This document shows, one piece after another, positions 1 to 64,000 of a stretch of DNA of 64,000 nucleotides. The notes beneath the pieces were generated by a model. That model ran no database searches. It had not been told where the DNA came from and saw nothing but the letters and a program-made list of their open reading frames with translations. How positions within the stretch are numbered: position 1 is the first letter of the stretch; every line of letters starts with the position of its first letter. The position numbers were made by a program, and so were the translations under genes. Origin of the DNA: a virus; the IMG/VR virus record IMGVR_UViG_3300033144_003744, positions 22,904-86,903 of that record; one strand, given 5' to 3'.

Positions 1-348
1 ACTTAAATTATCTCTATGTTTTTTTGAAAATTTTTTGACCATGGCAGATTTACTCATTTTTTGTCTTGTTTCAATAGAAACCTTTCTATTGCTCATTTTT
101 TGTTTAAATTCTTTTGAGTGATTTTTCCCATAAAATGGATTATCTTTACCATATCTATGAATATTAAACATAGGGTTATTTTTTCCAGAGGTAGCACAGG
201 ATAAACATAAATCTTTATAACAATAAAAACTTAATATTCTTTCCTTTCCACAACCATTACATATAACAATAATTTTTTTATGTGATCCCTTTGTTAAACT
301 ATCAGATGTATAACCGAATTGTTCTAATGTTTTTTCTTCGTCTATCAT
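1..348 (-). CDS. NUMOD3-type homing endonuclease, N-terminal part (runs off the window)
   Basis: Manual translation from ATG 348: MIDEEKTLEQFGYTSDSLTKGSHKKIIVICNGCGKER...NPFYGKNHSKE...SIETRQKMS; paralogous to 32254 and 33706. Confidence 0.8.
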   Translation of the reverse strand, partial: MIDEEKTLEQFGYTSDSLTKGSHKKIIVICNGCGKERILSFYCYKDLCLSCATSGKNNPMFNIHRYGKDNPFYGKNHSKEFKQKMSNRKVSIETRQKMSKSAMVKKFSKKHRDNLS

Positions 349-349
349 C

Positions 350-643
350 TTATTTTCTTCTATCCATTAATGTTCCTCTATAATAAATATCAACGTCATT
401 AGTATCTATATCTACTGCAATTACATACTCAGTTTGATTTATATACCCATCTACGGCCACCTCAAAATCTGCTTCTTTATGTACATCTTCAAGATTAGAT
501 ACAAATCTACCTGTTTTTATATCAAGCATAAAATATTCATCCATCTTACGATATAAAACATCTTCCCGTGCATCATCTAATGATTTATTCATTCCATTAG
601 AATATACATCATCATTATGGGATACTATTATATAACCTATCAT
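350..643 (-). CDS. hypothetical protein
   Basis: 97 aa ORF, GGAG RBS, tightly packed with neighbours. Confidence 0.6.
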   Translation of the reverse strand: MIGYIIVSHNDDVYSNGMNKSLDDAREDVLYRKMDEYFMLDIKTGRFVSNLEDVHKEADFEVAVDGYINQTEYVIAVDIDTNDVDIYYRGTLMDRRK

Positions 644-837
644 TTTAATTCTCTCCGATAAATGTATATGTCACGTCACCATCTACACTCACCCATTTCT
701 CTGAAGATGCTATTTGTTCTAATGCAAGCATTTTTCTAAATATTGGACATACATCAGTTCCATTACATTTAAATGGTAGATTACCTGCTGATTGCAATCC
801 ACACAAACCTTCATGATTCATTCCACATTCAGTCATA

Positions 838-1227
838 TTAATCATCCATAAATTGTATATGTATATTATTAACTTTATGGCCATCATCAATTGTTAAATA
901 ATCACCCTCTATACTAACAATTACTTTATCACCATTATACTTGGTAACAACCAATGAATGTTTACCACAATCAAACCCATGAGTTACTTTTAATGGAAAT
1001 TCCTTTCTGAGTTTAATGGGTAAATCTGATATTTTAATATACCCACCTTCTATTCCAAATTCTATATCACCAGATAAAACATGAGTATCATTACAACATT
1101 CATTCATCTCATTATATTCATTACACATATCAGATAATAAATAATGATTATTTTCATATGGTATTGGAAATATAATTACATTTTTACAATTAGTACATCT
1201 TATATAACTAAAATCTTCAATTTTCAT
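838..1227 (-). CDS. hypothetical Cys-containing protein (CxxC...CC), similar pattern to 19727..19972
   Basis: CTNCKNVII...ECCND vs CLNCGNII...ECCDK; GGAG RBS. Confidence 0.55.
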   Translation of the reverse strand: MKIEDFSYIRCTNCKNVIIFPIPYENNHYLLSDMCNEYNEMNECCNDTHVLSGDIEFGIEGGYIKISDLPIKLRKEFPLKVTHGFDCGKHSLVVTKYNGDKVIVSIEGDYLTIDDGHKVNNIHIQFMDD

Positions 1228-1332
1228 TTAAATTACTCCTTTCTATTCTAACCATCTGATCATTATACTGTCTTGATCCTTCTTTCATACCATCTGTATT
1301 TTTATTCTTTCGTTCATCTTTCATTTTATCAC

Positions 1333-1893
1333 CTATAAGTATTTAAATGCTAATTCATTAATTTCTTTCATATTCTTACTGGTAAATACATTATGTTGTA
1401 TAGATTTATGTAAATGATGTGGCATAAAGATTATATGATATTTATTAATATGATGTGCGTCCCATCCTTCTTGCCATTCATTTAGCATTTCAGAACCTAA
1501 CTCCCTACGTCTGGCGGCCGATCGCCTTCTCGATTCATTATGTTTTCTTAGGTTCTCTTTATGCCATTCTTCTGAAGTTCTGATTACACTGCCGTTTTTC
1601 CTATATTTCTTTTCACATTCTTTGCACTGTGTTGACAAACCGTCTGGTTTGTATTTATTATTACAAAATTGAGAAGAAGATTTTAATTCTTTACAAGTGG
1701 GGCATATTTTTTCTTTTACATAAATTTTTTTCTTATCTTTATTCTTTAAGTTCCTTCTGTGGTCATCTTCCTTTCTACAAGCTTTACATATATATTGTTG
1801 GAAGTTTCCTCTCTTGTGAAACTCAGATTTAGGTTTTATTTCATGACATCTATTACATTCTTTCATAATATGCCCTACATTAAATTTTACCAA
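1333..1893 (-). CDS. His-Me finger (HNH-like) homing endonuclease with two Zn-finger repeats
   Basis: CNRCHEIKPKSEF/CPTCKELKSSSQF repeats; C-terminal HHINKYHIIFMPHHLHKSIQH...INELAFKYL. Confidence 0.8.
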   Translation of the reverse strand: MVKFNVGHIMKECNRCHEIKPKSEFHKRGNFQQYICKACRKEDDHRRNLKNKDKKKIYVKEKICPTCKELKSSSQFCNNKYKPDGLSTQCKECEKKYRKNGSVIRTSEEWHKENLRKHNESRRRSAARRRELGSEMLNEWQEGWDAHHINKYHIIFMPHHLHKSIQHNVFTSKNMKEINELAFKYL

Positions 1894-2246
1894 TCTAGCC
1901 CTTGAGATATTTTATTTACTATGTGTTTCATATTTTCACAATCAGTTACAATTTCTTTTAGTATTTTATTTCTTTCTGTTTTTTGATAAGTTCCCATATA
2001 TAATGAATGTCCAATCATAGCCATATTATGTGTTTTAATTTTCAATTCTTCATTATCACATTTTAGATGAAATATTGTATTATTATATTTTAAATAATAT
2101 CTCAATGTAGACATCCCATGTGAAAAATTACCATATGTTTGTAAATCATCAGAACATCTTATTATTATATTATAATAATCTATTAAATTTTGATATGAAT
2201 TACCATAACTTAATATGCGTTTTTGGTCATTTTCTCCAACTAACAT
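1887..2246 (-). CDS. hypothetical protein
   Basis: 119 aa ORF overlapping the downstream gene. Confidence 0.55.
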   Translation of the reverse strand: MLVGENDQKRILSYGNSYQNLIDYYNIIIRCSDDLQTYGNFSHGMSTLRYYLKYNNTIFHLKCDNEELKIKTHNMAMIGHSLYMGTYQKTERNKILKEIVTDCENMKHIVNKISQGLDW

Positions 2247-2604
2247 TATTTTCTACCTCAATTTATTATTATTTATTTAGAACTAGCACTTATACATCAT
2301 TATTATCTAAATCGCAACCACTATTTTCAAATGCTCCTACAAGATACACTATAAAAACACTTATTAATGCCATGAACATAGCATTTTGAAGAAGTTGTAT
2401 AAAAAAGAATATAGATATAACAAATTGCAGAATATTAATCTTTGTATTCCATTTCATTATGTTATCTCATATAATTATCTTGTCATTTTTATTCTCACCG
2501 TATTCTTTATTCAAACATTTTCTACATAAATTAGTTTCAATATTCAAATGTAATGTGGTTCTTTCACATCTCTTGCATTTACCATTTGTGTATTTCATTT
2601 TTTA

Positions 2605-2802
2605 TTACCTCCAATCTAACAGAATAATTACATTATTATATGTTTTGTATTCCAGTGCATTTTTATTTTTCATATATACACCTCTACCCAATTTTTTCAT
2701 TACTCTTAATGTCATATCTGTTATACTAGCACGTATAAACGTATATCCATATTCTGGATGTATTGTTACATATGCATTTGGTATATTTATGAATCCTTTC
2801 AT
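2605..2802 (-). CDS. hypothetical protein downstream of a structured RNA leader
   Basis: 65 aa ORF with GGAG RBS. Confidence 0.55.
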   Translation of the reverse strand: MKGFINIPNAYVTIHPEYGYTFIRASITDMTLRVMKKLGRGVYMKNKNALEYKTYNNVIILLDWR

Positions 2803-2825
2803 ATTTATTCTCCATTTAAATTAAA

Positions 2826-3000
2826 GCTGATGGTCGGTATTGCACCAGACATATATCTATTTCACCAGCAATTTCTAGCCCGAAGGCTTTGTTCTATTCT
2901 GCTTATACATGGTATATCATTCGGCTTTACACATCGCCTTTCGAGGATTGTGTCGCAGTCGTCAAACCATCCACAAAGGGTCTCTACAACCCCTGTTTCA
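2826..3000 (-). ncRNA. putative structured RNA or leader ending in a tRNA-like acceptor/T-arm minihelix
   Basis: GC-rich island with stems AGCC-UUCG-GGCU and ACAC..CU-CGAA-AG..GUGU, then GCUGGUG/CAUCAGC plus a T-arm with loop UGCAAUA; upstream TATA box at about 3025-3032. Confidence 0.55.
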
Positions 3001-3002
3001 TT

Positions 3003-3032
3003 ATACACTTAATATGTGCTTATCGTATATAT
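3003..3032 (-). promoter_or_regulatory. archaeal TATA promoter with a 26-bp element shared with 25295-25320
   Basis: TATATATACGATAAGCACATATTAAGTGTAT on the minus strand; 25/26 match to 25295-25320. Confidence 0.65.
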
Positions 3033-3083
3033 AGATATTCATTAGAAATATTTATATACTTAAATCAAACATATTATACTAAT

Positions 3084-3458
3084 ATGATTAGATGTAATTT
3101 CTGCCAAAATAGTTACGAAGAATGTGAAATTGATAACCTTTTTCTCGACTTTTCTACTTCTAATAATGATCCTTCTAATATGGTTAGAGCCTGTATGAAT
3201 TGTATAAAGGCATTCAAATTGAAGAGAGCTATTACGGCTATTAAAGCATTAAGAGAACTCGGATTTATCACTGATAATAAAGCAGAATGGAGATATAACA
3301 ACAAACTAGTTCGTAGTGAGCTTACTAATGTTCAAGAATTAAAAGTTATAAATTCTCAATTAGAACAACAGGTTCATGATTTAGAAAATTATATCTCCAT
3401 GCTTGAAAAACATGATTTTAAAATACCACAACTATCTACAAAAATAACCGGTGTTTAG
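3084..3458 (+). CDS. Zn-finger plus coiled-coil protein (start corrected to ATG 3084)
   Basis: MIRCNFC...ACMNC then heptad coil; TTTATATACTTAA box at 3051 fits a near-leaderless start. Confidence 0.6.
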   Translation: MIRCNFCQNSYEECEIDNLFLDFSTSNNDPSNMVRACMNCIKAFKLKRAITAIKALRELGFITDNKAEWRYNNKLVRSELTNVQELKVINSQLEQQVHDLENYISMLEKHDFKIPQLSTKITGV

Positions 3459-3459
3459 A

Positions 3460-4035
3460 ATGAAAACAAAATCATTTACATTATTTAGTTGTGTAAAAAA
3501 TAATAATTATGTAAGTGTTGTTATTTCAATTAAAGAAAATGGGACATTTGCTAGTAAAAATTCAATTAAATTTACAAATTATAAGGGTAAAAAAGAATAT
3601 GATAAACAATATAGATTAAATAATGCACACAAAAGAAAACAATATTATAATAATAATAGAAAAATAATATTAAATAATAAAATAAAATATTATAAAATTA
3701 ATAAAGAAAAAATACTAAATAATGCTAAAAAATACTATATAAATAATAAAGAAAAAATACTTGAAAGGGCAAAACAATATTATAAAAGTACTCCAAATAA
3801 ACATAAATTGTGGGCAAGAAGAAAAAATGCAAAACGTAAAGGATGGGGTATAAATCCAATAAATGAACCATTTGAAAATTGTCATTTTCATCATTTACAT
3901 ATAAATGGAGATCATAGTATAGGCATTTATATTCCAATGGATTTACATAAAGGTATATATCATAGTTATAAAAATGAAGAGAGTATGGAAAAGATTAATA
4001 AAATAGCAATGGATTGGTATGATTTAAATGAGTAA
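3460..4035 (+). CDS. His-Me finger (HNH-like) homing endonuclease
   Basis: K/Y-rich repeats then HFHHLHINGDHSIGIYIPMDLHKGIYH...INKIAMDW. Confidence 0.8.
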   Translation: MKTKSFTLFSCVKNNNYVSVVISIKENGTFASKNSIKFTNYKGKKEYDKQYRLNNAHKRKQYYNNNRKIILNNKIKYYKINKEKILNNAKKYYINNKEKILERAKQYYKSTPNKHKLWARRKNAKRKGWGINPINEPFENCHFHHLHINGDHSIGIYIPMDLHKGIYHSYKNEESMEKINKIAMDWYDLNE

Positions 4036-4300
4036 ATATAAACAACTAGTAGGAACATGTCCAGAATGTTCTGAAACAACGATGTTCGACGAGAGATCAG
4101 AAATAATATGTCAGGGCTGTGGACTGGTTATATTCCGACCAGGAAATGATCAGGTAGCTGTATATGTGGGTAACAATACCCCTTTAGTATATGAAAAAGA
4201 AGATTTTAAAATTCCGCATAATATGCATATCTCATCCGTAGCTGAGAGAATAGGATTAGCGATGATTGAACTAAAATATAATAGGGCTGATTTATTCTAA
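4028..4300 (+). CDS. TFIIB-type zinc ribbon protein
   Basis: CPECSETTMFDERSEIICQGCGLVI matches the TFB/TFIIB N-terminal ribbon pattern. Confidence 0.7.
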   Translation: MSKYKQLVGTCPECSETTMFDERSEIICQGCGLVIFRPGNDQVAVYVGNNTPLVYEKEDFKIPHNMHISSVAERIGLAMIELKYNRADLF

Positions 4301-4497
4301 TCAACCCACTCGTATCCCATTATTTTATCTGTAAATTTTAATAATAAACAAAACTCATATTGGTATACTAGAAAATTATCATATATTTCTAAATGTTCTA
4401 TTTTATTATCTTCTAATATTATACACCCAATAGGAATATCATCTATTACAATCTCTTCTCTTTTTCTCTCTATTATTTTAGTATCCATTATTTGCAC
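4297..4497 (-). CDS. hypothetical protein
   Basis: ORF overlapping the LAGLIDADG-like gene, last gene of the leftward unit. Confidence 0.5.
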   Translation of the reverse strand: MQIMDTKIIERKREEIVIDDIPIGCIILEDNKIEHLEIYDNFLVYQYEFCLLLKFTDKIMGYEWVD

Positions 4498-4885
4498 ACT
4501 TCATATCATTCTTAATTTTCTTTATTTTATTTATACCCTCAATATGATGATGCTGTTCACATGATATTTCTTCTACAATTCTTTCAAATTGTTTAAATTG
4601 AAATTTTCTACTTCCAGAACAGAACCCATTATAATTTGTAATAAATTCATTAAATCTTAATATATTATTGAGTCCATTAATAATCAATTTATTATCCTTT
4701 ACTTTAGATTTTATATCTAGACCTTGTAAGGTCTTAACAATATCAGATATTAATTCTTCTTCTTTTGATACTAGAATGAAACCAATTCCGACTGCATGGC
4801 CAGAACCGTATTTTTCATTCTTAGTAATATTTACTTGAAAGGAACCTGCTATTTCTATAAGTCCCAATAGCCTAATCGGTTCCAT
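4478..4885 (-). CDS. single-motif LAGLIDADG-like protein, probably catalytically degenerate
   Basis: LLGLIEIAGSFQVNI motif; C-terminal HHHIEGINKIKKIKNDM. Confidence 0.65.
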   Translation of the reverse strand: MEPIRLLGLIEIAGSFQVNITKNEKYGSGHAVGIGFILVSKEEELISDIVKTLQGLDIKSKVKDNKLIINGLNNILRFNEFITNYNGFCSGSRKFQFKQFERIVEEISCEQHHHIEGINKIKKIKNDMKCANNGY

Positions 4886-5468
4886 AGTACTTCTCCATTA
4901 TCAAGTTCTGCATATTTTCTGGACTATTAAGAAAATCATTACTATCTTGTACCTCATCCCACAAAGAATCTGTACCATTTTCTGGTTTAACAGATTCTAC
5001 TTTCATTTGTTCCTTTGGAACTATAATATTATCATACTTATCTAGAGAATCAATTACATTAATACTAGCATTGATCCTACAGCCACAAGGTGTTGTTACC
5101 CTAGCATTACTATCTGTGTACTGACCATCACATATTAGAAGGCAGTAGTCTCTGTTGTTAAGTAATGTATTCCTATCCGGTCCAGAAAATGTCCTACATC
5201 CATTTGGATGTGAATGTATTAGGCAATTAAATTTTAATGGTATTACTTCGTTAAAACGTACTTGAACTGAAGTGTTTTCCTGATCTGGTATGTATAAATC
5301 TACTAATTCGTTATCTTCAACAATGCCATAAATTGCTATCTCAATTCCGTGTCGTAACCCATAACGATAAACATCAAAGATTTCTTTATCTAATTCTTCT
5401 GGTATAAATAATTCATACTCTTGATGTGGGCAGTTATCATGTATGTTTTCTTCTAATTTCCAAGTCAT
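4872..5468 (-). CDS. JAB/MPN+ (JAMM) metallopeptidase
   Basis: E(IAIYG)...IHSHPNGCRTFSGPD = E..HxH-x7-S-x2-D. Confidence 0.88.
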   Translation of the reverse strand: MTWKLEENIHDNCPHQEYELFIPEELDKEIFDVYRYGLRHGIEIAIYGIVEDNELVDLYIPDQENTSVQVRFNEVIPLKFNCLIHSHPNGCRTFSGPDRNTLLNNRDYCLLICDGQYTDSNARVTTPCGCRINASINVIDSLDKYDNIIVPKEQMKVESVKPENGTDSLWDEVQDSNDFLNSPENMQNLIMEKYYGTD

Positions 5469-6058
5469 TATTTTATCCTCCTGATATCAAATGAAACACT
5501 TACTTTTTCTTCTGTTCCTGATGTAACTAAACCCATAGCGTGTGCAGCTACCATTGTTACTGTGGGAGCACATATTCCAGTGTATGAACTTACATCACTG
5601 ATGTTCCAGGTTGTAGATTTGGGAATCTTATTTGTAATACTATATCTTGTCTCATTAGCCCCAAGTGTCCAGATTGGCTTCTTATCAGCATGTTGCTGTA
5701 TAGGTACTTTCATGGGATAATCTATACAATTCATTATTATTCCATTCATCTGAAACACATCATCTGGGTCTTCTATAAATGGATGTTCTATAACTTTCAA
5801 TGATCTAAACCTTCTCAATGCTTCTGAACATAATTTAGTCTTCTCTTCTCCTTCTGACCATGCAGGATATGGTAGACGATTCCTATTGTGGTACTCTAAG
5901 GTGTCTCTATCATAAATATGAATCTTGGGTACACCTAAAAGAGCAGCATTATATGCAACCCAGGTTCCTACTCCACCAACTCCCAGTATGTGAATCTCTT
6001 CTGGAATAAAAAGATTCATTGATTCTTGACGATTATACACTCCAAGTTTTTCGCTCAT
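5468..6058 (-). CDS. ThiF/MoeB-family E1-like adenylating enzyme
   Basis: YNRQ, ILGVGGVG, IYDRDTLEYHNRNRL, conserved K, NCID; no Zn-binding CxxC pairs; start moved to MSEK. Confidence 0.88.
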   Translation of the reverse strand: MSEKLGVYNRQESMNLFIPEEIHILGVGGVGTWVAYNAALLGVPKIHIYDRDTLEYHNRNRLPYPAWSEGEEKTKLCSEALRRFRSLKVIEHPFIEDPDDVFQMNGIIMNCIDYPMKVPIQQHADKKPIWTLGANETRYSITNKIPKSTTWNISDVSSYTGICAPTVTMVAAHAMGLVTSGTEEKVSVSFDIRRIK

Positions 6059-6716
6059 GTGACACACCTCTCTCTTCTTGTGATTTGATTATTTTTCGTA
6101 CTTGATTCTGTAATGTTCTGTATGGATATTGTCTATGATACGGTGAATCTAAATTTGCAATACTTACATGTTGTTTTATCCTAGACACCATAAACTCATC
6201 CACTTTATCTATGTTTAAATTACCAGTACATAATGATCCACAATCAGTACCATCTTGATGAATGTAATTATGAAGTTCCCCATAATATCTAACTGCATTA
6301 CCAGATTCTTTATCAACAGTTATTTTTATAAGACCATGTACATATATTTTTTTAAGATCATCTGGAATAGAATACTTTGTTCCATAACGAACTATAGTTT
6401 TTATTTGTTCATAAATATAAACACTATACTCAATATATCCTTCTGTGATAATATATGGTATTGTTGAATCTTCCATGTTTACAATATGTTCACTGGAGTT
6501 TTTTATATTGTTTAGTTCATATTTCTTTTCATTAATTTTATTATCTAACTTATTAATTTCACTTCCTTGATTCTGCAAAAATACATTAATGGTTCTATTT
6601 AAGTTAGATATATCAGCTAATTCTGTTCTAAATCCATCAATAAAATTAATAAATTTACTCCTTCTATCTTCAATAGAATTCATAAAATTTACAATATCAG
6701 TATCTATTCCATTCAT
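6033..6716 (-). CDS. coiled coil plus E2/UBC-like domain protein
   Basis: HNYIHQDGTDCGSLCTG resembles the E2 HPN..G.(I/L)C motif; downstream ANLDSPY resembles E2 PN.xSP; lies between Ubl and E1. Confidence 0.62.
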   Translation of the reverse strand: MNGIDTDIVNFMNSIEDRRSKFINFIDGFRTELADISNLNRTINVFLQNQGSEINKLDNKINEKKYELNNIKNSSEHIVNMEDSTIPYIITEGYIEYSVYIYEQIKTIVRYGTKYSIPDDLKKIYVHGLIKITVDKESGNAVRYYGELHNYIHQDGTDCGSLCTGNLNIDKVDEFMVSRIKQHVSIANLDSPYHRQYPYRTLQNQVRKIIKSQEERGVSHERKTWSV

Positions 6717-6750
6717 AATCTATCCTCCCGTTAAAAAATATATTGGGTGA

Positions 6751-6978
6751 TTAAACCCAACTAGGCTTCTCTGATGTTTCAATTACAATTTCATACCAAT
6801 CTGTACCAAGATCTCTAGCTTCATCTTTATCTAATTCGTCCCCATCTATATATACATCAAAACTATTAATACAATTAGCCTTTGCTATATCATATATTGT
6901 TTCATATGCTGTCTTGTCATCAAAATCTGTTCCCGTTATAATTCCATTTACTGTTACTTTCTTAAAATCTATTTCCAT
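6751..6978 (-). CDS. ubiquitin-like (beta-grasp) small protein
   Basis: 75 aa; VTVNG..helix (IYDIAKAN)..FDVYIDGDEL..EIVIETSEKPS pattern; first gene of the E2-E1-JAB operon. Confidence 0.65.
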   Translation of the reverse strand: MEIDFKKVTVNGIITGTDFDDKTAYETIYDIAKANCINSFDVYIDGDELDKDEARDLGTDWYEIVIETSEKPSWV

Positions 6979-7014
6979 TTACTTATGCTCCTTTAATTAG
7001 GGATAATTCCCAAG

Positions 7015-7053
7015 GGTAGGCATGGAGTTGCACCATGCTAACTCTACTCTACC
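7015..7053 (-). ncRNA. tRNA-like minihelix (acceptor plus T-arm) in the 5' leader of the Ubl operon
   Basis: GGUAG-N10-GCAUGG-UGCAACU-CCAUGC-CUACC; TTAAATA box at about 7070-7076 places it at the transcript start. Confidence 0.6.
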
Positions 7054-7088
7054 TATATGCGACTGATTATATTTAAGTCTTGGGTTAA

Positions 7089-7463
7089 TTATCCAACTAC
7101 TTCATGACTAACAGATTCACCATTAACTAAAACTTCAACCTTTGGTACATCTGTCATGTCTAATACACTAGCATATCTTGTTTCCCAGAAAATTATGGTA
7201 CTATTTATAAAATGTTGATTATCACTTTCAATAATCAAAACATCTCCATCATATGTTGACCATCTGTTTGTGGCTTTATACCTTTTCTGAAAGTGGGTTT
7301 CAATTTTATTACCATATCCATCTGTCCAAGAATTATTATACCAATCTGTAAATCCATGTCTTGTTCTTATTTCCTTAAAACCATTCTTGTTCTTATGATA
7401 TAAATTTTGAGGTATCATTACTAACAATTTATGTGTTATTTCTGTGTCTATTTCTAAAATCAT
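7089..7463 (-). CDS. hypothetical protein
   Basis: 124 aa ORF, GGAG RBS. Confidence 0.55.
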   Translation of the reverse strand: MILEIDTEITHKLLVMIPQNLYHKNKNGFKEIRTRHGFTDWYNNSWTDGYGNKIETHFQKRYKATNRWSTYDGDVLIIESDNQHFINSTIIFWETRYASVLDMTDVPKVEVLVNGESVSHEVVG

Positions 7464-7467
7464 ATTC

Positions 7468-7668
7468 TTATTCTCCTTCCCTTATATTATTCTTTTTACA
7501 TGTAACTATTAAATATGCAACCCATATTAATATTATTTGTTCAATAGCACTACCTAAATGTATTAGATAATTAGCGAATATTACTAAAAATATTACTAAT
7601 GTAAATTCTACTATAATCTGTATTATTTTATTAATCATACTATATCCTCCGTTTATCCTATAAAACAT
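7468..7668 (-). CDS. small two-TM membrane protein
   Basis: two hydrophobic stretches; true start probably the internal MINK. Confidence 0.5.
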   Translation of the reverse strand: MFYRINGGYSMINKIIQIIVEFTLVIFLVIFANYLIHLGSAIEQIILIWVAYLIVTCKKNNIREGE

Positions 7669-7763
7669 TTTATCAAAATTGCCATAATTATAGTCATAAC
7701 CACGGCAAAAGTTACAAATTTATTTGATGCTGGTTGTGATAAATATTTCATTTTAACCTCTTT

Positions 7764-8294
7764 TTATTCTATTTTATTCCCTTTCTCTTGATTACAATGT
7801 ACACACATTGTTTGATAGTTGGACATTATATCCTTACCACCTTTACTCTTTGGGATTATGTGGTCTTTTGTCATCAGAACCTCTTTACCATCTTTAAGTG
7901 CATATAAATTAAAATGTGGTTTATCACTACCCGTAGATTCTATTGTAAAATATTGACCTTCAATGCCGCATTTAACACATACATGACTTCTAAAGAATAA
8001 TTTTAAATTATCTCTATTCATATTTATTGTATGTCCATTGAAATCTACTCTACATTCACCACACATGACTTTATCTAATACTTCATTTAAGGGGTAAACT
8101 CCAATTCTACCCATGGGTTCATCCATTCTTCCAACAGATTTAAAACCCATGTTAAATCCACGGATAAACATATCTTTATCCTTTACTCTTGGTATTTGAC
8201 CATAAGCTTTAATATATCCTTTCTCAAATTCTTTTAGAGCTTTAGTTCTTTTCTTCTTCTGTATGGTTCTAATATGTCCGCTACTTCTTTTCAT
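7764..8294 (-). CDS. HNH endonuclease
   Basis: CVKCG...MTKDHIIPKSKGGKDIMSNYQTMCVHCNQEKG. Confidence 0.88.
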   Translation of the reverse strand: MKRSSGHIRTIQKKKRTKALKEFEKGYIKAYGQIPRVKDKDMFIRGFNMGFKSVGRMDEPMGRIGVYPLNEVLDKVMCGECRVDFNGHTINMNRDNLKLFFRSHVCVKCGIEGQYFTIESTGSDKPHFNLYALKDGKEVLMTKDHIIPKSKGGKDIMSNYQTMCVHCNQEKGNKIE

Positions 8295-8478
8295 GTTGTG
8301 TCCACCTTTGTTTAGTTATCTTCCCATAATGTCAAACACAAATCATCATAATCACTACCACCTGTTATTGTATATTCTATTCCATCCTTATTTATTTTAA
8401 TAGATTTAAAAACATGGTCTACTATCTCTATACTTGTTATTTTGGCACCTATCAGTTTATTCATATTTATACCCCTCT

Positions 8479-10035
8479 TTATTCTATATATTGTTCTATC
8501 ATACCAACTGTATCAATATCTTCTATTCCTTTGTCTGTTCTAAATCCCATAAACTGTGGGAATCTTAAACCTATTTCTCCAGATTCATTTCTCATAACTT
8601 TCTCAGATTTTACTTCTATTATAATGGGATCTTCCCAACATTTATAGTCTTCTAAAGTTTCATATATTGGATTATTTATTATTCTTTCTGTAATCTGTCT
8701 AAGCTCAGAATGAGTAAATCCACCCCCACATTTACCAACAGATCTCAGGTTAACATTATCAAGTACAGCGATATTAAAGCTACTGAGCATGCTCAGTTTG
8801 TCTCCTGTACCAAATGTAGCTCCAGTTATAACAACATCAAATCTAAGTTCTGTGGGTTTATACTTATACCAATTTCCCCACTCACTTTTCCCCTGACCAC
8901 AATCATATGTGCCTATTGGATTCTTTATCATTACCCCTTCGTAACCAGCTTTTACACATTCTTTATGATATTTTAAAAGTTCATCCTCATTATTAATGTA
9001 TAACTTACCACCAGATAAACCACCACAAACATTAATAAGTGTCTGAGTTCTTTCTTCTTGTGATGCCATAGTCATATCTTCTGGTCCTAACATTAAAACA
9101 TCAAACAATCTAATAGTCACCGGATACTCATCAATATCATCATCAGTAACATCTTCTCTATTCATTCTATGTTGATACTTATTAAATGCCATTGGACTAC
9201 CATCAGGATTTACTCCATATATCTCACCATCGTAAATTCCAGGTTGTATATTCTCTTTCTTTAATAGTTCTACAATATCAGGAAAACTATCTGTCTTATC
9301 CTTTAATGACCTTGAAAAAATCTGTATTTTACCATCTTCATGGACATGTACTTGTGCCCTGGAACCATCATATTTAGGTTCGGCTAAAACTGGATACTCA
9401 ATTCTATCCATATGTTTTGAAATATCCTTAGCAAGTTGTGGTTTTACAGGGATACCAATTACTAATTCATCAGGTCCACCATTAAGTATTCTAATAATGT
9501 CTGTCATAGACTCATATTTTTTGTGTAGATTTGACACATATTTATTATCTTCATTATATATCTCAGCTAAAGACCAGGACAATACATTCATGCCTATCCT
9601 TACTCTGAGTTTATTAAGAAGGATATTAATAAAATATTTCTTTTCAAGATCATTCATTATAACCAAATTATAATGTAATTCATATTCCTTTTGTTTTGTT
9701 TTAATGCCTAAATTTTTAAATAGTTTATATATGGTAATAAGTTGTAAATCTACACCACTATTACTATTAATATCTAATTCACCAGAAAACATATCACCTA
9801 ATGTTTCATATTTTTTAGACTTATCATAATCATAATATGTATCAATAACCTTTTGAACAGTTCTTTTACTATATCCCACAGCCTCATTTTCCAAGGGTTT
9901 GCCCAACATAAAATTGCAAGCAATAATCTGATCCTCTGGACTAAGATTAGAAAGATAATCTGCTATCTGTCCTCTGGCCTCCTTTGGATTTTTCATGTTT
10001 TCTAAAAGGTTGTATAGTGTTTTGAATTTATTCAT
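8479..10035 (-). CDS. lig: ATP-dependent DNA ligase (archaeal/eukaryotic type with DNA-binding domain)
   Basis: motif I EPKYDGSR, DGEI, FDVL, EGVMIK, WYKYKP, LRFP. Confidence 0.95.
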   Translation of the reverse strand: MNKFKTLYNLLENMKNPKEARGQIADYLSNLSPEDQIIACNFMLGKPLENEAVGYSKRTVQKVIDTYYDYDKSKKYETLGDMFSGELDINSNSGVDLQLITIYKLFKNLGIKTKQKEYELHYNLVIMNDLEKKYFINILLNKLRVRIGMNVLSWSLAEIYNEDNKYVSNLHKKYESMTDIIRILNGGPDELVIGIPVKPQLAKDISKHMDRIEYPVLAEPKYDGSRAQVHVHEDGKIQIFSRSLKDKTDSFPDIVELLKKENIQPGIYDGEIYGVNPDGSPMAFNKYQHRMNREDVTDDDIDEYPVTIRLFDVLMLGPEDMTMASQEERTQTLINVCGGLSGGKLYINNEDELLKYHKECVKAGYEGVMIKNPIGTYDCGQGKSEWGNWYKYKPTELRFDVVITGATFGTGDKLSMLSSFNIAVLDNVNLRSVGKCGGGFTHSELRQITERIINNPIYETLEDYKCWEDPIIIEVKSEKVMRNESGEIGLRFPQFMGFRTDKGIEDIDTVGMIEQYIE

Positions 10036-10340
10036 TTGTTCACTTCCCTGAAATAATAATAACGATATATCGGATCTTCTGGATCTCTAATGGTTCCGAT
10101 ATAATTAGTATACAATCCCGCTGAAATATCCACATCATCACCATCAAGGGTGCTAACACAAAGGTCTTCAGTCTGTGCTCCAACTTCTCTATCCTCTGTA
10201 TCTGGTTCAGTCACAAGCCAATAGTCAGAAGCTAAGAAGCCAATTTCTAATGGATTCAATCCAAATTTTTCTTCAATTTCTATTTCAGTTAACATATTAT
10301 TTATCCTCCATTTTATAATCAAGACACTTACTAGTATCAT
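10032..10340 (-). CDS. hypothetical protein, paralog of 10424..10639
   Basis: EIGFLASDYWLV...IRDPEDPIYRYYY. Confidence 0.55.
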   Translation of the reverse strand: MILVSVLIIKWRINNMLTEIEIEEKFGLNPLEIGFLASDYWLVTEPDTEDREVGAQTEDLCVSTLDGDDVDISAGLYTNYIGTIRDPEDPIYRYYYFREVNK

Positions 10341-10423
10341 CTACTGTAATCAATTCCTTTATACATCTAAAATGTTTATTGAAAATACAATCTCCTGCTC
10401 CACATCCTTGTCTAGTTATTGTT

Positions 10424-10639
10424 TTATTCATGTTCATTCACCTTATAAAAGTAATAATACTGTCTATATATTTCATGATCTGGGTCTTGTATTGCATTTA
10501 TAAAATATTCATATACAGGGTAATCTTTAGTTATACTTTGTGGAATAACTAACCACCAATCTGAAATACAGAAGCCCATTTCTCTGAATCTAAAATTATC
10601 ATTCATGTTATTTACCTCATTGCACAATGAAGTGCCCAT
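10424..10639 (-). CDS. hypothetical protein, paralog of 10032..10340
   Basis: EMGFCISDWWLV...IQDPDHEIYRQYY. Confidence 0.55.
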   Translation of the reverse strand: MGTSLCNEVNNMNDNFRFREMGFCISDWWLVIPQSITKDYPVYEYFINAIQDPDHEIYRQYYYFYKVNEHE

Positions 10640-10791
10640 TGATATCGCAAATCAATTGAAACTTTACCCAGTGATAATATTTCTACAATAGAATCACCAA
10701 TACCCATAAATCCACTTATAAACATATCTCTTTGTAAAATACCGGATTCATTATTAACTACGTGTATATTTATTTTCATATTATTACCTCT

Positions 10792-11085
10792 TTATTCTTT
10801 TATACCAAATTGGCTCACAAGATTGATTATAAACTCAGGAACGTGATCTATAAGTCCTCTCTCACGTACCCACAAGGCGATACATTCATACTTTGGATAC
10901 CTTGCTATATCTCTATAAATTTGTTGTCTCATTGTATCTAATATTTTAATTTCATTGTTTTCAATATAATTATTAATTACATCTATTTCCTTATTAGTAA
11001 ATCTACCTTTATTTTTACTTAATTTATCCATTGCCTTTAACCAGCGGATATTGTTTATCAATTTTTCTTGATCCATGTTATTCAA
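10792..11085 (-). CDS. hypothetical protein
   Basis: 97 aa, first gene of a leftward unit, GGAG RBS. Confidence 0.55.
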   Translation of the reverse strand: MNNMDQEKLINNIRWLKAMDKLSKNKGRFTNKEIDVINNYIENNEIKILDTMRQQIYRDIARYPKYECIALWVRERGLIDHVPEFIINLVSQFGIKE

Positions 11086-11134
11086 CTCCTTAACTACTTA
11101 TATGTTCTTATCTTACTTAATACTTATGTATTTT

Positions 11135-11160
11135 GACACCAAATGGTGTCCTTTATATAC
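11135..11160. promoter_or_regulatory. palindromic operator next to a TATA box between divergent units
   Basis: GACACC-AAAT-GGTGTC (11135-11150) followed by TTTATATA. Confidence 0.55.
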
Positions 11161-11182
11161 TCATGTCGTCCATTTAATAGTT

Positions 11183-11308
11183 ATGAGAAAATGTACTCTT
11201 AGATTAGATGATGAACTTCATGATGATGTAATTGAATACTGTGATAGAAATGGTTACAAGATGATCGGATTAATTAGAGTTTTATTGAGGGAGCGAATTT
11301 ATGAATAA
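11183..11308 (+). CDS. ribbon-helix-helix (CopG/Arc-like) regulator
   Basis: MRKCTLRLDDELHDDVIEYCDRNGYKMIGLIRVLLRE; probably leaderless from the TATA box at 11152. Confidence 0.75.
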   Translation: MRKCTLRLDDELHDDVIEYCDRNGYKMIGLIRVLLRERIYE

Positions 11309-11813
11309 AACAAAAACATTCACACAGTATACTGGTGATTTATTTTCAATAAGAGTTGTAATTGGAATTAAAGGTAATATAAGGGGCAAAAGTGATTTAG
11401 CATTTTTAGGGGAACACAAAAAAAAATATAATAAACAATGGAATAAAGATAATGAAGAGTATAGAAAAGAACGTGATAGACAATATTATAAAGATAACCA
11501 AGAACATTTAGAAGAATATCGTAAACAATGGAATGAAGATAATAAAGAATATAAAAGTGAGTATCAAAAACAATATTATAAAACATCTGCTGGAAAATTA
11601 ACAATAAAAAGAAGTAATGCTAAAAGAAAAAATTTTGGTTTTATCCCTTTAAATGACTGGTTTAAAAATTGTGAAGGACACCACTTAAATTACGATGATG
11701 TAATATTTATACCAAAGGAATTACATAGAAGCGTATATCATTCAGTAACACAGAATATAAACATGAACGAAATTAATAATGCTGTATTTGAGTGGTATGG
11801 GGAGAATCAATGA
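11301..11813 (+). CDS. His-Me finger (HNH-like) homing endonuclease
   Basis: EGHHLNYDDVIFIPKELHRSVYH...INNAVFEW. Confidence 0.8.
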   Translation: MNKTKTFTQYTGDLFSIRVVIGIKGNIRGKSDLAFLGEHKKKYNKQWNKDNEEYRKERDRQYYKDNQEHLEEYRKQWNEDNKEYKSEYQKQYYKTSAGKLTIKRSNAKRKNFGFIPLNDWFKNCEGHHLNYDDVIFIPKELHRSVYHSVTQNINMNEINNAVFEWYGENQ

Positions 11814-13591
11814 GGTTTACTAATAATACTGGATTCAATATTGAAACACACGATATAAAGGCAACTAGCTTAACCCAAATTAGGAAAGAGATACCTAAAA
11901 TAATGGAAGATAGCGCTGATATTATAATACTAAATCTTCAACAAGGTCTCGGTAAGAGCTTTAACGCCATGCAATATATGAGTACAAACTCAAATACCAT
12001 GTTCCTCACAAGTAAACACGCATTACTCGACGAACTAGAGAAATATTTTAATGATAAGAATTTAGAAACAATTCATTGGCGGGGTATATCGAATAATAAA
12101 TCCCCATGTATACAAAAAAATACTAAGTTATTTAAAGATTTAATAAATCTTGGGTATAAAGCTAATTTTATATGTGAAATTATGGCTTGTGATTTTTGCC
12201 CTTATAAAGAACAATTTAAACATACTGAAAGAGTTTTAGCGCCCATTCAATATCTTAATACAGCATATCTAGAAAATGATGACAAAGCAAGATTTGAAAC
12301 TTTTATTGTCGATGAGAGTATCACACAGATAAATAAATTTCCATATGATTTAGAATATTTACTTGAAGTTATTAAACCATTGTATCATTTTTCATCCTTT
12401 TGGTTTTATGAGTTCTTACAAAATTTGTTAAGAGATAAAAATGTAAATGGCCTTGAATTATATAAGAATGAGATATCAACTGAAATTAAAGGAGCTTTAA
12501 AAAACATCTATGATTTAATAGATGAAGATGAAAGTATTGAATCTATTGAAAGTCAAACATGGAAAAATGATATTATACACTTATCTAAATTTAGTATAGA
12601 CGATATAATTACATCATTAAAATTTCAAAAACTGTATAACTTTGAAATATCAGACTGGTATGAACCAAACATTTACAAAATATTTAATTTATCACAAAAA
12701 TCTAAGGTTATATTACTCCATGCGACTTTCAATCTGGATCTATTCACTGATATGATTTCTAGTTTTAGTTCAGAGATTGGCATTAATAAACATATAAATG
12801 TTAAAGTATTCAATTCTAAGCTTCAAAACAAATCAACTAAAGTTTATAATGTAAATAAATCAGCTTACTATCCAAATTATTCACTTGAAAGAGGAGGTAT
12901 AAAAGAAATTAGTGATCATGTAGAAATTATTACTAATCAAATTGGCGCAAAAAATATCGGGGTTATAGGATTATCCAAATATAATAAACATGGAGAATAC
13001 ATAGATGAAACGTTCTTAAAAAGTGGAATTGATTCACTTCACTTTGGGAACAGCACTGGGAGAAATATTTTAGAAAGTAAGCAATGTTTAGTCATAGCCG
13101 GTTCTTGGATGCAGGGCGGGATAATTGATGACTATAATAAAATATATCTTGATAATCTAAAACAGAAAGATTGTAAAGCTCTTGAAGTTGAAAAGGGAAC
13201 CCCATATACATTTCATCCAGAAATACATCCCAAATTACATTTAGTTCAGAAAATATTTAATGAGGGTGAACTTTTAGATTCAATGCATAGGAACAGAGGA
13301 CTCATACATGATAATAGAAGTATTGTTGCCTTCTCTCACATACCCGCTCAGATATACCATGACTTTGATGTAATTGAAGATAAGAAGATAGAACTTACAG
13401 ACTGGAAAACAATATATCCGAAGGCTGAAGTTCCCATTTACGAACTTGTAAAAGACTACCTAGAAAACTCAGACAAAACAGATTTAGAAATAGCTGAAGA
13501 ACTTAATATGATTAAGGATGAAGGGTATGATGTTGAATTGGTTAAAAGGATGAGAAGACATTGGGAAGAAGCGAGAGAGTTTGGGATATGA
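11810..13591 (+). CDS. divergent superfamily-2 helicase-like replication protein with a Cys cluster
   Basis: Walker A QQGLGKS, Walker B IVDES, motif III-like LHAT, HFGNSTGRN, HRNR; C...C..C..C cluster. Confidence 0.65.
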   Translation: MRFTNNTGFNIETHDIKATSLTQIRKEIPKIMEDSADIIILNLQQGLGKSFNAMQYMSTNSNTMFLTSKHALLDELEKYFNDKNLETIHWRGISNNKSPCIQKNTKLFKDLINLGYKANFICEIMACDFCPYKEQFKHTERVLAPIQYLNTAYLENDDKARFETFIVDESITQINKFPYDLEYLLEVIKPLYHFSSFWFYEFLQNLLRDKNVNGLELYKNEISTEIKGALKNIYDLIDEDESIESIESQTWKNDIIHLSKFSIDDIITSLKFQKLYNFEISDWYEPNIYKIFNLSQKSKVILLHATFNLDLFTDMISSFSSEIGINKHINVKVFNSKLQNKSTKVYNVNKSAYYPNYSLERGGIKEISDHVEIITNQIGAKNIGVIGLSKYNKHGEYIDETFLKSGIDSLHFGNSTGRNILESKQCLVIAGSWMQGGIIDDYNKIYLDNLKQKDCKALEVEKGTPYTFHPEIHPKLHLVQKIFNEGELLDSMHRNRGLIHDNRSIVAFSHIPAQIYHDFDVIEDKKIELTDWKTIYPKAEVPIYELVKDYLENSDKTDLEIAEELNMIKDEGYDVELVKRMRRHWEEAREFGI

Positions 13592-14348
13592 AGAGAGATA
13601 GGTAATCTCCCTTATTTTTATTTATACTTATTATTAATTATATCCCATTTTTTATTAAATTCTTCTGTTAATTCATCTGACCAATGCTCTTCTAAACCAT
13701 ACTCCATATGATAATCAGCAATCAAATTTATTTCTTCTTTGTTTCTTAATTTTAATTTGTCTTCGTTATTCATTTTAATCACTCCTTACACACATAATAC
13801 GTACAATCTTCATACCTTTTAAAATCATCAGTTCCAGGATAACACTGATGTAAAATAATTTTTTCTCCTGAAATACTGGCTCTGTTTATGTTCATGCATT
13901 TATTACATGAGTCGTTATAAAATTCACATGTCATTTTTTAGTTCCTCTAGTCTTGCCTTTATTTTATTGAAATCATAATTTACTTCATGAAACATACACT
14001 CACGATCTGTACAACTTGAGCAATTTTCTATGCATTCCATTTATAACACCTTTGTTATTTCTAACCCATGACCAAGACAGTTAGATGCTGCTGATGCATC
14101 GAATACTTTACTCATAAATTCAGTAAGGGCTATCTCTGTAACTACTGAGCTTCTATCATCCATGTCTATAATGTATTGTTGTTTCATTTTAAAGTCCTTT
14201 ACTTAAATAATTACGCAATATACCTTCGATACTATGATCGTCTGCATCTTCTAAGACACAATCTTCACATTTTATACCTGCGCATCCTTTATATAAATTT
14301 CTAATACCAAGTAAAATATTATCTACATCTTCATTAAAATCTTTCATG

Positions 14349-14561
14349 TTATTCATCTCCATATGTTTTTATTAAGTCTCTCATATAATGATCTGCAAAT
14401 TCTGTAGCTTTGTTTATAGATTTACACTTAATATCTATTGTCTGTTCCCCTATTATTCTTACTGTATATACTGGTCCATTAGAATATTTAATTCTTGCCT
14501 TTATGAATCCATTTAAATATTCTTTGTGGTATCCGAATTTTCCCTTTATCCATTTAGACAT
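14349..14561 (-). CDS. hypothetical protein
   Basis: 70 aa ORF, GAGG RBS. Confidence 0.55.
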   Translation of the reverse strand: MSKWIKGKFGYHKEYLNGFIKARIKYSNGPVYTVRIIGEQTIDIKCKSINKATEFADHYMRDLIKTYGDE

Positions 14562-14953
14562 TTTTAAAACCTCACTCTAAATCTTTTTTTATGACAATTG
14601 ACACACCTATAACGACCATCATATCCGAGAACAAAATCTATTTCTCGCCCTCTTTTATCACATTCATGACATCTCATATTTTTCTCCTCAATTTATCTAC
14701 CTTACGTTCTACCCACTCTTCATATTCTCTACGTTCATATTCGTCATAGCGTGATTTTTTGTCATTCTCAGATTCCATTACTATACCTCTAATTACTCAA
14801 ATGCTGTGCTGTCCTTGCATCAGTTCCCCATTTATATATCTGATTACAATGAATTCTTTCACTACAAACAGTACAATAGTATCTATTTTTATCTCTGCAA
14901 TTATCAGAGTTTATTTCATGTATCATAAATTCTACATCATTCATAATATCACC

Positions 14954-15148
14954 TTATTGTTTCATAACCATATTCTGTTCTATAAAATTTAACATTATTC
15001 TTAATTTTTTTATACCTTCTGGATATATTCTTATTTCAGTTTCTACATCTTCAAGAGAAAAGGTTAAAACTGACACATCTAATTCTCCCATCTCTTCAAA
15101 TGTAACTTTTGCATCGCAATCTTCATCCAAGTATTCTATTATGTTCAT
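14954..15148 (-). CDS. hypothetical protein
   Basis: 64 aa ORF, GGAG RBS. Confidence 0.55.
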   Translation of the reverse strand: MNIIEYLDEDCDAKVTFEEMGELDVSVLTFSLEDVETEIRIYPEGIKKLRIMLNFIEQNMVMKQ

Positions 15149-15500
15149 TGTTAATCATCTCCTTTTATCAACAACATCATCTTTATATTGAAAATCCCAC
15201 ATCAGATTTTTTAATACTTTGAGATGTACATACGCCATTTTTATCAAAATATTGTTTTATTCTATTACATCCCATTTTATCATTCCATTCACAATCTTTG
15301 TTTAAACATTGTAACATATTTATTCCTCCATAACTTCAACTAAAAAACTGGGACTAATTGTCCACTGTCCACTTGTTTTTACTTTCCTATGCCACAATTC
15401 ATAAAGCCCTATCAGTTTACCTTTAGTAAATCTTTTAATATTCATTAATTTATATTCGTTTCCATCTGGGAATGTCTCGATTGTTCCTATGTTCATATAA

Positions 15501-15686
15501 TCACTTTAGTTTTATATCTCCCGTATATTCCTGTAACCAATCTAAAACCACTTTAAGGGTTGTATCAGTTATTTCATTAATTTCTACATGGTCGATATTT
15601 ATATTTAATTGTGATACTCCATGTCTAATATCACTTTGTAACATACCTAATATATTATTAACTGTAATTATCTGTGTAGTATCCAT
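15501..15686 (-). CDS. hypothetical protein
   Basis: 61 aa ORF abutting the DUF262 gene. Confidence 0.55.
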   Translation of the reverse strand: MDTTQIITVNNILGMLQSDIRHGVSQLNINIDHVEINEITDTTLKVVLDWLQEYTGDIKLK

Positions 15687-16199
15687 TTATCCCACCTCAT
15701 CTAACATCTTTCTAACTCTATCAAGCTCATTATTAGTATGTACAGTGCCACCGGTATTCATTTCTAGATACCAGGTTAGTACTTCTTTTTTAGTTTTGAG
15801 ATTATTAATATGTACCTTAAGAGTAATATGCATTAGTCTAAGTCTATCTTCATACTCTGATTTATAATATCCAAATACTTTTAATTCATTATTCGTAAAC
15901 TTTAGACATGAAGTGATTCTTTGTAGACCGTCAACACATACAAATTCACCAGTAAATTCTACCATCCATCCAGGCATATTAAAATATACATCTCTTCCAG
16001 ATCTCCCACCTTTTAATAAATATTCTACATAAGCTATTTGTTGCTCTTCTGTCCATACATGTCCCCTTTGAAAATCAGGATTTAATTGAAGGTTATGGTT
16101 TTCTTTGTGGTCATCTACCCAAGTTGATAAATAATCCAATCCTATATCTACATCATAAGGAGAACTTTTTGTAAATTGTGGTATATCTATAAATTTCAT
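15687..16199 (-). CDS. stand-alone DUF262 (ParB-like, GmrSD N-terminal) domain protein
   Basis: PDFQRGHVW and VDGLQR motifs. Confidence 0.85.
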   Translation of the reverse strand: MKFIDIPQFTKSSPYDVDIGLDYLSTWVDDHKENHNLQLNPDFQRGHVWTEEQQIAYVEYLLKGGRSGRDVYFNMPGWMVEFTGEFVCVDGLQRITSCLKFTNNELKVFGYYKSEYEDRLRLMHITLKVHINNLKTKKEVLTWYLEMNTGGTVHTNNELDRVRKMLDEVG

Positions 16200-16212
16200 A
16201 TTAAATCTCCAT

Positions 16213-16467
16213 TTAACTCATTGGATATGTGGGAAGAGTTTTATCAGTTCTTTCTATGTAATCGAAATTAATATTATCGAAGCCTACCCTGAAATATTTT
16301 TGTCCATCATAGAACAAAATATATGCCCCATATTGAGGTTTAGTTATTCCTAAATCTTCATTACACCATTGGCCATAATTGATTTGACCGATTAAATGAG
16401 GTTTTGTTATGTCTGTGATATAATCGTATACTAGTAATTCATTTTTATTCATAATTATTTCCTCCAT
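16213..16467 (-). CDS. hypothetical protein
   Basis: 84 aa ORF. Confidence 0.5.
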   Translation of the reverse strand: MEEIIMNKNELLVYDYITDITKPHLIGQINYGQWCNEDLGITKPQYGAYILFYDGQKYFRVGFDNINFDYIERTDKTLPTYPMS

Positions 16468-16633
16468 TTAACATAAATTCCTCAAATACTTTATCCTCTA
16501 ATCTCTTCAATTCTAATTTACATTTACTACATAAATCATATTCTCTCATTTCGTGCTTTACTGTTATAAATAGTGTAAGTTTTGTATTTAACTTTTCACT
16601 ATATCCACATTTATCACATATTCTTTTCTTCAT
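16445..16633 (-). CDS. small Zn-finger protein
   Basis: CDKCG...YDLCSKC. Confidence 0.6.
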   Translation of the reverse strand: MKKRICDKCGYSEKLNTKLTLFITVKHEMREYDLCSKCKLELKRLEDKVFEEFMLNGGNNYE

Positions 16634-16739
16634 ATTTATTTCTCCTTTATATATTGTTTTATTGTTATAAATAATTAACCTATATTAAAATATTAATGGT
16701 GTTATTTATATACTTATTAATACCATATAGTATATTATC

Positions 16740-16820
16740 ATGACAGCAAGAACGATTAAATTAGATGACGAATTGAATAAAGCTGCTTTTGAATGGCTAA
16801 AGAATAATAAAGATTGCTAA
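16740..16820 (+). pseudogene. 26-codon RHH/HNH fusion remnant
   Basis: MTARTIKLDDEL plus NKAAFEWL; promoter resembles the one at 11143-11161. Confidence 0.5.
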
Positions 16821-17337
16821 AAAGCAACCCTTATATACTTAAGGCAACAATATATTATATTGCGAAGCCTTAGTTGTAATCTGCCATAGTCGCAAAGATA
16901 TCATTTTTCTATAATTTCAATTACGTTATGAAGGATCGCTATTAATATTGTTTTATAAAATATACAACATTCTTTTGTCTCTTCATCATATGAAAGTTTA
17001 TCACCATTGATAAACCCAACACGTTCACCGTCTTTGTACACATGATAACCATGTGTGTAACCCTTTTTAATTGTTATCATTTTAATCTACTCCTTCTGGT
17101 TTACTACTATGACAATATAAATCTTGAAAACTTACTTCTAATTTAATTTCATCACATTGACATATACCATCAATATTATTTTTACATTCTTCATCACATT
17201 TTACTATTGTCATTTTAATTCACTTCATTAAATCCATCATACATAATAGCATCATAATACATATCACATTCACACCTTAAAAAACATTGTGAACATGGGG
17301 ATAGGTCGCAGTCGTTACATTTTTCTGAAGCTTTCAT

Positions 17338-17610
17338 TTAAAACACCTTAAATCCTAACCTTTTTAAATCTTCTTTATTAATCACTTTCATCATAGACAA
17401 TCTAAAAAACATATCAATAACTTCTTTAAAGATACAGGAATCAAACACCATTCCGAAATCATCATTGCCAAAAACAGATACCCTATAAGTTCTAACAGTT
17501 CCGATATTACAAGGTGTAATGTCACCATGATACATTAACTTTACTTTATTTCCATAATGGTTTTTATACCAGTCGTCATCTGTTAGTTTATATATGTATG
17601 ATCTTTTCAT
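17338..17610 (-). CDS. hypothetical protein
   Basis: 90 aa ORF. Confidence 0.55.
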   Translation of the reverse strand: MKRSYIYKLTDDDWYKNHYGNKVKLMYHGDITPCNIGTVRTYRVSVFGNDDFGMVFDSCIFKEVIDMFFRLSMMKVINKEDLKRLGFKVF

Positions 17611-17805
17611 TTGAACACCTAAAGTTTTAATTTATCTTTTCTCAATATAGTTTTGATTACTTTCCATCCATTACATTTATTCCTGCATACAACTCTAGTA
17701 CATTCACTATTATTATAATATCTTACTTTACCACCACAGTCAGGACATCTAAAAGTATCAACTTTTGGTTTGATGGTTTTTACATATTCTTCATAGTTCA
17801 TTTTA

Positions 17806-18081
17806 TCACTTCCAAGATTTGCCCCACTGTTCCATATGTTCTCTACTTCTTTTTCTATCACTAAATGCTATAACTAACAATGAAATTGGAAATAGTATTA
17901 TAGTTATTAAGCTTAATAAACTACCAATAACCTGAATCATTCCTTCTTTGAAATCTTCAAGTGATCCAATTAAAGCAGGTAGAAATCTACTTTTATTAAA
18001 CCACATTAATTGTGGGATACTCATCTGTGCAATGTTATCATAACAGTTTATTATCTTATTGTTTTCATCTCTTTTGATCAT
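17806..18081 (-). CDS. small membrane protein
   Basis: hydrophobic C-terminal segment. Confidence 0.5.
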   Translation of the reverse strand: MIKRDENNKIINCYDNIAQMSIPQLMWFNKSRFLPALIGSLEDFKEGMIQVIGSLLSLITIILFPISLLVIAFSDRKRSREHMEQWGKSWK

Positions 18082-18306
18082 TTATCTCACTCCTTTATTA
18101 ACAATAATACTTTTACTTCTATCAATAATATAATAAGAATCGTAATATATTTCCTTTAGATAAATCAATACTTCATCAATAGTGTCAAAACTATTTTCAT
18201 ATTTGTCTAAAACTATTGGAAATAAATTATTTGTATATAATAGATATTGTTTCATTTTAATTTCCTCCAGGATTGAATCTAAGCCACAGGATTAGAAGAT
18301 ATTAGG

Positions 18307-18660
18307 TTAAAGGTATGATTCCATATCTTCAAGTTCATCGGTCATGTTAATCTCTTGTGTAGTAGATTCATATCTTAATTTATCCCTTTCCATTTGTTTT
18401 TTATGTTCTAATTCTTTTTGTTTTTCTTCAAGCTCAATTTTACCTTTATCTAATTCAATTTCTAATTTTTCTTTTCTTTCTTTATTAAGTTTATATTTTT
18501 CTCTTCTTCTATCATTATTAGATGGTTGAATATTAGATTTATTAATGTGCGATACTCTTCCTTTGTTTTCAAACGATTCATTTTCATTAATTAAACAATT
18601 AATATTTGTTTGTATTTCATTTTCAGTGTAAGAAAATAAAGATAGTGTTTTGATTCTAAT
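18307..18660 (-). CDS. 117-codon ORF absent from the ORF track (ATT start or frameshifted start)
   Basis: open frame IRIKTLSLFSYTENEIQ...KEKLEIELDKGKIELEEKQKELE...ESYL*; N-terminus resembles the 3460 HEG leader. Confidence 0.6.
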   Translation of the reverse strand: MRIKTLSLFSYTENEIQTNINCLINENESFENKGRVSHINKSNIQPSNNDRRREKYKLNKERKEKLEIELDKGKIELEEKQKELEHKKQMERDKLRYESTTQEINMTDELEDMESYL

Positions 18661-18760
18661 AAAATCACATCCTTCTATATATATATATGTGGCCCATTTT
18701 CACCGCACACAAGAGAGCCCTTAAAAATGGCAATGTCTCTTGTTAGTGGTGCAAAAAACA

Positions 18761-18836
18761 TATTATGACGACTTCCTAAAGAGAATTTTCGTCATAATAC
18801 GGTAACAATTTATTAGTGTTTTCGTCATAATACGGT
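18761..18836. repeat. iteron-like repeats
   Basis: TTTTCGTCATAATACGGT at 18786 and 18819, plus inverted core TATTATGACGA at 18761. Confidence 0.75.
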
Positions 18837-18850
18837 CATTACCTTTAAAA

Positions 18851-19216
18851 TTATTTCATATCTTCAAGTATTTCATCCCAACAACTTTCCATAAATTCAT
18901 CCCATATTTTATAAGGTTCTGGAATACCATTGGCACTATTAATATATTGTATCTCCTGACCAGTATCTCTATTATAAATCCAAAAATGAGACTTTTTAAC
19001 AGACAATCGGTAGGTTATATTAGTTCCTTTAAAAACCATGTTATGTCTTTTGCTGTCATTTTTAAGAGTAGGAGTTAATTCAACCAAAGGAATATCATTC
19101 TTTAATAGTTGTTTAACATCCTCAAATAATACCCAATTACCCTTTATATATGGTTGTAGTCCATAATTTGATGGTGTGTTATCAAGTTCATATCTTTTTA
19201 AATCTTTTAATTCCAT
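18851..19216 (-). CDS. hypothetical protein with GxWVxFEDxKQL motif
   Basis: motif shared with 19219..19431. Confidence 0.55.
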   Translation of the reverse strand: MELKDLKRYELDNTPSNYGLQPYIKGNWVLFEDVKQLLKNDIPLVELTPTLKNDSKRHNMVFKGTNITYRLSVKKSHFWIYNRDTGQEIQYINSANGIPEPYKIWDEFMESCWDEILEDMK

Positions 19217-19218
19217 AA

Positions 19219-19431
19219 TTAATCCTCCCTAAATAACTGTTTAATATCTTCAAACTTTACCCATTTACCACTTGGTATTGGAGTAACTAAATTACTTGTT
19301 ATTACACTATGTCTTTCTAAATTCTTTAAAAATTGTTTAATATCCTTTACCTTTATCCATTCACCAGACGAAACACCAGAAATATAACCATCTGGTCTTA
19401 TATGATATCTTTGCACATGGTCGCTATTCAT
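19219..19431 (-). CDS. hypothetical protein with two GxWxKxxDIKQ repeats
   Basis: internal duplication. Confidence 0.55.
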   Translation of the reverse strand: MNSDHVQRYHIRPDGYISGVSSGEWIKVKDIKQFLKNLERHSVITSNLVTPIPSGKWVKFEDIKQLFRED

Positions 19432-19726
19432 TTCTTAACACCCCTAAATTATTCCTATTTCAAGTATATTATCTATAATTTCTAATGCATATTGATGTTC
19501 GTTATCATCATTATGTTGTTCATCTTCTTTTAAAAGAATAATTAAAGTCTCTAAAATATCTTCCTGGTCTCTATTAAGTTTCATTTTTTAACACATCATT
19601 ATCTTCAAGCATCTTTTCTATCATTTCAATCGCAATATCATTGCCTGATGAACCTTCCTCAATTAAATGTTCCTGTAGTATTCTTAATACAATTCTTTGG
19701 TTAATTCCTAACATCATTTTACTCAC

Positions 19727-19972
19727 CTATTCTATATGACAATAATCTGGTTTATCACAGCATTCTATAGTTTTATTAAATAAATCCAAACTAGACATTA
19801 TAATTTTTCCTTTGTCCGTAAAAATATTTTCACGTATATTAACTAAATTGTATGTAATTTCTCTAAAATCATACAATATAATATTTCCACAGTTTAAACA
19901 TTCTACTGCATCCATTATTACCACTTCTTTTAAATGTATTGTTCGTTTAGCCATTCCATCATTTCTTGACAA
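19727..19972 (-). CDS. hypothetical Cys-containing protein
   Basis: CLNCG...CCDKPDY. Confidence 0.55.
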   Translation of the reverse strand: MSRNDGMAKRTIHLKEVVIMDAVECLNCGNIILYDFREITYNLVNIRENIFTDKGKIIMSSLDLFNKTIECCDKPDYCHIE

Positions 19973-20751
19973 TAGTCTCCATCATCATTACATTCATCTT
20001 CAAAAGGACAATATTGTTGATCACATTTAGTATTTTCTATTAATGCCCTTATCCTGTCAATCATTATATTCTGATAAGTCATGTTGATCACCTTTAATAA
20101 TCTATCTCGTGTATTCTATAGCACATTAGGTATATGCCTTCATGGAAATTGTTTTCATTATGTAAATCCACATTTTTTGCATTCTTGATTTTCTTTATAA
20201 AATGGTAATTCTAACATAAGATTATTCATATTATCTATTTGTTCCTGGGTTATGTTAGTCATTGGATACCAATCCCTTTATCATATCTTCCACATCATCA
20301 AACATAAGGTATTCCCCACATTTAGATTTATCTATGTAAAGGTCATAATCTCCAAATAAATCATATTTTTGAAGTTTGTTTAATTCTTTTATTAATTCAT
20401 TACTATCTAATTTAATCATTATATATAACTCCCTTTTAAACGCTCTGTATTCAATCTTCTGTCCTGGTCTATATCAATACATGTGATTAGGTATAAAGTT
20501 TAATCTATGGGGTTTAAATTCAATCCTCATTAATTTATAGTACTTATCAATAGTTAGAATTATTACAGCAACGTTATAATCCAAATAAGTATTACCCCAG
20601 TTAAAAAACCATCTATTACTCCTTCTGTATATGTTTTCATATTCATCACTCCTGAATTCTATTTAGATAGTACTCTTCAATACATTGTTCACATTCTGAT
20701 TTATCTTCACATTCGCATCCATCGCAAAAACTTTCCATAGTAATCACCTTA

Positions 20752-20955
20752 TTAATATTCTGCTAATGTTATACCATCTTTAATTGCTTTAACTGTGGTG
20801 TGATTCCAGTTGTATAATTCTGTATCATATCCAAGATTAAGGATAGCTTCGAATGCATTATCACCCATAGACATTAAAAAGTTTTCGACAGCTATCTTCT
20901 TAACACTTTTACCGGATGCAAGTTTGTTTATTTCTGGTATTGTTAATTGTCTCAT
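20752..20955 (-). CDS. hypothetical protein
   Basis: 67 aa ORF, GTGA RBS. Confidence 0.6.
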   Translation of the reverse strand: MRQLTIPEINKLASGKSVKKIAVENFLMSMGDNAFEAILNLGYDTELYNWNHTTVKAIKDGITLAEY

Positions 20956-21108
20956 AATATCACTTCCTATATAACTTTATTTGTTTAGCTATATGTAAAT
21001 TGCATTGTTCGCATCCATTTTTAGAAGTGCATAATGTCCAATCTGTCATGTCATGACATCTTTGTAATAAATATTCACATAATGGTTTAAGTTCTTTATT
21101 ATTCATTT

Positions 21109-21468
21109 TTACACTTCCATAACATTTTCATCCCATTCGCCTAAATGAAAATGGAAATAAAAATTACAATTAAAATAATCTGTTTGTGGATCCGATTTAT
21201 CCCAATGATATTTATTGACAATATCAAGAACTTTTTTAAGTTCAATTAAAATTTCATCTGTTAAATATTCTTTATAATAGTCACTATCTAAATGATATTG
21301 ATTTAATTGATAATTAACACCTGGCTTTTTATAAACTTTCATAGGTGCCCTTAAAACTTTAATAGTAATTGAACTACCCATTGAAAAATATTCGGTTCTA
21401 ACTGAAAATTTAAAGCCCTTTATTAACTTTAAATCATTTCTTATTTGTTTGGCTATTTCTTTTGTCAT
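21109..21468 (-). CDS. LPD29-like (large polyvalent protein-associated) domain protein
   Basis: AKQIRNDLK..FKFSVR..SMGSSI...SDPQTDYFNCNFY. Confidence 0.7.
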   Translation of the reverse strand: MTKEIAKQIRNDLKLIKGFKFSVRTEYFSMGSSITIKVLRAPMKVYKKPGVNYQLNQYHLDSDYYKEYLTDEILIELKKVLDIVNKYHWDKSDPQTDYFNCNFYFHFHLGEWDENVMEV

Positions 21469-21813
21469 TATAATCGTCTCTTTAATTCAAGTAAATACAT
21501 TAGTTCATTACATATGTCTTTATTATCTCTAAATGGACAAACACAACAATTTATATCTTTACATCCATAAGGTAATAATCTTTTAATTTCTGTTTGTGTT
21601 AATTTATATACTGTTGTCATCATTATCACCACTTATAAATCTCTCTCTTCTAAAAATAATTCCATATTATTTACTTCCCTTCCATCAATACAATTATCTA
21701 TATCTTCAAAGTCTAAATTTTTACATTGATTATAACATTCACAGTTAAGACAAACATTATAAAGAAATCCATCATATATTTCATCATCAATTATCATTAT
21801 TATCACCAGAATA

Positions 21814-22023
21814 TTATATTAATTCCTTATTAATTAAAAAGTTTTTTAGTTCATGATTCAATTTTTCTATGGGAATTTTTACAGTACTCCAATGAGGACT
21901 ATGATTATAAATAGTGGTGCCAAATTGCGGTACAAATACACTACCATTGGATATTTTTATAGCATATCCTTTATAACTTATTGTTGTTGATATAATATTT
22001 ACATCATTCATTATTATCACCAA
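21814..22023 (-). CDS. hypothetical protein
   Basis: ORF with GGTGATAATAATG initiation box. Confidence 0.55.
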   Translation of the reverse strand: MVIIMNDVNIISTTISYKGYAIKISNGSVFVPQFGTTIYNHSPHWSTVKIPIEKLNHELKNFLINKELI

Positions 22024-22511
22024 TTCTTAACATATACCAATTTCTTATTCTCATCATAAACATTAGAACACTGACCACATGATTCTCTATTCATATTTTT
22101 TGTCTTCTTAGCTAATTGATGTTTATAACCACATGCCGGACAGACCGCAGTATATTTTTTGGGGGATTGTTTTAAATCATTAAATATTTTCCATGTGTGA
22201 TTATAAGGAAGTCCCATGCGCCGACATTCTGCGGTAAATCCATATCCATGATTAGGATGTTTCAAATGTGCGACTTCATGTTTTATTAATGCTGTTAAAA
22301 CATCAATGCGCCAGTCATTACACTCTATAAACTGTTTTGATAGTTCAATATGGTTTCTATTATCACCATAAGAATATCTTATACATCGTCCTGCAATTGC
22401 TTTAAGTCTTCCATTAAGACTTATAGGCACCGGTTTATATCCGTATTCATTACAGACATTTAAATGTATATCTTCCATTTGTTTAATAAGTTCTGGGGTT
22501 GTATTGATCAT
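22017..22511 (-). CDS. SprT-like zinc metalloprotease
   Basis: AGRC, HEVAH, HGYGF, C-terminal CPACG...CGQC. Confidence 0.85.
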   Translation of the reverse strand: MINTTPELIKQMEDIHLNVCNEYGYKPVPISLNGRLKAIAGRCIRYSYGDNRNHIELSKQFIECNDWRIDVLTALIKHEVAHLKHPNHGYGFTAECRRMGLPYNHTWKIFNDLKQSPKKYTAVCPACGYKHQLAKKTKNMNRESCGQCSNVYDENKKLVYVKNW

Positions 22512-22913
22512 TATTATCACCAATAATTTGTTATTGCTTTACTATATGCTTTAACAGCGTCATAAGTTGAACAAAAAATAATTTTTAGTGTTCCATCATT
22601 AGGATTTAATCTGATTAATTCTTTTCTTAAATTACATTCTAAATAATAACTTTGTTCAATATTCATAATATCACCTATCTTTTAAATTTATCCTAAATAT
22701 TTTACGCCTAATAGATTTAACTAAATAGACTTTATAAAAAATTAGAAGAGAATAAAATTTTATTCATTTAAAAACTGTTTAACTATTTTTCTCCTTCTAT
22801 CAAAGGAAATATCATGCCATGATTTCCCATATGTATTACATATAATATTTGTAACCATTACATATTGTTCATTAGATACCTCAGTATCCATTATATTTGT
22901 CATATTATCAACC

Positions 22914-23552
22914 TCAGTGCAAATTAAATACTACATTCTCATTACCCTTAAAACACCTTAAACATTTATCGCACGTCATTTTAGTATGATCACCAGTAGT
23001 CGCAGGACATACAAAAGAATTATTGATTCTATCGTCAGATTCAATGTAAGCATACTTAACATTCTTAGGCTTTTCTTTTGGAAGTTTACAATCTGGTTCA
23101 ATACTGAAATAAAGTTTAAGATTTTTAGGTATGTTGTTAAACTTTAGATAGTCGTGTGTACTTCTATTATTATAACTTTTTGTATAAGCCAAAAATGTTG
23201 TATTTGGAAATTCATTTATAATTTTAAACCATGCATTTATATAATCTTGGCTAAAAAAATCACCGGAACTATGAAGCCTAAAATATTTAGGACTATAGAT
23301 AGTCAGAAAATCCCGCATTTCATGCTTAAACGTATCTAAATCATGAATACATACATGTAGGTTAGTATCCCATGCCCTTTTAGTTCCTGGATATTGTCTA
23401 TAACTCTTAAGAGCATAACAATACTTCTTACATTCAGAACAATTTAAACATGATTTAACCGGTGTTAAATTAAACTGTGGGATAGTACCAAGTTTAGAAT
23501 TACCCAATGATATTCTAATACTTAGATTTTTATGAAAATTAGCTTTATTCAT
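22914..23552 (-). CDS. GP88-family (radical-SAM-related) protein
   Basis: GNSKLG, C..C..C...CYA, FRLHSSGDF, AYTK, C-terminal CP...CxxCxxC. Confidence 0.8.
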   Translation of the reverse strand: MNKANFHKNLSIRISLGNSKLGTIPQFNLTPVKSCLNCSECKKYCYALKSYRQYPGTKRAWDTNLHVCIHDLDTFKHEMRDFLTIYSPKYFRLHSSGDFFSQDYINAWFKIINEFPNTTFLAYTKSYNNRSTHDYLKFNNIPKNLKLYFSIEPDCKLPKEKPKNVKYAYIESDDRINNSFVCPATTGDHTKMTCDKCLRCFKGNENVVFNLH

Positions 23553-23680
23553 AATGAAGCACCTCATCATAATAATCATCAACGTCATGATCAGAAATGT
23601 TAAACATTTCATAACATTCTATATCTAATACTGCCGCAATATCTTCCATCCTACTAAATGTTTTTTTATCTGTCATAATA

Positions 23681-24010
23681 TCACCCCTCCATTTTAACAA
23701 TAACTTTTTTAACTTCATCAAGATTATCAAATGTCATAAAAACAATTGTCATTTTTTGATTTTCAGATAATGAAGATTTTTTTAATAATTCGTTACGTTG
23801 TCGTTCAAGTGTAACGTGCGAGTGCAAAGATAATCCATAACTATATAAAAAATCGTCCGGTATTGGTTTTAATGATACCACTGTATGTTTACCGGCATTT
23901 GATTTTTTATCTTCATTAGAAGATTTTATTATCCATGCATCGACCTCATAAGTTGGAATACCCCATAAGTCCTTTGTTGATTGATATATCGAATATCTAT
24001 ATTCATTCAT
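23681..24010 (-). CDS. hypothetical protein
   Basis: 109 aa, GGTGA RBS. Confidence 0.55.
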   Translation of the reverse strand: MNEYRYSIYQSTKDLWGIPTYEVDAWIIKSSNEDKKSNAGKHTVVSLKPIPDDFLYSYGLSLHSHVTLERQRNELLKKSSLSENQKMTIVFMTFDNLDEVKKVIVKMEG

Positions 24011-24247
24011 GATTGATCACCTATGTATAAAATTACTACCTAATCTTTTCTTAGCTGCATCAATTCTTTTATCATGCCTTTTCAGTTTTGAAAAATGTCC
24101 CATACCCATTTTAAACACCACCAGAATTTAAAGCTATATATACAACAATTCCCCATAATGATATCATACATAATACACATAATCCACATACAATTTTTTG
24201 CATTATACTCATAATATATCCTCCGATTAATTTATACTTAAATTTAA

Positions 24248-24469
24248 TTATTCTATTGGTCCATATGCAGATTCAATAATTTCATAACATCTATCACAAT
24301 CTAAAGTACTTCCTTCCAAATAATAATCAAATACATAATCATTATATTCATTTACATTTAAACCCCTTGCGCATATTTCACACAATACTTCATTTGTTTT
24401 TTTATGCACAAAAATTAAGGGGTATGCATGTTCATGATCAAATATATCTACTGGTATTTCATTTATCAT
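24248..24469 (-). CDS. small Zn-finger protein, first gene after the hammerhead
   Basis: LCEICA...CDRCYEIIESAYG; GGAGG RBS. Confidence 0.65.
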   Translation of the reverse strand: MINEIPVDIFDHEHAYPLIFVHKKTNEVLCEICARGLNVNEYNDYVFDYYLEGSTLDCDRCYEIIESAYGPIE

Positions 24470-24485
24470 AATATTAGTCCTCCGA

Positions 24486-24545
24486 TATTTTTGTTTCGAC
24501 TTAATAAAGTCTCATCAGTAATGGTTTAACCATTAGACAAAAATA
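24486..24545 (-). ncRNA. type III hammerhead ribozyme
   Basis: UAUUUUUG-UC-UAAUGG(UUAAA)CCAUUA-CUGAUGA-GACUU(UAUU)AAGUC-GAAA-CAAAAAUA; complete core and three perfect stems. Confidence 0.93.
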
Positions 24546-24909
24546 ACCACATTAAACACCTAAAGGCTTTTCAAACCTTCGAAATGTTGGGCCTCTTTAT
24601 TTGCTTGTGATCATTCCACCCACCAGAGATTCAAAGGATTGTAGGAAATCCCTTGTACACAGGCTTAGAGACATTCGTATTACCTCATGACAATTCTAAG
24701 CGTCTATGTGTTGAGAGTATAAAGTGGAACTCATACCTACCTATGTATGTGTACATACTTTTAACTTCACTGCAATTTTTAGCCTGTCTTATTATCACCT
24801 GATTCTGATTACTTCGCAAATTTTTGAGTTCGTGTGTGTGTAGCCCTATCGGCACCGGTTAGGCACCTGGTTTTATCCCCTTACTTTGGGATACATTACA
24901 ATTGATTCC

Positions 24910-24925
24910 TAAGTATATATACTTA
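24910..24925. promoter_or_regulatory. perfect 16-bp palindrome containing a TATA box; likely promoter of the leftward early transcript
   Basis: TAAGTATATATACTTA. Confidence 0.55.
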
Positions 24926-25289
24926 TCGGTAGTAAAAACGATAGCAATAGATGCAGTTAAAAGAAAAAGAAAAAGTAAATCATATATGTAGTGCCCACAG
25001 TCTACCGATAGCGTTTTTATTAGACCTGGCCGTGCCCATGAAAACAGTATAAAAAAATTATCAAAAACAAGGTTTCATACTGTGAACTTGAATTGAAATA
25101 AATTTATGGGATACATTTAAATATTTAGTTAAGAATATTTAGAAAATGGTAAAAAATAAATAGCTTCTACCCAAAAAATTAGGGGGAGTATTTTAAACAC
25201 TATAATGTATTAAACTAACGATTTTTATTTTTTAAAATTTTTTAAAATATTTATACTATACAATAATTCTTTAAATGTAACCCAACACC

Positions 25290-25320
25290 TTTAAATACGA
25301 TAAGCACGTATTAAGTGTAT
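25290..25320 (+). promoter_or_regulatory. TATA promoter of the rightward unit with the shared 26-bp element
   Basis: TTTAAATACGATAAGCACGTATTAAGTGTAT running into an ATG at 25319. Confidence 0.65.
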
Positions 25321-25799
25321 GGATTATGAAGCATCAGATTCATATACTTATGATTATAGTATAGATAAACCATTTAAAGATAAAATGGGAAATGTATATG
25401 GAGTAATGGATGAATCTTATTTACTTCTAAATGTAACAAAGAAAGATTCTTTAAAACTGGAGATTACTTATGAATGAAATAGATAATAGAGACGAAGAAT
25501 TAATAGATGACTTTATGAAATGTATGATGTACTGATAGAGTTGGGATAATTATGATACAAGAATTTCTCACAATACCGTTTAATTTATATGATTGTATAA
25601 GACATCCAGAAAGATATCCTGAACTGTGTGAAGATATGTTAACTTTGGAGATTACTTATGAATAGAGATGAAATGACTAAAGATTTATCACAACAGATTT
25701 TAAAGGTGTTAGTTTATGGTAGTACTTTAGATCCAGATGATGTTGTATTTATAGATTATACAGATTTTGATAAAGATTCTATGGAGTTAAAGATTACTT

Positions 25800-26211
25800 A
25801 TGAATGAAATAACAGAAGAGGAATTTTATAATTTCCTATACACACAAAATATTATAACAGATCTTATAGAAGAAAAGACTAAAGAACTGTCTATTATTTT
25901 ATATAATAGATTACCTGAAGGTGAAATGTGTGATGTCGATATATTTGAATCTGAATTTAGGTCGAGATGTATTTTTGTTGAATTTGAAGAATATAGATAT
26001 GGTGAATCTAATAGAGATCAATTTGAACTTCCAATAAGATTTTTATATGATTCTGATTATCCTGCTGTTTATAAAGAAGAACATGAAGAAAAAAAAGATT
26101 ACAGCAAATAAAAAGAAAGAAGTTAAACGTAAAAAGGAAGAGTATGAAAAACTTTATCTTGAAAATTTTGAAAGAGATGAATATAATAGGTTGAGAAAGA
26201 AATATGAATAG
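25800..26211 (+). CDS. hypothetical protein interrupted by a frameshift in an A8 run
   Basis: frame 0 stops at 26111; +1 frame continues with charged coil to TAG 26211, overlapping the next ATG. Confidence 0.55.
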
Positions 26212-26521
26212 ACTATTAAAATTTTATCATAGATACCAAAATCAACGTAGGATTCATACTTGGGCTTCTTTTTGGATAGTTGTTAAAATGGCTTGGGCTC
26301 AATCTGGTAGAACAAGAGGTTATGATTCCAGTGTAGTTTGTTATAAAGATATTAACACGTATGATTGCTCACCAGTTTCTATAGGGATTGCTTTAAATTC
26401 ATGTAAGAAAAATGAGTATACAACAGTTATATTTTCCTGTAATCATGAATATGAATATTCTAATGGTATAAGAAAATGTTTGAACTGTGGTAAAGAGAAT
26501 AGATATTATTTAAAAATTTAG
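26204..26521 (+). CDS. hypothetical protein with C-terminal Zn ribbon
   Basis: CNHEY...CLNCG. Confidence 0.55.
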   Translation: MNRLLKFYHRYQNQRRIHTWASFWIVVKMAWAQSGRTRGYDSSVVCYKDINTYDCSPVSIGIALNSCKKNEYTTVIFSCNHEYEYSNGIRKCLNCGKENRYYLKI

Positions 26522-27568
26522 AGGTGTGGGTATGTTTAGATTTAATATAGATGATTTAAAAGAAGTGCAATTTGAGTTAAATGGACTGATTGAAAGGATA
26601 GAACGTGTAAATAATAACAGTGAAATTATAGGTCAGAAAATGATAGATTCTGGTATTCCAGAAGAATATCTAATTAAAATAGTTGGAATTATAGCACAGG
26701 AACTTTATGAATAAATCTAATAGAGATAAATTAAAATCTTTAACAGATGAAGAATATAAATATCTTATGGATTCATTAGAAGAGAATGAAGAGTTGATGG
26801 TTAGTTTATCTAATGTAACTTTGGTGCATAAAAATGTATAAAATAGAACTTTTAACAGAAGATAACCGTATGCTTATGAAGCATGAAAACTTTGTAAAGT
26901 TTGTAGAAGGTCAAAGATTACAAGTTTTTGATGAGAGAGGTGAAACGGTGTATGCTGTTTATAATGGAATCATAGTGGAGAGGATTGAATGATTACACAA
27001 AGGATTATGAGTTTTATGTATGATATAACTCCATTTGTTATTATTTTTTCTGTAATGTAGGTGAATAAATGTTTAAAGTAGAAATGAATTCGATAAAAAT
27101 GACAGTATGGATGGAAAAAGAGGAGTTTAAAAACTTTATGAATGATAATTTATTATCCGTTTTTACAGATGGTGAATTGATATTTACGATGTATAATGGC
27201 TTTGTAATTGGATGTATAAGGCATGATAAAAAAATTACAAATATTAAATGTATTAACTGAAATAGGTTGGGGCTTATTTGTTATGTTTCCAGCAATGGTT
27301 ATAATTATAAGTCCTTCTTTATAATTGGTGATAATATAATATCTTATCCAATAGCATTAATATATGTTGGGTTAATTGGAATTTCTATATATATTACACA
27401 AAATCTATGGTGTTTATTAGCATTATTTTTTGCACCAAGTGTAAGTATAGGTAATTAATATGAAAGATAAAATAGAATGGAAAGGAATGATGATTCCAGA
27501 TAAAGATTGTTTTAGGGAAGAAAAGAAATGTACACCAGATTGTCCTTCATATGATATGGGGTGGTTAT

Positions 27569-28201
27569 ATGATTGAATTGTGGAAAACACAAGTCGGTTC
27601 TCATCTTTGGAAGATGAATCACGAAGGTAGTGATAATGATTATTTTGTTGTGCATATTGCTCCCTCTGAAGATATTTTAAATGGTAGTATTACTAGGTTG
27701 AGTTCCAAGGTTATGAAGATTAAAGGGGATGATTTTGTATCTCATGAAGTTGGAAGGGTTGTAGATGAGCTTATTAAAGGTAATATTAACTTTTTAACTG
27801 GTATTATGTCTGATATTATTGTATATGATAGGTCTTGTTATCTGTATGAATTGAGGGATTTAGTTAAAGAGTATGGACAGACTAAAGCTTGTGTACATAG
27901 TATTAAGGGTCTAGCGATGCATAATTATAAAAAATATGTTTTAGGCAATAAAAATGATCCAATGATTAGTAAAAGATGTGGAATTATTAATAGAAGTTTA
28001 TTATTTGGTATTAATTTATTAAGTGGCGAAGGATTTAAGTTTAATCCAGTAATAAACCCAACACCGAAAAATACATGTTATCTATTTAAAGGATTTGAAT
28101 ATGCAGTTAAAAATAGTTCATTCCCAGAAAAAATAAATTCCGAACCATTTAGAGATTGGTTGTATAATCTTAGATTAGATGAACTTAATGAAAAGATATA
28201 A
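27569..28201 (+). CDS. Pol-beta-family nucleotidyltransferase (PF10127/RlaP-like)
   Basis: VGSHLWKMNHEGSDND(Y), HEV..ELIKGNIN. Confidence 0.8.
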   Translation: MIELWKTQVGSHLWKMNHEGSDNDYFVVHIAPSEDILNGSITRLSSKVMKIKGDDFVSHEVGRVVDELIKGNINFLTGIMSDIIVYDRSCYLYELRDLVKEYGQTKACVHSIKGLAMHNYKKYVLGNKNDPMISKRCGIINRSLLFGINLLSGEGFKFNPVINPTPKNTCYLFKGFEYAVKNSSFPEKINSEPFRDWLYNLRLDELNEKI

Positions 28202-28265
28202 GTGTACATTAATTAGTTTATATAAACTAATATAACAAAAATATACAAATAAGTTGGTTATATAA

Positions 28266-28604
28266 ATGAATTTTATTACTAAAATAGAACTCAAATCAAA
28301 TCATGATAACACCATCTATTCTAAAGAAGCAATAGATAGTATTTTTGAACAGGCAAAAACCACTATAGTTAATATTGGTACATCTAATATTACTATAGGT
28401 AAAATAGAAAGTACCGATATTAATAATTATACAATGTCATTAAATATGAATATAAATCCAGATATTTTAAATATAGAATATGATATTCAACCCGGTGGAT
28501 ATATAATAAAATGTCACAAAGAAGGGGATATAACAATAATTGATGAAATAGATTTACAATATATGTCTTTAATGCCAATAGAAAGTAAAGGAGAAATAAA
28601 ATGA
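28266..28604 (+). CDS. hypothetical protein, possibly prohead-protease-like fold
   Basis: N..IYSKEA, IGK, PGG, LQYMSLMP. Confidence 0.4.
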   Translation: MNFITKIELKSNHDNTIYSKEAIDSIFEQAKTTIVNIGTSNITIGKIESTDINNYTMSLNMNINPDILNIEYDIQPGGYIIKCHKEGDITIIDEIDLQYMSLMPIESKGEIK

Positions 28605-28765
28605 TATACTTTATAACTGGAGAAATACTACCAAATAAGCTGACAAACTACACTGATGGATTACCTGATGGAATGTATAGTATACTCGACCCAATACATA
28701 ATCCAATAGAAAGTCCCATTGAGAGTCCTGTAGAGAGCCCTATATCTAATGGAGGAGTTATATAA

Positions 28766-29152
28766 ATGGATATAACTGATGAATATATAAAAATGTGTAG
28801 ACAGTTACCTGAAGAAATGTATAGTGATATTATTGATGGTGATTTTTATTATTGGAAATTATCATCTGAAAAACATGGTAGAATCTGCATATCATATACA
28901 CAGGATTATGAAGATTACACCGTACATCATCCAGAACAGTGGGATTTTTTAAATGGTCGTGAAATTATTAAATTATATCGTCAAGATCAATTACAAGATA
29001 TGATTAAAATGGATTTATCATGTATGTGTTGGGAATTTAATAATTCTATAAATACTGAACGATTTCATTCATATGAACAATTATGGCTTGTATTTATAAT
29101 GCAAAAAATATATAAAAAACGATGGAATGGTTCTGAATGGATAATGAGGTAA
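28766..29152 (+). CDS. hypothetical viral protein
   Basis: YIKMC...RQDQLQDM...EQLWL..M...W.G..W. Confidence 0.6.
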   Translation: MDITDEYIKMCRQLPEEMYSDIIDGDFYYWKLSSEKHGRICISYTQDYEDYTVHHPEQWDFLNGREIIKLYRQDQLQDMIKMDLSCMCWEFNNSINTERFHSYEQLWLVFIMQKIYKKRWNGSEWIMR

Positions 29153-29157
29153 TATAA

Positions 29158-29544
29158 ATGAGAAAAATAATAACAAAAGAAATTGAAGTAATCACATGTG
29201 ACATTTGTAATAAAGAGTCAGACATCATTACAAAATGTAGAGTATGTGGAAAGGATATTTGTAATATGCATAGAATAGGAGATCAGTGTATAGAATGTTG
29301 GAAAGATAATTGTTCCTATGCCATTATTAAGTCTACCTTAACAGAAGAGTACGGTTATGATTCAAGGCCATTTACAACTATAAAAATAGAACATGAAAAT
29401 AAATCAAAATGGAATGATTTAATATCTAGGTTTGTAGGAAAGAGAATAAAAATTACTATTGAAGAATGTCCTAAACATGAAGCAATAGACGGTGACAATA
29501 CAAAGGAATGGTTAAAGAAATGTGCATCCCTTGGGATAAAATAA
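29158..29544 (+). CDS. Cys-rich (Zn-binding) protein
   Basis: CDIC, CRVC, C..H, CIEC. Confidence 0.6.
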   Translation: MRKIITKEIEVITCDICNKESDIITKCRVCGKDICNMHRIGDQCIECWKDNCSYAIIKSTLTEEYGYDSRPFTTIKIEHENKSKWNDLISRFVGKRIKITIEECPKHEAIDGDNTKEWLKKCASLGIK

Positions 29545-29788
29545 AATGAAACTACAAGACTTAATGAAACTCCATCCAGACGGACATGATTTTAGAATTT
29601 GTTCAAGAGAAACAAAAAGATATGGTGGTATTACATATTTTAAATCAATATGGGTTGAATGGATAGAAGCAGGAAAACCAGAATGGAGAGAAATAAGTGA
29701 GTTGAATATATCTTATTTGGATAATGAATATAGTTTTGAATTATTTGATTAGGGATAAACTTAAATATTAATGGGTTGTAATATAAGT

Positions 29789-30169
29789 ATGAAGGAAATA
29801 AAATATCAAGCATGGGATAAAGTTACAAAAACAATGTGGGGTAATATAGACTCATTAGTTTTTGAGGATGGAAATTTAATTGAAGTTATTTTTTATAATA
29901 AAGGAGAAGATACTGAATGGGAACCGATTAATAATGTCTGTTTAAGATCATATATGAATAGAAAAGATAAGGACAATAGAGAAATATATGAAAATGATAT
30001 AATTGAATGTGATTATGACGAAATGTTTGATCCACGTAGAATAAATTATCCGAAAAATAAAAGATATAGATTTGTTGTAGATTGTCCCGATGATTTAAAT
30101 AATCTTAAGGATATTGAAATAGTTGGTAATATTTTTCAAAGCCCATTAAGTTTAATAAACGAGGTATAA
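29789..30169 (+). CDS. YopX-family protein
   Basis: MKEIKYQAWD...KDKDNREIYENDII...EIVGNIF. Confidence 0.85.
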   Translation: MKEIKYQAWDKVTKTMWGNIDSLVFEDGNLIEVIFYNKGEDTEWEPINNVCLRSYMNRKDKDNREIYENDIIECDYDEMFDPRRINYPKNKRYRFVVDCPDDLNNLKDIEIVGNIFQSPLSLINEV

Positions 30170-30171
30170 TT

Positions 30172-31413
30172 ATGAATTTATTAAAAAAATTACCAGACTC
30201 ATATATAGTAGGTGGAGCAGTAAGAGATACTATCATGGGTAGAAATCCAAAAGATATTGATATAGTAACTTCAATGCTTCCAGAGGATGTATTAAAGAAT
30301 TTTGACTCTCATCCATTGGGTCAGAAATTTGGTACAGTTGTAGTAAGAGACGATATCGGTGAAGTAGAAGTCACTACAATGCGTAAAGATTTGACAGGTG
30401 GTAGACATCCAGTAGTTGAGTTTACTGATAAAATTAGAGAAGATTTATCCAGAAGAGATTTTAGAATGAATGCAATGGCTATGAATGAATATGGTAGAAT
30501 TATTGATCCATTTAAGGGTCAGCAGGATATTATAAACAAACGTATTTCTAGTGTTGAAGATCCTTTAATCACTGTACACCCAATACACGGGGATCCACTG
30601 AGAGTACTTAGAGCAATTAGATTTTCTATTATTTTAGATTTTGATATTGAACAAGAATTACAAGTAGCAATAATGGATTCCGATCTTTCTACTTTATCTG
30701 GAGAAAGAATATACTCTGAACTCAAGCAGATGTTTAGTGAGCCTGAGGAAGCCATGAGAGCTTTATATTTCTACAATGTATTGTCCAAGGTACTACCGGA
30801 GGTAGATGATTTATCATGGTGTGTACAGAGTGTTCAGTGGCACCCTGAGGGAGATGCATTAGAGCACACCATTCTTGTAATGGAAAGAGTAAAGGAACAT
30901 GGTCCATTAGCTGTAATGGCCGCTATGTTACATGATATAGGTAAACCTGTAACCAGGGAAGGAATGACCTATCATGGCCATGCAAAAGCTGGAGTAGAAA
31001 TTGCAGAATCTATTATGAGAAGATTGGGTAGACCTAAAATTGAAGTTGAAGCTGTTAAATTTGTAGTAGAAAATCATATGAAAATTAAAGAAATAGAAAA
31101 TATGAAAGTATCTAAATGTAGAAAATTATATGATAGTCCACATTTTGATTTGCTTATGTTGATTGCCAGGGCTGATAATGCAGATAAACATAATGATTCT
31201 ATGTTTGAATTTATTGAACAAGATAATTTAGTTAAAGAAATTAATATTGAACCTTTGCTTGATGGATATGATCTAATAGATTTAGGTCTAAATGGTTCTG
31301 ATATTGGTAATGTTCAAAAAATATTAAAAGAATTACAATTAGAAAAAATTATTAGAACTAAAACTGAAGCTATTAGTTATGTAAATATATTTAAATATTT
31401 AGGTGGTGAATAA
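30172..31413 (+). CDS. cca: class II CCA-adding/poly(A) polymerase-family nucleotidyltransferase with HD domain
   Basis: VGGAVRD..DID, RRDF, DPLRVLRAIRF, HPEGDA..HT, LHDIGKP, HA..G, HM. Confidence 0.9.
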   Translation: MNLLKKLPDSYIVGGAVRDTIMGRNPKDIDIVTSMLPEDVLKNFDSHPLGQKFGTVVVRDDIGEVEVTTMRKDLTGGRHPVVEFTDKIREDLSRRDFRMNAMAMNEYGRIIDPFKGQQDIINKRISSVEDPLITVHPIHGDPLRVLRAIRFSIILDFDIEQELQVAIMDSDLSTLSGERIYSELKQMFSEPEEAMRALYFYNVLSKVLPEVDDLSWCVQSVQWHPEGDALEHTILVMERVKEHGPLAVMAAMLHDIGKPVTREGMTYHGHAKAGVEIAESIMRRLGRPKIEVEAVKFVVENHMKIKEIENMKVSKCRKLYDSPHFDLLMLIARADNADKHNDSMFEFIEQDNLVKEINIEPLLDGYDLIDLGLNGSDIGNVQKILKELQLEKIIRTKTEAISYVNIFKYLGGE

Positions 31414-31539
31414 ATGGAATGTCCTTGTTGTGGAGAAACGTTAATGTGTCCGTTTTGTGATATATCATTATGTGATGATGGTGAATGTCCAGAATGTGAT
31501 TATGCTAATGATACATGGAAATACAGAAATGCTGATTAA
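31414..31539 (+). CDS. Cys-rich microprotein
   Basis: MECPCCGETLMCPFCDISLCDDGECPECDY; GGTGA RBS. Confidence 0.55.
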   Translation: MECPCCGETLMCPFCDISLCDDGECPECDYANDTWKYRNAD

Positions 31540-31677
31540 GTAACTCATTCTCTTTTTTAGGAAACGCTTATATACTTAACCTAACAATATATATTACTTA
31601 GAGGATAAATAAAACTTTATCTCACCTAAATAGCGATTGCTATTTAGTTACTATTTTATAATAATTAGAGTGATACT

Positions 31678-32190
31678 ATGGCTAAAAAATTAAACTTAGA
31701 AATATGTAATTGTATTATACAAGAATCAGAAAATAGAGAATTGTATGAAATTGCTTATTTACTTGGTAAAATGACAATTGATGATGTATTACAAGCTTTA
31801 GTAGAAGAAGGAATAAATACACATAGTATAATAATAAAACAGCATATGGCTCGTCATATTTCATTAGATACTCAAGAAAAAATTGTAGATTATCTTCCAA
31901 GTGTCGCAAGTACTTGTTCCCAAATGCTTTCACGTGTAAAAGCAAGGGCTATTATCTTTCTTGATAAACCAACACTTGAAAAAGATGAAATTCGACTTTT
32001 AGGAACACTAATTGCTGAATCGGGGAAATTTGTTGATAAATTAGGCGTTTTGAATGGTGACCCAACAACTATATCTCCAATAAATATGCATGTTCCCTCT
32101 TCATTTGAAGAAGCAGCAATGGCTATCCTACCCGGACATCCCGATGTCTGGAAAGAAATACGAGACAAAATGCAAGAATTAGAAAAATAA
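31678..32190 (+). CDS. putative terminase small subunit
   Basis: HTH-like N-terminus with C..C and H...H, helical body; first gene of the late unit upstream of TerL. Confidence 0.5.
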   Translation: MAKKLNLEICNCIIQESENRELYEIAYLLGKMTIDDVLQALVEEGINTHSIIIKQHMARHISLDTQEKIVDYLPSVASTCSQMLSRVKARAIIFLDKPTLEKDEIRLLGTLIAESGKFVDKLGVLNGDPTTISPINMHVPSSFEEAAMAILPGHPDVWKEIRDKMQELEK

Positions 32191-32253
32191 TAAAAAATTA
32201 TCATTAGATATTAAGGGGTCTCTACCCCTTTAATATTTAGTAGAGGTGATAAT

Positions 32254-32949
32254 ATGATTGATGAAAACATTACGTTTAAAAAATTTGGTTATTATTCTAC
32301 AGATTTAACAAGATATTCTCATAGAAAGGTATGGAGAATATGCGAGGGCTGTAAATCTGGGAAGTGGATTTCATTTAATAATTTTAAAAATATATGTTCG
32401 GATTGTTCAAGAAAATTACATACAATTTCCAAAGAAAATAGAAAAAAATTAATTGAAGCAAGAACTCATAAACCACTTTCAAATGAACATAAATTAAAGA
32501 TAAGTGAAGGTAATAAAGGTAAACATCCTTCAAAAGAAACTATTAAACAACAGAGTTTGTCTAAATTAGGTTCAAAAAATCCAATGTTTGGGAAATGTGG
32601 TAATAAAAATCTAATGTTTGGAAGAATTGGTGAAAATCATCCCACATGGAAAGGTGGGATACAGAAAGCTAGAAGGAAAGTTAAAGCAAAAAGAAAGGAA
32701 TATCTTGATCCGAATCCAATCGAATTAAATAAAGGTTTCAAGGATTCTCACGGCCACCATATAAATTCTAAATATATAATTAACATTCCCTCTGAATTAC
32801 ATAGATCTATATCTCATCGTCAAACAGATGGTAGGGGTATGAATAAAATTAATAAAGTTGTATTCAAATATTTATATTATAATAAAGAAAATATAATATT
32901 AGATGAAGAGGCTATTTATTTTATAAATCTTGAATGTTATAATAAATAA
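32254..32949 (+). CDS. NUMOD3 plus His-Me finger homing endonuclease
   Basis: LSNEHKLKIS, NPMFGK, GHHIN..INIPSELHRS. Confidence 0.85.
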   Translation: MIDENITFKKFGYYSTDLTRYSHRKVWRICEGCKSGKWISFNNFKNICSDCSRKLHTISKENRKKLIEARTHKPLSNEHKLKISEGNKGKHPSKETIKQQSLSKLGSKNPMFGKCGNKNLMFGRIGENHPTWKGGIQKARRKVKAKRKEYLDPNPIELNKGFKDSHGHHINSKYIINIPSELHRSISHRQTDGRGMNKINKVVFKYLYYNKENIILDEEAIYFINLECYNK

Positions 32950-33064
32950 CCATATATACCAATAACACATAATATGAATGGTGATTTAAAATGAATGGTG
33001 AAGAAGGAACAGCATAAAACATATATTTATATAGTATTGGCACATAATAGACATTAGTGATTAT

Positions 33065-33502
33065 ATGAGAATATTAAACTACGAAGTAAAGTTCAGTGTT
33101 GAAAAAAGACATTCGTTCTGGGATCTTTTTAGTAGCCCTGATCTTGGTTATATTTTACCTGATTGTGAACCAATTATTGGTAAAGAAATAAAACCATGGA
33201 AATTAGAAATAAGTCCAGAAAAACGCCTACATGCAATGCATTCTGATGTTTTAGTTTATGCTTTCAGAGATATAGTACACCAAATGCTAATGTATCCTAA
33301 TGAAGCGGGATCAATATTTCTTGGTATTGTAGCTTTCACCGAAGCATTCAAAAATAACATGATAACAAAAGGTGCAAATATAGAATCAATTGTAGAATAT
33401 GATGAAGCTGTAGATGCACATATTGAAATAACTTTAAATAATATAAAAAGAAACAATCCAGAGATATATGAAAGTGTACTGGAATGTTTAGAAGATGATT
33501 AA
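33065..33502 (+). CDS. hypothetical protein
   Basis: 145 aa ORF with its own TATA box at about 33026. Confidence 0.6.
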   Translation: MRILNYEVKFSVEKRHSFWDLFSSPDLGYILPDCEPIIGKEIKPWKLEISPEKRLHAMHSDVLVYAFRDIVHQMLMYPNEAGSIFLGIVAFTEAFKNNMITKGANIESIVEYDEAVDAHIEITLNNIKRNNPEIYESVLECLEDD

Positions 33503-33615
33503 ATGATAATAGAAATCGAGTGCAATGATTCACACTCCAAAGATATAGCCATTTTGAACGAAGATGGCTCATATTTTTTAAAAGAAAAATTTTTAGTTTA
33601 TAATTTTAATGCAGG

Positions 33616-33644
33616 CGACTATCGTAGATAAGTCGTGTTTTTTT
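33616..33644 (+). terminator. hairpin plus T-tract
   Basis: CGACT...AGTCG then TGTTTTTTT. Confidence 0.5.
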
Positions 33645-33705
33645 ATTCACCAAGTTGGGATGAGATTTGATCCTCATCCTTTCTTGTGATCAAAGGTGAT
33701 AAAAT

Positions 33706-34467
33706 ATGATTAACGAAGTAAAGACATTTGAGAAGTTTGGATATTATTCTACAGATTGGGCACCAAAGAGTCATAAAAAAATATGTGTAGTTTGTGATAA
33801 TTGTGGTGGAGAAAGAGTATTAGAAAAAGCTGATTATTGTGATTTATGTAGATCTTGTAAACATCTTGGACATGTTGTTACAAAGGAAACAAGACAGAAA
33901 CTTAGAGATGCTAATATTGGTAAACACCATACCGAAGAAAGTAAACTGAAAATGAGTAAATCTCTTGAAGGTAGAAAGTTATCTGAAGAACATAAACGAA
34001 AAATTGGTAATGGTCATAGAGGAAAGAAAATTTCTGAAGAACAAAAAAGAAACCATAGTAAGATGATGACTGGTAGAAAAGCATCTAAAGAAACACGTAA
34101 GAAATTAAGTAAAATTCATTCTGGTAAAAATAATCATATGTATGGTAAAACTGGTGAAAAATCTCCACATTGGCTTGGGGGAGAAAGAGTTTCTAGTAGA
34201 AAATATAGAACTAAAAGAAGAAAGATGCTTGATCCAAATCCTATTGATTTAAATAAAGATTTTAATAATTCACATGGGCATCACGTTGATGCCAAATATG
34301 TAATACATATTCCAGCTAAATTACACAGATCTGTTAGACACAGACAGACTGATGGAGATGGAATGAATAAAATTAATAAACTTGCTTTTAAATATTTATT
34401 GAATAATAAAGAAAGCATGATAGTATCTGATGAAACTGCCCTTTATATAAATTTAATGGTTTTGTGA
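33706..34467 (+). CDS. NUMOD3 plus His-Me finger homing endonuclease
   Basis: repeated HTEESKLKMS/SEEHKRKI motifs; GHHVD..IHIPAKLHRS; paralog of 32254. Confidence 0.85.
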   Translation: MINEVKTFEKFGYYSTDWAPKSHKKICVVCDNCGGERVLEKADYCDLCRSCKHLGHVVTKETRQKLRDANIGKHHTEESKLKMSKSLEGRKLSEEHKRKIGNGHRGKKISEEQKRNHSKMMTGRKASKETRKKLSKIHSGKNNHMYGKTGEKSPHWLGGERVSSRKYRTKRRKMLDPNPIDLNKDFNNSHGHHVDAKYVIHIPAKLHRSVRHRQTDGDGMNKINKLAFKYLLNNKESMIVSDETALYINLMVL

Positions 34468-35963
34468 ATATGAGTTTTGTTGATGAAATGAATTTTAAAA
34501 CAGCAGAAAACGATGTTTATTTTTTTACTACTGAAATTTTAGGGTTAGAATTAAAACAGTTCCATAAACAATGGTTATATAATCTTTTAAATCATAAAAG
34601 AACTCTTAATATTTGTTCTCGTGATCATGGTAAAAGTTTTATAAGTTCTATGGCTTTTCCTCTTTGGACAACTTTATTTTCACCAGAACAAATCCTCACA
34701 TCACAAGTTTCTAATTGCGATACTCTGATTATAAGTAATTCATTAGATCAGAGCCAAATGCTTATAGAAAGAATTAAAACAGTTATTGAAAATACAGAGA
34801 TTCTTAATAGTCTTAATTGGTCTAGGGGCAATAAAAATTTAATTGAATTAAATGAAAAGGATAATCATAATAAAATAGAATCTAGGTCTTTTGGGTCTTC
34901 TGTACGTGGTATGCACCCATTAATTTGTGTTATAGATGATCCTTTGAGTGAAAACTCATCCATGACGGCAGATGCTATTGAGGAATTTTTCTTTTCATCT
35001 ATTTCTAATCTTTGCCATGCCGAAGCAATTCTCAGTGTAATTGGAACAAGATTTTCAGCTACTGATTTATATAGTAAATTAATGGAACCAGAACGGGCTT
35101 ATAAACTTGCAGTATATCCAGCATTAAATTCTGCTAACGAGCCACTCTGGCCGGAAAGATACAGTTATGAAAATTTAATGAAGAAAAGGGCTGAAATTGG
35201 TTCTTATGCCTTCGCTCGTGAATTTATGTGCGAGCCAATGTCTGATGATGACTCTATATTTCCAAGAGATTTATTAAGGTCATGTTTAAGAGAAGATTAT
35301 ATTTTTGAAACGGAATCTGATAATGAATCAAGATATTTAATTTCAGTCGATTTTAGTATAGGGACTACCTCAAGTTCTGATAATAGTGTAATTACAACTC
35401 TAAAAGACGATCGTAACGGTAATATTTCTATTTGTGATATATGGAAACAATCTGGACAAACGTATGATGTTCAATTAGATGCGATCAGAGAAAGATATAA
35501 ATTGTTTCAACCAATTCAAATACACGTCGAAAACAATATATTTCAGGCGATTTTTGAACAAATTTTAAAAAAAGAAAGATTACCAGTGGTTGGAATCCCC
35601 ACTACTAGGCAAAGTAAAGAAAATAATACATTTTTATTGAGATCATTAATAGAAGATAAAAAAATTATATTTCCTTATGGTGATGTAAAATCTCGTAAAA
35701 TGATAGATGATTTAATGATAGAACTTGGGGCATTTGGTTATCGTAATGATAAATTACAGGGACTTGGAAAAAGTGACGATATGGTTCTATCCCTTACAAT
35801 TGGCACTAAAGGAATAACTAATTTCTCTGGTGGTTCAGTATCTGGTAAAGCTGGTGGTTTTTCAAAGGCAGACAATATTATGGATATAAATTTTGATATG
35901 CAGAATAATAAATTTAATGCTCCATGGAGTAGTGAAATTATGCAGGGACTTGGTATAAAATGA
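34464..35963 (+). CDS. terL: terminase large subunit
   Basis: Walker A SRDHGKS, IDDP, GTR, LWPER, nuclease VDFS and DDMVLSL. Confidence 0.93.
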   Translation: MNMSFVDEMNFKTAENDVYFFTTEILGLELKQFHKQWLYNLLNHKRTLNICSRDHGKSFISSMAFPLWTTLFSPEQILTSQVSNCDTLIISNSLDQSQMLIERIKTVIENTEILNSLNWSRGNKNLIELNEKDNHNKIESRSFGSSVRGMHPLICVIDDPLSENSSMTADAIEEFFFSSISNLCHAEAILSVIGTRFSATDLYSKLMEPERAYKLAVYPALNSANEPLWPERYSYENLMKKRAEIGSYAFAREFMCEPMSDDDSIFPRDLLRSCLREDYIFETESDNESRYLISVDFSIGTTSSSDNSVITTLKDDRNGNISICDIWKQSGQTYDVQLDAIRERYKLFQPIQIHVENNIFQAIFEQILKKERLPVVGIPTTRQSKENNTFLLRSLIEDKKIIFPYGDVKSRKMIDDLMIELGAFGYRNDKLQGLGKSDDMVLSLTIGTKGITNFSGGSVSGKAGGFSKADNIMDINFDMQNNKFNAPWSSEIMQGLGIK

Positions 35964-36202
35964 CATTTAGAGAAGATATAAAAGAAGCAATGAAAGGATC
36001 AAAATGTAAAGACTCTACATCTGTAGAAGCTAAAAGTGGGGGGTCAGGAGCTGAATGTGGACCATCAATGCATCGACATCCTGACGTTTATCAAAATAAA
36101 TGTCATTCAATATACCAAAAACATACTAGAAAACAAGTTGGTCCGAATAAATCTCCAAATAGTCAAATTAAGAAAACTGTCAAAAGGTTAAAAGTAGATT
36201 AG
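35960..36202 (+). CDS. small basic protein
   Basis: 80 aa between TerL and portal. Confidence 0.55.
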   Translation: MTFREDIKEAMKGSKCKDSTSVEAKSGGSGAECGPSMHRHPDVYQNKCHSIYQKHTRKQVGPNKSPNSQIKKTVKRLKVD

Positions 36203-36209
36203 TGATATT

Positions 36210-38438
36210 ATGTTATGCGCAAAATGTGGAACAGAAACGGTGAAAAGTTTTGACATTAAGTCTGGACAACAAATAGCCGTTGAAACGTGTCCCAAATGTA
36301 ATACAAGTAGTGGTAGTACTGTTGTCGTTCCTAATGTTTCAACTATTAGTGAACCAAGTATGACTGCTGATGCCCAGATGACCCGTGTCGTGGGTTCTAC
36401 AGCGCACGCTCCAAATCCAGTTCATATTAAAGCAGAAGCTCCAAAGAGTGGTCTATTAAATAAAGCTTCTCAATTTACTGCTAGATTGTTGAATAGAGGA
36501 GATTCTAGAAAATACGATCAAAAAACTGCTGACAGTTGGATGATGCAGCAGAACATTGTACCTAAGCACGCAACTCCTCCAGGTTCAGGATTAGGTTACA
36601 AGGTAAGTCCATATACGTCTGAGTGGATAAAGCTCTGGGGTATCACTCCTATAGCCGATCTATCTAAGTACAGACTTATGTATAGGACTGTTCCTAAAGT
36701 TAAAAGAGCAATTGATAAAACTGTATCATCTGCAATTATTAAAGGATTTAATCGATTAGAGATAAATCCATTACAAACTTGGTATCCAGAAGATGAGTAC
36801 TCTTCACTAGAAGATTATCATTTTGCAATAACGAGTTATCTCCAATCATGGATAGATGGTCAAGATGATTTTTATCTTAACCTGAATATGATTGGAAAGG
36901 ATATGCTTATCTATGGTAATGCATATGTTGAACTAGTATATGAAGATCTTGAAGTAGAAGAAAAACAGAGTAACGATTTTACTAATTACGAAGTTCATAA
37001 AGAAGATTATAGTTGGGCTGGCAAAGGACCATTAGATGGGCAGGATGCCCCAATGGTTACGATGAAAAATCCTGGTGGTAAATATCTTGAAGTTGCACCA
37101 AAGGGAGATTTAATATGGCTTAAACCATTAGATCCATTGTATATGAGAGTAAGAGCAGATTCATATGGTAACGTTTTTGGTTATCTACAATTTTTATCTG
37201 CACCCCCAGTATCATATACACCAGATAAAATGGCCCACTTTAGATATAATCCTTTGTCATGGCAATACGAAACTTTTAATGGTACATCAATGTTGATGTC
37301 TATTATTAGAACCCAGGAAATTATATGGCAAATAGAGAATGATCTGATTCTATTAGGTCATGCTACGGTAAAACCACCTATGCATTTTGCATGTGGTGAT
37401 AAAGATAATATTTGGCCAGAACCAGTATTTACACAGTTTATAGCTGATACTGCAAATAGAAGTGCAGGTGGAGATTTATATACTAGAGGAGATGTAAGAG
37501 GGACTCCATTACCAGCACCTGCAAGTAGTATTTCTCAAATGGTAAGATATTTAGATTATCACGATACTCAGAGAACGATAGCACTAGGTGTTCCACCACA
37601 GCTACTAGGACAGCCAGAGGGAAGCTCTAGAACTACAGCAGAGGTTAGCTTGGACGATTGGGTAAATATGCTCCAGAACATCCAGAGAGAGATTAGTAAT
37701 ACACTGGAAGATCAAATATTTAGACATATTATAAGAAATAAATTTGGTGAAAATGCTCCGATTCCTAAACCTATTTGGAACCCATTATTCGCAAAGGATG
37801 AAAATGACATTACTTCTAGAATAGTATCATTAGTAGCGAGTGGAATTGTAACAATTAATGAAGCTAGGCAATGGTTATTTGATATTGGAATTCATCTTAA
37901 TCCTGTTGAAGGCGGAGAAAAAATACAAGATTTAGAACGTTTCAAACAAGAAATGGAAAATAGTGAATTAATGACAGAGCAAAGTAAAATTTCACTTGAA
38001 CAAACAAAACAAGAATTAGAAAATCCACCAGAGGAAGTTTCTGCATCATATGAAATAAATCCACAAAAATGGATAAATCTTGAGCCAAGGGACACAAAAA
38101 AAGATATCACAAATCGTCCTAATGAGCCAAGTAGCAGAATATCTGGTAAATATAAAGTTCAAGAAGCATTAAAAATGGATGGTATATCTGTTTTTTCTGT
38201 AAATGATAAAAATATTAGATTAGATCTCGATGAAAAATGGGAATCTTCTGGTTCATATAAAGACAAGGATTATATTTCAGAAAATGAAATATGGGTATCC
38301 CAAGACTTATCCGACGTGAAATGGGCAGAATGTCTTAAAGAAGAATTAGCAAATTTAGATGCTCCAATGCAAGAATTTACACCCACAGACCAGTTAATGT
38401 TTCCAGAAATTTTAAAGAAAAAGAAAGTAGAAGAATAA
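36210..38438 (+). CDS. portal protein with N- and C-terminal extensions
   Basis: follows TerL; DMLIYGNAY, LDP, GTS, ALGVPPQLLG, GIVTINEAR. Confidence 0.88.
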   Translation: MLCAKCGTETVKSFDIKSGQQIAVETCPKCNTSSGSTVVVPNVSTISEPSMTADAQMTRVVGSTAHAPNPVHIKAEAPKSGLLNKASQFTARLLNRGDSRKYDQKTADSWMMQQNIVPKHATPPGSGLGYKVSPYTSEWIKLWGITPIADLSKYRLMYRTVPKVKRAIDKTVSSAIIKGFNRLEINPLQTWYPEDEYSSLEDYHFAITSYLQSWIDGQDDFYLNLNMIGKDMLIYGNAYVELVYEDLEVEEKQSNDFTNYEVHKEDYSWAGKGPLDGQDAPMVTMKNPGGKYLEVAPKGDLIWLKPLDPLYMRVRADSYGNVFGYLQFLSAPPVSYTPDKMAHFRYNPLSWQYETFNGTSMLMSIIRTQEIIWQIENDLILLGHATVKPPMHFACGDKDNIWPEPVFTQFIADTANRSAGGDLYTRGDVRGTPLPAPASSISQMVRYLDYHDTQRTIALGVPPQLLGQPEGSSRTTAEVSLDDWVNMLQNIQREISNTLEDQIFRHIIRNKFGENAPIPKPIWNPLFAKDENDITSRIVSLVASGIVTINEARQWLFDIGIHLNPVEGGEKIQDLERFKQEMENSELMTEQSKISLEQTKQELENPPEEVSASYEINPQKWINLEPRDTKKDITNRPNEPSSRISGKYKVQEALKMDGISVFSVNDKNIRLDLDEKWESSGSYKDKDYISENEIWVSQDLSDVKWAECLKEELANLDAPMQEFTPTDQLMFPEILKKKKVEE

Positions 38439-38447
38439 GGTGAAATA

Positions 38448-38624
38448 ATGTTAGATAAAATATCAAAATTTTTAGAAGAATCAACTGATAAATTACTTGC
38501 ACTTATTGTTATTATAGCAGCAATAGCATGTATATTTTGTCAACTTGATATACCAGAATGGTATAGTATGTTAGTTGGTATGGTAGGAATGTTTTTCTTT
38601 AAAAGGAATAATGGTGATAAATAA
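38448..38624 (+). CDS. small two-TM membrane protein (holin-like)
   Basis: manual translation: DKLLALIVIIAAIACIFCQLDIPEWYSMLVGMVGMFFFKR. Confidence 0.5.
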   Translation: MLDKISKFLEESTDKLLALIVIIAAIACIFCQLDIPEWYSMLVGMVGMFFFKRNNGDK

Positions 38625-39388
38625 TGCCATCACCAGATAGTCCAGATAGAGAGACTTTAATAGGTCTTGGGGATATTAATGATCATGAAGTATTTTCAGA
38701 ATTTGCATATTGTGCGGATGTAGATGAAACTAGTTTAAAAATACTTAGTTCTAATTTAGCAATAGAGCAACCCGCCGCAGAAACACAAGTTACATTTGTA
38801 TCTGATAGTGTTGAAGATGATCTTACCAAAACAGGATTAGAACAACTAAAAATGACATATTTTAATGATACTTGGGTATTAAAAGAAGAAATAATAGAAC
38901 TAAATGGAACAGGTGCAAAGGATTCTGTTGCAACAGATGTTTATAGAATACAAGAAATAGATGCTATACAGAGAGGTTCAGCTGGCGGGGCAGTAGGAAC
39001 AATAACATGTAAAAAGAAAGGTGCTGCTAATCTTTATGCGGAAATAAAACCAGGAAGATCAATATTTGAAAGATTATTACATTATGTACCACCTGGAATG
39101 ATTGCAGTAATTACTGATATTTTTATTAGTGCAACAAAAACAACTGGTACGAAATTTGTGTTGATAGTAACTCAAGATTTTACAGATGATGGTGGAGAAA
39201 AATTATCTCTTGGTCTAGCACATGCACTTGCTGCATATGGTACTGGTTCAGTATGGATGCCGAATTTACCTTATGTTGTGGATGCAACTGGTTGGACTCG
39301 TGGTAGAACTATAGCAATAGCAGTACAAGGTATTGCGGCAGACCAGGACGCATCAGCTTCTATTAGATTTTATCAATACACACCATAG
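38624..39388 (+). CDS. putative virion structural protein
   Basis: 254 aa beta-rich protein in the late operon. Confidence 0.5.
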   Translation: MPSPDSPDRETLIGLGDINDHEVFSEFAYCADVDETSLKILSSNLAIEQPAAETQVTFVSDSVEDDLTKTGLEQLKMTYFNDTWVLKEEIIELNGTGAKDSVATDVYRIQEIDAIQRGSAGGAVGTITCKKKGAANLYAEIKPGRSIFERLLHYVPPGMIAVITDIFISATKTTGTKFVLIVTQDFTDDGGEKLSLGLAHALAAYGTGSVWMPNLPYVVDATGWTRGRTIAIAVQGIAADQDASASIRFYQYTP

Positions 39389-39554
39389 GTATTATTATGC
39401 CTAAACAAATAGACGAATGTGTTAAAAAGTTAGAAGATGAACCAGGAATAGAAAACCCATGGGCTTTATGTACTCATCAATACCAACAGAAAAAAAAGAA
39501 GAGAGAAAGAAGGAAGAATGCTTTTAGAACTAAGATGAAAGCAGTATTAAAAGG

Positions 39555-40103
39555 GTGATTATGTATCGTAAAAGTTTTTCAGCATATCATACGATAGTTG
39601 ATGGTTACAATTTCAATATAAATGTAGAAATATATTATACAGAAACAATAAAACATTGTTTTATTTTCACACCAAATAAAATGGTAAAAATACGTTGTAA
39701 AAGATATGGTGATGAAAATAGATATGAATTAAATAAAAGGGCAAGAGAAAAATATAAAAATAATCTGGAGCCTGAAAGAAAACGTCGTAAAAAATATTAT
39801 TTAAATAATAAAGATAAATCATATCAAGCATATAAAAAATGGTGTGAAAAAAATCCTGAAAAATATAGAATTAATAAATTAAATAATTATAATAATCGTA
39901 AAGAATGGGGCATTAGTCCAATAAATGATTGGTTTAAAGGGTCTTATTTTCATCATCTTCACATAAATAATGATAAATCAATCGGTATTTATATACCTGC
40001 TGAATTACATAAATCTATATGGCATAGTTATAATAATATAAATACAATGAATAAAATTAATAAATTAGCTTTTGAATGGTTAATAATACAGGAGAAAAAA
40101 TAA
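39555..40103 (+). CDS. His-Me finger (HNH-like) homing endonuclease
   Basis: FHHLHINNDKSIGIYIPAELHKSIWH; close paralog of 3460..4035. Confidence 0.8.
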   Translation: MIMYRKSFSAYHTIVDGYNFNINVEIYYTETIKHCFIFTPNKMVKIRCKRYGDENRYELNKRAREKYKNNLEPERKRRKKYYLNNKDKSYQAYKKWCEKNPEKYRINKLNNYNNRKEWGISPINDWFKGSYFHHLHINNDKSIGIYIPAELHKSIWHSYNNINTMNKINKLAFEWLIIQEKK

Positions 40104-40136
40104 TATGATAAAAAATAATTTGGGTTGTGATTTATA

Positions 40137-40715
40137 ATGGCTGCTCCAACAACTGTTTTTAGAACATGGCCGATTACAATTGCAACTACCGCAGTTGACA
40201 CAGCAGCAGAAAGGCTTGCAGCTATAGCTGGTGAATCCAGTGTAAGTACAGGAGCAGGAAATGAATTAGATTTTGGAACAATAGACATATCAGGTGGAGC
40301 AGCGGATAGTGCGGTAAAGATGCTTATGTGGGGAGTTACAGCAGATGGTGGTAACACAACTGTAGAGACATTTAAGTTCTGGTTATCCAGTAATGGTTTT
40401 GATCAGGCAGGTACTGTAGTTAAGTTTCAACCCATATCTGGAGCAGATCAAGGGGGTCCCTCTGATACAGAAAATTATATTCAGAATGCAACTACGGGCT
40501 CTTATACCTGGGCAACCTTGGATGAATCTGAACCAGGCGCACAAAATGTATATCCATCAGATGAGGGTAGCTCAATGGCACTCAGCACCGCAGCAGATGA
40601 TACTATAATGATAGCATTATATGTTGCAGTGGCAGATTCAGAGACTACGGGCACTTTCAAAGGAACTGATGCAGGTTATGAATTCCAATATTCTTTCAAG
40701 TATAGCTATAGTTAG
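40137..40715 (+). CDS. putative virion structural protein
   Basis: T/A/G-rich beta protein ending YSFKYSYS. Confidence 0.55.
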   Translation: MAAPTTVFRTWPITIATTAVDTAAERLAAIAGESSVSTGAGNELDFGTIDISGGAADSAVKMLMWGVTADGGNTTVETFKFWLSSNGFDQAGTVVKFQPISGADQGGPSDTENYIQNATTGSYTWATLDESEPGAQNVYPSDEGSSMALSTAADDTIMIALYVAVADSETTGTFKGTDAGYEFQYSFKYSYS

Positions 40716-41073
40716 GCACTTAGATAACGAGTATAGACGCAGATGGGAATTATATTACACACCAGATAAGGTCTATGATAGCCGTGAAGTCAATTGGAAA
40801 GATATACCAAGAGATAAAGTCTATAATATAGAAGCTTATATAGAAGGTCAGGTATATGCAGTAGATAATTATTCTCCTGGCTTTATGTCATTTATTCGTT
40901 GGAGATTTGGTGGACAAGAGTGGATAGATGGGATATTACATAAGATTAATATTTGGTGTGTAGGCTGGACTGATGGAGTAACATGTTTTATGAAAGAGAT
41001 ACAGTTCAAGGATGGAAGTATGACTGAGAAGGAATATCCTTATGAAGATTTTAAGAAACATTTAGACAGGTGA
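40621..41073 (+). CDS. hypothetical protein (start uncertain)
   Basis: ORF partly overlapping the upstream gene. Confidence 0.45.
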   Translation: MLQWQIQRLRALSKELMQVMNSNILSSIAIVRHLDNEYRRRWELYYTPDKVYDSREVNWKDIPRDKVYNIEAYIEGQVYAVDNYSPGFMSFIRWRFGGQEWIDGILHKINIWCVGWTDGVTCFMKEIQFKDGSMTEKEYPYEDFKKHLDR

Positions 41074-41080
41074 ATAACAT

Positions 41081-42970
41081 ATGAAATTTACAATAATAAC
41101 GTTTCTGCTTATGCTTATGATGTGTAGCATAGCAGCCGGATTACCCTCTACTTATGATGGTAGAGAATTAGGATATACGACAGATGTTAAAAATCAAGGA
41201 AATTGTGGTTGTTGTAATTCATTCACAGTAATAGCAATGTTAGAGACTGCGATACTACGCAACCATGGCGCAACATATGACCTATCAGAAGAGCATGCCA
41301 AAGAGTGCTCTTATCAAGCAAGAACAAGCTCAGCAGGTGGATGCAATGGTGGCACAGACCGGATGATCATTAACCTACTAACACAGAAAGGGGCTGTGCT
41401 TGAATCAGATGAAAAATATTCTCCACAGGATAACAGATGTGATCTACGTGATGAGCCAGTTATAAGAGTCACAGATTGGGCGATTCTCTCAAAAGACAAC
41501 CCCGCATCTATCAATATCATAAAACAAAACATAATGGATCATGGGTCAGTGTATTCAGTTATAAACCAAAATTGTTTATCAAAATCATACGATGGAAAAA
41601 GTGTAATAAAGACAAGATCGAATCGCTGGAATGGGCATTCGGTTCTTATTGTTGGATGGGATGATTCAAAGAATGCATGGATTGTAAAAAACTCCTGGGG
41701 TACAGACTGGGGAGATGAAGGATATGGGTATGTAGGTTATGGGATCGCAGGGATCGGCACATGGTCAAGTGTAATCACAGGGTACGAGTTAGTAGATCCA
41801 ATATCAAGGACATTGTACCATGATGAAGGCGGTTGGACTAAGGATATGGGTTTTGTCTATAATCGTGCTTATGGCCGAATGAAGGTTGAGTATAATGTTG
41901 GATTAAGATTAATAACAGACATTGAATTTTGGACGACTGGACCGGCTGAAAATGTTGACTTGTATATCTATGATGATTATTTCGGTGACTACAGTAGGTG
42001 TGGGAACTTACTTGCTAAAGTTCAAGACTTGAAATTTGATCACGCAGGATACCATTCAATAGAATTAAAAGAACCTATTAGATCAAATACCGGTAAAGCT
42101 GTTATAACTTCTCATTTCATTAATGCACCCGGTGACGCTCGGTATCATCCGTTAGCTATCGATTCAGACGGGCCGTTTAGTACAAAAACATGGATGAAAC
42201 AAAATTTAGGTGATCGTTGGTTCTACCCAGGAGAATGGGCTGATAGAACACCCCATGCATACACAAGAATGGGTGACTCTACACTCCGGCTAACAGTTGA
42301 CAACGGTGGGTACTCGTTCAATAGGATAAAAATAGATGCAAAAGGAAGTACAACCATATCTGTGAAAGATACCATTCAATTTTCTGCCACAAACTGCGGT
42401 CCTGAAGAATGGAAAGTAAGTAATACGATGAAAGGAGAAATCACCCCTGGCGGATTATTTACCGCTAAAAAAGAAGGTACAGTTCTTGTCACAGTGATAT
42501 CATGTGGGGTAATTAGCAACCCGATAAAGGTTGTGATCGGTAAAGTCTCAAGAGAGGAAAAAAAGACTGAAAAAGACACCAAAAAAACATATGTAGGAGA
42601 TCCAGGTGAAAAATACAAAACAAGATATATATATTACTACAACTCCTATCAAAAATACACTGAAGAATATAATATGTTTAAAGCTTCCGAAAAAGTATAT
42701 CGGGATAGTTTGAACAGGGAAGAGATGGAAGCCAAATTAAAGGCATATCAAGAAAAGAACCCGGATATGAATGTTCCAAGTTATGATGAGATCGCTGAGG
42801 TAATGGTTGCAGGTGATAAGAGAAAAGCACAGACTGCAAAAGATAAAGCAGATGCAGCCTATCAGAACTATATTAAATACAAACAAAAGTATAATAATTG
42901 TAATAGAGATGTAGATGTACAAGAAAAAGACAAACGACCAGATAAGCGAGACAGATCCAAGGTGAAATAG
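41081..42970 (+). CDS. secreted papain-like (C1A) cysteine peptidase with lectin-like and Ig-like domains
   Basis: signal peptide; QGNCGCCNSF, GHSVLIVGW, KNSWG; AGYHSIEL lectin-like region; ITPGGLFTA Ig-like region. Confidence 0.88.
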   Translation: MKFTIITFLLMLMMCSIAAGLPSTYDGRELGYTTDVKNQGNCGCCNSFTVIAMLETAILRNHGATYDLSEEHAKECSYQARTSSAGGCNGGTDRMIINLLTQKGAVLESDEKYSPQDNRCDLRDEPVIRVTDWAILSKDNPASINIIKQNIMDHGSVYSVINQNCLSKSYDGKSVIKTRSNRWNGHSVLIVGWDDSKNAWIVKNSWGTDWGDEGYGYVGYGIAGIGTWSSVITGYELVDPISRTLYHDEGGWTKDMGFVYNRAYGRMKVEYNVGLRLITDIEFWTTGPAENVDLYIYDDYFGDYSRCGNLLAKVQDLKFDHAGYHSIELKEPIRSNTGKAVITSHFINAPGDARYHPLAIDSDGPFSTKTWMKQNLGDRWFYPGEWADRTPHAYTRMGDSTLRLTVDNGGYSFNRIKIDAKGSTTISVKDTIQFSATNCGPEEWKVSNTMKGEITPGGLFTAKKEGTVLVTVISCGVISNPIKVVIGKVSREEKKTEKDTKKTYVGDPGEKYKTRYIYYYNSYQKYTEEYNMFKASEKVYRDSLNREEMEAKLKAYQEKNPDMNVPSYDEIAEVMVAGDKRKAQTAKDKADAAYQNYIKYKQKYNNCNRDVDVQEKDKRPDKRDRSKVK

Positions 42971-43336
42971 ATGACAAACTACCATATACGAGAAATAGAT
43001 ATAAAACTTAAGACAGTAAGCACAGTATTTCATATACCGATACCAGCAACAAATAATGATGTAGGTGTGAGTTGGCAGGCGGCTTTAGTGCTTAGTTTAG
43101 GTGGTGCCGATGCAATATCAAGCGTATTGACAGACATCACGCCAGAGGAAGAGTCAGCTATGAAAGCAGGGAGTATCTTTGAGAATATTGCTACTGTACG
43201 ATTCAGTAGCACTAACTTGACCAATGCGCAGAGATTGGACGAGGTTAAAGCAGCGTATACTGCGGCATCGTCAGAAGTACTTGCAGATAAGCAGGTGACT
43301 TTAAACTTCTATGGTAAGTCAGGGGATGTGAGCTAA
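42971..43336 (+). CDS. putative virion protein
   Basis: 121 aa in the fibre block. Confidence 0.5.
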   Translation: MTNYHIREIDIKLKTVSTVFHIPIPATNNDVGVSWQAALVLSLGGADAISSVLTDITPEEESAMKAGSIFENIATVRFSSTNLTNAQRLDEVKAAYTAASSEVLADKQVTLNFYGKSGDVS

Positions 43337-43337
43337 C

Positions 43338-43799
43338 ATGGGAAATAGCACATACATTGCACCAGCAGTCCAGGGTACTGAAACACTCATGAGTACTGAT
43401 CTGAACTCACTTGCAGATGATACGGTTAATGTGGGTGCAGTACTCCCGGACAATACATCTAACAGGTTTTTCTACGCTGAGTTTGAGCTTTATCTGGCAT
43501 CTGTAGATTTATCAGCACAGAACAATCCGGGGGTAGAATTATACATGGTACCGAGCTACGACGGTACGAACTACGCAGATGTAGGTACAGATGCAAGTGC
43601 TACAGTCTACCCACCCACTCAGTATCTTGTGGCTGTACTTGGTGTTGCAGAGACCAGCGCAGTACACCGGGCAGTATCACCACATGTGATGATTGATCCT
43701 TTGAAATATACTCCAGTTGTCATAAATAAGACAGGTGCAGCGTTAGCAGGAACAGGGAATGTTCTTAAGAGCAAATACTATACTGTGACCACAGCATGA
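43338..43799 (+). CDS. putative virion protein (jelly-roll-like)
   Basis: 153 aa, SYDGTNY motif. Confidence 0.5.
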   Translation: MGNSTYIAPAVQGTETLMSTDLNSLADDTVNVGAVLPDNTSNRFFYAEFELYLASVDLSAQNNPGVELYMVPSYDGTNYADVGTDASATVYPPTQYLVAVLGVAETSAVHRAVSPHVMIDPLKYTPVVINKTGAALAGTGNVLKSKYYTVTTA

Positions 43800-45478
43800 T
43801 AACCCCACAACAACTCCGGAACCCACAGGTTAAGCCTAAGTGGCAGTTACCCGTGGGTGTCATGGAATCGGTAGTTGCCTTCAATTGCCGTAAGTATGGC
43901 ATGCCACGGCCAGTGTTAGCCATGCCTCTGTGGGAGGGTGCGGGAAATCGTGCGCTTGATTTGAGTGGACATGGAAATCATGGGGCACTAAATGGGCCAG
44001 ACTGGGTGGCTGATGGGTTGGATTTTAATAGTAGTAATAGTGATTATGTAAATTGTGGGGACAATGATAGCCAAATCATTACTGACGAAATTACTTTTGT
44101 AAGCTATTTAAATCATAGTGTGAGTGCCAATCATGGATTAATTTCAAAAAAATCAGCCAGTGAATGGGATACAAAAGGATATTCTATACATATAGATAAT
44201 TCAAATCATGTTTTTGTCAGGCTTAATGAAGTATATTCAATTTCATCAGATACCGTACCACCCACGACAAAAAGATGTGTCGCTGGTACATGGAAAAAAG
44301 GAGGCACGATTGATCTTTTTATTGATGGGGTTGAAGTATCATATACAAATCATAATACCCTTTCAGATGATATTGTAGATTCAACCGATAATTTAAAAAT
44401 CGGAGTGTATTATAATGTCAGATATTTCGATGGTATTATTTATAATACACTAATATTCAACACTGCCCTCTCCGCAGCACAAGTAAAGTTCCTCTACGAA
44501 AACCCATACTTCATGTATGAAATCCCAGAAGAACTATACGGCTATGTATCAGCAGTAGGCGATACAGCAACAAACCTATTACACGGTAAAATAATTATAA
44601 AAGATTCATCCATCATACTTGTAGACGGTCTTGTAAAAGTCAAAGATATAAGCACAGACCTATTCGACGGCGAACTAAAAGTTATTGAAAAGGTAACCAG
44701 TCTTGCAGATGGAAAACTCCAAGTGAAAGATAGTGCAACATCACTTGCAGACGGATTAATTCAAATAAATGATGAGGAAACTAACTTATTAGATGGAAAG
44801 ATAATATTATCTAATATTTCAACAATTCTTATAGATGGTAAACTTCGAATAAAAGATGTAACCACTAACTTATCTGATGGGTTAATAAAAATTAAAGATA
44901 GTATAATAAATATAATAGATGGTAAAATTATAGTTGAAGTAATTGGTAGCACTAGTATACTTGCTGATGGTAAATTAAAAATTAAAGATGTAACCACTAA
45001 CTTATCTGATGGTAAACTAAAGATAATAGAAAGGGTAACTTCACTTATTGATGGAAAGATTATATTAAAAGATGTAACAACTGGAATAGCTGATGGTAAA
45101 GTTATAATAAAGAATACTACAATAAAAGTAGTGGATGGGTTAATTAATATAAAGAATAGTATTACACCACTTGTAGATGGTAAAATAATAATAGGAAATA
45201 TAGGAACTAATTTAGTTGATGGTTCTATTAAAATAAAAAACTTTACTACTAATTTACTTGATGGTAAAACCATTATTAAATCCATTGCAACTATACTTGT
45301 AGATGGTAAACTTAAGATAGGTAATTTTGTAACGAATCTATTAGATGGGAAGATAATAATAGAAAGTGCACAAGTTTACGAAGATATAAATTTAACATCA
45401 ACATTTGATAAAACAATAAGTATGACTTCTGAATTTGATAAAACAATAGATATAACATCGGGATTTGATTTCGTATGA
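43796..45478 (+). CDS. LamG/ConA-like domain fibre protein with about 19 14-aa repeats
   Basis: DLSGHGNHG, LFIDG, FDGII..IFNTALS; TxLxDGKxxIKx repeats. Confidence 0.8.
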   Translation: MITPQQLRNPQVKPKWQLPVGVMESVVAFNCRKYGMPRPVLAMPLWEGAGNRALDLSGHGNHGALNGPDWVADGLDFNSSNSDYVNCGDNDSQIITDEITFVSYLNHSVSANHGLISKKSASEWDTKGYSIHIDNSNHVFVRLNEVYSISSDTVPPTTKRCVAGTWKKGGTIDLFIDGVEVSYTNHNTLSDDIVDSTDNLKIGVYYNVRYFDGIIYNTLIFNTALSAAQVKFLYENPYFMYEIPEELYGYVSAVGDTATNLLHGKIIIKDSSIILVDGLVKVKDISTDLFDGELKVIEKVTSLADGKLQVKDSATSLADGLIQINDEETNLLDGKIILSNISTILIDGKLRIKDVTTNLSDGLIKIKDSIINIIDGKIIVEVIGSTSILADGKLKIKDVTTNLSDGKLKIIERVTSLIDGKIILKDVTTGIADGKVIIKNTTIKVVDGLINIKNSITPLVDGKIIIGNIGTNLVDGSIKIKNFTTNLLDGKTIIKSIATILVDGKLKIGNFVTNLLDGKIIIESAQVYEDINLTSTFDKTISMTSEFDKTIDITSGFDFV

Positions 45479-45756
45479 GTAGACATTATATAGGAGAGAT
45501 AGGTACAGTAATAACAGTTAATTGTGGAGAAAATATTTCTACAGCAACAAACACAAAAATAAAAGTTAAAAAACCAGATGGCACTGAAGTGGAATGGACA
45601 GCATCTATATATAATACAAATTATTTACAATATACAATTATAGATGGTGATTTTAATCAATATGGAGAATATATTATTCAATCTTCATTAACAATTTCTG
45701 GATGGACAGGACTTGGGGATGCTGATTCATTTATGATATATAATAAATATGTATAA
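45475..45756 (+). CDS. small Ig-like (BppU N-terminal-like) adaptor
   Basis: IGT.ITV...KKPDG...W.A...YTI..GD....G.Y. Confidence 0.6.
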   Translation: MSRHYIGEIGTVITVNCGENISTATNTKIKVKKPDGTEVEWTASIYNTNYLQYTIIDGDFNQYGEYIIQSSLTISGWTGLGDADSFMIYNKYV

Positions 45757-45773
45757 TTTAGGAGATTTAAAAA

Positions 45774-46100
45774 ATGGTGGCTAAATCTCATAAAATAGAT
45801 ATTAAAATAGGTTTGCCAACAAGGGTATTCGAGCAAGGAGAAACTGTACCAATTACAACATATGCATATAATTTAGATAATGACCTTATGGATCAAGATA
45901 ATTTAACAGTTACTATAAATAAATTAGATGGTACAGAAGTAGTAAATGATTTAATGATACATACCTCTATAGGCACTTATTTTTATAAATACAAATTAGA
46001 TTCTGATGTAGATTTGGGTATTTGGACAGTAAAGGTAGAATCAGTAAATGGCACTATTAAGAAAATTAAAAATGATTTTTTTAAGATTGTTAGTACTTAA
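45774..46100 (+). CDS. small Ig-like virion protein, paralog of 49529
   Basis: FEQGETV...QDNLTVTINK.DGTE...G.WTV.V...NDFFKIV. Confidence 0.6.
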   Translation: MVAKSHKIDIKIGLPTRVFEQGETVPITTYAYNLDNDLMDQDNLTVTINKLDGTEVVNDLMIHTSIGTYFYKYKLDSDVDLGIWTVKVESVNGTIKKIKNDFFKIVST

Positions 46101-46129
46101 AATTTTTAAAAATATATAAAGGAGAAATA

Positions 46130-48757
46130 ATGACTGATCAAGTGGCCAATTTTATAATGGGAACAGTATCTACTGGATATGATGATGTAGCAATTACAAT
46201 AGTATTAGATTCTGGTCATGGTTTTCCCGACCCATCCGGTGATAATTATAACGTAGTATGGTGGAACAGTACCAACTTTTCCAATCCATCTGATGATCCA
46301 AATGTAGAAATAGTGCGAGTAACTGCAAAATCTTCTGATACACTTACGATAACTAGGGCACAGGAAAGTACTGCTGCAACTACCAAAAATACATTTGGTG
46401 TTATTTATAAAATGATTCTTGGCCCTACAGCCAAAACCATAACAGATTTAGTAGCAGATACAACTACTGTTGGTGCTGGATTAACAACTCATATGTCTGA
46501 TACTAGTACTCATGGAGTAGCAGAAATAGCAAATGTTGCAACAGTAAGTGCAGAAATAGATAATGATATTACTACTCATGCAGCACTTGGTGATGCCCAT
46601 CATACAGAATCCCATACAGTAGTTTCTCATTCAGATACTACAGCAACTGGTGCAGAGTTAGAAACATTGACTGATGGAAGTGATGCAGATGCATTACATG
46701 CACATGCTATAAATGATGCTAAAGTTACAAATGCCACTCATACAGGAGATGTAACTGGAGAGGCCGCTTTAACAATAGGTGCTGATAAAGTAAATGATAC
46801 TCATATAGATTGGGGAACTGGTGCTAATCAAGTTAGTGCTGTAGATGTACCCATAGCTGATTCTGGAGCAATAATTACAGCTACTGAAGTTGAAGGTGCG
46901 TTACAAGAACATAGAACTGCTATTGACTTAAATACAGCAAAAGATACTAATATATCCACTGTATTAAGTGTAGGAACAGTTGGAGCAGACACAGTTGCTA
47001 TAACAAGTGATGGTGGTGCTGATGATGTTACTCTTCCAGCAGCTACTGTGGCCGCAGCTGGAATGCTTACAACAGCCAAATGGGCAGAAATAGTAGCAAA
47101 TAATGCTAAAGAAACTAATGTAACCCACACTGGTGAGGTTACTGGTTCTGGTGTTTTAACAATAGCTGCCGATGCTGTAACGTATGATAAAATGCAGGAT
47201 GTCACTTCTGGTGACAAAATACTTGGTAGGGTGACTGGTACTGGAGATGTACAGGAAATAGATTGTACTGCTGCCGCTAGAGCCTTTTTAAATGATACTG
47301 ATAATACAGCACAAAGAACAACATTAGATGTAGATCAAGCTGGAACAGATAATAGTACTGATGTTACCCTAAATGCCAGCGCAACAACTGGTGGATTATC
47401 ACTCATTGGACAAGAGATAAGTAATCGTGCAGCCACAAATTCACAAACAGGTTATATGACAGCTGCATTTGTTACTAATATTGAAACTAATAATGTAAAG
47501 AATACCAATGTATCAACTGCATTAAGTGTTGGAACAGTAAATACAACTACAGTATCAATAACCTCTGATGGTGGTGCTGATGATGTAACTTTACCATCAG
47601 CCACAAATGCCGCTGCAGGTGTAGCAACAGCAACTCAGATTACAAAGCTTGAAGGAATAGCTACAGGTGCTGATGTAACAGCAAACAATGCGCCACAAAC
47701 TCATGCAATGGCTACTCATACAGATGAAGGTGTATTAGCTACATTAAGTACTGTAGATACAACTCAGATAGATGCTGATGCAGTCACATATGCCAAAATG
47801 CAGAATGTAGTTAATGACGAACGTGTTCTCGGCAGAGTATCGGGTGCAAACGGGGTAGTGGAAGAACTCACAGCAGCTCAAGTTCTCACTATGATTAATG
47901 TAGAGGCTGCGGCTGATGTCACTGATGCGACCAATGTTGATTCTGCCGGTGCAGTCATGGAAAGTGATATTCTAAATCAATCATTTACAAATCTTCTTGT
48001 CAATGGTGACTTTGAATCATGGAGTGCAGGGGCTTCATCTGCCTCGGATAATTGGGTTTTTATTGGCAACACTGTGGCACGAGAAGATACTGAAATTAAA
48101 ATAGGCACACATAGTTGTAAATTAATTAACATAGACACCAATACATACGTGTATCAGATATTATCTGATTATATCAGATATCGTGGGCAGGTTATGTCTT
48201 TAAATGTGTGGGCCAAATGTAGCACTGGTAATTGTGCAAGGATATTAATTACTGATGGGGTTGCAAATAATTATTCAGATTATCATACAGGTGGTGGCGA
48301 TTGGGAACTTCTTACAACATCAAGCACCATTGATGCCTCGAATGATAGACTAAGGTTGTATTGTCGGTGTGAAGTGGCGGGAACCGGGTATTTTGACGGT
48401 GCGATCTTCACTGAGGGCTTAGTGTGTCCTGCATTCAGTCCTAAACCTCTGTCTGCAAACGATTTGACAATTCATATGCAAACACCACAGGTCTTAGACG
48501 GAGCCGGAGCTGTTGACGTCATATCAGATATCACTCACATTGATACTGATGGGGTGGATGCCTATACCCTAGTAGATGGAGCAGAGGGTCAAGAGAAGTT
48601 CGTTGTGATGACAGGAGATGATGGTGATGGAACTCTGACACCTACCAATCCCGGTAACTTTGCCACGCTAACTTTCAACGATGTTGGTGACAGTGCACAT
48701 CTATTATTCACAAATAGTGCATGGCATTTCATGGGTGGAACAGCAACGCTATCATAG
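46130..48757 (+). CDS. long fibre/adhesin protein with internal duplication and CBM-like domain
   Basis: EIVRVTA..TLTITRAQE N-terminus; duplicated SVGTV..ITSDGGADDVTLP and DAVTY.KMQ blocks; NLLVNGDFE domain. Confidence 0.75.
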   Translation: MTDQVANFIMGTVSTGYDDVAITIVLDSGHGFPDPSGDNYNVVWWNSTNFSNPSDDPNVEIVRVTAKSSDTLTITRAQESTAATTKNTFGVIYKMILGPTAKTITDLVADTTTVGAGLTTHMSDTSTHGVAEIANVATVSAEIDNDITTHAALGDAHHTESHTVVSHSDTTATGAELETLTDGSDADALHAHAINDAKVTNATHTGDVTGEAALTIGADKVNDTHIDWGTGANQVSAVDVPIADSGAIITATEVEGALQEHRTAIDLNTAKDTNISTVLSVGTVGADTVAITSDGGADDVTLPAATVAAAGMLTTAKWAEIVANNAKETNVTHTGEVTGSGVLTIAADAVTYDKMQDVTSGDKILGRVTGTGDVQEIDCTAAARAFLNDTDNTAQRTTLDVDQAGTDNSTDVTLNASATTGGLSLIGQEISNRAATNSQTGYMTAAFVTNIETNNVKNTNVSTALSVGTVNTTTVSITSDGGADDVTLPSATNAAAGVATATQITKLEGIATGADVTANNAPQTHAMATHTDEGVLATLSTVDTTQIDADAVTYAKMQNVVNDERVLGRVSGANGVVEELTAAQVLTMINVEAAADVTDATNVDSAGAVMESDILNQSFTNLLVNGDFESWSAGASSASDNWVFIGNTVAREDTEIKIGTHSCKLINIDTNTYVYQILSDYIRYRGQVMSLNVWAKCSTGNCARILITDGVANNYSDYHTGGGDWELLTTSSTIDASNDRLRLYCRCEVAGTGYFDGAIFTEGLVCPAFSPKPLSANDLTIHMQTPQVLDGAGAVDVISDITHIDTDGVDAYTLVDGAEGQEKFVVMTGDDGDGTLTPTNPGNFATLTFNDVGDSAHLLFTNSAWHFMGGTATLS

Positions 48758-48920
48758 GTGATTAATATGGAAAAATATATAATTGAATTATCACAAGAAC
48801 AATATGATACACTCTTAAATAGTCTACGGATGACTAATAATGAATTTGGAATTCAAGCATGTGTAAATTTGCGTAATAAACTCATAGAAAAACACGGCAA
48901 TCCATCATGGGAGTAGATAT

Positions 48921-49190
48921 ATGATTAAGAATGACAACAATACTCTATTCAATAAATGTATTGTGGAGACACCAGATGAATGGGGATCTAAATATAAATT
49001 ATATATTTCGCCGGAGTCTGATGATGGTCATAGAGGGATAGCAATTGCAAAAACAGAAAAAGAAGCAAAACAACTTGTGATTGCAAAATATGAATCGTTT
49101 GATAGATCACTACAAACAAAAGAAGATATCAATTGTGGAGATGTCATCGAGTTACCAATTGAAAAGTATGGTAATTATTGTTGGGGATAA
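48921..49190 (+). CDS. hypothetical protein
   Basis: 89 aa ORF. Confidence 0.5.
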   Translation: MIKNDNNTLFNKCIVETPDEWGSKYKLYISPESDDGHRGIAIAKTEKEAKQLVIAKYESFDRSLQTKEDINCGDVIELPIEKYGNYCWG

Positions 49191-49528
49191 ATAATATAAT
49201 AATATTAGATAGTAGTTTATATGGATTTTTGGTATACAGATTATTGTACAATACTAATTTAGCCATAATAAAACGATATATTTAAATGATTTATAACATT
49301 TTATAATGCAGAACTATAACACTATCTTAAAATTATTAAAACCAGAATAGGAGTTATAAATGTCTTTTGGAAGTTATAGTTATGGTTCATCATCTTACGG
49401 TGGTTTACCAGAAACTATTATAGATTATGAATATCCCGTCAAATTAAATGTTATTTTAAGATCAGTATATAAATTAGACCTTATTTTAAGACAGCCATTT
49501 AAAATAGATATAAATTTGAGGTAAACAC

Positions 49529-49816
49529 ATGGAAGCATTTCACCAAGGAGGTACTGTAGAGATAATAGTATATGTTTATACATATGCTGATGTATTGGCT
49601 GCCCAAGACGGATTAACAGTTACTATCAACAAACCAGATGGTACAGAAACATTAGCTGCTACTTCGATGGATAATGATGCAGTTGGTACATACAGTTATA
49701 ATTACACATTAGCCGCAGATGCAGATAAAGGTGTTTGGACTGTTAGTGTAAAGGCAACTAGTAATTCAGATTATACAATACAAAATGATCTTTTTAAAGT
49801 AGTTACTGCGATTTAA
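49529..49816 (+). CDS. small Ig-like virion protein, paralog of 45774
   Basis: FHQGGTV...QDGLTVTINKPDGTE...GVWTVSV...NDLFKVV. Confidence 0.6.
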   Translation: MEAFHQGGTVEIIVYVYTYADVLAAQDGLTVTINKPDGTETLAATSMDNDAVGTYSYNYTLAADADKGVWTVSVKATSNSDYTIQNDLFKVVTAI

Positions 49817-49874
49817 TAAATTATAATTATTAAGTACAATTTTTTAGTACTTATAATAAATATGAGGATGTAAA

Positions 49875-51191
49875 ATGATCCAATGGAACGCAAGATTTAA
49901 TGCATCATCTTCAAAACAAGAAGATGAGCTTAATATCATTATGCTTCAGGGAGTTCTCATAGATAGCACAGTGAATTCTAATGGTTGGCAGATTCAAGAT
50001 GAAGATCTTGCAGATATTGCTAAACAATCAGTTGGTGCACAACTGAGATTAGACCATAGTGCCGATGTCCAAAAAGTCAAGGGACAAATATTAGAAGCGG
50101 AAATTGATCACCCTCACAGTGAGGATAAAGGACCACATGACCCTGCTAATGAACACATGCATATACATTTTAAGGCCGAAGTGGTTACGGATGACCCAAC
50201 TCTTATTATACCTATATCAAGAGGTTATGTCAATCGTGTATCCATTGGTGCAGATGCTAAAACAGTATTTTGTGCTCAATGTGGTAAACCAACTAGACCT
50301 AAAAAAATATGTAATTGTAAGTCACATGAAATTTTGAAGGACATAATTGTACGAGAATACTCAATTGTCACCACACCAGCCTATGAGAGTGCAGTATTTA
50401 CTCCATTTGCTGCTGCGATTGATAAATTTCTAGAAGATGATATTATGAGTGAAGAAAAAGAATCTACCACTATAAGTGACGGTGCAACTGTACATGTTAC
50501 TTCTGATACGACCAATATTAATTATTTTAATTCAACACATGGAATAGATACTATTCCAGCTGTTGTTACTACAGATTTAACTGGTTCTTCAACTAGTTTT
50601 GTAGCATCAGAAAAAGAAGAGAGTGAAGAATTAAAAGAAGAAGAATTAAAAGAAGTTGAAGCAGAAGTGGATCATAAAGTAGATCCAAATGAAGCACCTA
50701 AAGATTTTATAGTGAATGTAAATAAAGATGAAATTAAAGACCCCGGTGTTATAGATAAGGCTGAGGACGAGGATGATAATATGGACGAAGATATGAAAGA
50801 AAGAGATGATAAGATTGCAGCACTTACTGCTGCTGTTGAAAGCCTTGTTGCTTCATTGACTGCTGTAAAAGCAGAAGCTGAAGAAGACGAGGATAAAGAA
50901 AAGATGGAAGCTGAAGAGGACGAAGAAGAGAAAGTCGAAGCTATGGATGGACATCCGTTTAAGGAAAAGAATGTCGATCATGGTAGTCCTGAAAACCCAA
51001 CTGGTGCAGAGCCCGAAGTACATGATGCCCCAGATAAATATCCGGTAAATGAAAAAGATATTAAGATTCCTAAGAAAACTCCAGCATTGGGTGTTTCTGC
51101 GGGATTGATTAGTACTGGCAGTATAGGTATTGATGTAGAAAGTGGTTCTGTGAATGAAATATTTGGATTTGCAGCAAACCATCAGATTTAA
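49875..51191 (+). CDS. head maturation protease fused to acidic scaffold
   Basis: NSNGW, LDH, VSIG..CxxCG, EYSIVTTPAY; E/D-rich C-terminal half. Confidence 0.8.
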   Translation: MIQWNARFNASSSKQEDELNIIMLQGVLIDSTVNSNGWQIQDEDLADIAKQSVGAQLRLDHSADVQKVKGQILEAEIDHPHSEDKGPHDPANEHMHIHFKAEVVTDDPTLIIPISRGYVNRVSIGADAKTVFCAQCGKPTRPKKICNCKSHEILKDIIVREYSIVTTPAYESAVFTPFAAAIDKFLEDDIMSEEKESTTISDGATVHVTSDTTNINYFNSTHGIDTIPAVVTTDLTGSSTSFVASEKEESEELKEEELKEVEAEVDHKVDPNEAPKDFIVNVNKDEIKDPGVIDKAEDEDDNMDEDMKERDDKIAALTAAVESLVASLTAVKAEAEEDEDKEKMEAEEDEEEKVEAMDGHPFKEKNVDHGSPENPTGAEPEVHDAPDKYPVNEKDIKIPKKTPALGVSAGLISTGSIGIDVESGSVNEIFGFAANHQI

Positions 51192-51204
51192 ATGAGGTAT
51201 AAAA

Positions 51205-51696
51205 ATGACAGGTTATAATAATGAAGGTAATTTAGTAGATAAGAAAGCATGGAATTTGCATATGAGTGCAAGGCCCGATGCAGCTGTTTCAGTTGCTGGT
51301 GCTAGTGCATTTACATTGACAACTGTTGGGGATATTCCGGCTGGTGCAATTTTGATTCCGGGTTCAACTGCTGGACGTGTGGATATTTCCCTCGGTGCAG
51401 GAGATGAAACAATGCTTGGTATAGCGACGTATACCAGACAGCAGGGTGATGACAGACCATTGACCTATACCGTTCTTGGATATGTGGAAATGATTGCAGG
51501 TACTGGTGGAGTTACTGCGGGTGACTTGCTTAAATCCGATGATCAGGCAGCATATTATGGTACTGCTATTCCTTGGGCAACTGATGATACTAATAATGCA
51601 TCATTGCTAACGGCTAAAAAGGCATGTTTTGGTAAAGCTCTTTCTACCGCAGCTGCTGGTGCAAGATTCTTGGCACATGTGAATTTCATGAAATAA
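51205..51696 (+). CDS. capsid decoration/cement protein
   Basis: G/A-rich, LGIA, VTAGDLL, GKAL; immediately upstream of MCP. Confidence 0.7.
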   Translation: MTGYNNEGNLVDKKAWNLHMSARPDAAVSVAGASAFTLTTVGDIPAGAILIPGSTAGRVDISLGAGDETMLGIATYTRQQGDDRPLTYTVLGYVEMIAGTGGVTAGDLLKSDDQAAYYGTAIPWATDDTNNASLLTAKKACFGKALSTAAAGARFLAHVNFMK

Positions 51697-51714
51697 TTAT
51701 AAGGTGAATAAAAA

Positions 51715-52617
51715 ATGACAAATGATATGAGTGAAGTGGGCATTTCTGGTCTTGGTGGTACAAATGTACCCAACCAGTTAATGTTTCCAAATCTTTCACA
51801 GAATATAGTAGAAACAGCACTTCCTGCACAGATATTCAGGCAGTTGTTCGTACAGCTCCCAACTCAGGCACAGGCTGTTGTAGTTCCCGTTGAAGGTGGA
51901 AGTAAGACCGCAGTAGCAAGCAGACTTGGCGAGGGTGACGAGATAGATCTCGATATTGCACCTATCACATCTAGTACCGTAACCACGTATAAGATTGGTC
52001 ATGGTTATCCTGTAACAAGGGAAATGATTCAGTTCCAACAGGCACCAATCATTCAGCAGTATCTGAAGAGACTTGGTATGAGAATGGGTAACACCATCGA
52101 TTACGATTGTGCTCAGGTAGTTTCTGGATCAGGCGCAACATCAACTGGAGCAGCTGGAAAATCACTTGGTATGGATATGACCGAAACTACTCTTGCTGGC
52201 ACTATTGGTCAGTACGATATTGTTGATGCAATCTCAAGGATGCAGGTTAATAACTTGTTCCCGAATACTCTTGTTGTTAATCCAACTGGATTTAGCCATT
52301 TGAGGAAACTTCCTATGTATAATTCAGCAATGCTTTATGGTGAACCCGTTTATCAGTCTGGTGAGATGGGTCACATTGAAGGTCTTGTTGTGCTTATGTC
52401 TCAGAACTGTCCAAGTGGAGAAGCATATGTAATTAACGGAAACGTTACTGCATCACCACAGGGTCAGTATACTCCTATGGGTTATTTCTGTGAGTCTCTT
52501 CCAATTCAGACCATGATGAGAGAGAATCCCCAGAGAGATGCATATGAAGTATATGCTGTTGCTATGTATGCACCAGCAGTTGTAAAAACTGATTGTATAG
52601 AGATTATAACATACTAG
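51715..52617 (+). CDS. major capsid protein (HK97 fold)
   Basis: position; EGDEI, KIG..VTREMI, LVVNP, GHIEGL motifs; followed by terminator hairpins. Confidence 0.85.
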   Translation: MTNDMSEVGISGLGGTNVPNQLMFPNLSQNIVETALPAQIFRQLFVQLPTQAQAVVVPVEGGSKTAVASRLGEGDEIDLDIAPITSSTVTTYKIGHGYPVTREMIQFQQAPIIQQYLKRLGMRMGNTIDYDCAQVVSGSGATSTGAAGKSLGMDMTETTLAGTIGQYDIVDAISRMQVNNLFPNTLVVNPTGFSHLRKLPMYNSAMLYGEPVYQSGEMGHIEGLVVLMSQNCPSGEAYVINGNVTASPQGQYTPMGYFCESLPIQTMMRENPQRDAYEVYAVAMYAPAVVKTDCIEIITY

Positions 52618-52661
52618 TGTATTAACACTAGTTTGGTTGTGAGGGAGCTTAGGTTCCCTCA
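52613..52661 (+). terminator. two hairpins after MCP
   Basis: ACTAGTGT..ACACTAGT and TGAGGGAGC..GTTCCCTCA. Confidence 0.55.
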
Positions 52662-52684
52662 TTATTTAACTTAGGAGATTAATA

Positions 52685-53275
52685 ATGGTAAATACATATA
52701 AACGTGGTAGTGCGGGAGATATAGATAACAGTCCTGCTGTCACAATTAATAACACTCCAATTACAGCAGATAATGTTGGAACTGCTAATACTGGAGTTAC
52801 TGCCGTAGAATATGGTGACGGTTATAATCATACTACGGTTCTTACTATTGCTGTCACAGATGCAATAACAGTAGATGATGATGCTGCACTTGCAGATGGA
52901 TATCTTGTTTACACCTTTCCGGCAGGGGCTATTATAGTTAATTCAGGTTATTTATCTGGTGCTATATCTGTTGCTGAAGATACAACAAATAGTGCAGCAG
53001 AAGCAGCTCTTGGAACCACAATGGCTGCGGGTGCAGTTGCTACTATTGGTGCATCAGCGGCTACTGATGAGGATATTTCAGATCCTGCTGCCTCAATAAC
53101 TTGTGACGGTGTTGCAGAAGTTGTAACAATGTTAGCAACTGATGTATTAATTGCAACGGGCGATGCTCATACAGTTCATTTTAATATAGCATCAACTTGG
53201 GGTAATACAGCAGGTACGGATTTAACTGGTGATATTTCAGGAACAGCTGTAATAAATTGGAAATTTGTAGCTTAA
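52685..53275 (+). CDS. putative virion structural protein
   Basis: A/T/D-rich 196 aa, followed by hairpin AATTGGGT..ACCCAATT plus T-tract. Confidence 0.55.
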   Translation: MVNTYKRGSAGDIDNSPAVTINNTPITADNVGTANTGVTAVEYGDGYNHTTVLTIAVTDAITVDDDAALADGYLVYTFPAGAIIVNSGYLSGAISVAEDTTNSAAEAALGTTMAAGAVATIGASAATDEDISDPAASITCDGVAEVVTMLATDVLIATGDAHTVHFNIASTWGNTAGTDLTGDISGTAVINWKFVA

Positions 53276-53321
53276 TTGGGTACAATACCCAATTTTTCAT
53301 TTTTATAATAAAGGTGATTTT

Positions 53322-53594
53322 ATGGCTGATGGAGAAGGAATAGCTAATTTTGAGTCAATGTTTCAGTCTGTCACAGATACGGTGAGGGATATGAGTGATT
53401 TAAAAAAATCAATTGAAAAGGAAATTAAAGATTTAAGAAATGACATATATCCTATAATGCAAAATTGTGATCTTAGAATAACTGCTTTAGAGAAAAAGGT
53501 AGATATATGGGAACGTATTAGATTTGTTGGTGTTGGTGGGGCATTTGGTATATTGTTGACTATAGTAATGTTATTTTTAACAGGATTTGTATAA
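53322..53594 (+). CDS. coiled coil plus C-terminal TM protein
   Basis: RITALEK coil then hydrophobic tail. Confidence 0.55.
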   Translation: MADGEGIANFESMFQSVTDTVRDMSDLKKSIEKEIKDLRNDIYPIMQNCDLRITALEKKVDIWERIRFVGVGGAFGILLTIVMLFLTGFV

Positions 53595-54089
53595 ATGACT
53601 ACAATTGTAAATGAAGTAAAGGCTACAGTATTAGCGTTATTCAATGCTAATGATTTAGATGCAGATAATAAATATATTTTATATGGTATGAAAATATATG
53701 ATTCAACCATAGATTATACCATAACAATGTCTTACAATTATCTTGACGAACTAATAGGTTCTACAAAAATGGCTTTAACCGCAAATAGAAATCGTATTGT
53801 AGCTTGCTGTGTGGATTTATCTGCTGTTAGAATTTATGCGACATTAGGTGGAATATCCATACCAACACATTACAATTACAAAATTGGGGAACTTACAGTC
53901 ACAAAAAACGTTAATCCTATGATTGAGCAAGGCTTAAAAATGCACATGATGAGTGCAAAACAATGGTTTAAAATTCTAATGTCAGATACATGGGCTAAGG
54001 TTGGGCAACAAGATGATCTTACGTATTTAAGCCCAATATATAATGATAATTATGGACATGATGTTATAACATATGATGCACAGATATAA
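53595..54089 (+). CDS. putative head-tail adaptor
   Basis: position; helical protein with YKIGELTV hairpin. Confidence 0.55.
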   Translation: MTTIVNEVKATVLALFNANDLDADNKYILYGMKIYDSTIDYTITMSYNYLDELIGSTKMALTANRNRIVACCVDLSAVRIYATLGGISIPTHYNYKIGELTVTKNVNPMIEQGLKMHMMSAKQWFKILMSDTWAKVGQQDDLTYLSPIYNDNYGHDVITYDAQI

Positions 54090-54279
54090 ATATATTAGAG
54101 GGATTTAAAATGAAATGTAGATATTTTGAAGATGAGGAATGTGATAGTAGAGTAATTAGTGATAAAGTATGCAGTAATTGTTTGATTAAAAGACAAGCTA
54201 GTGTTCTGGCAGATATTGATAAGAGAGTAAAAAATATTGAAAAACTACTATCTAAAAAGACAACTAGAAAGTGATATAA

Positions 54280-54651
54280 ATGACAATTTTTTCTCCAGAA
54301 CAAGTTGATTTTAATCAAATAATAGAAGATGTTGGACAAACAATTGTTGTTAGAACAGTCGCAAGAACAAAGGATGCAAATGATAGAATAACGGGTATTT
54401 CTACATCAGATACTTCTATTTCTGCCGTGGTAGATGAAGTGGATGATAAAAGATTTGATTTATTACAAAGTGGCTACTACAGTATTGGAGATGTCAATTT
54501 TTATATTGACCCAAATATAACTGTGGAAGTATTTGATAAAATAATTTGGAATAACGAAATATATGGAATTAAAAAATTAAATTACCCCCCTAAAATAGCA
54601 GGACATTATGCATATCTTGAACTTCATTGTGTTCGTGGTACAGAGGTATAA
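54280..54651 (+). CDS. putative head closure (stopper) protein
   Basis: GQTIVVR...GD..FY...DKIIW..Y.I pattern and position. Confidence 0.6.
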   Translation: MTIFSPEQVDFNQIIEDVGQTIVVRTVARTKDANDRITGISTSDTSISAVVDEVDDKRFDLLQSGYYSIGDVNFYIDPNITVEVFDKIIWNNEIYGIKKLNYPPKIAGHYAYLELHCVRGTEV

Positions 54652-54657
54652 AAACAC

Positions 54658-55146
54658 ATGAAAAATATATCTAATTGGATTGAACAGGAACAAGATAAAC
54701 ATTTTTGTCATTGTGGGTGTAATGGTATAATTATAATAAAGAAACATCATCGTTGTAGAGGTATTCCACAATATTTAAATGGACATTTTAGTAAAATTAA
54801 TCCTTATTGGAAAAATAAACGTCGATTAGTAGATCAATGTGGTATAAAAAATCCAAATTATAACCCAAATAAAACAGATGAAGAAAGATTATATGGAAGA
54901 TATCACCCAGAATATAAAGAATGGAGAAAATTAGTGTTTAAACGTGATTCATATACCTGTCAAATTTGTGGTAATGGTGGTAATTTAAATGCACATCATC
55001 TTGAAGGTTTTAATAATAACTTAAATCTTAGAACTACGCTTTCAAATGGTATAACTTTGTGTAAAAGATGTCATAATAACTTTCATCATCAATTTGGTAG
55101 GGGTAATAATACTAAGGAACAATTTATAAAATTCATAGGTGTATAA
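54658..55146 (+). CDS. HNH endonuclease
   Basis: CHCGC; WRKLVFKRDSYTCQICG..LNAHH..NGITLCKRCH. Confidence 0.88.
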   Translation: MKNISNWIEQEQDKHFCHCGCNGIIIIKKHHRCRGIPQYLNGHFSKINPYWKNKRRLVDQCGIKNPNYNPNKTDEERLYGRYHPEYKEWRKLVFKRDSYTCQICGNGGNLNAHHLEGFNNNLNLRTTLSNGITLCKRCHNNFHHQFGRGNNTKEQFIKFIGV

Positions 55147-55315
55147 ATATGACAGTAAAACGTTGTCCTTCATGTGGAGGACTTTGGACAATTGAATCTG
55201 AAAGACGAAATAAATGTATGATTTGTCAAAAATATTTACAAAATTGGGCTGAACTAAGAGAAGCATCTGATTGGGTTAAAATATATAAAAATGCCGGGCA
55301 ATATGGGATATAATT

Positions 55316-55762
55316 ATGGCTTCAATAGACATGGTTATTACTGTTAAACATGATCCAGAAATGAAGAAAATTGCTGAAAAAGTTAGTGAAGAAATTACTG
55401 ATTATATTTATAATGAAGCAGTAAGTTTAGCTAAAACCAAAATGGAAGACTCATCTGGTAATTTAGCTTCTGGAATAGAAAAGGGCGATGTTTCAAAAAC
55501 AAGTAATAAAATAACAAGTGTAATATCTTCAACTAAACTTCATTCTTCACATGTTGAATGGGGCACTGGTTTATATGGTGAAAAAGAGGCCCCACATTAT
55601 ATATATCCCACAACAAAAAAGGTATTAGTGTTTGAAAAAAATGGCGAAAAAATATTTGCTGCTAAAACAAGGGGGCAATATCCTAAGCCATTCATGCGAG
55701 GAAGTGTATATAAATTAAGAGCCAATTTAAAAAGTTTATTAAGAAGGTGGACTAAGGAATGA
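55316..55762 (+). CDS. HK97 gp10-like neck/tail-completion protein
   Basis: SGNLASGI, HVEWGTG, GQYPKPFMR. Confidence 0.75.
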   Translation: MASIDMVITVKHDPEMKKIAEKVSEEITDYIYNEAVSLAKTKMEDSSGNLASGIEKGDVSKTSNKITSVISSTKLHSSHVEWGTGLYGEKEAPHYIYPTTKKVLVFEKNGEKIFAAKTRGQYPKPFMRGSVYKLRANLKSLLRRWTKE

Positions 55763-56235
55763 ATGAACCAGTAATTTTAATGAGAGACTTTTTAAGAAGT
55801 AACATGACAGATCCAGATGCTACCAGATTAGCTGGTGGTACAAATTGGATTTATGATGATTTTCCACGCCATGACCTTTCTTCTAGTTCATATCCCAGAG
55901 TTAGTATTATTGAAACAAACGAATCGTCTGAACCATTAGGATTTAGAAGTGATAATTTTTGGACTACAGTAGATTTACAAGTAGATGTTTGGGTTAAGGA
56001 AGATACATTTTATACAATAGATACAGTTTATTATGCAGATATTGCATTATGTAGAAAAATTGCTAGAAATACTAGTGAAGCTGTTAGAAATAATTGGACT
56101 GATCTAGCAGATGCAAATAGTTTTTTAACAATAAAAATGACAGGTAAAACTCCACCAAATTATGATTTTAATTATAAAGTATGGAGAATTACTATTGATT
56201 ATGAATTAGAAACAAATATAAAAGATGGATATTAA
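55759..56235 (+). CDS. tail terminator
   Basis: YPRVSI, LQVDVW; position before tail tube. Confidence 0.65.
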   Translation: MNEPVILMRDFLRSNMTDPDATRLAGGTNWIYDDFPRHDLSSSSYPRVSIIETNESSEPLGFRSDNFWTTVDLQVDVWVKEDTFYTIDTVYYADIALCRKIARNTSEAVRNNWTDLADANSFLTIKMTGKTPPNYDFNYKVWRITIDYELETNIKDGY

Positions 56236-56248
56236 GGAGATATAAAAT

Positions 56249-57493
56249 ATGCCAAGTGGTGCACAAGTATCCCTACTTTATGGTTGGGAACGTTATTTTG
56301 ATTCAGTGACCAATGCCTGGACTGGTACTTATGGTACAGCGGGCACGGAAAACAAAGTGTTTGGACATGGTCAGAAGATATCAAGTTTAGAGAGAAATAA
56401 TAATATAGAAACTATTTGGGGTCTTGGAAGCAGGACTGCTCAAGTGGAATTAGAGAAACAATTTACAGGGAGTTTTTCAGTAGAATTTCTTTTAAGTAAT
56501 CCGTATTTTTTTAGATACGTATTAGGAAATGGATTTGTAGTAAGAGCAGATGCAGCAGCCGGAGGTACAGAAGCTTTAGGAACAGCTGTAAGTTCTGGAG
56601 ATAAAGTCCTTCCAGTAGCTAGTACAACTGATTTTACTGCTGGAGATTTTATTAGAACATATATAAGTACTAATGATGAAGAATTTGATATGGTAAAAAC
56701 AATAACTGCCGATACATCTATCGAAACTTATTCTGGTATGATATATGATCATGCAATTACTACAACAACTATTGATGAATGGGATTCAGTTGCTGCCGGA
56801 GATGTTTATATTCATTCATATGGTGAATTAGAAACACTTCCTAGTTTAACCATTCAAAATTCAATAGATTTAAGCACTGATATAAAGATAGTCTTGTTAG
56901 GATGTGTAAATACCACTACAAGTATATCAGCAGCAATTAATGAACCAGTTACAGTAACTTGTGATTTTGCTTATGCAGATGAAGATTTTACAGAAGAAGC
57001 ATTTATATCACAAACTGCTGAGACATATGATTTATTTAGTTTTGCACATGGAACTTTATATAAAGTAAATAAAACAGGAACAACTACGACTTTATCTAAT
57101 ATTCAAAGTTTTGATTTAGATATTACTCAGAATGCAGAAGTTGTATATGGACTTGGTAATAGAGTTGGACAAACAGCATTAGGTAAAAATAGGGATTATT
57201 CTATTAAAATAACTCAATATTTTGAAAGTGCAGCAGATTTACTTAAATTATTTTATAATGGAGCAACAGGTACAGCACCAGGAACAGTTGCAGAAATAAA
57301 TATGAAACTTACCTTTACTAATGGAGAATCTGGTGCAGACGAAAGACAAATAGAACTTCTATTTGGTGGGGTGAAAATAGATACAGAATCTCTACCACAA
57401 TCAGTTGATGCTCCTGTAATGGAAGACGTAACAATGAAGGCTAGATCAATGAAAGTTCTGGCAAAGAATTCAACAGCAGTAATACCAGCATAG
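56249..57493 (+). CDS. major tail (tube) protein with inserted domain
   Basis: YGWE, GLGSR, LPSLTIQ, GCV, YGLGNR; precedes the chaperone/TMP genes. Confidence 0.75.
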   Translation: MPSGAQVSLLYGWERYFDSVTNAWTGTYGTAGTENKVFGHGQKISSLERNNNIETIWGLGSRTAQVELEKQFTGSFSVEFLLSNPYFFRYVLGNGFVVRADAAAGGTEALGTAVSSGDKVLPVASTTDFTAGDFIRTYISTNDEEFDMVKTITADTSIETYSGMIYDHAITTTTIDEWDSVAAGDVYIHSYGELETLPSLTIQNSIDLSTDIKIVLLGCVNTTTSISAAINEPVTVTCDFAYADEDFTEEAFISQTAETYDLFSFAHGTLYKVNKTGTTTTLSNIQSFDLDITQNAEVVYGLGNRVGQTALGKNRDYSIKITQYFESAADLLKLFYNGATGTAPGTVAEINMKLTFTNGESGADERQIELLFGGVKIDTESLPQSVDAPVMEDVTMKARSMKVLAKNSTAVIPA

Positions 57494-57504
57494 AGGAATT
57501 AATT

Positions 57505-57819
57505 ATGAAAGAAATCGAAGTCGATATTTCAGATTGGGCAGATGAATACCCAGACAAGAGTCCTGTGGTTATTTTAAAGAAATTAACGTTTGGGGATTAT
57601 GTGGATCTTCAAGATAAAATAGCAGATATAAAAATTATTGGAACACAACAGATTGTAAATCCTAAATTGGGACAAGCAAAGTTTTTGATGCTTTTAAAGT
57701 CAATTAAGAAAGCACCTTTTGATATAACAGAAGATGGAGTAATGTCAATACCATATGATTTAGGTGAATTTCTTTTTGAAAAAATAGATGAAATGAATTC
57801 GGTGAGCCCAAAAAACTAA
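57505..57819 (+). CDS. tail assembly chaperone (gpG-like)
   Basis: ends in the slippery site CCA AAA AAC TAA. Confidence 0.75.
   Translation: MKEIEVDISDWADEYPDKSPVVILKKLTFGDYVDLQDKIADIKIIGTQQIVNPKLGQAKFLMLLKSIKKAPFDITEDGVMSIPYDLGEFLFEKIDEMNSVSPKN
57810..57816 (+). other. programmed -1 frameshift site (A AAA AAC)
   Basis: -1 frame is open from 57816 into the 57861..58043 ORF. Confidence 0.8.
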
Positions 57820-58043
57820 ATAGGTACAGTTCTGCTTTAAAGGGAAATAGGGACATTCAAATGAATGCTCTTATTTCTAAACATTTATTAGTGTATCATG
57901 GTGTTCAACCTTCTGAAGTTGATAATATGTCTTTTGAAGAAGTTATATATTTTCAGGAATTTGAAAAAGAATTTAGAATACAAAATAATAAAATGATAGC
58001 GGCGGAATTGGCAAAAGTGATTAGTAAAATGTTTGGAGGATAA
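57816..58043 (+). CDS. gpGT-like frameshift extension
   Basis: LNRYSSALKGNRDIQMNA...PSEVDNMSFEE. Confidence 0.7.
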   Translation, partial: LNRYSSALKGNRDIQMNALISKHLLVYHGVQPSEVDNMSFEEVIYFQEFEKEFRIQNNKMIAAELAKVISKMFGG

Positions 58044-58044
58044 A

Positions 58045-59100
58045 ATGCCTAGTTCATTTGAAATTGATGTAGAAGTAAATCTAAAACCACCTAGTAAAGC
58101 CAAAATGAAGAAACAACTTGGAGATGTTGATGTTTCTGCATTTTTTGGAAGAATGGATACAGCTGGTGCAAGGCCAGGAATATTAGATAGATTAATGAAG
58201 GCTAATGTTGGTTTATCCAAAGGAATGTTAGATAAAATCACATTTGGTCTTGGTATATTAACAGGTATATTTGGAGTATTAAAGAAAGTACCATCCATAC
58301 TTCAAGCATCATTAAAATTAATGAGTATAGGTTTTTTACTTATTCTAAAACCAATGGCAGATCTTATTGGGATGATACTTATGCCAATAGCGAAGGCAAT
58401 GATTAAATTGGCTATGTTTTTAGGAGATTTTAAAATTGGTGCTGGTGTAGGTGGTATAGCGGGTATGATACTAGCCATGTTAGCAGCCGTACTATTGGCA
58501 CCAGCTACTTTGAGTGCTGTTGCTACTGGTGCTGTAGTATTAGCAGCTGCATTTGTAGGTGCTATACTTGGTTCTGTACTTGGTGCTATTATAAATTATT
58601 CTTGGGGTAAATTAATAGGTCTTGAAAAGGGTATAATCGGTACATTGATAGTTGATACATTTAAAGATAAATTAGATCCAGAAGGTTTTTGGGGAAAAAT
58701 AATTGGAGTAATTGAAGAATGGGTTAGTGATAAAAAGGATATAAGAAGTTTTTGGGCAGTAATTGCAGATATGATTACTGGAGATAGAGTTACTGGTGGA
58801 AAGGGAGGAGAGAAAACTAATATTTTATCTGGAATTCTTGCCGGAATGGGACCATTTGGTATGATTGCCGATTATGCTCGAAAATCAGCTACTGGTGGTG
58901 TATTTACTTCTCCAACTCCCGCTTTAATCGGTGAAGCTGGACCAGAAGCTGTTATACCCTTAAATCAATTAGGTTCTTTTGGCGGTACTACTATAAATAT
59001 TAGTGGAATAGTAGATGAGTATAAATTTAGAGATATAATTAAAGATGTTGTGAGACAAGAAAATACAGCACATTATGGAGTTACTGGTGGTTCAATATGA
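58045..59100 (+). CDS. short tape measure protein
   Basis: hydrophobic helical body; ATGGVFTSPTPALIGEAGPEAVIPL motif; follows G/GT. Confidence 0.8.
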   Translation: MPSSFEIDVEVNLKPPSKAKMKKQLGDVDVSAFFGRMDTAGARPGILDRLMKANVGLSKGMLDKITFGLGILTGIFGVLKKVPSILQASLKLMSIGFLLILKPMADLIGMILMPIAKAMIKLAMFLGDFKIGAGVGGIAGMILAMLAAVLLAPATLSAVATGAVVLAAAFVGAILGSVLGAIINYSWGKLIGLEKGIIGTLIVDTFKDKLDPEGFWGKIIGVIEEWVSDKKDIRSFWAVIADMITGDRVTGGKGGEKTNILSGILAGMGPFGMIADYARKSATGGVFTSPTPALIGEAGPEAVIPLNQLGSFGGTTINISGIVDEYKFRDIIKDVVRQENTAHYGVTGGSI

Positions 59101-59543
59101 GTTATAGTATAGCATCAGCAGGTGGTGGCAATACAGATACTGTTGTTTTGAATGAAGCTAATAATGCCACGTATGGTAATCCAATGATTCAATCTATGAA
59201 AGTGGGTAAAGAGTCACAAATTATGAAAATACCTATTCCTACAGAAGATTCTGATAAAGCTCTGGGATACGATTTATTGGGTGTGACAAGAGAAATATAT
59301 GTGACTGGAAAGGTTACTGGCACGACAACACAATTAAAAGAATTTATATTTGATATTGAAGGCAAAGTATTTGGTAACCAATATAGCAATACCAATAATG
59401 GACATACATTTAATACAGATATGGCAGGAACTGGAACTACAAGTTATTATGTTATAATAACAGCTTTTAATTGGACATACTCATTTGGTGCACCAGATAA
59501 GATAGATTATACTTTAAATATGATGCAGGTAGATAACTCTTGA
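59097..59543 (+). CDS. distal tail (Dit-like) protein
   Basis: position; DLLGVTREIYVTG, YTLNM. Confidence 0.6.
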   Translation: MSYSIASAGGGNTDTVVLNEANNATYGNPMIQSMKVGKESQIMKIPIPTEDSDKALGYDLLGVTREIYVTGKVTGTTTQLKEFIFDIEGKVFGNQYSNTNNGHTFNTDMAGTGTTSYYVIITAFNWTYSFGAPDKIDYTLNMMQVDNS

Positions 59544-59550
59544 GGTAATT

Positions 59551-61314
59551 ATGAAAAAATATATTAGAATAGATGTAGATGAGGATACCTGGGCATCCCC
59601 CACTACTATTCATGATTCTGATACCATTTCAAAAGTAATTGAACTTAATTACCCAAGAAATTATGGAGAATCTGTATCTAAGATTACATTTAAAATAGTA
59701 TCTAGTACAAATGATGCAGAATTAGTTGCTGGAAGGCAAATAAGAATCTGGCATAAAGATACATTATCTGTAGGCAATGCAGATGGTGACAGAATTTTTA
59801 AGGGATATATAGAAGAAGTTGTATACGAAGGTAAAATTATAACTGTTAACGCAACAGATTATATTATTAAGGCACAGTGGACAAGAGGTACAACTTCATT
59901 AGATTATGAAACTCAAACATCTATTAAAACTATATTTTCTGCGTTATGTACAGCCGCAGGTTTAAGTGCATCTAATAGTGCAACGGCTACAAGCCCTATT
60001 AATTTAGAAAAATTTTATTCAAATAATATAAATTTATTTGATAGAATGATGTATTTGGCAAATATCACTGGATGGTATTTTTATTATGATCCAACTACTA
60101 CCAATACAGTTAAGTTTCAACCTAAATCTGAATTAGCTCTTCAACAATTTGTTGTAGGAACAAATTTATTGGGATTACCAAAATGGAACAATGATCCCAA
60201 AGATCTATTAAATGATATTACAGTAATTGGTGGCAATAATAAAGTTGAAGGAACATGGAGTGATACGCCAGACGGGGGTAGTTGGTATCCACTTACTGAT
60301 TTAGTTCCTCGTAAAAGTGGAACTTCTATTCCTAATGGTGCAGTTACAGGATCAGGTACGACTGTAGGAGCAGCGCCGAAGACTTCTTGGACTTATCCCG
60401 GAGAATATGTAATAACCAAAGATGCAACCTGGGATGGTATCTGGTTTTATAATGGGTTTGAGCCAGATAATGGTGTTGGTACACTTTCGATAGATTTTTC
60501 ATATCAAAGTGATTCTGATTCTGATAATGTTGTAAATGCAGGAAGTGAAACTACTTATCAAACAAGGCAAAAGGCTATTACAAAAAGAGATATTGTAGAT
60601 TCTACAGATTTAACAAGTTATGCAACAAATATGGTTTCTGATAATTTCTGGGGAAAGCCAATTGATAATGTAGTACTACAAGTAAATACAAAAATAATTA
60701 CTCCAATATTAGGCTCAAAAGCTGACGTAACAGATTCTATATCTGGTAGATCAATTACGTATACTTCTAATAATAGTATAGTTACATCAATTATTGAATC
60801 ATGGCCAGCAGTGGGAACAAAAGTTGTAGTATCTACTAAACCTGTAAAAAATCCATTATTACTTACTAATGTTCAAGATACAGTAGATAAATTTGTTATT
60901 GAATGGAATAAAATTGAACAATCTAAAATAATGCGTACAGATGGTGCTACACCATTTCAGGATGATATTGATTTTGGATGGAGTGAAGCTAATAATTTTG
61001 TTATTCAAAAAGTAGCTGATGCAACTACTAGAGGTAATATTGAACCACATGAAGGTCAAATGGTTTATCAACAAGATAACGATACTGTGTATGTATATGA
61101 TGGCGCTGCTTGGGATGTAGTTGGAGGAGCAGTGGGGGGAGATCATAGTACATTAACTAATCTCACATGGTCTACAGCTGGTCACGCAATTAATGCCAAT
61201 ATAGATATGAATAATAATAACATAACAGAAGCTAATGAAATTCAAGCAACAGCAAGCCAGAATTTAACACTGAAAGTTTCAACTGGAAGTAGCATTGTCT
61301 TCCAGGCGGTATAA
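59551..61314 (+). CDS. baseplate hub/tail tip protein
   Basis: RIFKGYI, LA..TGW.FY.D, NDITVIG. Confidence 0.65.
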   Translation: MKKYIRIDVDEDTWASPTTIHDSDTISKVIELNYPRNYGESVSKITFKIVSSTNDAELVAGRQIRIWHKDTLSVGNADGDRIFKGYIEEVVYEGKIITVNATDYIIKAQWTRGTTSLDYETQTSIKTIFSALCTAAGLSASNSATATSPINLEKFYSNNINLFDRMMYLANITGWYFYYDPTTTNTVKFQPKSELALQQFVVGTNLLGLPKWNNDPKDLLNDITVIGGNNKVEGTWSDTPDGGSWYPLTDLVPRKSGTSIPNGAVTGSGTTVGAAPKTSWTYPGEYVITKDATWDGIWFYNGFEPDNGVGTLSIDFSYQSDSDSDNVVNAGSETTYQTRQKAITKRDIVDSTDLTSYATNMVSDNFWGKPIDNVVLQVNTKIITPILGSKADVTDSISGRSITYTSNNSIVTSIIESWPAVGTKVVVSTKPVKNPLLLTNVQDTVDKFVIEWNKIEQSKIMRTDGATPFQDDIDFGWSEANNFVIQKVADATTRGNIEPHEGQMVYQQDNDTVYVYDGAAWDVVGGAVGGDHSTLTNLTWSTAGHAINANIDMNNNNITEANEIQATASQNLTLKVSTGSSIVFQAV

Positions 61315-62385
61315 ATGGCTACTATTACAATTGTTGGGTCAAAAGATGCACATGTGCGTGAAAATACCCCAGATACAAATTATGATTCTATTTATTTATA
61401 TATACAAAAGGATACCGCCTCTGGGTGGATTAGGAGATCCTTTATAGAATTTGATTTATCCACATTACTTGATGTACCACTAGAATTCATAAACACAGTT
61501 ATACTACAAATAAGAGTGTTAGATGTTTCAGATCCAATAACAATTGACCTTCAAAGAATAGATAACGATACTTGGACTGAAACGGGTGTTACATGGAATA
61601 ATCAACCAACGACTACAGATTATAATATAGAAGAAGATTACGATACTGCGGGCACAACTATACAAACATCTATGAAACAAATGCTATTGGATGCCATCAT
61701 AGATGGGCATTCATATCTTGGGATATCATTAAAACTTCTTGATGAAGCTACTGTCGGATTACATTATTCAGAACTTGCTTCGAGCGAATATGCTACCACA
61801 TCATATAGACCCCAATTGATTATAACATATGATACATATTCTCAAACGTTGTTATATGGGAGTATTTGTAAAAACTTATTGATGAAAAGTGGTTGGGGTG
61901 AAGTGACTATGACCGATCATAATTGTCCGTCCACTTGTGACGCAGCAACATTTACGTTCAAAACTGCTTGGGGATCTACATATACTACAGTTTTATTAGA
62001 TGTTGGGGACACCCAACAATACGATAGTGGTACCATGCATCATAGTTTTAAACTTTATTCAATGACCGATGATTCTGCACCATGTGATCACTTAGCAGCA
62101 GCTACAATAGAAGAAAAATATTGGGAAGATGATTGTTATGTTAAAACAACTGGTGACAATGATAAAAACGGCACTGATTGGACCGAAGCGTGGTCAACAG
62201 TAGACCAAGCCGCAAACGAAGCATTTGATGGTCAGGAAGTGCATATAGGATTTGGGACTTACAATTCTGAACCTGCAAGTAATGATATTACACCAGTCAA
62301 TTTTGGAACGACAGGAATAAAATATACTCCCGAAACCGCAGGAACCGGTGGTGGAACGGGAATAGTTACAGTTGAGAGGAATTAA
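61315..62385 (+). CDS. DNRLRE-like domain adhesin/tail protein
   Basis: DAHVRE..PDTNY, RSFIEFDL, WTETGVTWNNQP, SSE..RPQLIITY. Confidence 0.75.
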   Translation: MATITIVGSKDAHVRENTPDTNYDSIYLYIQKDTASGWIRRSFIEFDLSTLLDVPLEFINTVILQIRVLDVSDPITIDLQRIDNDTWTETGVTWNNQPTTTDYNIEEDYDTAGTTIQTSMKQMLLDAIIDGHSYLGISLKLLDEATVGLHYSELASSEYATTSYRPQLIITYDTYSQTLLYGSICKNLLMKSGWGEVTMTDHNCPSTCDAATFTFKTAWGSTYTTVLLDVGDTQQYDSGTMHHSFKLYSMTDDSAPCDHLAAATIEEKYWEDDCYVKTTGDNDKNGTDWTEAWSTVDQAANEAFDGQEVHIGFGTYNSEPASNDITPVNFGTTGIKYTPETAGTGGGTGIVTVERN

Positions 62386-62386
62386 C

Positions 62387-63025
62387 ATGATATATTGTGC
62401 TTCAGATTTACATATTGGTTATGAAAATACCAGATATGATAAAATAAATGAATTTCTTGATATAGTATATCAAGATGCAGATAAATTAATATTAATTGGC
62501 GATACTTTTGATTTATGGAGATCTAATTGGTCACAGATATTTAATGAACATGAAAGTATTATATTAAAATTAACAAAAATATCAAATAAAATTCCAGTGG
62601 TTATTATTTGTGGCAATCATGATTATAATTTTAATAAAAAATTCTTAAAAAATTTAACTCATAATATTAAAATAGTGAATAAATTAGAAAATAAAAAATA
62701 CATCTTTATACATGGATGGCAATTTGATGTTCAGCAAAGAATAGGTAGTATTTTTTATAAACAAATAATCAATTATTTTCCAATACTATATCAATTATTT
62801 TTTAGAAAACCATCACAAATATTTAAAAAAAATGATGGTGAATCTGAACAAACGATTAAAATACATAATGAGGCTAAACAATTTTCAATAAAAAAGAACA
62901 AACTTATTGTTATGGGACATACTCATATTCCAATAATATCTGACAATGTAATAGATTGTGGAGATTTTGTAGATTCCTGTAGTTATATCACAATGGGAGA
63001 TGTGCCCAAAATACATTATTTATAA
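62387..63025 (+). CDS. calcineurin-like metallophosphoesterase (LpxH-like)
   Basis: SDLH, GD.FD, GNHD, HG, GHTH. Confidence 0.88.
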   Translation: MIYCASDLHIGYENTRYDKINEFLDIVYQDADKLILIGDTFDLWRSNWSQIFNEHESIILKLTKISNKIPVVIICGNHDYNFNKKFLKNLTHNIKIVNKLENKKYIFIHGWQFDVQQRIGSIFYKQIINYFPILYQLFFRKPSQIFKKNDGESEQTIKIHNEAKQFSIKKNKLIVMGHTHIPIISDNVIDCGDFVDSCSYITMGDVPKIHYL

Positions 63026-63107
63026 TTAAATAGCGAATAAATCCCTCAAGGCATATGGTTTTCTCCCCAATTACCATATGTCTATATTTTTATTTTGGTG
63101 GTAAAAA

Positions 63108-63965
63108 ATGATTGAAATGTACGGATATGATAATGGATTACAAAAAACAATTAACACACAATCATATGACAAAATGCTTATTTTTGTACATAACCCAATG
63201 CAATTAGAATATGATTTGTTATGTACTGAGTTTAATATTGATGAAATTTTAATTGATAAATTAAAAAATGATGCAATAGAAGTTTATTCTGATGATAAAT
63301 ATGCACTTGCTAAATTTAAAATATTTACTCATAGAGATGATATTTCCTTTATATATAATGCAAATGCTATTTTTAATAACAAAACAATTATTATAATATC
63401 TGATAAAGAAATAAATAATTTATATGATATAATTAAAGAAAATGAACCATTTGAAAAATATATTTTTTTAATTTGTGATTCATTTATTGATTCTTATATT
63501 GTTTTTTTAAACAGAATGAACATACAAATTTTAAATAATGAAAATAATGTTAATGAATTATTAAATATATATAAACAGTTGCTAGAGTTAAAAAAATTTA
63601 TTCTCTTAGAAAGAGAAATTTTTGACTTTTTAATTGATAGTACTGAATTATATGATGGTAAATTAAAACCGTTTTTAATTAATTCTGTTGATAAATTTAT
63701 TAGTTTGACCGATATAGTCGATATAGAAATAGAATATTTAAAAATATCTAAGGACAAATATACATTTGATCAGGCTGCTGATCTAGATAGAATTATGAAA
63801 AGATTGACTTCTTTAACTGCTTTGTTTTCATTACCAATGTTAATTACTGGAATATATGGAATGAACTTTAATACTGCCGGATATGAATTTTATTGTGTTA
63901 TTGGATTCATTTTATTAACGTTTTCTATGTTAGCTTATTATTTTAAAAGGAACAAATGGATTTAA
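63108..63965 (+). CDS. corA: CorA-family Mg2+/Co2+ transporter
   Basis: DRIMKRLT..F.LP.LITGIYGMNF plus second TM ending YFKRNKWI. Confidence 0.88.
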   Translation: MIEMYGYDNGLQKTINTQSYDKMLIFVHNPMQLEYDLLCTEFNIDEILIDKLKNDAIEVYSDDKYALAKFKIFTHRDDISFIYNANAIFNNKTIIIISDKEINNLYDIIKENEPFEKYIFLICDSFIDSYIVFLNRMNIQILNNENNVNELLNIYKQLLELKKFILLEREIFDFLIDSTELYDGKLKPFLINSVDKFISLTDIVDIEIEYLKISKDKYTFDQAADLDRIMKRLTSLTALFSLPMLITGIYGMNFNTAGYEFYCVIGFILLTFSMLAYYFKRNKWI

Positions 63966-64000
63966 CCAATTAAATCCAAATGCATTTGTTCAACTTCCAG

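What the first reader, a model, noticed from the sequence alone, without database searches (positions are those of the whole stretch)
4872..6978. Complete Ubl-E2-E1-JAB conjugation operon in an apparent archaeal virus
Seen: four co-oriented, closely spaced or overlapping genes behind one promoter. They encode a 75-aa beta-grasp-like protein, a coiled-coil protein with an E2-like H..G..LC motif and NLDSP tail, a ThiF/E1 adenylase, and a JAB peptidase with an intact HSH-x7-S-x2-D motif. Known: this gene set defines prokaryotic ubiquitin-like conjugation, including the bacterial Bil antiviral system, while archaeal SAMP conjugation uses no E2. No sulfur-transfer genes are nearby. Inference: the virus carries its own protein-tagging cycle, perhaps to mark host proteins for the proteasome or to reverse host Ubl-based defence. 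The coiled coil may supply substrate specificity in place of an E3. I know of no characterised example in an archaeal virus.
Basis: partly seen in the sequence, partly recalled or inferred. Interest (0 to 1): 0.9.

Follow-up and report, generated by a model that had tools for sequence, protein, structure and literature searches.

The report
Virus-borne ubiquitin-like tagging gene set
A tailed virus from an uncultured, probably archaeal, host carries four adjacent genes that look like a stripped-down kit for attaching and removing a small ubiquitin-like tag, but two of the four parts are identified only weakly and the tag lacks the usual glycine end.

Summary
The four minus-strand genes exist as described. 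They lie in an 86,903-bp IMG/VR tailed-virus record with 114-bp terminal repeats.

How well each part is identified:
- **E1:** secure. ThiF, Pfam E 3.5e-12, a single 196-aa domain.
- **JAB peptidase:** has the intact motif H-x-H-x7-S-x2-D, found once in an open frame in the genome. Its Pfam score is below the cut-off.
- **75-aa protein:** resembles ThiS only through a low-confidence Atlas model (TM 0.53-0.59). It ends ...SWV with no glycine.

The E2-like gene overlaps the E1 gene here and in the one outside locus I could read, which shows no JAB. The family is tiny: 5 clusters among 1.84 billion representatives.

The host is probably archaeal, but the signals are mixed.

Verdict: it works like Bil but is not a member. 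This scan has already noted many virus-borne kits of this kind on other DNA. My nine literature searches found only E1 homologues reported in an archaeal virus.

The parts
6751..6978 (-). 75-aa candidate ubiquitin-like (beta-grasp) protein. Its tail reads ...SEKPSWV and there is no Gly in the last 17 residues.
   Evidence: ORF. The ESM Atlas's own model (pLDDT 0.58) aligns to 8 listed clusters, 5 of them named ThiS/MoaD/thiazole synthase, at TM 0.50-0.59. There is no Pfam, PHROG, PADLOC or NCBIfam hit. The ThiS profile finds nothing in the whole genome.
6033..6716 (-). 227-aa protein: an N-terminal long helix or coiled coil (residues 4-75) followed by a C-terminal E2/RWD-like domain (about 79-215) with invariant H153 and C163, an ANLDS motif and W225.
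5468..6058 (-). 196-aa single-domain ThiF/MoeB-type E1-like adenylyltransferase.
   Evidence: PF00899 E 3.5e-12, 46.4 bits against a cut-off of 28.1, and E 2.4e-13 in the genome search. NCBIfam short ThiF PRK08644 E 4e-12 over residues 4-181. PDB hits: TcdA 3.1e-5, NEDD8 E1 UBA3 7.3e-5, UBA5 1.3e-4. 22 PADLOC Cap2 'E1-E2' models match, best 2.4e-6. Invariant residues are listed in A2.
4872..5468 (-). 198-aa JAB/MPN+ (JAMM) metallopeptidase candidate, with E43 and the motif H85-x-H87-x7-S95-x2-D98.
   Evidence: Prok-JAB PF14464 E 0.014, 15.7 bits against a cut-off of 25. It is the only hit in the genome, E 4.7e-4. It holds the only open-frame motif match in the genome. No PDB sequence hit to a JAB was found.
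6742..6761 (-). Terminator-like hairpin with a T-run that overlaps the Ubl stop codon. It could act as an attenuator that makes the tag more abundant than the enzymes.
   Evidence: Pattern scan: 5 terminator-like sites in the region against 1.3 expected. Function is inferred only.
7066..7095 (-). Sigma-70-like promoter pattern ahead of the Ubl gene, including the AT-rich stretch TTAAATATAAT.
   Evidence: 10 of 12 matches, but such sites are not enriched in the region (28 found, 31.5 expected).
4284..4307 (-). Terminator-like hairpin after the downstream LAGLIDADG and 66-aa ORFs. It may mark the end of the transcription unit.

Best explanation
This is a virus-owned, highly diverged protein-conjugation module that works like bacterial Bil operons.

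Proposed mechanism (all steps inferred):
- The 196-aa ThiF-type E1, probably a homodimer like MoeB/ThiF, adenylates the C-terminal carboxylate of the 75-aa beta-grasp protein.
- The acyl group passes to Cys163 of the E2-like domain of the 227-aa protein. His153 sits ten residues upstream, the spacing I recall for the HPN...Cys motif of E2 enzymes.
- The N-terminal coiled coil oligomerises the E2 or positions it on a target.
- The JAB peptidase removes the tag from targets, or trims it.
- Because the E1 has no cysteine domain, the transfer from adenylate to E2 is probably direct or uses a non-cysteine residue.

What is shown: the gene order, the E1 family, the JAMM motif, the invariant His and Cys, and the conserved E2-like/E1 gene overlap.

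What is not shown: every chemical step, the identity of the tag, and the targets (host or rival-virus proteins).
For: - The gene set and tight coupling are confirmed.
- The E1 family is secure.
- Residues I recall as typical of E1 adenylation sites are invariant in 4 of 4 family members: GxGGxG, D50, the N58-R59-N60-R61 run, K73 and D113.
- The JAMM motif is unique in the genome and adjacent to the E1.
- In the 227-aa family, H153, C163 and ANLDS are invariant in 7 of 7 rows.
- The Atlas feature search on residues 80-227 gave a 0.89 hit to a largely viral cluster with Prok-E2_D, and all ten best hits that carry a family share that family or clan.
- The Ubl candidate's Atlas model matches ThiS-like clusters.
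- The E2-like and E1 genes also overlap in the metagenome locus L004.
- In three further lineages the E2-like and E1 clusters list the same longest contig length: 5103, 6687 and 94461 bases. That they share a contig is inferred, not seen.
Against: - No E2, RWD, ThiS or ubiquitin profile matches any of the proteins.
- Foldseek found nothing at E <= 0.001 in PDB or BFVD.
- Only 1 of 5 AF2 models exceeded pLDDT 70, and the His-Cys loop has pLDDT 63-65.
- The Ubl model is low-confidence, and the protein has no C-terminal glycine.
- The E1 lacks a conserved cysteine: C163 of the E1 is Ala in P0004.
- L004 shows no JAB directly after the E1 gene.
- I saw no homologue of the Ubl or of the JAB anywhere. 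The Ubl itself was never used as a query in a sequence database.
Confidence: 0.55

Rival explanations
1. The E1 activates a C-terminus for a different chemistry, as MccB or PaaA-type E1-like enzymes do in peptide natural-product pathways. The 75-aa protein, or the Trp-bearing tail of the 227-aa protein, would be a substrate that is modified rather than conjugated. The JAB would be a maturation protease.
For: - The tag has no terminal glycine.
- PaaA is among the PDB hits, E 0.0012.
- The three plasmid loci I inspected out of 18 E1 hits are ThiF genes next to transporters, with no E2.
- Both small tails carry a Trp, and W225 is invariant.
Against: - No transporter, immunity or export gene is nearby.
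- The best hits are equally to Ubl-activating E1s: UBA3, UBA5 and Cap2 models.
- This reading gives no role to the invariant His/Cys E2-like domain whose gene overlaps the E1 gene.
Confidence: 0.12
2. The E1-like enzyme is an RNA-modification or repair enzyme of the TcdA kind (tRNA ct6A dehydratase). It would belong to the virus's tRNA toolkit, and its neighbours would be unrelated to protein tagging.
For: - The best PDB hits are TcdA, E 3.1e-5, and NCBIfam TcdA scores E 1e-4.
- The genome carries a CCA-adding enzyme and PTH2.
Against: - The TcdA match covers only the nucleotide-binding half, residues 14-108.
- The whole-length best match is short ThiF.
- The gene overlap with the Cys-bearing protein is conserved.
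- A JAMM peptidase follows with a 1-nt overlap.
Confidence: 0.07
3. The 227-aa protein is not a catalytic E2. It could be an RWD/UEV-like adaptor or an unrelated Cys-His protein. In that case the module is an E2-less E1-JAB-Ubl system like archaeal SAMP/UbaA/JAMM, or like the Ubl-E1-JAB sets of mobile elements.
For: - No E2 profile matches.
- Archaeal SAMPylation needs no E2 (established knowledge, recalled).
Against: - Cys163 and His153 are invariant in 7 of 7 rows with E2-like spacing.
- The gene overlaps the E1 gene in both loci I could read.
- The UbaA model scores only E 0.042.
- The tag lacks the Gly-Gly end of SAMPs.
Confidence: 0.15
4. The four genes are a chance neighbourhood of unrelated small viral genes.
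For: - Two of the four identifications are weak.
- The promoter is not established.
Against: - The genes overlap or are tightly spaced.
- The E2-like/E1 overlap is conserved in a relative whose E1 is 65% identical.
- E1 next to JAB is the recurring prokaryotic Ubl theme (passages of PMC1779556).
Confidence: 0.04

Closest known systems
Bil systems (BilABCD, Types I and II; class 6d of Iyer et al. 2006), as described in PMC11601596 section 5, PMC1779556 passages and passages of bioRxiv 10.1101/2023.09.04.556158
   Same: Both have four separate genes for a small Ubl, an E2-like protein with a cysteine, a JAB/JAMM peptidase and an E1. Neither has an E3, and in Bil the E2 is thought to pick the target itself.
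   Different: - BilD is a multi-domain E1 (inactive plus active adenylation domains and a cysteine domain), whereas this one is a single 196-aa domain with no conserved cysteine.
- BilA ends in a conserved glycine, whereas this tag ends ...SWV.
- The E2-like protein here carries a 75-residue N-terminal helix and matches no Prok-E2 profile.
- Bil sits in bacterial genomes as an anti-phage defence, whereas this module is on a virus.
- PADLOC models hit only the E1.
Type II CBASS Cap2/Cap3 (E2-E1 fusion plus JAB)
   Same: The E1 domain is the part of this locus that PADLOC recognises: 22 Cap2 'E1-E2' models, best E 2.4e-6. In both, a JAB is adjacent. Substrates with non-canonical C-termini are known for Cap2 (recalled).
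   Different: E2 and E1 are separate genes here. I did not search for a CD-NTase. The matches cover only the nucleotide-binding stretch of the E1, within residues 10-116.
Bub pathways (6E/DUF6527), read in PMC11601596 (abstract, sections 5 and 12)
   Same: Both are diverged E1/E2/Ubl sets in which the E1 lacks a catalytic cysteine. Bub shows that such systems can still conjugate.
   Different: - Bub uses Ser/Tyr oxyesters, fused proteins (Ubl-E2, JAB-E1 or E2-E1) and a DUF6527 serine protease.
- Here the E2-like protein keeps an invariant Cys, the genes are separate, and no Pfam family, DUF6527 included, matched any of the four proteins beyond ThiF, a weak Prok-JAB hit and chance-level hits.
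E1-like (ThiF) genes of Helarchaeota 'Nidhogg' viruses (Rambo et al., bioRxiv 10.1101/2021.07.29.454249; passages read)
   Same: Both are archaeal tailed-virus-like genomes from sediments that encode ThiF/E1 homologues alongside PolB, a ribonucleotide reductase, a DNA ligase and a methylase.
   Different: That paper reports E1 homologues only and proposes that they hijack the host's E2 and Ubl. Here the virus brings its own candidate E2, tag and JAB. I did not test whether the two viruses are related.
Archaeal SAMP/UbaA/JAMM sampylation
   Same: Both combine a small beta-grasp tag, a single-domain MoeB-type E1 and a JAMM peptidase, in a probable archaeal setting.
   Different: Sampylation has no E2 and its tag ends in Gly-Gly (recalled). 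The UbaA model scores E 0.042 against a cut-off of 450 bits.

Membership tests
ThiF/MoeB/E1 superfamily (PF00899) | Match to the family profile above its curated cut-off | tested here: met
   46.4 bits against a cut-off of 28.1, E 3.5e-12. 45.4 bits in the genome search.
ThiF/MoeB/E1 superfamily (PF00899) | Nucleotide-binding glycine loop and the conserved Asp/Arg/Lys/Asp adenylation residues (residue roles recalled) | tested here: met
   GVGGVG, D50, N58-R59-N60-R61, K73 and D113 are invariant in 4 of 4 family members. Their roles are assigned by recall, not by a tool.
JAB/MPN+ (JAMM) metallopeptidases | Catalytic motif E...H-x-H-x7-S-x2-D | tested here: met
   E43, H85, H87, S95 and D98 are present. 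This is the only open-frame match in the genome.
JAB/MPN+ (JAMM) metallopeptidases | Profile match above the Pfam cut-off (PF14464) | tested here: not met
   15.7-16.3 bits against a cut-off of 25, covering only about 31-33 positions around the motif.
UBC/E2 superfamily | Sequence-profile match (UQ_con or Prok-E2 A-E) | tested here: not met
   No such family appeared for any of the 6 members at E up to 10. Prok-E2_D finds nothing in the genome.
UBC/E2 superfamily | UBC fold: a beta-meander, then an active-site loop, then helices | tested here: inconclusive
UBC/E2 superfamily | Conserved catalytic Cys, with a His about ten residues upstream | tested here: met
   H153 and C163 are invariant in 7 of 7 rows. 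Their equivalence to the E2 HPN...Cys motif is by recall and by approximate co-linearity. No residue-level alignment was seen.
Ubiquitin-like beta-grasp (ThiS/MoaD/Ub) | Beta-grasp fold | tested here: inconclusive
   The Atlas model has pLDDT 0.58 and TM 0.50-0.59 to ThiS-type clusters. There is no ThiS profile match.
Ubiquitin-like beta-grasp (ThiS/MoaD/Ub) | C-terminal Gly or Gly-Gly, exposed or followed by a short overhang | tested here: not met
   The tail is ...ETSEKPSWV. The last Gly is 18 residues from the end.
Bil (BilABCD) | [quoted passage not shown] | tested here: not met
   The E1 is 196 aa with one adenylation domain. There is no invariant Cys in the crossover region.
Bil (BilABCD) | Four separate genes: Ubl, E2, JAB and E1 | tested here: inconclusive
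   The gene content fits if the two weak identifications hold.
Bil (BilABCD) | Anti-phage defence encoded by a bacterial genome | not testable with these tools
   The locus is on a virus record. Its function is untested.
Type II CBASS (Cap2/Cap3) | Fused E2-E1 protein next to a CD-NTase | tested here: not met
   E2-like and E1 are separate ORFs. The PADLOC hits are confined to the E1. I did not search the rest of the genome for a CD-NTase.
Bub (6E/DUF6527) | DUF6527 serine protease and fused Ubl-E2, JAB-E1 or E2-E1 proteins | tested here: not met
   The genes are separate, and no DUF6527 hit appeared among the four proteins.

The most novel reading that the evidence does not exclude
A virus of archaea runs its own minimal tagging cascade with unorthodox chemistry:
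- a tag whose C-terminus is not glycine (...SWV);
- a cysteine-less, single-domain E1 that hands the activated tag straight to a coiled-coil-tethered E2;
- Trp-bearing tails on both tag and E2 that act as a shared docking signal for the E1 or the JAB.

This would be a new branch of Ubl conjugation, used by the virus on host or rival-virus proteins.
Probability: 0.2. Interest if true: 0.75.

Novelty: new variant of a known kind. Interest (0 to 1): 0.55.

Why it matters
Characterised prokaryotic Ubl-conjugation operons (Bil, and type II CBASS with its relatives) are cellular defences against viruses (PMC11601596). A virus that carries its own kit reverses the roles. It suggests that protein tagging is also a viral weapon or assembly tool in prokaryotes, as it is for viruses of eukaryotes.

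If the host is archaeal, it bears on how ubiquitin-type cascades with an E2 spread among archaea.

This particular version is a minimal one: a 75-aa tag without glycine, a 196-aa E1 and a 150-aa E2-like domain on a coiled coil. That makes it a compact system for asking which features of E1-E2 chemistry are really necessary.

Two cautions apply. Two parts are weakly identified. And this scan has already flagged many virus-borne kits of this type on other DNA, so this locus is one more, unusually divergent, example rather than a first.

Tried and rejected
**Homologue searches**
- The 227-aa protein gave only 2 proteins by word search, 5 by full HMMER against 1.84 billion representatives, and 4 with the profile.
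- The E1 gave 4.
- Single-protein scans of IMG/VR with E2-like, E1, JAB, P0006 and the terminase found no relatives. The E1 alignment found none in IMG/VR or in genome contigs. P0010 found none in genome contigs.
- The metagenome scan gave one 1.5-kb locus, L004.
- The deposited-phage collection has no relative of the E2-like protein and only two TcdA-like hits for the E1.
- The plasmid E1 hits I inspected (3 of 18) were ThiF genes next to transporters, with no E2, so I dropped that route to E2 sequences.

**Structure**
- The single-sequence AF2 model was useless for the C-terminal domain, pLDDT below 50 from residue 73.
- BFVD gave nothing.

**Sequencing runs:** none was listed, and no RNA holder was listed.

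**Leader hairpin** at 6979-7092: the fold has z -1.56, with 15 of 200 shuffles folding as well. It is not distinctive.

**Literature:** nine searches found no paper describing a virus-encoded Ubl-E2-E1-JAB set. The jumbo-phage survey PMC7824862 has 2 occurrences of 'ubiquitin', neither about phage Ubl systems. Table S1 of PMC11601596, for example, lists 544 Bub operons and might include viral records.

**Rejected readings:** a sortase, caspase or papain-type Cys-His peptidase for the 227-aa protein. I rejected these on recalled His-Cys order and spacing only, not by a test.
Full report
**Setting**

The window is bases 22,904-86,903 of an 86,903-bp IMG/VR virus record. I measured a 114-bp direct terminal repeat. 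CheckV's completeness estimate is 62.

It is a tailed virus. It has a terminase large subunit (phrog_38, E 4.6e-58), a portal and a tail tube protein. The other arm holds an anaerobic ribonucleotide reductase, a family B polymerase, a C5 methylase, an ERCC4-HhH nuclease and an ATP-dependent ligase. GC content is about 25-42% across the window, and about 28-32% around the locus.

**The observation**

One search confirms four co-oriented minus-strand ORFs at the stated coordinates. From the sequence:
- Each has a GGAGG-like ribosome-binding site.
- The second and third overlap by 26 nt.
- The third and fourth overlap by 1 nt.
- The first is separated from the second by 34 nt. That gap holds a terminator-like hairpin and T-run overlapping the stop codon.

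A sigma-70-like pattern precedes the first gene, but such patterns are not enriched here: 28 were found against 31.5 expected. A LAGLIDADG endonuclease gene overlaps the 3' end of the fourth gene.

**The E1**

This part is secure.
- Pfam ThiF scores 46.4 bits against a cut-off of 28.1.
- NCBIfam's short ThiF model covers residues 4-181.
- PDB sequence hits include TcdA, the NEDD8 E1 UBA3, UBA5, PaaA and SAE2 (26 hits at E <= 0.01).
- 22 PADLOC Cap2 models hit its nucleotide-binding part.

It is a single 196-aa domain. Four family members share the glycine loop and the acidic and basic residues that I recall as the adenylation site. No cysteine in the crossover-loop region is invariant: the Cys at position 163 is Ala in P0004. 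It therefore lacks the cysteine domain that defines Bil E1s (PMC11601596 section 5).

**The JAB**

The Pfam Prok-JAB match is weak: 15.7 bits against a cut-off of 25, E 0.014. It is the only match in the genome, E 4.7e-4. The full JAMM motif is present, preceded by a Glu. It is the only open-frame instance in the six-frame translation of the genome, against 0.38 expected. No homologue was found in IMG/VR, and there is no PDB sequence hit. I accept it as a JAB on the strength of motif and position.

**The 227-aa protein**

Its family is very small. Full HMMER against 1.84 billion representatives found 5 proteins at E <= 0.001, itself included. Word searches added one relative at 87% identity.

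In seven aligned rows the invariant residues cluster in the C-terminal half. They include I152-H153, G156, L162-C163, G165, A187-N188-L189-D190-S191, Y199-R200 and W225.

No profile library or PDB sequence search recognises the domain. The only hits are coiled-coil proteins matching the N-terminal part.

An AF2 model built with six sequences has mean pLDDT 73.3. Only one of five models passed 70. It shows:
- a long helix, residues 4-75;
- a beta-meander, residues 88-149;
- a loop carrying H153 and C163, pLDDT 63-65;
- two helices.

Structure searches with this model gave the following.
- Foldseek found nothing significant, although E2 enzymes appear at E 1.3-1.8.
- Counting all 50 rows, 20 are E2 or RWD by title.

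An ESM-Atlas feature search on residues 80-227 gave unnamed, mostly viral clusters at 0.91-0.93. It also gave a 160-member cluster, 57% viral, in which 44% of members carry Prok-E2_D, at 0.89.

The His-to-Cys spacing of ten equals the HPN-to-Cys spacing that I recall for E2s. The ranges are roughly co-linear with that. I saw no residue-level alignment.

**The 75-aa protein**

No profile matches it. The Atlas holds its own model (pLDDT 0.58). That model aligns at TM 0.50-0.59 to eight listed clusters, five of them named ThiS, MoaD or thiazole synthase. This is a lead, not proof. The tail reads ...SEKPSWV with no glycine in the last 17 residues, which fails a defining feature of known conjugated Ubls.

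The E2-like family also ends in a Trp-bearing tail. W225 is invariant and lies in a disordered stretch of the model. I have no tested explanation for this (note).

**Conservation of the arrangement**

The only outside DNA I could read is L004, a 1.5-kb metagenome contig. It encodes an E2-like protein whose gene overlaps that of an E1 by 23 nt. The E1 is 65% identical to this one. Two short ORFs follow that do not look like a JAB.

For three other lineages, the E2-like and E1 clusters list the same longest contig length: 5103, 6687 and 94,461 bases.

**Host**

Archaeal-leaning evidence:
- PTH2, E 2.1e-28;
- a 90-aa protein with a TFIIB zinc ribbon, E 2.3e-6 and 27.5 bits against a cut-off of 29;
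- a Hef/XPF-type ERCC4-HhH nuclease;
- a PolB whose best deposited relatives are haloarchaeal tailed viruses, about 25% identity.

Bacterial-leaning evidence:
- a class II CCA-adding enzyme with an HD domain;
- a terminase nearest to Bacteroides phages, 26% identity, E 9e-33, with archaeal viruses much further away.

I put an archaeal host at roughly 0.7.

**Comparison with what is known**

In gene content the module is closest to Bil: Ubl, E2, JAB and E1 as separate genes, with no E3. It fails two defining features that I tested, the multi-domain E1 and the glycine-ended tag, so it is not a Bil member.
- It is not Cap2/Cap3, because there is no fusion.
- It is not Bub, because there is no DUF6527, the genes are not fused, and the E2 keeps its cysteine. 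Bub does show that an E1 without a catalytic cysteine can still drive conjugation.
- It differs from archaeal sampylation by having an E2-like protein.

In print, the nearest viral case I found is three E1-like genes in Helarchaeota Nidhogg viruses, which are proposed to hijack host components (passages). Borg elements carry many JAMM 'de-SAMPylases' (passages). Nine literature searches found no description of a virus-encoded Ubl-E2-E1-JAB set.

Within this scan, many other agents have reported virus-borne kits of this type in phages, magroviruses and a methanogen virus. One look-up returned 86 findings in at least 73 genomes, another 241 findings in at least 203 genomes. None shares sequence words with this locus. 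These are unchecked notes, and I did not test them.

**Verdict**

The most likely reading (about 0.55) is a virus-owned, minimal, Bil-like conjugation module from a rare and very divergent lineage, in a probably archaeal virus. The E1 and the JAB are solid. The E2-like domain is probable. The tag is uncertain and non-canonical. Targets and purpose are unknown.

I class it as a new variant of a known kind, with interest 0.55.

Noticed in passing
window 4478-4885 (-): A LAGLIDADG homing-endonuclease ORF (PF00961, E 6.3e-6) starts 14 nt inside the 3' end of the JAB gene. An HNH endonuclease gene lies at 7764-8294, just upstream of the module.
   Followed up: no
window 4028-4300 (+): A 90-aa protein with a TFIIB-type zinc ribbon (PF08271, E 2.3e-6, 27.5 bits against a cut-off of 29) and no cyclin repeats. 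It is an archaeal or eukaryotic-type transcription motif on a virus.
   Followed up: partly
L002:8416-8772 (-) and L002:7032-7664 (-): An archaeal or eukaryotic-type peptidyl-tRNA hydrolase PTH2 (E 2.1e-28), and a Hef/XPF-like ERCC4 plus HhH nuclease (Pfam E 3.9e-14; NCBIfam Hef E 7.7e-16).
   Followed up: partly
window 30172-31413 (+): A class II (recalled: bacterial or eukaryotic type) CCA-adding enzyme with an HD domain (phrog_2244, E 4.1e-70). No tRNA gene was found in the window.
   Followed up: no
L002:14476-17214 (-): Family B polymerase in two ORFs. The exonuclease part is at 16564-17214 and the polymerase part at 14476-16101, with a 158-aa ORF (16091-16567) between them. I did not scan that ORF.
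   Followed up: no
window 41081-42970 (+) and 43796-45478 (+): A papain-family C1 peptidase fused to a lectin-like domain (E 2.6e-33), and a Laminin_G_3 protein, both among the structural genes.
   Followed up: no
window 6979-7092 (-): The leader ahead of the Ubl gene folds into a hairpin, but not better than shuffles: z -1.56, with 15 of 200 shuffles folding as well.
   Followed up: partly
window 6033-6047 and 6751-6765 (-): Both the tag candidate (...SWV) and the E2-like protein (...TWSV) end in Trp-bearing tails. The E2-like Trp is invariant in 7 of 7 rows and lies in a low-confidence, probably disordered stretch.
   Followed up: partly
whole record G000: The record has direct terminal repeats (114 bp by my count), yet CheckV's completeness estimate is 62.
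   Followed up: no

What the first reader, a model, noticed from the sequence alone, without database searches (positions are those of the whole stretch)
6742..6780. The viral Ubl ends in EKPSWV, with no C-terminal glycine
Seen: the last codons are GAG AAG CCT AGT TGG GTT TAA, and there is no Gly in the last 17 residues. The final codons also form one arm of a hairpin (TTGGGT..ACCCAA, then a T-tract), which could make Ubl more abundant than the enzymes. Known: E1 enzymes almost always adenylate a C-terminal Gly, often exposed by JAB cleavage. Inference: either JAB trims WV to leave a non-Gly (Ser) terminus and E1 has relaxed specificity, or an ancestral GGT mutated to AGT and the system is decaying.
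Basis: partly seen in the sequence, partly recalled or inferred. Interest (0 to 1): 0.7.

Follow-up and report, generated by a model that had tools for sequence, protein, structure and literature searches.

The report
Viral ubiquitin-like protein lacking terminal glycine
A tailed virus carries a small ubiquitin-fold protein beside activating, conjugating-like and trimming enzymes, and this protein keeps a conserved tail ending in serine or alanine plus a variable stub instead of the usual glycine, so it may be a rare non-glycine protein tag.

Summary
The 75-aa gene (6978..6751, minus strand) ends E-K-P-S-W-V-stop, with no Gly after G58.

It is neither a sequencing error nor decay. All five relatives found keep T-S-E-K-P. 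A small residue follows (Ser in four, Ala in one), then a variable stub: WV in two, GV, SWV, or nothing.

With six sequences AlphaFold gives a confident beta-grasp with a disordered tail (pLDDT 83). PDB matches are mostly ubiquitin-like domains. Extending 13 of 14 usable alignments puts the modifier's terminal Gly on Ser73.

The genes downstream are:
- an E2-like protein, weakly Prok-E2_D-like, with an aligned Cys;
- a 199-aa ThiF-type E1 with intact ATP motifs, under purifying selection;
- a protein with the window's only JAMM motif.

Best reading (about 0.5): the JAB enzyme removes Trp-Val, and the E1 activates Ser73 (Ala in a relative). Nothing biochemical was tested, and the complex prediction gave no verdict.

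The hairpin is real but weak. The scan noted this stretch before only on this same genome, in an overlapping window.

Rated a new variant of a known kind, interest 0.55.

The parts
6751..6978 (-). Ubl gene, 75 aa (P0001), with a beta-grasp fold and a disordered tail from residue 68 to 75
   Evidence: ORF and translation. AF2 with 6 sequences: pLDDT 83.3, pTM 0.68, strand-strand-helix-strand-strand-helix-strand. PDB and BFVD matches are mostly Ubl or beta-grasp domains. Single copy in the 86.9-kb genome.
6763..6777 (-). Codons of T68-S69-E70-K71-P72, the invariant tail motif
   Evidence: Invariant in 6 of 6 family members at 44-79% identity to the window protein. It lies in the lowest-confidence part of the model, where the last block has mean pLDDT 61.
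6760..6762 (-). Codon AGT for Ser73, the proposed mature C-terminus. It is Ala and the last residue in relative P0008.
   Evidence: Linear extension of 13 of 14 usable PDB alignments puts the modifier's terminal Gly here.
6751..6759 (-). Codons for Trp74 and Val75 plus the TAA stop, the proposed two-residue propeptide
   Evidence: The stub after position 73 varies: WV in 3 of 6, GV in 1, SWV in 1, absent in 1.
6732..6761 (-). Stem-loop GTTGGGT/ACCCAAT with a 6-nt loop, then ATATTTTTTA. A possible weak attenuator between the Ubl and enzyme genes.
   Evidence: Terminator-like scan. The fold is not more stable than shuffles, z -0.28.
6723..6729 (-). GGGAGGA ribosome-binding-like site for the E2-like gene
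   Evidence: Read directly.
6033..6716 (-). 227-aa protein with an N-terminal coiled-coil-like half and a C-terminal E2-like domain carrying NYIH...GSLC163TGNL and ANLDSPY
   Evidence: No Pfam, PADLOC, NCBIfam or PDB sequence hit. hhalign of the C-terminal domain against 10 Prok-E2_D proteins scores 30.0, probability 40%, with Cys163 on the family's VCMG cysteine; 0 of 100 column shuffles reach that score, maximum 23.4. The motifs are kept in the 42%-identical relative in L002. The Atlas lead to Prok-E2_D scores 0.89.
5468..6067 (-). Minimal ThiF-type E1 adenylating enzyme, 199 aa from the GTG or 196 aa from the ATG at 6058
   Evidence: Pfam ThiF 3.5e-12, 46.4 bits against a cut-off of 28.1. 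The best NCBIfam match is the short ThiF PRK08644 at 4e-12, below its cut-off. GxGGxG, D50/D52, N58-R59-N60-R61 and D113 are invariant in 4 of 4 homologues. PDB profile hits include ThiF-type 9egb, PaaA, UBA5, TcdA, MccB and BubCD. pN 0.257 against pS 0.786 versus L002.
4872..5468 (-). 198-aa JAB/JAMM metalloprotease candidate. The motif HSHPNGCRTFSGPD starts at 5216, with Glu43 upstream.
   Evidence: HxHx7SxxD occurs once in the six-frame translation of the 64-kb window against 0.135 expected. Pfam Prok-JAB reaches only 15.7 bits against a cut-off of 25. No PDB sequence hit.
4478..4885 (-). LAGLIDADG homing endonuclease gene overlapping the end of the JAB gene. Probably a mobile insertion rather than part of the pathway.
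   Evidence: Pfam LAGLIDADG_1 6.3e-06; PADLOC HEase 1.5e-10.

Best explanation
The 75-aa protein is a virus-encoded ubiquitin-fold modifier made as a short precursor. The neighbouring JAB/JAMM protease removes the variable stub, Trp-Val in this virus. That exposes Ser73, which is Ala and already terminal in a distant relative. The small ThiF-type E1 adenylates this small non-glycine residue. The modifier then probably passes to Cys163 of the E2-like protein for attachment to target lysines of host or virus. The conserved T-S-E-K-P-(S/A) tail would play the part of ubiquitin's L-R-L-R-G-G. Shown here: the fold, the operon, the conservation pattern and the intact enzyme motifs. Inferred: the cleavage, the adenylation of Ser/Ala, the transfer to the E2-like protein and the targets. 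The hairpin and T-tract after the stop codon may lower read-through into the enzyme genes, but the evidence for that is weak.
For: (1) Tail conservation. TSEKP is invariant in 6 of 6 members. The next residue is Ser in 5 and Ala in 1. What follows is WV (3), GV (1), SWV (1) or nothing (1). This pattern of a fixed end followed by a variable stub is what Ubl precursors show. (2) Fold. AF2 gives pLDDT 83.3, all five models score 80.8-83.3, and the tail is disordered. The top PDB and BFVD matches are mostly Ubl or beta-grasp domains, with VIA Z 4.5-6.0 and Foldseek probability up to 0.91; they include the bacterial Ubl 8tyx_A, ThiS and MoaD. The ESM Atlas's own model neighbours ThiS clusters at TM 0.53-0.59. 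(3) Register. In 13 of 14 rows that I could extend linearly, the terminal Gly falls on residue 73. These were ubiquitin (4 of 4), NEDD8 (1 of 1), SUMO1 (3 of 4), SUMO3 (1), Fubi (1) and human ISG15 (3). The residue numbers of the mature ends are recalled textbook values. (4) Enzymes. The ThiF E1 is above the Pfam cut-off and its motifs are invariant. It is under purifying selection. The window has a single JAMM motif, located in the gene abutting the E1. The E2-like domain aligns its conserved Cys to the Prok-E2_D cysteine, scoring 30.0 against a shuffle maximum of 23.4. (5) Precedents, from passages I read. BilC (JAB) cuts BilA between Gly97 and Ala98 to expose the reactive end (10.1101/2023.09.26.559546). 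QbsD is said to remove the two residues CF from QbsE, and CxnF a decapeptide from CxnE (as told in PMC5925218). CD-NTases conjugated by Cap2 end in Gly or Ala (PMC10097602).
Against: No biochemistry exists. The family has only six sequences, five of them closely related. Sequence profiles do not place the protein in ThiS/MoaD: there is no Pfam hit, and hhalign probability is under 2% against 28 MoaD/ThiS proteins. The structural Z scores are middling, and the tool warns that Z under 8 can reflect only a common arrangement. In the E. coli Cap2 system a Gly-to-Ser change at the terminus abolished conjugation, while Gly-to-Ala was tolerated (PMC10097602), so Ser is chemically the less expected residue. 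The JAB and E2 assignments rest on motifs and sub-threshold scores. In the only relative whose DNA I could read beyond the E1 gene (L002), the roughly 450 bases after E1 do not encode a JAB. By analogy with BilA (Gly97|Ala98), the final Ala of P0008 could itself be a one-residue stub, which would make Pro72 the mature end.
Confidence: 0.5

Rival explanations
1. The same pathway, but the JAB enzyme cuts one residue earlier. The mature modifier would end in Pro72 (T-S-E-K-P), and the stubs would be SWV, SGV, SSWV and A.
For: TSEKP is the strictly invariant block, and position 73 does vary between Ser and Ala. In E. aridi BilA the removed stub is a single Ala after the reactive Gly, and P0008 ends in a single Ala after Pro. 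One extension in the wide search (Caldiarchaeum Ubl 5zew_A, 1..75 of 77 on model 4..70) lands on 72.
Against: 13 of 14 linear extensions land on 73, not 72. From my own knowledge, I know of no E1-type enzyme that activates a C-terminal proline. A small Ser/Ala is closer to the Gly/Ala termini already known.
Confidence: 0.12
2. No trimming occurs. The E1 activates whatever residue is last (Val75 here, Ala in the relative), as MccB- and PaaA-type ThiF enzymes act on non-glycine ends. The JAB protein would serve only to remove conjugates, and the variable end would be neutral drift.
For: The E1 profile matches PaaA (5.7e-07) and MccB (about 6e-05) about as well as it matches true Ubl E1s, all through the Rossmann part only. 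The relative L002 shows no JAB directly after its E1.
Against: Enzymes that bind a C-terminus usually constrain the last residues most, yet here the last one to three residues are the least conserved part of an otherwise invariant tail. The tail length up to residue 73 matches that of ubiquitin-type modifiers.
Confidence: 0.13
3. The beta-grasp protein is not the E1's substrate at all. It would be a non-covalent adaptor or regulator, and TSEKP a docking motif. The E1 would act on something else, for example the C-terminus of the E2-like protein, as Cap2 acts on a non-Ubl protein.
For: Iyer et al. 2006 state that several prokaryotic Ub-related families have no conserved C-terminal glycine (PMC1779556, passages). 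The E2-like proteins of this virus and of L002 themselves end in W-S-V and W-R-V. There is no sequence-level link to ThiS/MoaD.
Against: The gene order Ubl, E2-like, E1, JAB, with overlapping or abutting genes, is the order of known conjugation cassettes. A disordered tail that is invariant and of ubiquitin-like length is what an E1 or DUB substrate looks like.
Confidence: 0.17
4. The missing glycine is a sequencing or assembly error, or the cassette is a decaying remnant after a GGT-to-AGT mutation.
For: AGT is one transition from GGT. Only six family members exist.
Against: The same ending occurs in independent assemblies at 77-79% identity, and the motif occurs at 44-46% identity. The E1 motifs are invariant, with pN 0.26 against pS 0.79. 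The JAMM motif is intact. All four genes are open.
Confidence: 0.03

Closest known systems
BilABCD (bacterial ISG15-like) ubiquitination operons: Ubl BilA, E2 BilB, JAB DUB BilC, E1 BilD (10.1101/2023.09.26.559546, abstract and passages read)
   Same: Both have four parts: Ubl, E2-type protein, E1 and a JAB peptidase. In Bil the JAB pre-processes the Ubl by removing a very short C-terminal stub, one residue after Gly97. The bacterial Ubl structure 8tyx_A is among the Foldseek matches of the model (rank 6, probability 0.80).
   Different: BilA exposes a glycine, whereas no glycine is available here. The Bil E1 has a CYS domain with a catalytic cysteine, per the abstract read. This E1 is only 199 aa, and apart from C77 no Cys is invariant; in particular none is invariant in its C-terminal half. 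PADLOC gave only generic E1-E2 hits on the Rossmann part, and no hit for the Ubl, E2-like or JAB proteins. Bil is a bacterial defence system, whereas this cassette sits in a virus.
Type II CBASS Cap2/Cap3 acting on CD-NTases (PMC10097602, passages read; 10.1101/2022.03.31.486616)
   Same: This is an E1/E2 activity that activates a C-terminus which may be Ala instead of Gly, with a JAB enzyme (Cap3) cutting exactly after that residue. It is the precedent for the Ala-ended relative P0008.
   Different: The substrate there is a nucleotidyltransferase, not a beta-grasp protein, and E1 and E2 are fused. In the E. coli system Gly-to-Ser abolished conjugation. No CD-NTase was noticed next to this operon.
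JAMM-trimmed sulfur carriers QbsE/QbsD and CxnE/CxnF (as described in PMC5925218, passage read)
   Same: A small ThiS/MoaD-like protein carries extra C-terminal residues (two, CF, in QbsE) that a neighbouring JAMM protease is said to remove before a ThiF-type enzyme adenylates the new end. The number of residues removed and the short ThiF-like E1 both resemble this case.
   Different: Those carriers expose Gly-Gly and deliver sulfur to a metabolite. Here there is no Gly, an E2-like gene is present, and no biosynthetic or sulfurtransferase gene was seen among the neighbours I scanned.
Prok-E2_D plus ThiF cassettes of Bacteroidota mobile elements, and operon class 6d of Iyer et al. 2006 (PMC1779556, passages)
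   Same: The E2-like gene lies directly upstream of a ThiF-type gene (L036). The conserved cysteine aligns. Class 6d is described as Ub-like + JAB + E1-like + E2-like.
   Different: Only weak profile similarity: probability 40% for the E2 part and 24% for the E1. The histidine that Iyer et al. describe after the cysteine is not kept in both of my sequences: our H in DSPYH is N in L002.

Membership tests
Beta-grasp (ubiquitin-like) fold | Strand-strand-helix-strand-strand-(short helix)-strand topology | tested here: met
   AF2 on 6 sequences gives pLDDT 83.3, with E7-10, E13-17, H24-34, E41-44, H51-57 and E63-67. PDB and BFVD neighbours are mostly Ubl or beta-grasp domains, with Z up to 6.0 and TM 0.5-0.57. 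The Z values are middling by the tool's own note.
ThiS/MoaD family (Pfam PF02597) | Significant match to the family profile | tested here: not met
   No Pfam hit at E <= 0.1 except an unrelated family at 0.086. hhalign against 28 MoaD/ThiS proteins and against 8 ThiS-type proteins gives probability 0.2-1.4%.
Conjugatable or thiocarboxylate-forming Ubls (ubiquitin, SUMO, SAMP, ThiS, MoaD, BilA, BubA) | C-terminal Gly or Gly-Gly, free or exposed by trimming | tested here: not met
   There is no Gly after G58, and none of the 6 family members has a Gly at or before position 73 of the tail. As a control, 28 of 29 stand-alone MoaD/ThiS proteins drawn from 61 genomes end in GG, and 1 ends in GGGSSG.
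Conjugatable or thiocarboxylate-forming Ubls | Encoded next to an E1-type adenylating enzyme | tested here: met
   The ThiF-domain gene lies two genes downstream in the same tight minus-strand array.
BilABCD-type ubiquitination system | E1 with a catalytic-cysteine (CYS) domain | tested here: inconclusive
   The E1 is 196-199 aa. Apart from C77 no Cys is invariant, and C163 is Ala in P0005. I made no structure of the E1, so the absence of a CYS domain is inferred from length only.
BilABCD-type ubiquitination system | Match to defence-system models | tested here: not met
   PADLOC gave only 'E1-E2' models at 2.4e-06 or weaker, on residues 10-116 of the E1, and nothing for the Ubl, E2-like or JAB proteins.
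E1/ThiF/MoeB adenylating enzymes | Rossmann GxGxxG, the Asp pair, the N-x-N-R arginine finger and the Mg-binding Asp | tested here: met
   Pfam ThiF scores 46.4 bits against a cut-off of 28.1. G26/G28/G29/G31, D50/D52, N58-R61 and D113 are invariant in 4 of 4 and align to the same motifs of 9egb.
JAB/JAMM (MPN+) metalloproteases | E ... HxHx7SxxD zinc and catalytic motif | tested here: met
   HSHPNGCRTFSGPD is present, with E43 upstream. It is the only such motif in six frames of the window, against 0.135 expected.
JAB/JAMM (MPN+) metalloproteases | Family profile match above threshold | tested here: inconclusive
   Prok-JAB scores 15.7-16.3 bits against a cut-off of 25, covering only the motif region. 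No PDB sequence hit. No structure was made.
E2/UBC-like, Prok-E2_D (PF14460) | UBC-like domain with a catalytic Cys | tested here: inconclusive
   No Pfam hit even at E 10. hhalign against 10 Prok-E2_D proteins gives probability 40%, score 30.0, with LC163TG on VCMG; 0 of 100 column shuffles reach 30, and the reversed control scores 12.1. Only two sequences of this protein were available.

The most novel reading that the evidence does not exclude
A virus of a prokaryote runs its own ubiquitin-like conjugation pathway whose modifier is joined through a C-terminal serine (alanine in a sister lineage) after removal of a two-residue cap. To my knowledge this would be the first beta-grasp modifier activated by an E1 at a non-glycine residue. 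The E1 would be a roughly 200-residue minimal enzyme with a widened specificity pocket and no catalytic-cysteine domain.
Probability: 0.35. Interest if true: 0.78.

Novelty: new variant of a known kind. Interest (0 to 1): 0.55.

Why it matters
Terminal glycine is treated as nearly universal for modifiers handled by E1 enzymes. The known exceptions are a non-Ubl substrate ending in alanine (CBASS CD-NTases) and small peptides (MccA and PaaA-type substrates).

A ubiquitin-fold modifier that is kept under selection with a serine or alanine end would show that the E1 pocket can be retuned. It also comes as a small set of parts (75 + 227 + 199 + 198 aa) that can be expressed and tested directly.

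Its presence in a tailed virus rather than in a host defence island raises a second question. The virus may tag host or viral proteins for its own benefit, the reverse of the Bil system, which tags phage tails.

Tried and rejected
Searches for more relatives gave little.
- The word-indexed search found 3 proteins among 7 candidates, self included. The profile search found 4 among 25. The exhaustive HMMER search found 3, one of them (P0009, a 933-aa repeat protein) judged spurious.
- IMG/VR scans found nothing with the E1, the Ubl alignment, the E2-like alignment or a degenerate DNA pattern for DW..I.I.TSEKP.
- GTDB genome contigs gave nothing with the Ubl alignment. The DNA pattern gave two chance matches, L003 and L004, which are not Ubl genes.
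- GenBank phages gave no blastn match to the operon and no tblastn match to P0008. The E1 gave only 30%-identity ygdL-type hits.
- The single metagenome scan gave one 1.5-kb contig, L002.

Structure attempts that failed or gave nothing.
- The first AF2 model, from 3 sequences, had pLDDT 53.5. Its Foldseek hits (HPr and others, E about 1) were discarded as meaningless.
- Complex prediction on two E1 copies + ATP + Mg + Ubl returned no verdict, with runs of 0.51, 0.07 and 0.02 against a mark of 0.32. This is no evidence either way.
- PDB sequence searches gave nothing usable for the Ubl, the E2-like protein (coiled-coil noise including prefoldin and IpaB fragments) or the JAB protein.
- hhalign of the Ubl against MoaD/ThiS found no similarity.

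Other blanks.
- The look-up of sequencing runs listed no run, so I could not lay reads or look at expression.
- The host stays unresolved. The terminase is only 26% identical to Bacteroides phage proteins. The TFIIB-type ribbon scores 27.5 bits, below its 29-bit cut-off. ARAGORN found no tRNA genes.
- Literature searches turned up no paper on a viral Ubl-E2-E1-JAB cassette or on a Ser-ended Ubl. These were listings and passages only. Supplementary files were not opened. Alignments of BilA, BubA or CD-NTase termini in supplements could hold further non-Gly cases.
- The PDB code 9egb was not found in any relevant paper.

Full report
**What is there.** The finding lies at the 3' end of a minus-strand gene, 6978..6751, that encodes 75 residues ending ...IVIETSEKPSWV. 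The last glycine is G58, so "no Gly in the last 17 residues" is exact.

The gene heads a tight minus-strand array:
- the 75-aa protein;
- a 34-nt spacer;
- a 227-aa protein (6716..6033);
- a 199-aa ThiF-domain protein (6067..5468) that overlaps the previous gene;
- a 198-aa protein (5468..4872) that abuts it;
- a LAGLIDADG endonuclease gene (4885..4478).

The window belongs to an 86.9-kb virus record with direct terminal repeats. The virus encodes a large terminase, a portal and a minor tail protein, so it is a tailed virus. I could not settle its host.

**Is the ending real and conserved?** Yes. This is a very rare family. I found five relatives in all, in collections of about 15 billion proteins (5.8 billion 90%-identity clusters and 1.84 billion 50%-identity representatives).
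- P0002 and P0003 (79% identical) end TSEKPSWV.
- P0010 ends TSEKPSGV and P0011 ends TSEKPSSWV.
- P0008 (71 aa, 44-46% identical, seen on two contigs) ends TSEKPA.

In the six-sequence alignment T68-S69-E70-K71-P72 is invariant. Position 73 is Ser (5) or Ala (1). Everything after it varies or is missing. This rules out an assembly error. It also argues against decay, because a dead gene would not keep a five-residue block inside an unstructured tail at 44% overall identity.

**Is it a ubiquitin-like protein?** Sequence methods say nothing. There is no Pfam, PHROG, PADLOC, NCBIfam or PDB sequence hit. hhalign finds no similarity to 28 MoaD/ThiS proteins that I drew from 61 genomes as a control set.

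Structure does answer.
- A model built from three sequences was poor (pLDDT 53.5).
- Adding the divergent P0008 and two more sequences raised all five models to 80.8-83.3, with pTM 0.68. The order strand-strand-helix-strand-strand-helix-strand is that of a beta-grasp, and residues 68-75 form a low-confidence tail.
- Foldseek against the PDB lists the Ddi1 UBL (E 0.023, probability 0.91), SUMO-3, NEDD8, a bacterial Ubl from a Ubl-deubiquitinase complex (8tyx_A), ubiquitin, ISG15 and ThiS.
- The Foldseek-independent search of 48,161 chains gives Z 4.5-5.9, with ubiquitin-like, UBX, RBD, PB1, MoaD and ThiS-like domains making up most of the list.
- BFVD returns mostly viral ubiquitin-family proteins.
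- The ESM Atlas's own model neighbours ThiS clusters at TM 0.53-0.59.

The scores are middling for such a small domain. The agreement across methods is what carries the assignment.

**Where would the reactive end be?** The second-look alignments give first and last aligned residues. I extended these linearly to the known mature termini: ubiquitin and NEDD8 G76, SUMO1 G97, SUMO3 G92, Fubi G74 and ISG15 G157. These numbers are recalled, not from a call. The terminal glycine falls on model residue 73 in 13 of the 14 rows I could use:
- ubiquitin rows 19, 25, 29 and 36;
- NEDD8 row 42;
- SUMO1 rows 9, 10 and 20;
- SUMO3 row 35;
- Fubi row 27;
- ISG15 rows 38, 47 and 49.

The exception is an NMR SUMO-1 entry (row 15), which lands on 75. 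I left out parkin, Raf RBD, UBX and fusion entries, because they have no reactive end or their numbering is unclear. In the wide search one archaeal Ubl lands on 72. Tails are flexible, so this is a count of tail length rather than a superposition. Even so, it puts Ser73, the very position at which P0008 stops with Ala, where glycine normally sits.

**The enzymes.**
- E1. It matches Pfam ThiF above threshold and looks most like the short, roughly 200-residue ThiF type (PRK08644, 4e-12, below that model's cut-off). Its glycine-rich loop, Asp pair, N-R-N-R finger and Mg-binding Asp are invariant in 4 of 4 homologues and align to the same motifs in a solved ThiF-type protein. Against the 64-65%-identical gene in L002, synonymous sites are saturated (pS 0.79) while pN is 0.26.
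- JAB. The 198-aa protein holds HSHPNGCRTFSGPD. This is the only HxHx7SxxD in six frames of the whole window, against 0.135 expected. The family profile stays below threshold.
- E2-like. The 227-aa protein has no database hit. Its C-terminal half aligns to ten Prok-E2_D proteins with score 30.0 and probability 40%. That beats 100 of 100 column shuffles (maximum 23.4) and puts its conserved Cys163 on that family's cysteine. The motifs SLCTGNL and ANLDSPY are kept in the 42%-identical relative.

I therefore treat the E1 as established, the JAB as likely and the E2 as plausible.

**Mechanism and its rivals.** The pattern of fixed end plus variable stub, the register and the neighbouring JAB fit a precursor whose stub is clipped to expose Ser73, followed by adenylation by the E1. 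The literature offers three precedents, all from passages I read:
- BilC removes a single residue after Gly97 of BilA.
- QbsD is said to remove two residues from QbsE.
- Cap2 accepts Ala as well as Gly at the end of CD-NTases.

The same paper reports that Gly-to-Ser killed conjugation in the E. coli system, so a Ser end would need a differently shaped pocket. Three other readings remain open: a cut after Pro72, activation of the untrimmed end, and a non-covalent role for the protein. In the one relative whose DNA I could read past the E1 gene, no JAB follows within about 450 bases. The complex prediction gave no verdict and no sequencing run was listed, so neither adds anything.

**The hairpin.** A 7-pair stem (3 G-C pairs) whose 5' arm is formed by the Ser-Trp-Val codons, a 6-nt loop and a T-rich run sit between the stop codon and the ribosome-binding site of the next gene. 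It passes a loose terminator pattern but is no more stable than shuffled sequence. Attenuation that leaves more Ubl message than enzyme message is reasonable but untested. If the stub is cut off anyway, its codons would be free to serve the RNA stem. This is my speculation.

**Comparison and novelty.**
- The cassette works like a Bil-type system, but it fails or leaves open several membership features: no glycine, a minimal E1 and no defence-model hits.
- It resembles JAMM-trimmed sulfur carriers in the trimming step and in E1 size. It differs in having an E2-like gene and no Gly-Gly.
- Iyer et al. already noted prokaryotic Ub-related families without a conserved terminal glycine, so absence of glycine alone is not new.
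- What is unusual is that combination inside an E1/E2-like/JAB cassette, with a conserved ubiquitin-length tail, in a virus.
- My four literature searches found no description of such a case.

I rate it a new variant of a known kind, with moderate interest. It rests on six sequences and on no experiment.

Noticed in passing
window 6033-6044 (minus strand) and L002 476-487: The E2-like proteins themselves end in Trp-x-Val: ...KTWSV in this virus and ...RAWRV in the relative. This is reminiscent of the Ser-Trp-Val end of the Ubl. It could be chance or a shared docking or processing signal.
   Followed up: no
L002 1052-1500: In the relative with a 65%-identical E1, the genes right after E1 are a 69-aa and an 81+-aa ORF. 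The 69-aa ORF has no match in this virus's genome and the 81+-aa ORF shows no similarity to the JAB protein, so the JAB gene is not always adjacent.
   Followed up: partly
window 5468-6067 (E1), residues 159-167: Apart from C77 no cysteine is invariant in the E1, and none is invariant in its C-terminal half. A Tyr-Thr-Gly-Ile...Ala-Pro-Thr-Val block (Y159, T160) is invariant in 4 of 4. The Bub pathway uses a tyrosine on the E1 crossover loop for an oxyester intermediate (PMC11601596), so a cysteine-free relay is conceivable here.
   Followed up: no
window 4478-4885: A LAGLIDADG homing endonuclease gene overlaps the end of the JAB gene by 14 nt. An HNH endonuclease gene lies at 7764-8294. The region around the cassette is rich in mobile endonuclease genes.
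   Followed up: partly
window 4000-8500: Terminator-like hairpin plus T-run sites are enriched: 5 found against 1.1 +/- 1.0 in shuffles. Four of the five are on the coding (minus) strand. One is a 13-pair stem at 7708..7679 and one is at 4307..4284 at the end of the array.
   Followed up: no
P0009 (933 aa, not in the window): A long repeat protein scored E 1.2e-07 against the Ubl in the exhaustive search, through five repeats of a ...KVTITWN...SGEITGTSFDD... unit. I judged this a compositional or short-motif resemblance to residues 8-48, not homology.
   Followed up: partly
window 4028-4300: A 90-aa protein has a TFIIB-type zinc ribbon scoring just under the Pfam cut-off (27.5 against 29 bits). 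It is the main hint of an archaeal host, but the CCA-adding enzyme at 30172-31413 is of the PolyA_pol/HD type.
   Followed up: partly
L036 1291-2819: In a Bacteroidota genome the Prok-E2_D gene is followed directly by a 269-aa ThiF-type gene. This is the same E2-then-E1 order as in the virus. No small Ubl or JAB gene lies within the 3.4 kb that I read.
   Followed up: partly

What the first reader, a model, noticed from the sequence alone, without database searches (positions are those of the whole stretch)
24486..24545. Type III hammerhead ribozyme at the head of the early operon
Seen: on the minus strand, stem III, a GUC cleavage triplet (cut 3' of position 24536), stem I, CUGAUGA, stem II and GAAA are all perfectly formed. 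The element ends 2-3 nt before the GGAGG RBS of the first leftward gene. Known: cleavage leaves 5'-OH and 2',3'-cyclic phosphate ends. Inference: it splits the primary transcript into an upstream RNA and a 5'-OH early mRNA, which may resist 5'-monophosphate-dependent exonucleases. Hammerheads are rarely reported from archaeal viruses.
Basis: partly seen in the sequence, partly recalled or inferred. Interest (0 to 1): 0.8.

Follow-up and report, generated by a model that had tools for sequence, protein, structure and literature searches.

The report
Hammerhead ribozyme before viral early genes
A textbook-shaped self-cutting hammerhead RNA sits between a conserved non-coding leader RNA and the first gene of the leftward operon of an uncultured tailed virus from marine sediment. 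It is a good new example of an arrangement known in phages and archaeal viruses since 2011, not a new kind of system.

Summary
The minus strand 24545-24486 folds as a complete type III hammerhead with a fully consensus core. C17 is at 24536, and the element ends 2 nt before GGAGG. Rfam RF00008 gives 41 bits (E 1.4e-7 locally, 5.6e-9 genome-wide). That is below Rfam's curated cut-off of 48.5, and a whole-window search lost the match in its filters. A descriptor of my own found this one site in the 86.9-kb genome, against 1 hit in 300 shuffled genomes.

One related sediment contig keeps GUC and stem-loop I at the same place, with two compensatory base-pair changes. Other related contigs carry a T6-G-T6 tract there instead.

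The ribozyme lies about 355 nt downstream of a palindromic TATA-like box. It follows an ORF-free stretch that is 85-97% conserved in the sediment contigs laid on it.

Most likely it cuts a long primary transcript into a leader ncRNA (2',3'-cyclic phosphate end) and a 5'-OH mRNA with a short defined leader. Cleavage, the transcription start and the stability benefit are untested.

The closest precedent is the hammerhead just upstream of the helicase gene of haloviruses HF1/HF2 (Perreault 2011). The archaeal host is only tentative.

Verdict: new member of a known kind. This scan has reported virus hammerheads before, on other DNA.

The parts
24486..24545 (-). Complete type III hammerhead ribozyme motif
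   Evidence: Sequence read. RF00008 gives 41 bits over the full model. The minimum-energy fold equals the hammerhead fold. It is the only descriptor hit in the genome.
24537..24545 (-). Stem III, 5' strand (UAUUUUUGU). It contains a T5 run and overlaps the predicted closing helix of the upstream RNA.
   Evidence: Pairs with 24486-24494.
24536..24536 (-). C17. The predicted cut is 3' of this base, between 24536 and 24535.
   Evidence: Position in the GUC triplet of the RF00008 alignment.
24519..24535 (-). Stem-loop I (UAAUGG-UUAAA-CCAUUA)
   Evidence: In a related contig the same hairpin reads UACCGG-UUAGA-CCGGUA, which is two compensatory pair changes (loose end of runs X1/X2, read by eye).
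24512..24518 (-). Core CUGAUGA (C3 to A9)
24498..24511 (-). Stem-loop II (GACUU-UAUU-AAGUC), first pair G10.1-C11.1
24486..24497 (-). Core GAAA (24497-24494) and stem III 3' strand (24494-24486). This A-rich tract lies directly before the Shine-Dalgarno sequence.
24479..24483 (-). GGAGG Shine-Dalgarno sequence, 9 nt before the ATG
   Evidence: Similar GGAG/GGTGAT words stand before many genes of this genome.
24248..24469 (-). First leftward gene: 73 aa, two CxxC pairs, no Pfam family
   Evidence: ORF. No Pfam hit. An 89% identical protein exists in Logan and ENA assemblies, in a cluster of 3.
24546..24893 (-). ORF-free, conserved leader / candidate ncRNA that the ribozyme would release. The 5' end is inferred, not mapped.
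   Evidence: Contigs of runs X1/X2, X3 and X5 cover 24539/41-24930 at about 85-97% identity, with 1-2-nt indels. The hairpin 24659-24630 has compensatory changes in X3 (by eye). No Rfam family at E<=10.
24910..24925 (.). Palindromic TATA-like box TAAGTATATATACTTA, the candidate promoter of the leftward transcript
   Evidence: Self-complementary 16-mer. AGTATATA/TATATACT words are 8-9 times enriched in non-coding DNA of this genome. Function is inferred.

Best explanation
This is a genuine self-cleaving type III hammerhead ribozyme, transcribed as part of one long leftward primary transcript.

Proposed sequence of events:
- The transcript probably starts about 25 nt downstream of the palindromic TATA-like box at 24910-24925 (inferred).
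- It runs through a conserved, ORF-free leader of about 355 nt (24893-24546), then the ribozyme, then the Shine-Dalgarno sequence and the 73-aa first gene.
- Once stem III forms, the RNA cuts itself after C17 (24536).
- The upstream product is the leader ncRNA, ending ...UUAUUUUUGUC with a 2',3'-cyclic phosphate.
- The downstream product is the early mRNA. It has a 5'-OH, two small hairpins (stems I and II) and 66 nt of defined leader.
- When the AU-rich stem III melts, the A-rich tract ACAAAAAUA directly before GGAGG becomes single-stranded.

The ribozyme thus acts as a built-in processing site. It gives the ncRNA a defined 3' end and insulates translation of the first gene from the long structured leader.

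What is shown: the motif, its statistical support, its position, and partial conservation in a relative.
What is inferred: transcription start, cleavage in vivo, and which product matters.

My odds: it self-cleaves in vitro, about 0.85. It works in vivo as the ncRNA/mRNA separator described, about 0.6.
For: 1. All core positions are consensus, and the three pairs next to the core are standard: U1.1-A2.1, G10.1-C11.1 and A15.1-U16.1. These are the acceptance criteria quoted from Perreault 2011 (PMC3088659).
2. RF00008 gives 41 bits, E 5.6e-9 for the genome, and this is the only match. My descriptor gave 1 hit in the genome against 1 in 300 shuffles.
3. The hammerhead fold is the minimum-energy fold of the element alone. 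In contexts of 171-431 nt it lies only 0.4-2.6 kcal/mol above the minimum.
4. In the contig of runs X1/X2, homology to the window ends at 24541. The contig runs on with GUC, a 6-bp stem I in which two pairs are changed on both sides (A-U to C-G, U-A to C-G), a 5-nt loop with one change, and then C (read by eye).
5. The stretch upstream (24539/41-24930) is held at about 85-97% identity in contigs of the four runs laid. These contigs carry 1-2-nt indels inside the only two ORFs there, so it is not coding. One of its hairpins keeps its loop and a G-U pair that exists only on the minus strand, while two pairs change on both sides (by eye).
6. There is no sigma-70-like enrichment in the intergenic region: 7 sites against 9.1 +/- 3.4 in shuffles. 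I saw no TATA-like AGTATATA box between 24910 and the ribozyme.
7. Precedent: HF1/HF2, and five IMG/VR type II hammerheads each followed closely by an SD-like word and a start codon.
Against: - The score is below Rfam's gathering cut-off (41 against 48.5). Whole-window scans list nothing.
- No cleavage assay and no RNA data: no RNA run was listed as a holder.
- Only one relative shows a hammerhead, only its first 21 nt are visible, and X1 and X2 are probably one data set filed twice.
- Two other related contigs (X3) run on at 24539 into a T6-G-T6 tract with no GUC there, so the ribozyme is not universal at this spot.
- In longer contexts the predicted minimum-energy fold pairs 24551-24540 with 24617-24606, which removes six of the nine stem III pairs.
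- The single-sequence fold of the leader is not significant: z -1.19, with 11 of 100 shuffles folding as well.
- The T5 run inside stem III could terminate an archaeal polymerase before the ribozyme is made.
Confidence: 0.6

Rival explanations
1. The selected benefit is mRNA stability: cleavage replaces the 5' triphosphate with a 5'-OH, which is a poor substrate for 5'-monophosphate-dependent decay enzymes. The upstream RNA is only a by-product.
For: The ribozyme sits directly before the SD sequence of the first gene. The same placement is seen in HF2 and in 5 of 5 type II loci fetched. The preference of RNase J / RNase E type enzymes for 5'-monophosphate ends is established knowledge, recalled here and not tested.
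Against: - A primary transcript already carries a protective triphosphate, so a start close to the SD sequence would do the same job without a 355-nt leader.
- The leader is conserved in related contigs, with compensatory changes, which argues that it is a product in its own right.
- No decay data exist.
Confidence: 0.15
2. The ribozyme is a regulated switch. The closing helix of the leader RNA (24617-24606 with 24551-24540) and stem III of the hammerhead are mutually exclusive. A factor, temperature or the speed of transcription would then decide whether the transcript is cut and the A-rich tract and SD sequence are freed.
For: The predicted minimum-energy folds of 171-431-nt contexts use the rival helix. 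The two states differ by only 0.4-2.6 kcal/mol. Perreault 2011 discusses regulated hammerheads for HF1/HF2.
Against: This rests on thermodynamic prediction alone. The rival helix is G-U rich and has no covariation data. I could not see the relatives' sequences for this helix.
Confidence: 0.1
3. The motif is inactive or a leftover. It looks like a hammerhead but is not used, or it is not transcribed intact because the T5 run at 24543-24539 ends the leader RNA and the operon has its own start further down.
For: - The score is below the Rfam cut-off.
- X3 relatives have a T-rich tract instead of a ribozyme at this boundary.
- Archaeal RNA polymerase stops at runs of five to six T (PMC2253867, abstract seen in the listing).
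- The stems are AU-rich.
Against: - 60 nt with a perfect core and 20 perfect pairs is unlikely to persist unused: E 5.6e-9, and 1 hit in 300 shuffles even with a much looser descriptor.
- A relative keeps stem I through compensatory changes.
- I saw no promoter-like box between the ribozyme and the ATG; only 16 nt separate them.
Confidence: 0.1

Closest known systems
HHphage, the hammerhead of haloarchaeal tailed viruses HF1 and HF2 (Perreault et al. 2011, PMC3088659; annotated in GenBank AF222060.2 at 10292-10359)
   Same: [quoted passage not shown] According to the paper, the helicase gene is the first of several ORFs of a polycistronic early transcript whose 5' end maps within 3 nt of the cleavage site.
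   Different: HHphage is annotated as type II and carries a two-nucleotide insertion in the core, linked to high salt. It follows a coding gene directly. The element here is type III with a consensus core, sits in a low-GC virus from marine sediment, and follows a conserved non-coding leader of about 355 nt.
Hammerheads flanking genes in prophages and phages (Perreault et al. 2011), and the type II family found here in five IMG/VR contigs (L045-L049)
   Same: The ribozyme is placed between transcription-unit parts and is thought to process long viral transcripts. In 5 of 5 fetched loci the ribozyme is followed within roughly 25-35 nt by an SD-like word and ATG/GTG (by eye). Their stem-loop I is letter for letter the one seen in the X1/X2 relative of this virus.
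   Different: Those are type II (RF02276, 39.3-43.2 bits, above the cut-off of 37), GC-richer, often in arrays, and show no similarity to the leader RNA. Here there is one type III copy in the genome.
Rfam RF00008, Hammerhead_3 (type III hammerheads of viroids, satellites, and eukaryotic and bacterial genomes)
   Same: The match covers the full model length. All core letters and all three helices are present, and stem III is open.
   Different: The score is 7.5 bits under the family's gathering cut-off. The stems are AU-rich, loop I is larger than the consensus and loop II is shorter.
Hammerhead-interspersed vrRNA arrays of VIPR systems in phages and archaeal viruses (bioRxiv 10.64898/2026.04.26.720920)
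   Same: A virus-encoded hammerhead defines the end of a non-coding RNA (passages read).
   Different: vrRNAs have 9-16 YNNGG repeats. The leader here has none, and the whole genome has only two runs of 3 units. No Vipr-like gene was identified. It is not a member.
RiboJ-type ribozyme insulators of synthetic biology (recalled: Lou et al. 2012; only secondary papers seen in the listing)
   Same: A hammerhead placed directly before the ribosome-binding site removes a variable upstream leader, so that translation no longer depends on it.
   Different: That is an engineered part based on a satellite-RNA ribozyme. This is a functional analogy only, and nothing was tested here.

Membership tests
Hammerhead ribozyme, type III (Rfam RF00008) | Conserved core: C3 U4 G5 A6 N7 G8 A9, G12 A13 A14, A15.1-U16.1, H17 | tested here: met
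   CUGAUGA at 24518-24512, GAAA at 24497-24494, U16.1 at 24537 and C17 at 24536. All match the upper-case consensus in the cmscan alignment.
Hammerhead ribozyme, type III (Rfam RF00008) | Three helices around the core, with standard pairs next to it (1.1-2.1, 10.1-11.1, 15.1-16.1) | tested here: met
   Stem I has 6 bp, stem II 5 bp and stem III 9 bp, all Watson-Crick. U-A, G-C and A-U pairs lie next to the core. These meet the criteria quoted from PMC3088659.
Hammerhead ribozyme, type III (Rfam RF00008) | Topology: stems I and II closed by loops, stem III open | tested here: met
   The loops are 5 nt and 4 nt. The two strands of stem III are the 5' and 3' ends of the element.
Hammerhead ribozyme, type III (Rfam RF00008) | Score at or above the curated gathering cut-off (48.5 bits) | tested here: not met
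   41.0 bits. Nothing is listed at gathering level or in the filtered whole-window E-value scan.
Hammerhead ribozyme, type III (Rfam RF00008) | Helices kept by compensatory change in relatives | tested here: inconclusive
   Stem I has 2 of 6 pairs changed on both sides in one relative, of which only 21 nt are visible. Stems II and III were not seen in any relative. The contigs could not be fetched.
Hammerhead ribozyme, type III (Rfam RF00008) | Loop I - loop II tertiary contact needed for fast cleavage at low Mg2+ | not testable with these tools
   The stem lengths and the loops (UUAAA, UAUU) are of the usual size. No tool here models the contact.
Hammerhead ribozyme, type III (Rfam RF00008) | Site-specific self-cleavage giving 2',3'-cyclic phosphate and 5'-OH ends | not testable with these tools
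   This needs in vitro transcription or RNA end mapping. No RNA run holding the stretch was listed.
VIPR vrRNA processed by hammerheads | 9-16 tandem YNNGG repeats next to a vipr gene | tested here: not met
   A regex for three or more GGYNN units found 2 runs of 3 units in the genome (25022-25036 minus strand, and one outside the window) and none in 24546-24893. The repeat number is taken from the preprint.

The most novel reading that the evidence does not exclude
The real novelty may be the partner of the ribozyme. This is an RNA of about 355 nt and of no known family, transcribed from a palindromic TATA box and kept at 85-97% identity in contigs from several marine-sediment and cold-seep samples. 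Its 3' end would be made by interchangeable modules in different relatives: an AU-rich type III hammerhead here, a hammerhead with the common phage-type stem-loop I in another, and a plain oligo-T terminator in others. In that reading the hammerhead is a 3'-end maturation device for a new class of early viral ncRNA, possibly in an archaeal virus. The T5 run inside stem III would make termination and ribozyme cleavage give almost the same ncRNA end, so that only read-through transcripts feed the early genes.
Probability: 0.3. Interest if true: 0.6.

Novelty: new member of a known kind. Interest (0 to 1): 0.35.

Why it matters
If active, this is a clean natural case of one ribozyme doing two jobs at a single cut. 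It would finish a conserved viral non-coding RNA and create a short, defined leader for the first early gene. That is the logic synthetic biologists built into ribozyme insulators and ribozyme-flanked guide RNAs.

It would also extend virus-borne hammerheads at operon heads from haloviruses to a low-GC lineage of tailed viruses from anoxic marine sediments, probably viruses of Thermoplasmata-like archaea.

It does not change what is known about hammerheads themselves. The open and more interesting question is what the conserved leader RNA does.

Tried and rejected
**Searches for relatives' DNA**
- The 73-aa protein found nothing in viral contigs.
- TerL alone found nothing in viral contigs.
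- An 18-mer of the leader gave 10 loci, none with wider similarity by blastn.
- A 20-mer in metagenome contigs gave 3 loci, which matched over only 20-24 nt.
- The window's own stem-I/core 28-mer gave 0 loci.
- A structure-aware pattern of three leader words gave 0 loci.
- A TerL alignment found only 23-29% identical relatives in viral contigs.
The Logan and ENA contigs encoding P0001 and P0003, and those holding the leader, therefore could not be read.

**Core pattern with this element's stem II**
It gave 14 loci. At gathering level these 14 loci gave only 5 tRNA matches and no hammerhead family. I read one locus (L005), found it unrelated, and did not follow the other 13.

**Sequencing runs**
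- No RNA holder was listed.
- 20 rows from 11 studies held small shares (0.05-0.10). I laid only 4 of them, so the other 16 are not used for any claim.
- Parts of the stretch without cover (for example most of 24300-24516 in X1-X3) are not used as evidence of lower conservation.

**Searches in cellular genomes**
- No hammerhead and no leader DNA were found in the MAG that holds the TerL relatives.
- Leader DNA was searched in 197 genomes of that MAG's class. 10 genomes gave matches of 26-58 nt, 9 of them in the AT-rich part 25038-25280 and one of 26 nt at 24959-24984. I take all of these as chance.
- 0 of 401 genomes of its phylum matched.
- RF00008 matched 0 of 151 class genomes, with nothing ringing in the controls either.
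- These results mean not found in the genomes searched; they do not show absence.

**Identity of the leader RNA**
- No Rfam family at E<=10 in 24480-25330 other than the hammerhead.
- No Rfam family at gathering level anywhere in the genome.
- No tRNA genes.
- The single-sequence fold is not significant on either strand: z -1.19 on the minus strand and -0.33 on the plus strand.
- The VIPR vrRNA idea was rejected.

**Host**
- There is no DNA match in the phage collection.
- The best TerL match there is about 26-27% identical, to Bacteroides phages and an unnamed faecal-sample phage record.
- The protein atlas gave only viral and bacterial ligase clusters.

**Idea not tested**
The virus's own class II CCA-adding enzyme with an HD domain or its RlaP-like enzyme might heal or extend the cyclic-phosphate end.

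**Supplements**
Dataset S1 of PMC3088659 (hammerhead alignments) and the supplementary tables of PMC13481778 (deep-sea hammerheads) could already hold this or a related sequence.

Full report
**The motif.**
On the minus strand, 24545-24486 reads UAUUUUUGU-C-UAAUGG-UUAAA-CCAUUA-CUGAUGA-GACUU-UAUU-AAGUC-GAAA-CAAAAAUA (coordinates checked). This is a complete type III hammerhead.
- Stem III has 9 bp (24545-24537 with 24494-24486), including A15.1-U16.1.
- C17 is at 24536.
- Stem I has 6 bp with a 5-nt loop.
- The core is CUGAUGA.
- Stem II has 5 bp, starts with G10.1-C11.1 and has a 4-nt loop.
- GAAA follows.
- GGAGG (24483-24479) follows after 2 nt, and the ATG of a 73-aa ORF is at 24469.

**More than chance?**
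Rfam's Hammerhead_3 model matches 24543-24488 from its first to its last position at 41.0 bits. E is 1.4e-7 for a 501-nt search against all families, 2.3e-7 for 851 nt, and 5.6e-9 for a single-family search of the virus's whole 86,903-nt record, where it is the only match.

The element's minimum-energy fold is exactly the hammerhead secondary structure: -14.3 kcal/mol, z -1.98, with 7 of 200 shuffles folding as well. A loose descriptor of my own (stems of at least 4, 4 and 5 bp) hits this site and nothing else in the genome. It hit once in 300 dinucleotide-preserving shuffles of the genome.

Three results count against.
- The score is 7.5 bits short of Rfam's curated cut-off, so the default scan lists nothing.
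- A whole-window scan at E<=0.1 also listed nothing. Given the local E-values this must be a loss in the speed filters, but it means a routine annotation would miss the element.
- The bare core pattern is no rarer than chance: 2 found against 1.39 expected.

**The genome and the operon.**
The window is bases 22904-86903 of an IMG/VR virus record with an exact 114-bp terminal repeat. It has about 31% G+C.

It encodes a large terminase, a portal protein, an ATP-dependent DNA ligase and a class II CCA-adding enzyme with an HD domain. It also encodes anaerobic ribonucleotide reductase, a C5 methylase, a Cas4-like nuclease and a family B polymerase in two pieces.

Genes left of about 24.5 kb lie on the minus strand and genes right of 25.3 kb on the plus strand. 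The cumulative GC skew has its minimum there. The ribozyme therefore sits at the head of the leftward gene block. That block begins with small genes, GP88, SprT-like and LPD29 domains, and leads on to the replication genes. Calling it 'early' is an inference from this content.

**What lies upstream.**
Between the ribozyme and the rightward genes are about 780 nt with no credible ORF.

A perfect palindrome, TAAGTATATATACTTA, lies at 24910-24925. AGTATATA/TATATACT words are 8-9 times enriched in non-coding DNA of this genome and recur in several intergenic regions. A sigma-70 scan of the region finds no more sites than shuffles do: 7 against 9.1 +/- 3.4.

I therefore place the likely start of the leftward transcript near 24893. 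This gives a leader of about 355 nt before the ribozyme. It is an inference, and no RNA data were available.

**Relatives.**
Contigs of four public runs were laid on 24000-25400. X1 and X2 give identical contigs and are probably one data set filed twice. X3 is labelled cold seep, and X1 and X5 marine sediment.

The contigs cover 24539/41-24930 as follows:
- 97% identity (X1: 7 differences in 240);
- about 93-95% (X3: 20 differences and 7 gaps in 392);
- 92% (X3: 7 in 91);
- about 83-93% (X5, four pieces).

The 1-2-nt insertions and deletions fall inside the only two ORFs of the stretch, so it is non-coding.

Three contigs break away from the window at 24539-24541, inside the 5' strand of stem III.

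The X1/X2 contig goes on for its last 21 letters with GUC, then UACCGG-UUAGA-CCGGUA, then C, when read on the minus strand (read by eye). This is the cleavage triplet, a stem I in which two of six pairs are changed on both sides while pairing is kept, a loop with one change, and the first core letter. It is the only direct comparative support for the ribozyme, and it covers only stem I.

The two X3 contigs go on instead with a T6-G-T6 tract and no GUC (consensus agreement 0.7). If the host is an archaeon, that tract looks like a plain terminator. Runs of five to six T stop archaeal polymerase (PMC2253867), and U-tracts act together with aCPSF1 (PMC8716108). I saw only the abstracts of these two papers, in the listing.

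A hairpin of the leader (24659-24630) keeps its loop UCCUAC and a G-U pair that exists only on the minus strand, while two pairs change on both sides in an X3 contig (by eye). That speaks for an RNA made from the minus strand.

**A side result.**
The 21 letters of the X1/X2 loose end occur exactly in five IMG/VR contigs. These are unrelated to the leader.

All five are type II hammerheads above Rfam's cut-off, at 39.3-43.2 bits against 37. Each is followed within roughly 25-35 nt by an SD-like word and ATG or GTG (by eye).

So the relative carries the common phage-type stem-loop I, and a hammerhead just before a ribosome-binding site is a widespread viral layout.

The 40 nt upstream of GUC in the window contain no CGAAAC followed by a closed stem III hairpin. 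The X1 contig is 97% identical there. The relative's ribozyme therefore cannot be type II at that place.

**Folding in context.**
In transcripts of 171-431 nt the predicted minimum-energy fold pairs 24551-24540 with 24617-24606, as a closing helix of the leader's last domain. That removes six stem III pairs.

Forcing the hammerhead fold costs only 0.4, 2.6 and 1.7 kcal/mol in the three contexts. The active fold is thus accessible, and a competition between the two states is possible but unproven.

**Host.**
- TerL has nine relatives at 51-90% identity in ENA, Logan and JGI assemblies. Below these comes a group at about 30-34% identity, several of them on marine contigs of roughly 90 kb.
- In the species-representative genomes, TerL relatives of 67% and 62% identity lie on two 5-kb contigs binned in 'Thermoplasmatales archaeon CSMAG_1140'. 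This is a binning association, not a provirus junction.
- No cultured phage is close.
- The TATA-like boxes fit an archaeal host. The bacterial-type CCA enzyme does not.
- I put an archaeal host at roughly 0.6.

**Known things.**
Perreault et al. 2011 (PMC3088659; passages read) described hundreds of bacterial hammerheads, many in prophages, where they flank genes and are proposed to process long transcripts.

They also described HHphage of haloviruses HF1/HF2. It lies 13 nt before the start codon of a helicase gene, which is the first ORF of an early polycistronic transcript whose 5' end maps within 3 nt of the cleavage site. The HF2 record annotates it as type II at 10292-10359, before the CDS at 10371.

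A 2026 preprint reports hammerheads that separate guide-like vrRNAs in phages and archaeal viruses. The leader here lacks their repeats.

A 2026 survey counted 259 type III hammerheads in deep-sea sediment RNA viromes (PMC13481778, passages).

This scan itself has several followed-up virus hammerheads on other DNA, all judged new examples of the known kind.

**Verdict.**
The motif is real and very probably a working ribozyme. The best reading is a processing site that separates a conserved leader ncRNA from the early mRNA and leaves a short defined leader before the SD sequence.

This is a new member of a known kind, with modest interest. The conserved leader RNA and the apparent swap of ribozyme and terminator at its 3' end are the parts worth following.

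Noticed in passing
window 24546-24930, minus strand: An ORF-free stretch is held at about 85-97% identity in sediment and cold-seep contigs of the four runs laid, with frame-breaking indels. The hairpin at 24659-24630 shows two compensatory pair changes and a minus-strand-only G-U pair. It matches no Rfam family. This is a candidate new viral ncRNA.
   Followed up: partly
window 24930-25320: The rest of the divergent intergenic region is also covered by related contigs of runs X3 and X5. It holds the words ACCGATA and CGTTTTTA on both sides of the TATA palindrome, and an AT-rich part at 25090-25290. It coincides with the minimum of the cumulative GC skew, so a replication origin is possible.
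   Followed up: no
window 25295-25320 (+) and 3003-3028 (-): A 26-nt repeat (25 of 26 identical) sits directly after a TATA-like box at both places. At one place it precedes the first rightward ORF and at the other a non-coding stretch. It looks like a shared promoter or start module.
   Followed up: no
window 16707-16714, 16832-16839, 31569-31576, 3053-3060, 11154-11161: There are recurrent AGTATATA boxes in intergenic DNA. Two of them (16839 and 31576) share a longer module of the form AATATATATTGTT-N5/6-TTAAGTATATAAG. These are archaeal-style TATA candidates.
   Followed up: partly
L045-L049 (IMG/VR contigs): Five type II hammerheads (RF02276, 39-43 bits) share an identical stem-loop I, and each is followed closely by an SD-like word and a start codon. 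In 4 of 5, the loop I letters UUAGA are complementary to UCUAA in the 3' tail, which would be the known type II pseudoknot (by eye).
   Followed up: partly
L008 279-541 and L012 1153-1415: A match to the CTGATGAG...CGAAAC core pattern lies about 75 nt upstream of a pair of tRNA genes in two IMG/VR contigs. No hammerhead family reached its gathering score there.
   Followed up: no
window 25022-25036, minus strand: Three tandem GGYNN units occur here, one of only two such runs in the genome. This is far short of the 9-16 units of VIPR vrRNAs.
   Followed up: yes
L032 and L033 (genome contigs): Two different TerL relatives (67% and 62% identity) lie on 5-kb contigs binned in one Thermoplasmatales MAG from a cold-seep catalogue. 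This is the only host hint, and it may be a binning artefact.
   Followed up: partly
window 27551-28201 and 30172-31413: An RlaP-like RNA-repair nucleotidyltransferase and a class II CCA-adding enzyme with an HD domain lie 3-6 kb from the ribozyme. A link to the cyclic-phosphate end left by cleavage is conceivable but untested.
   Followed up: no
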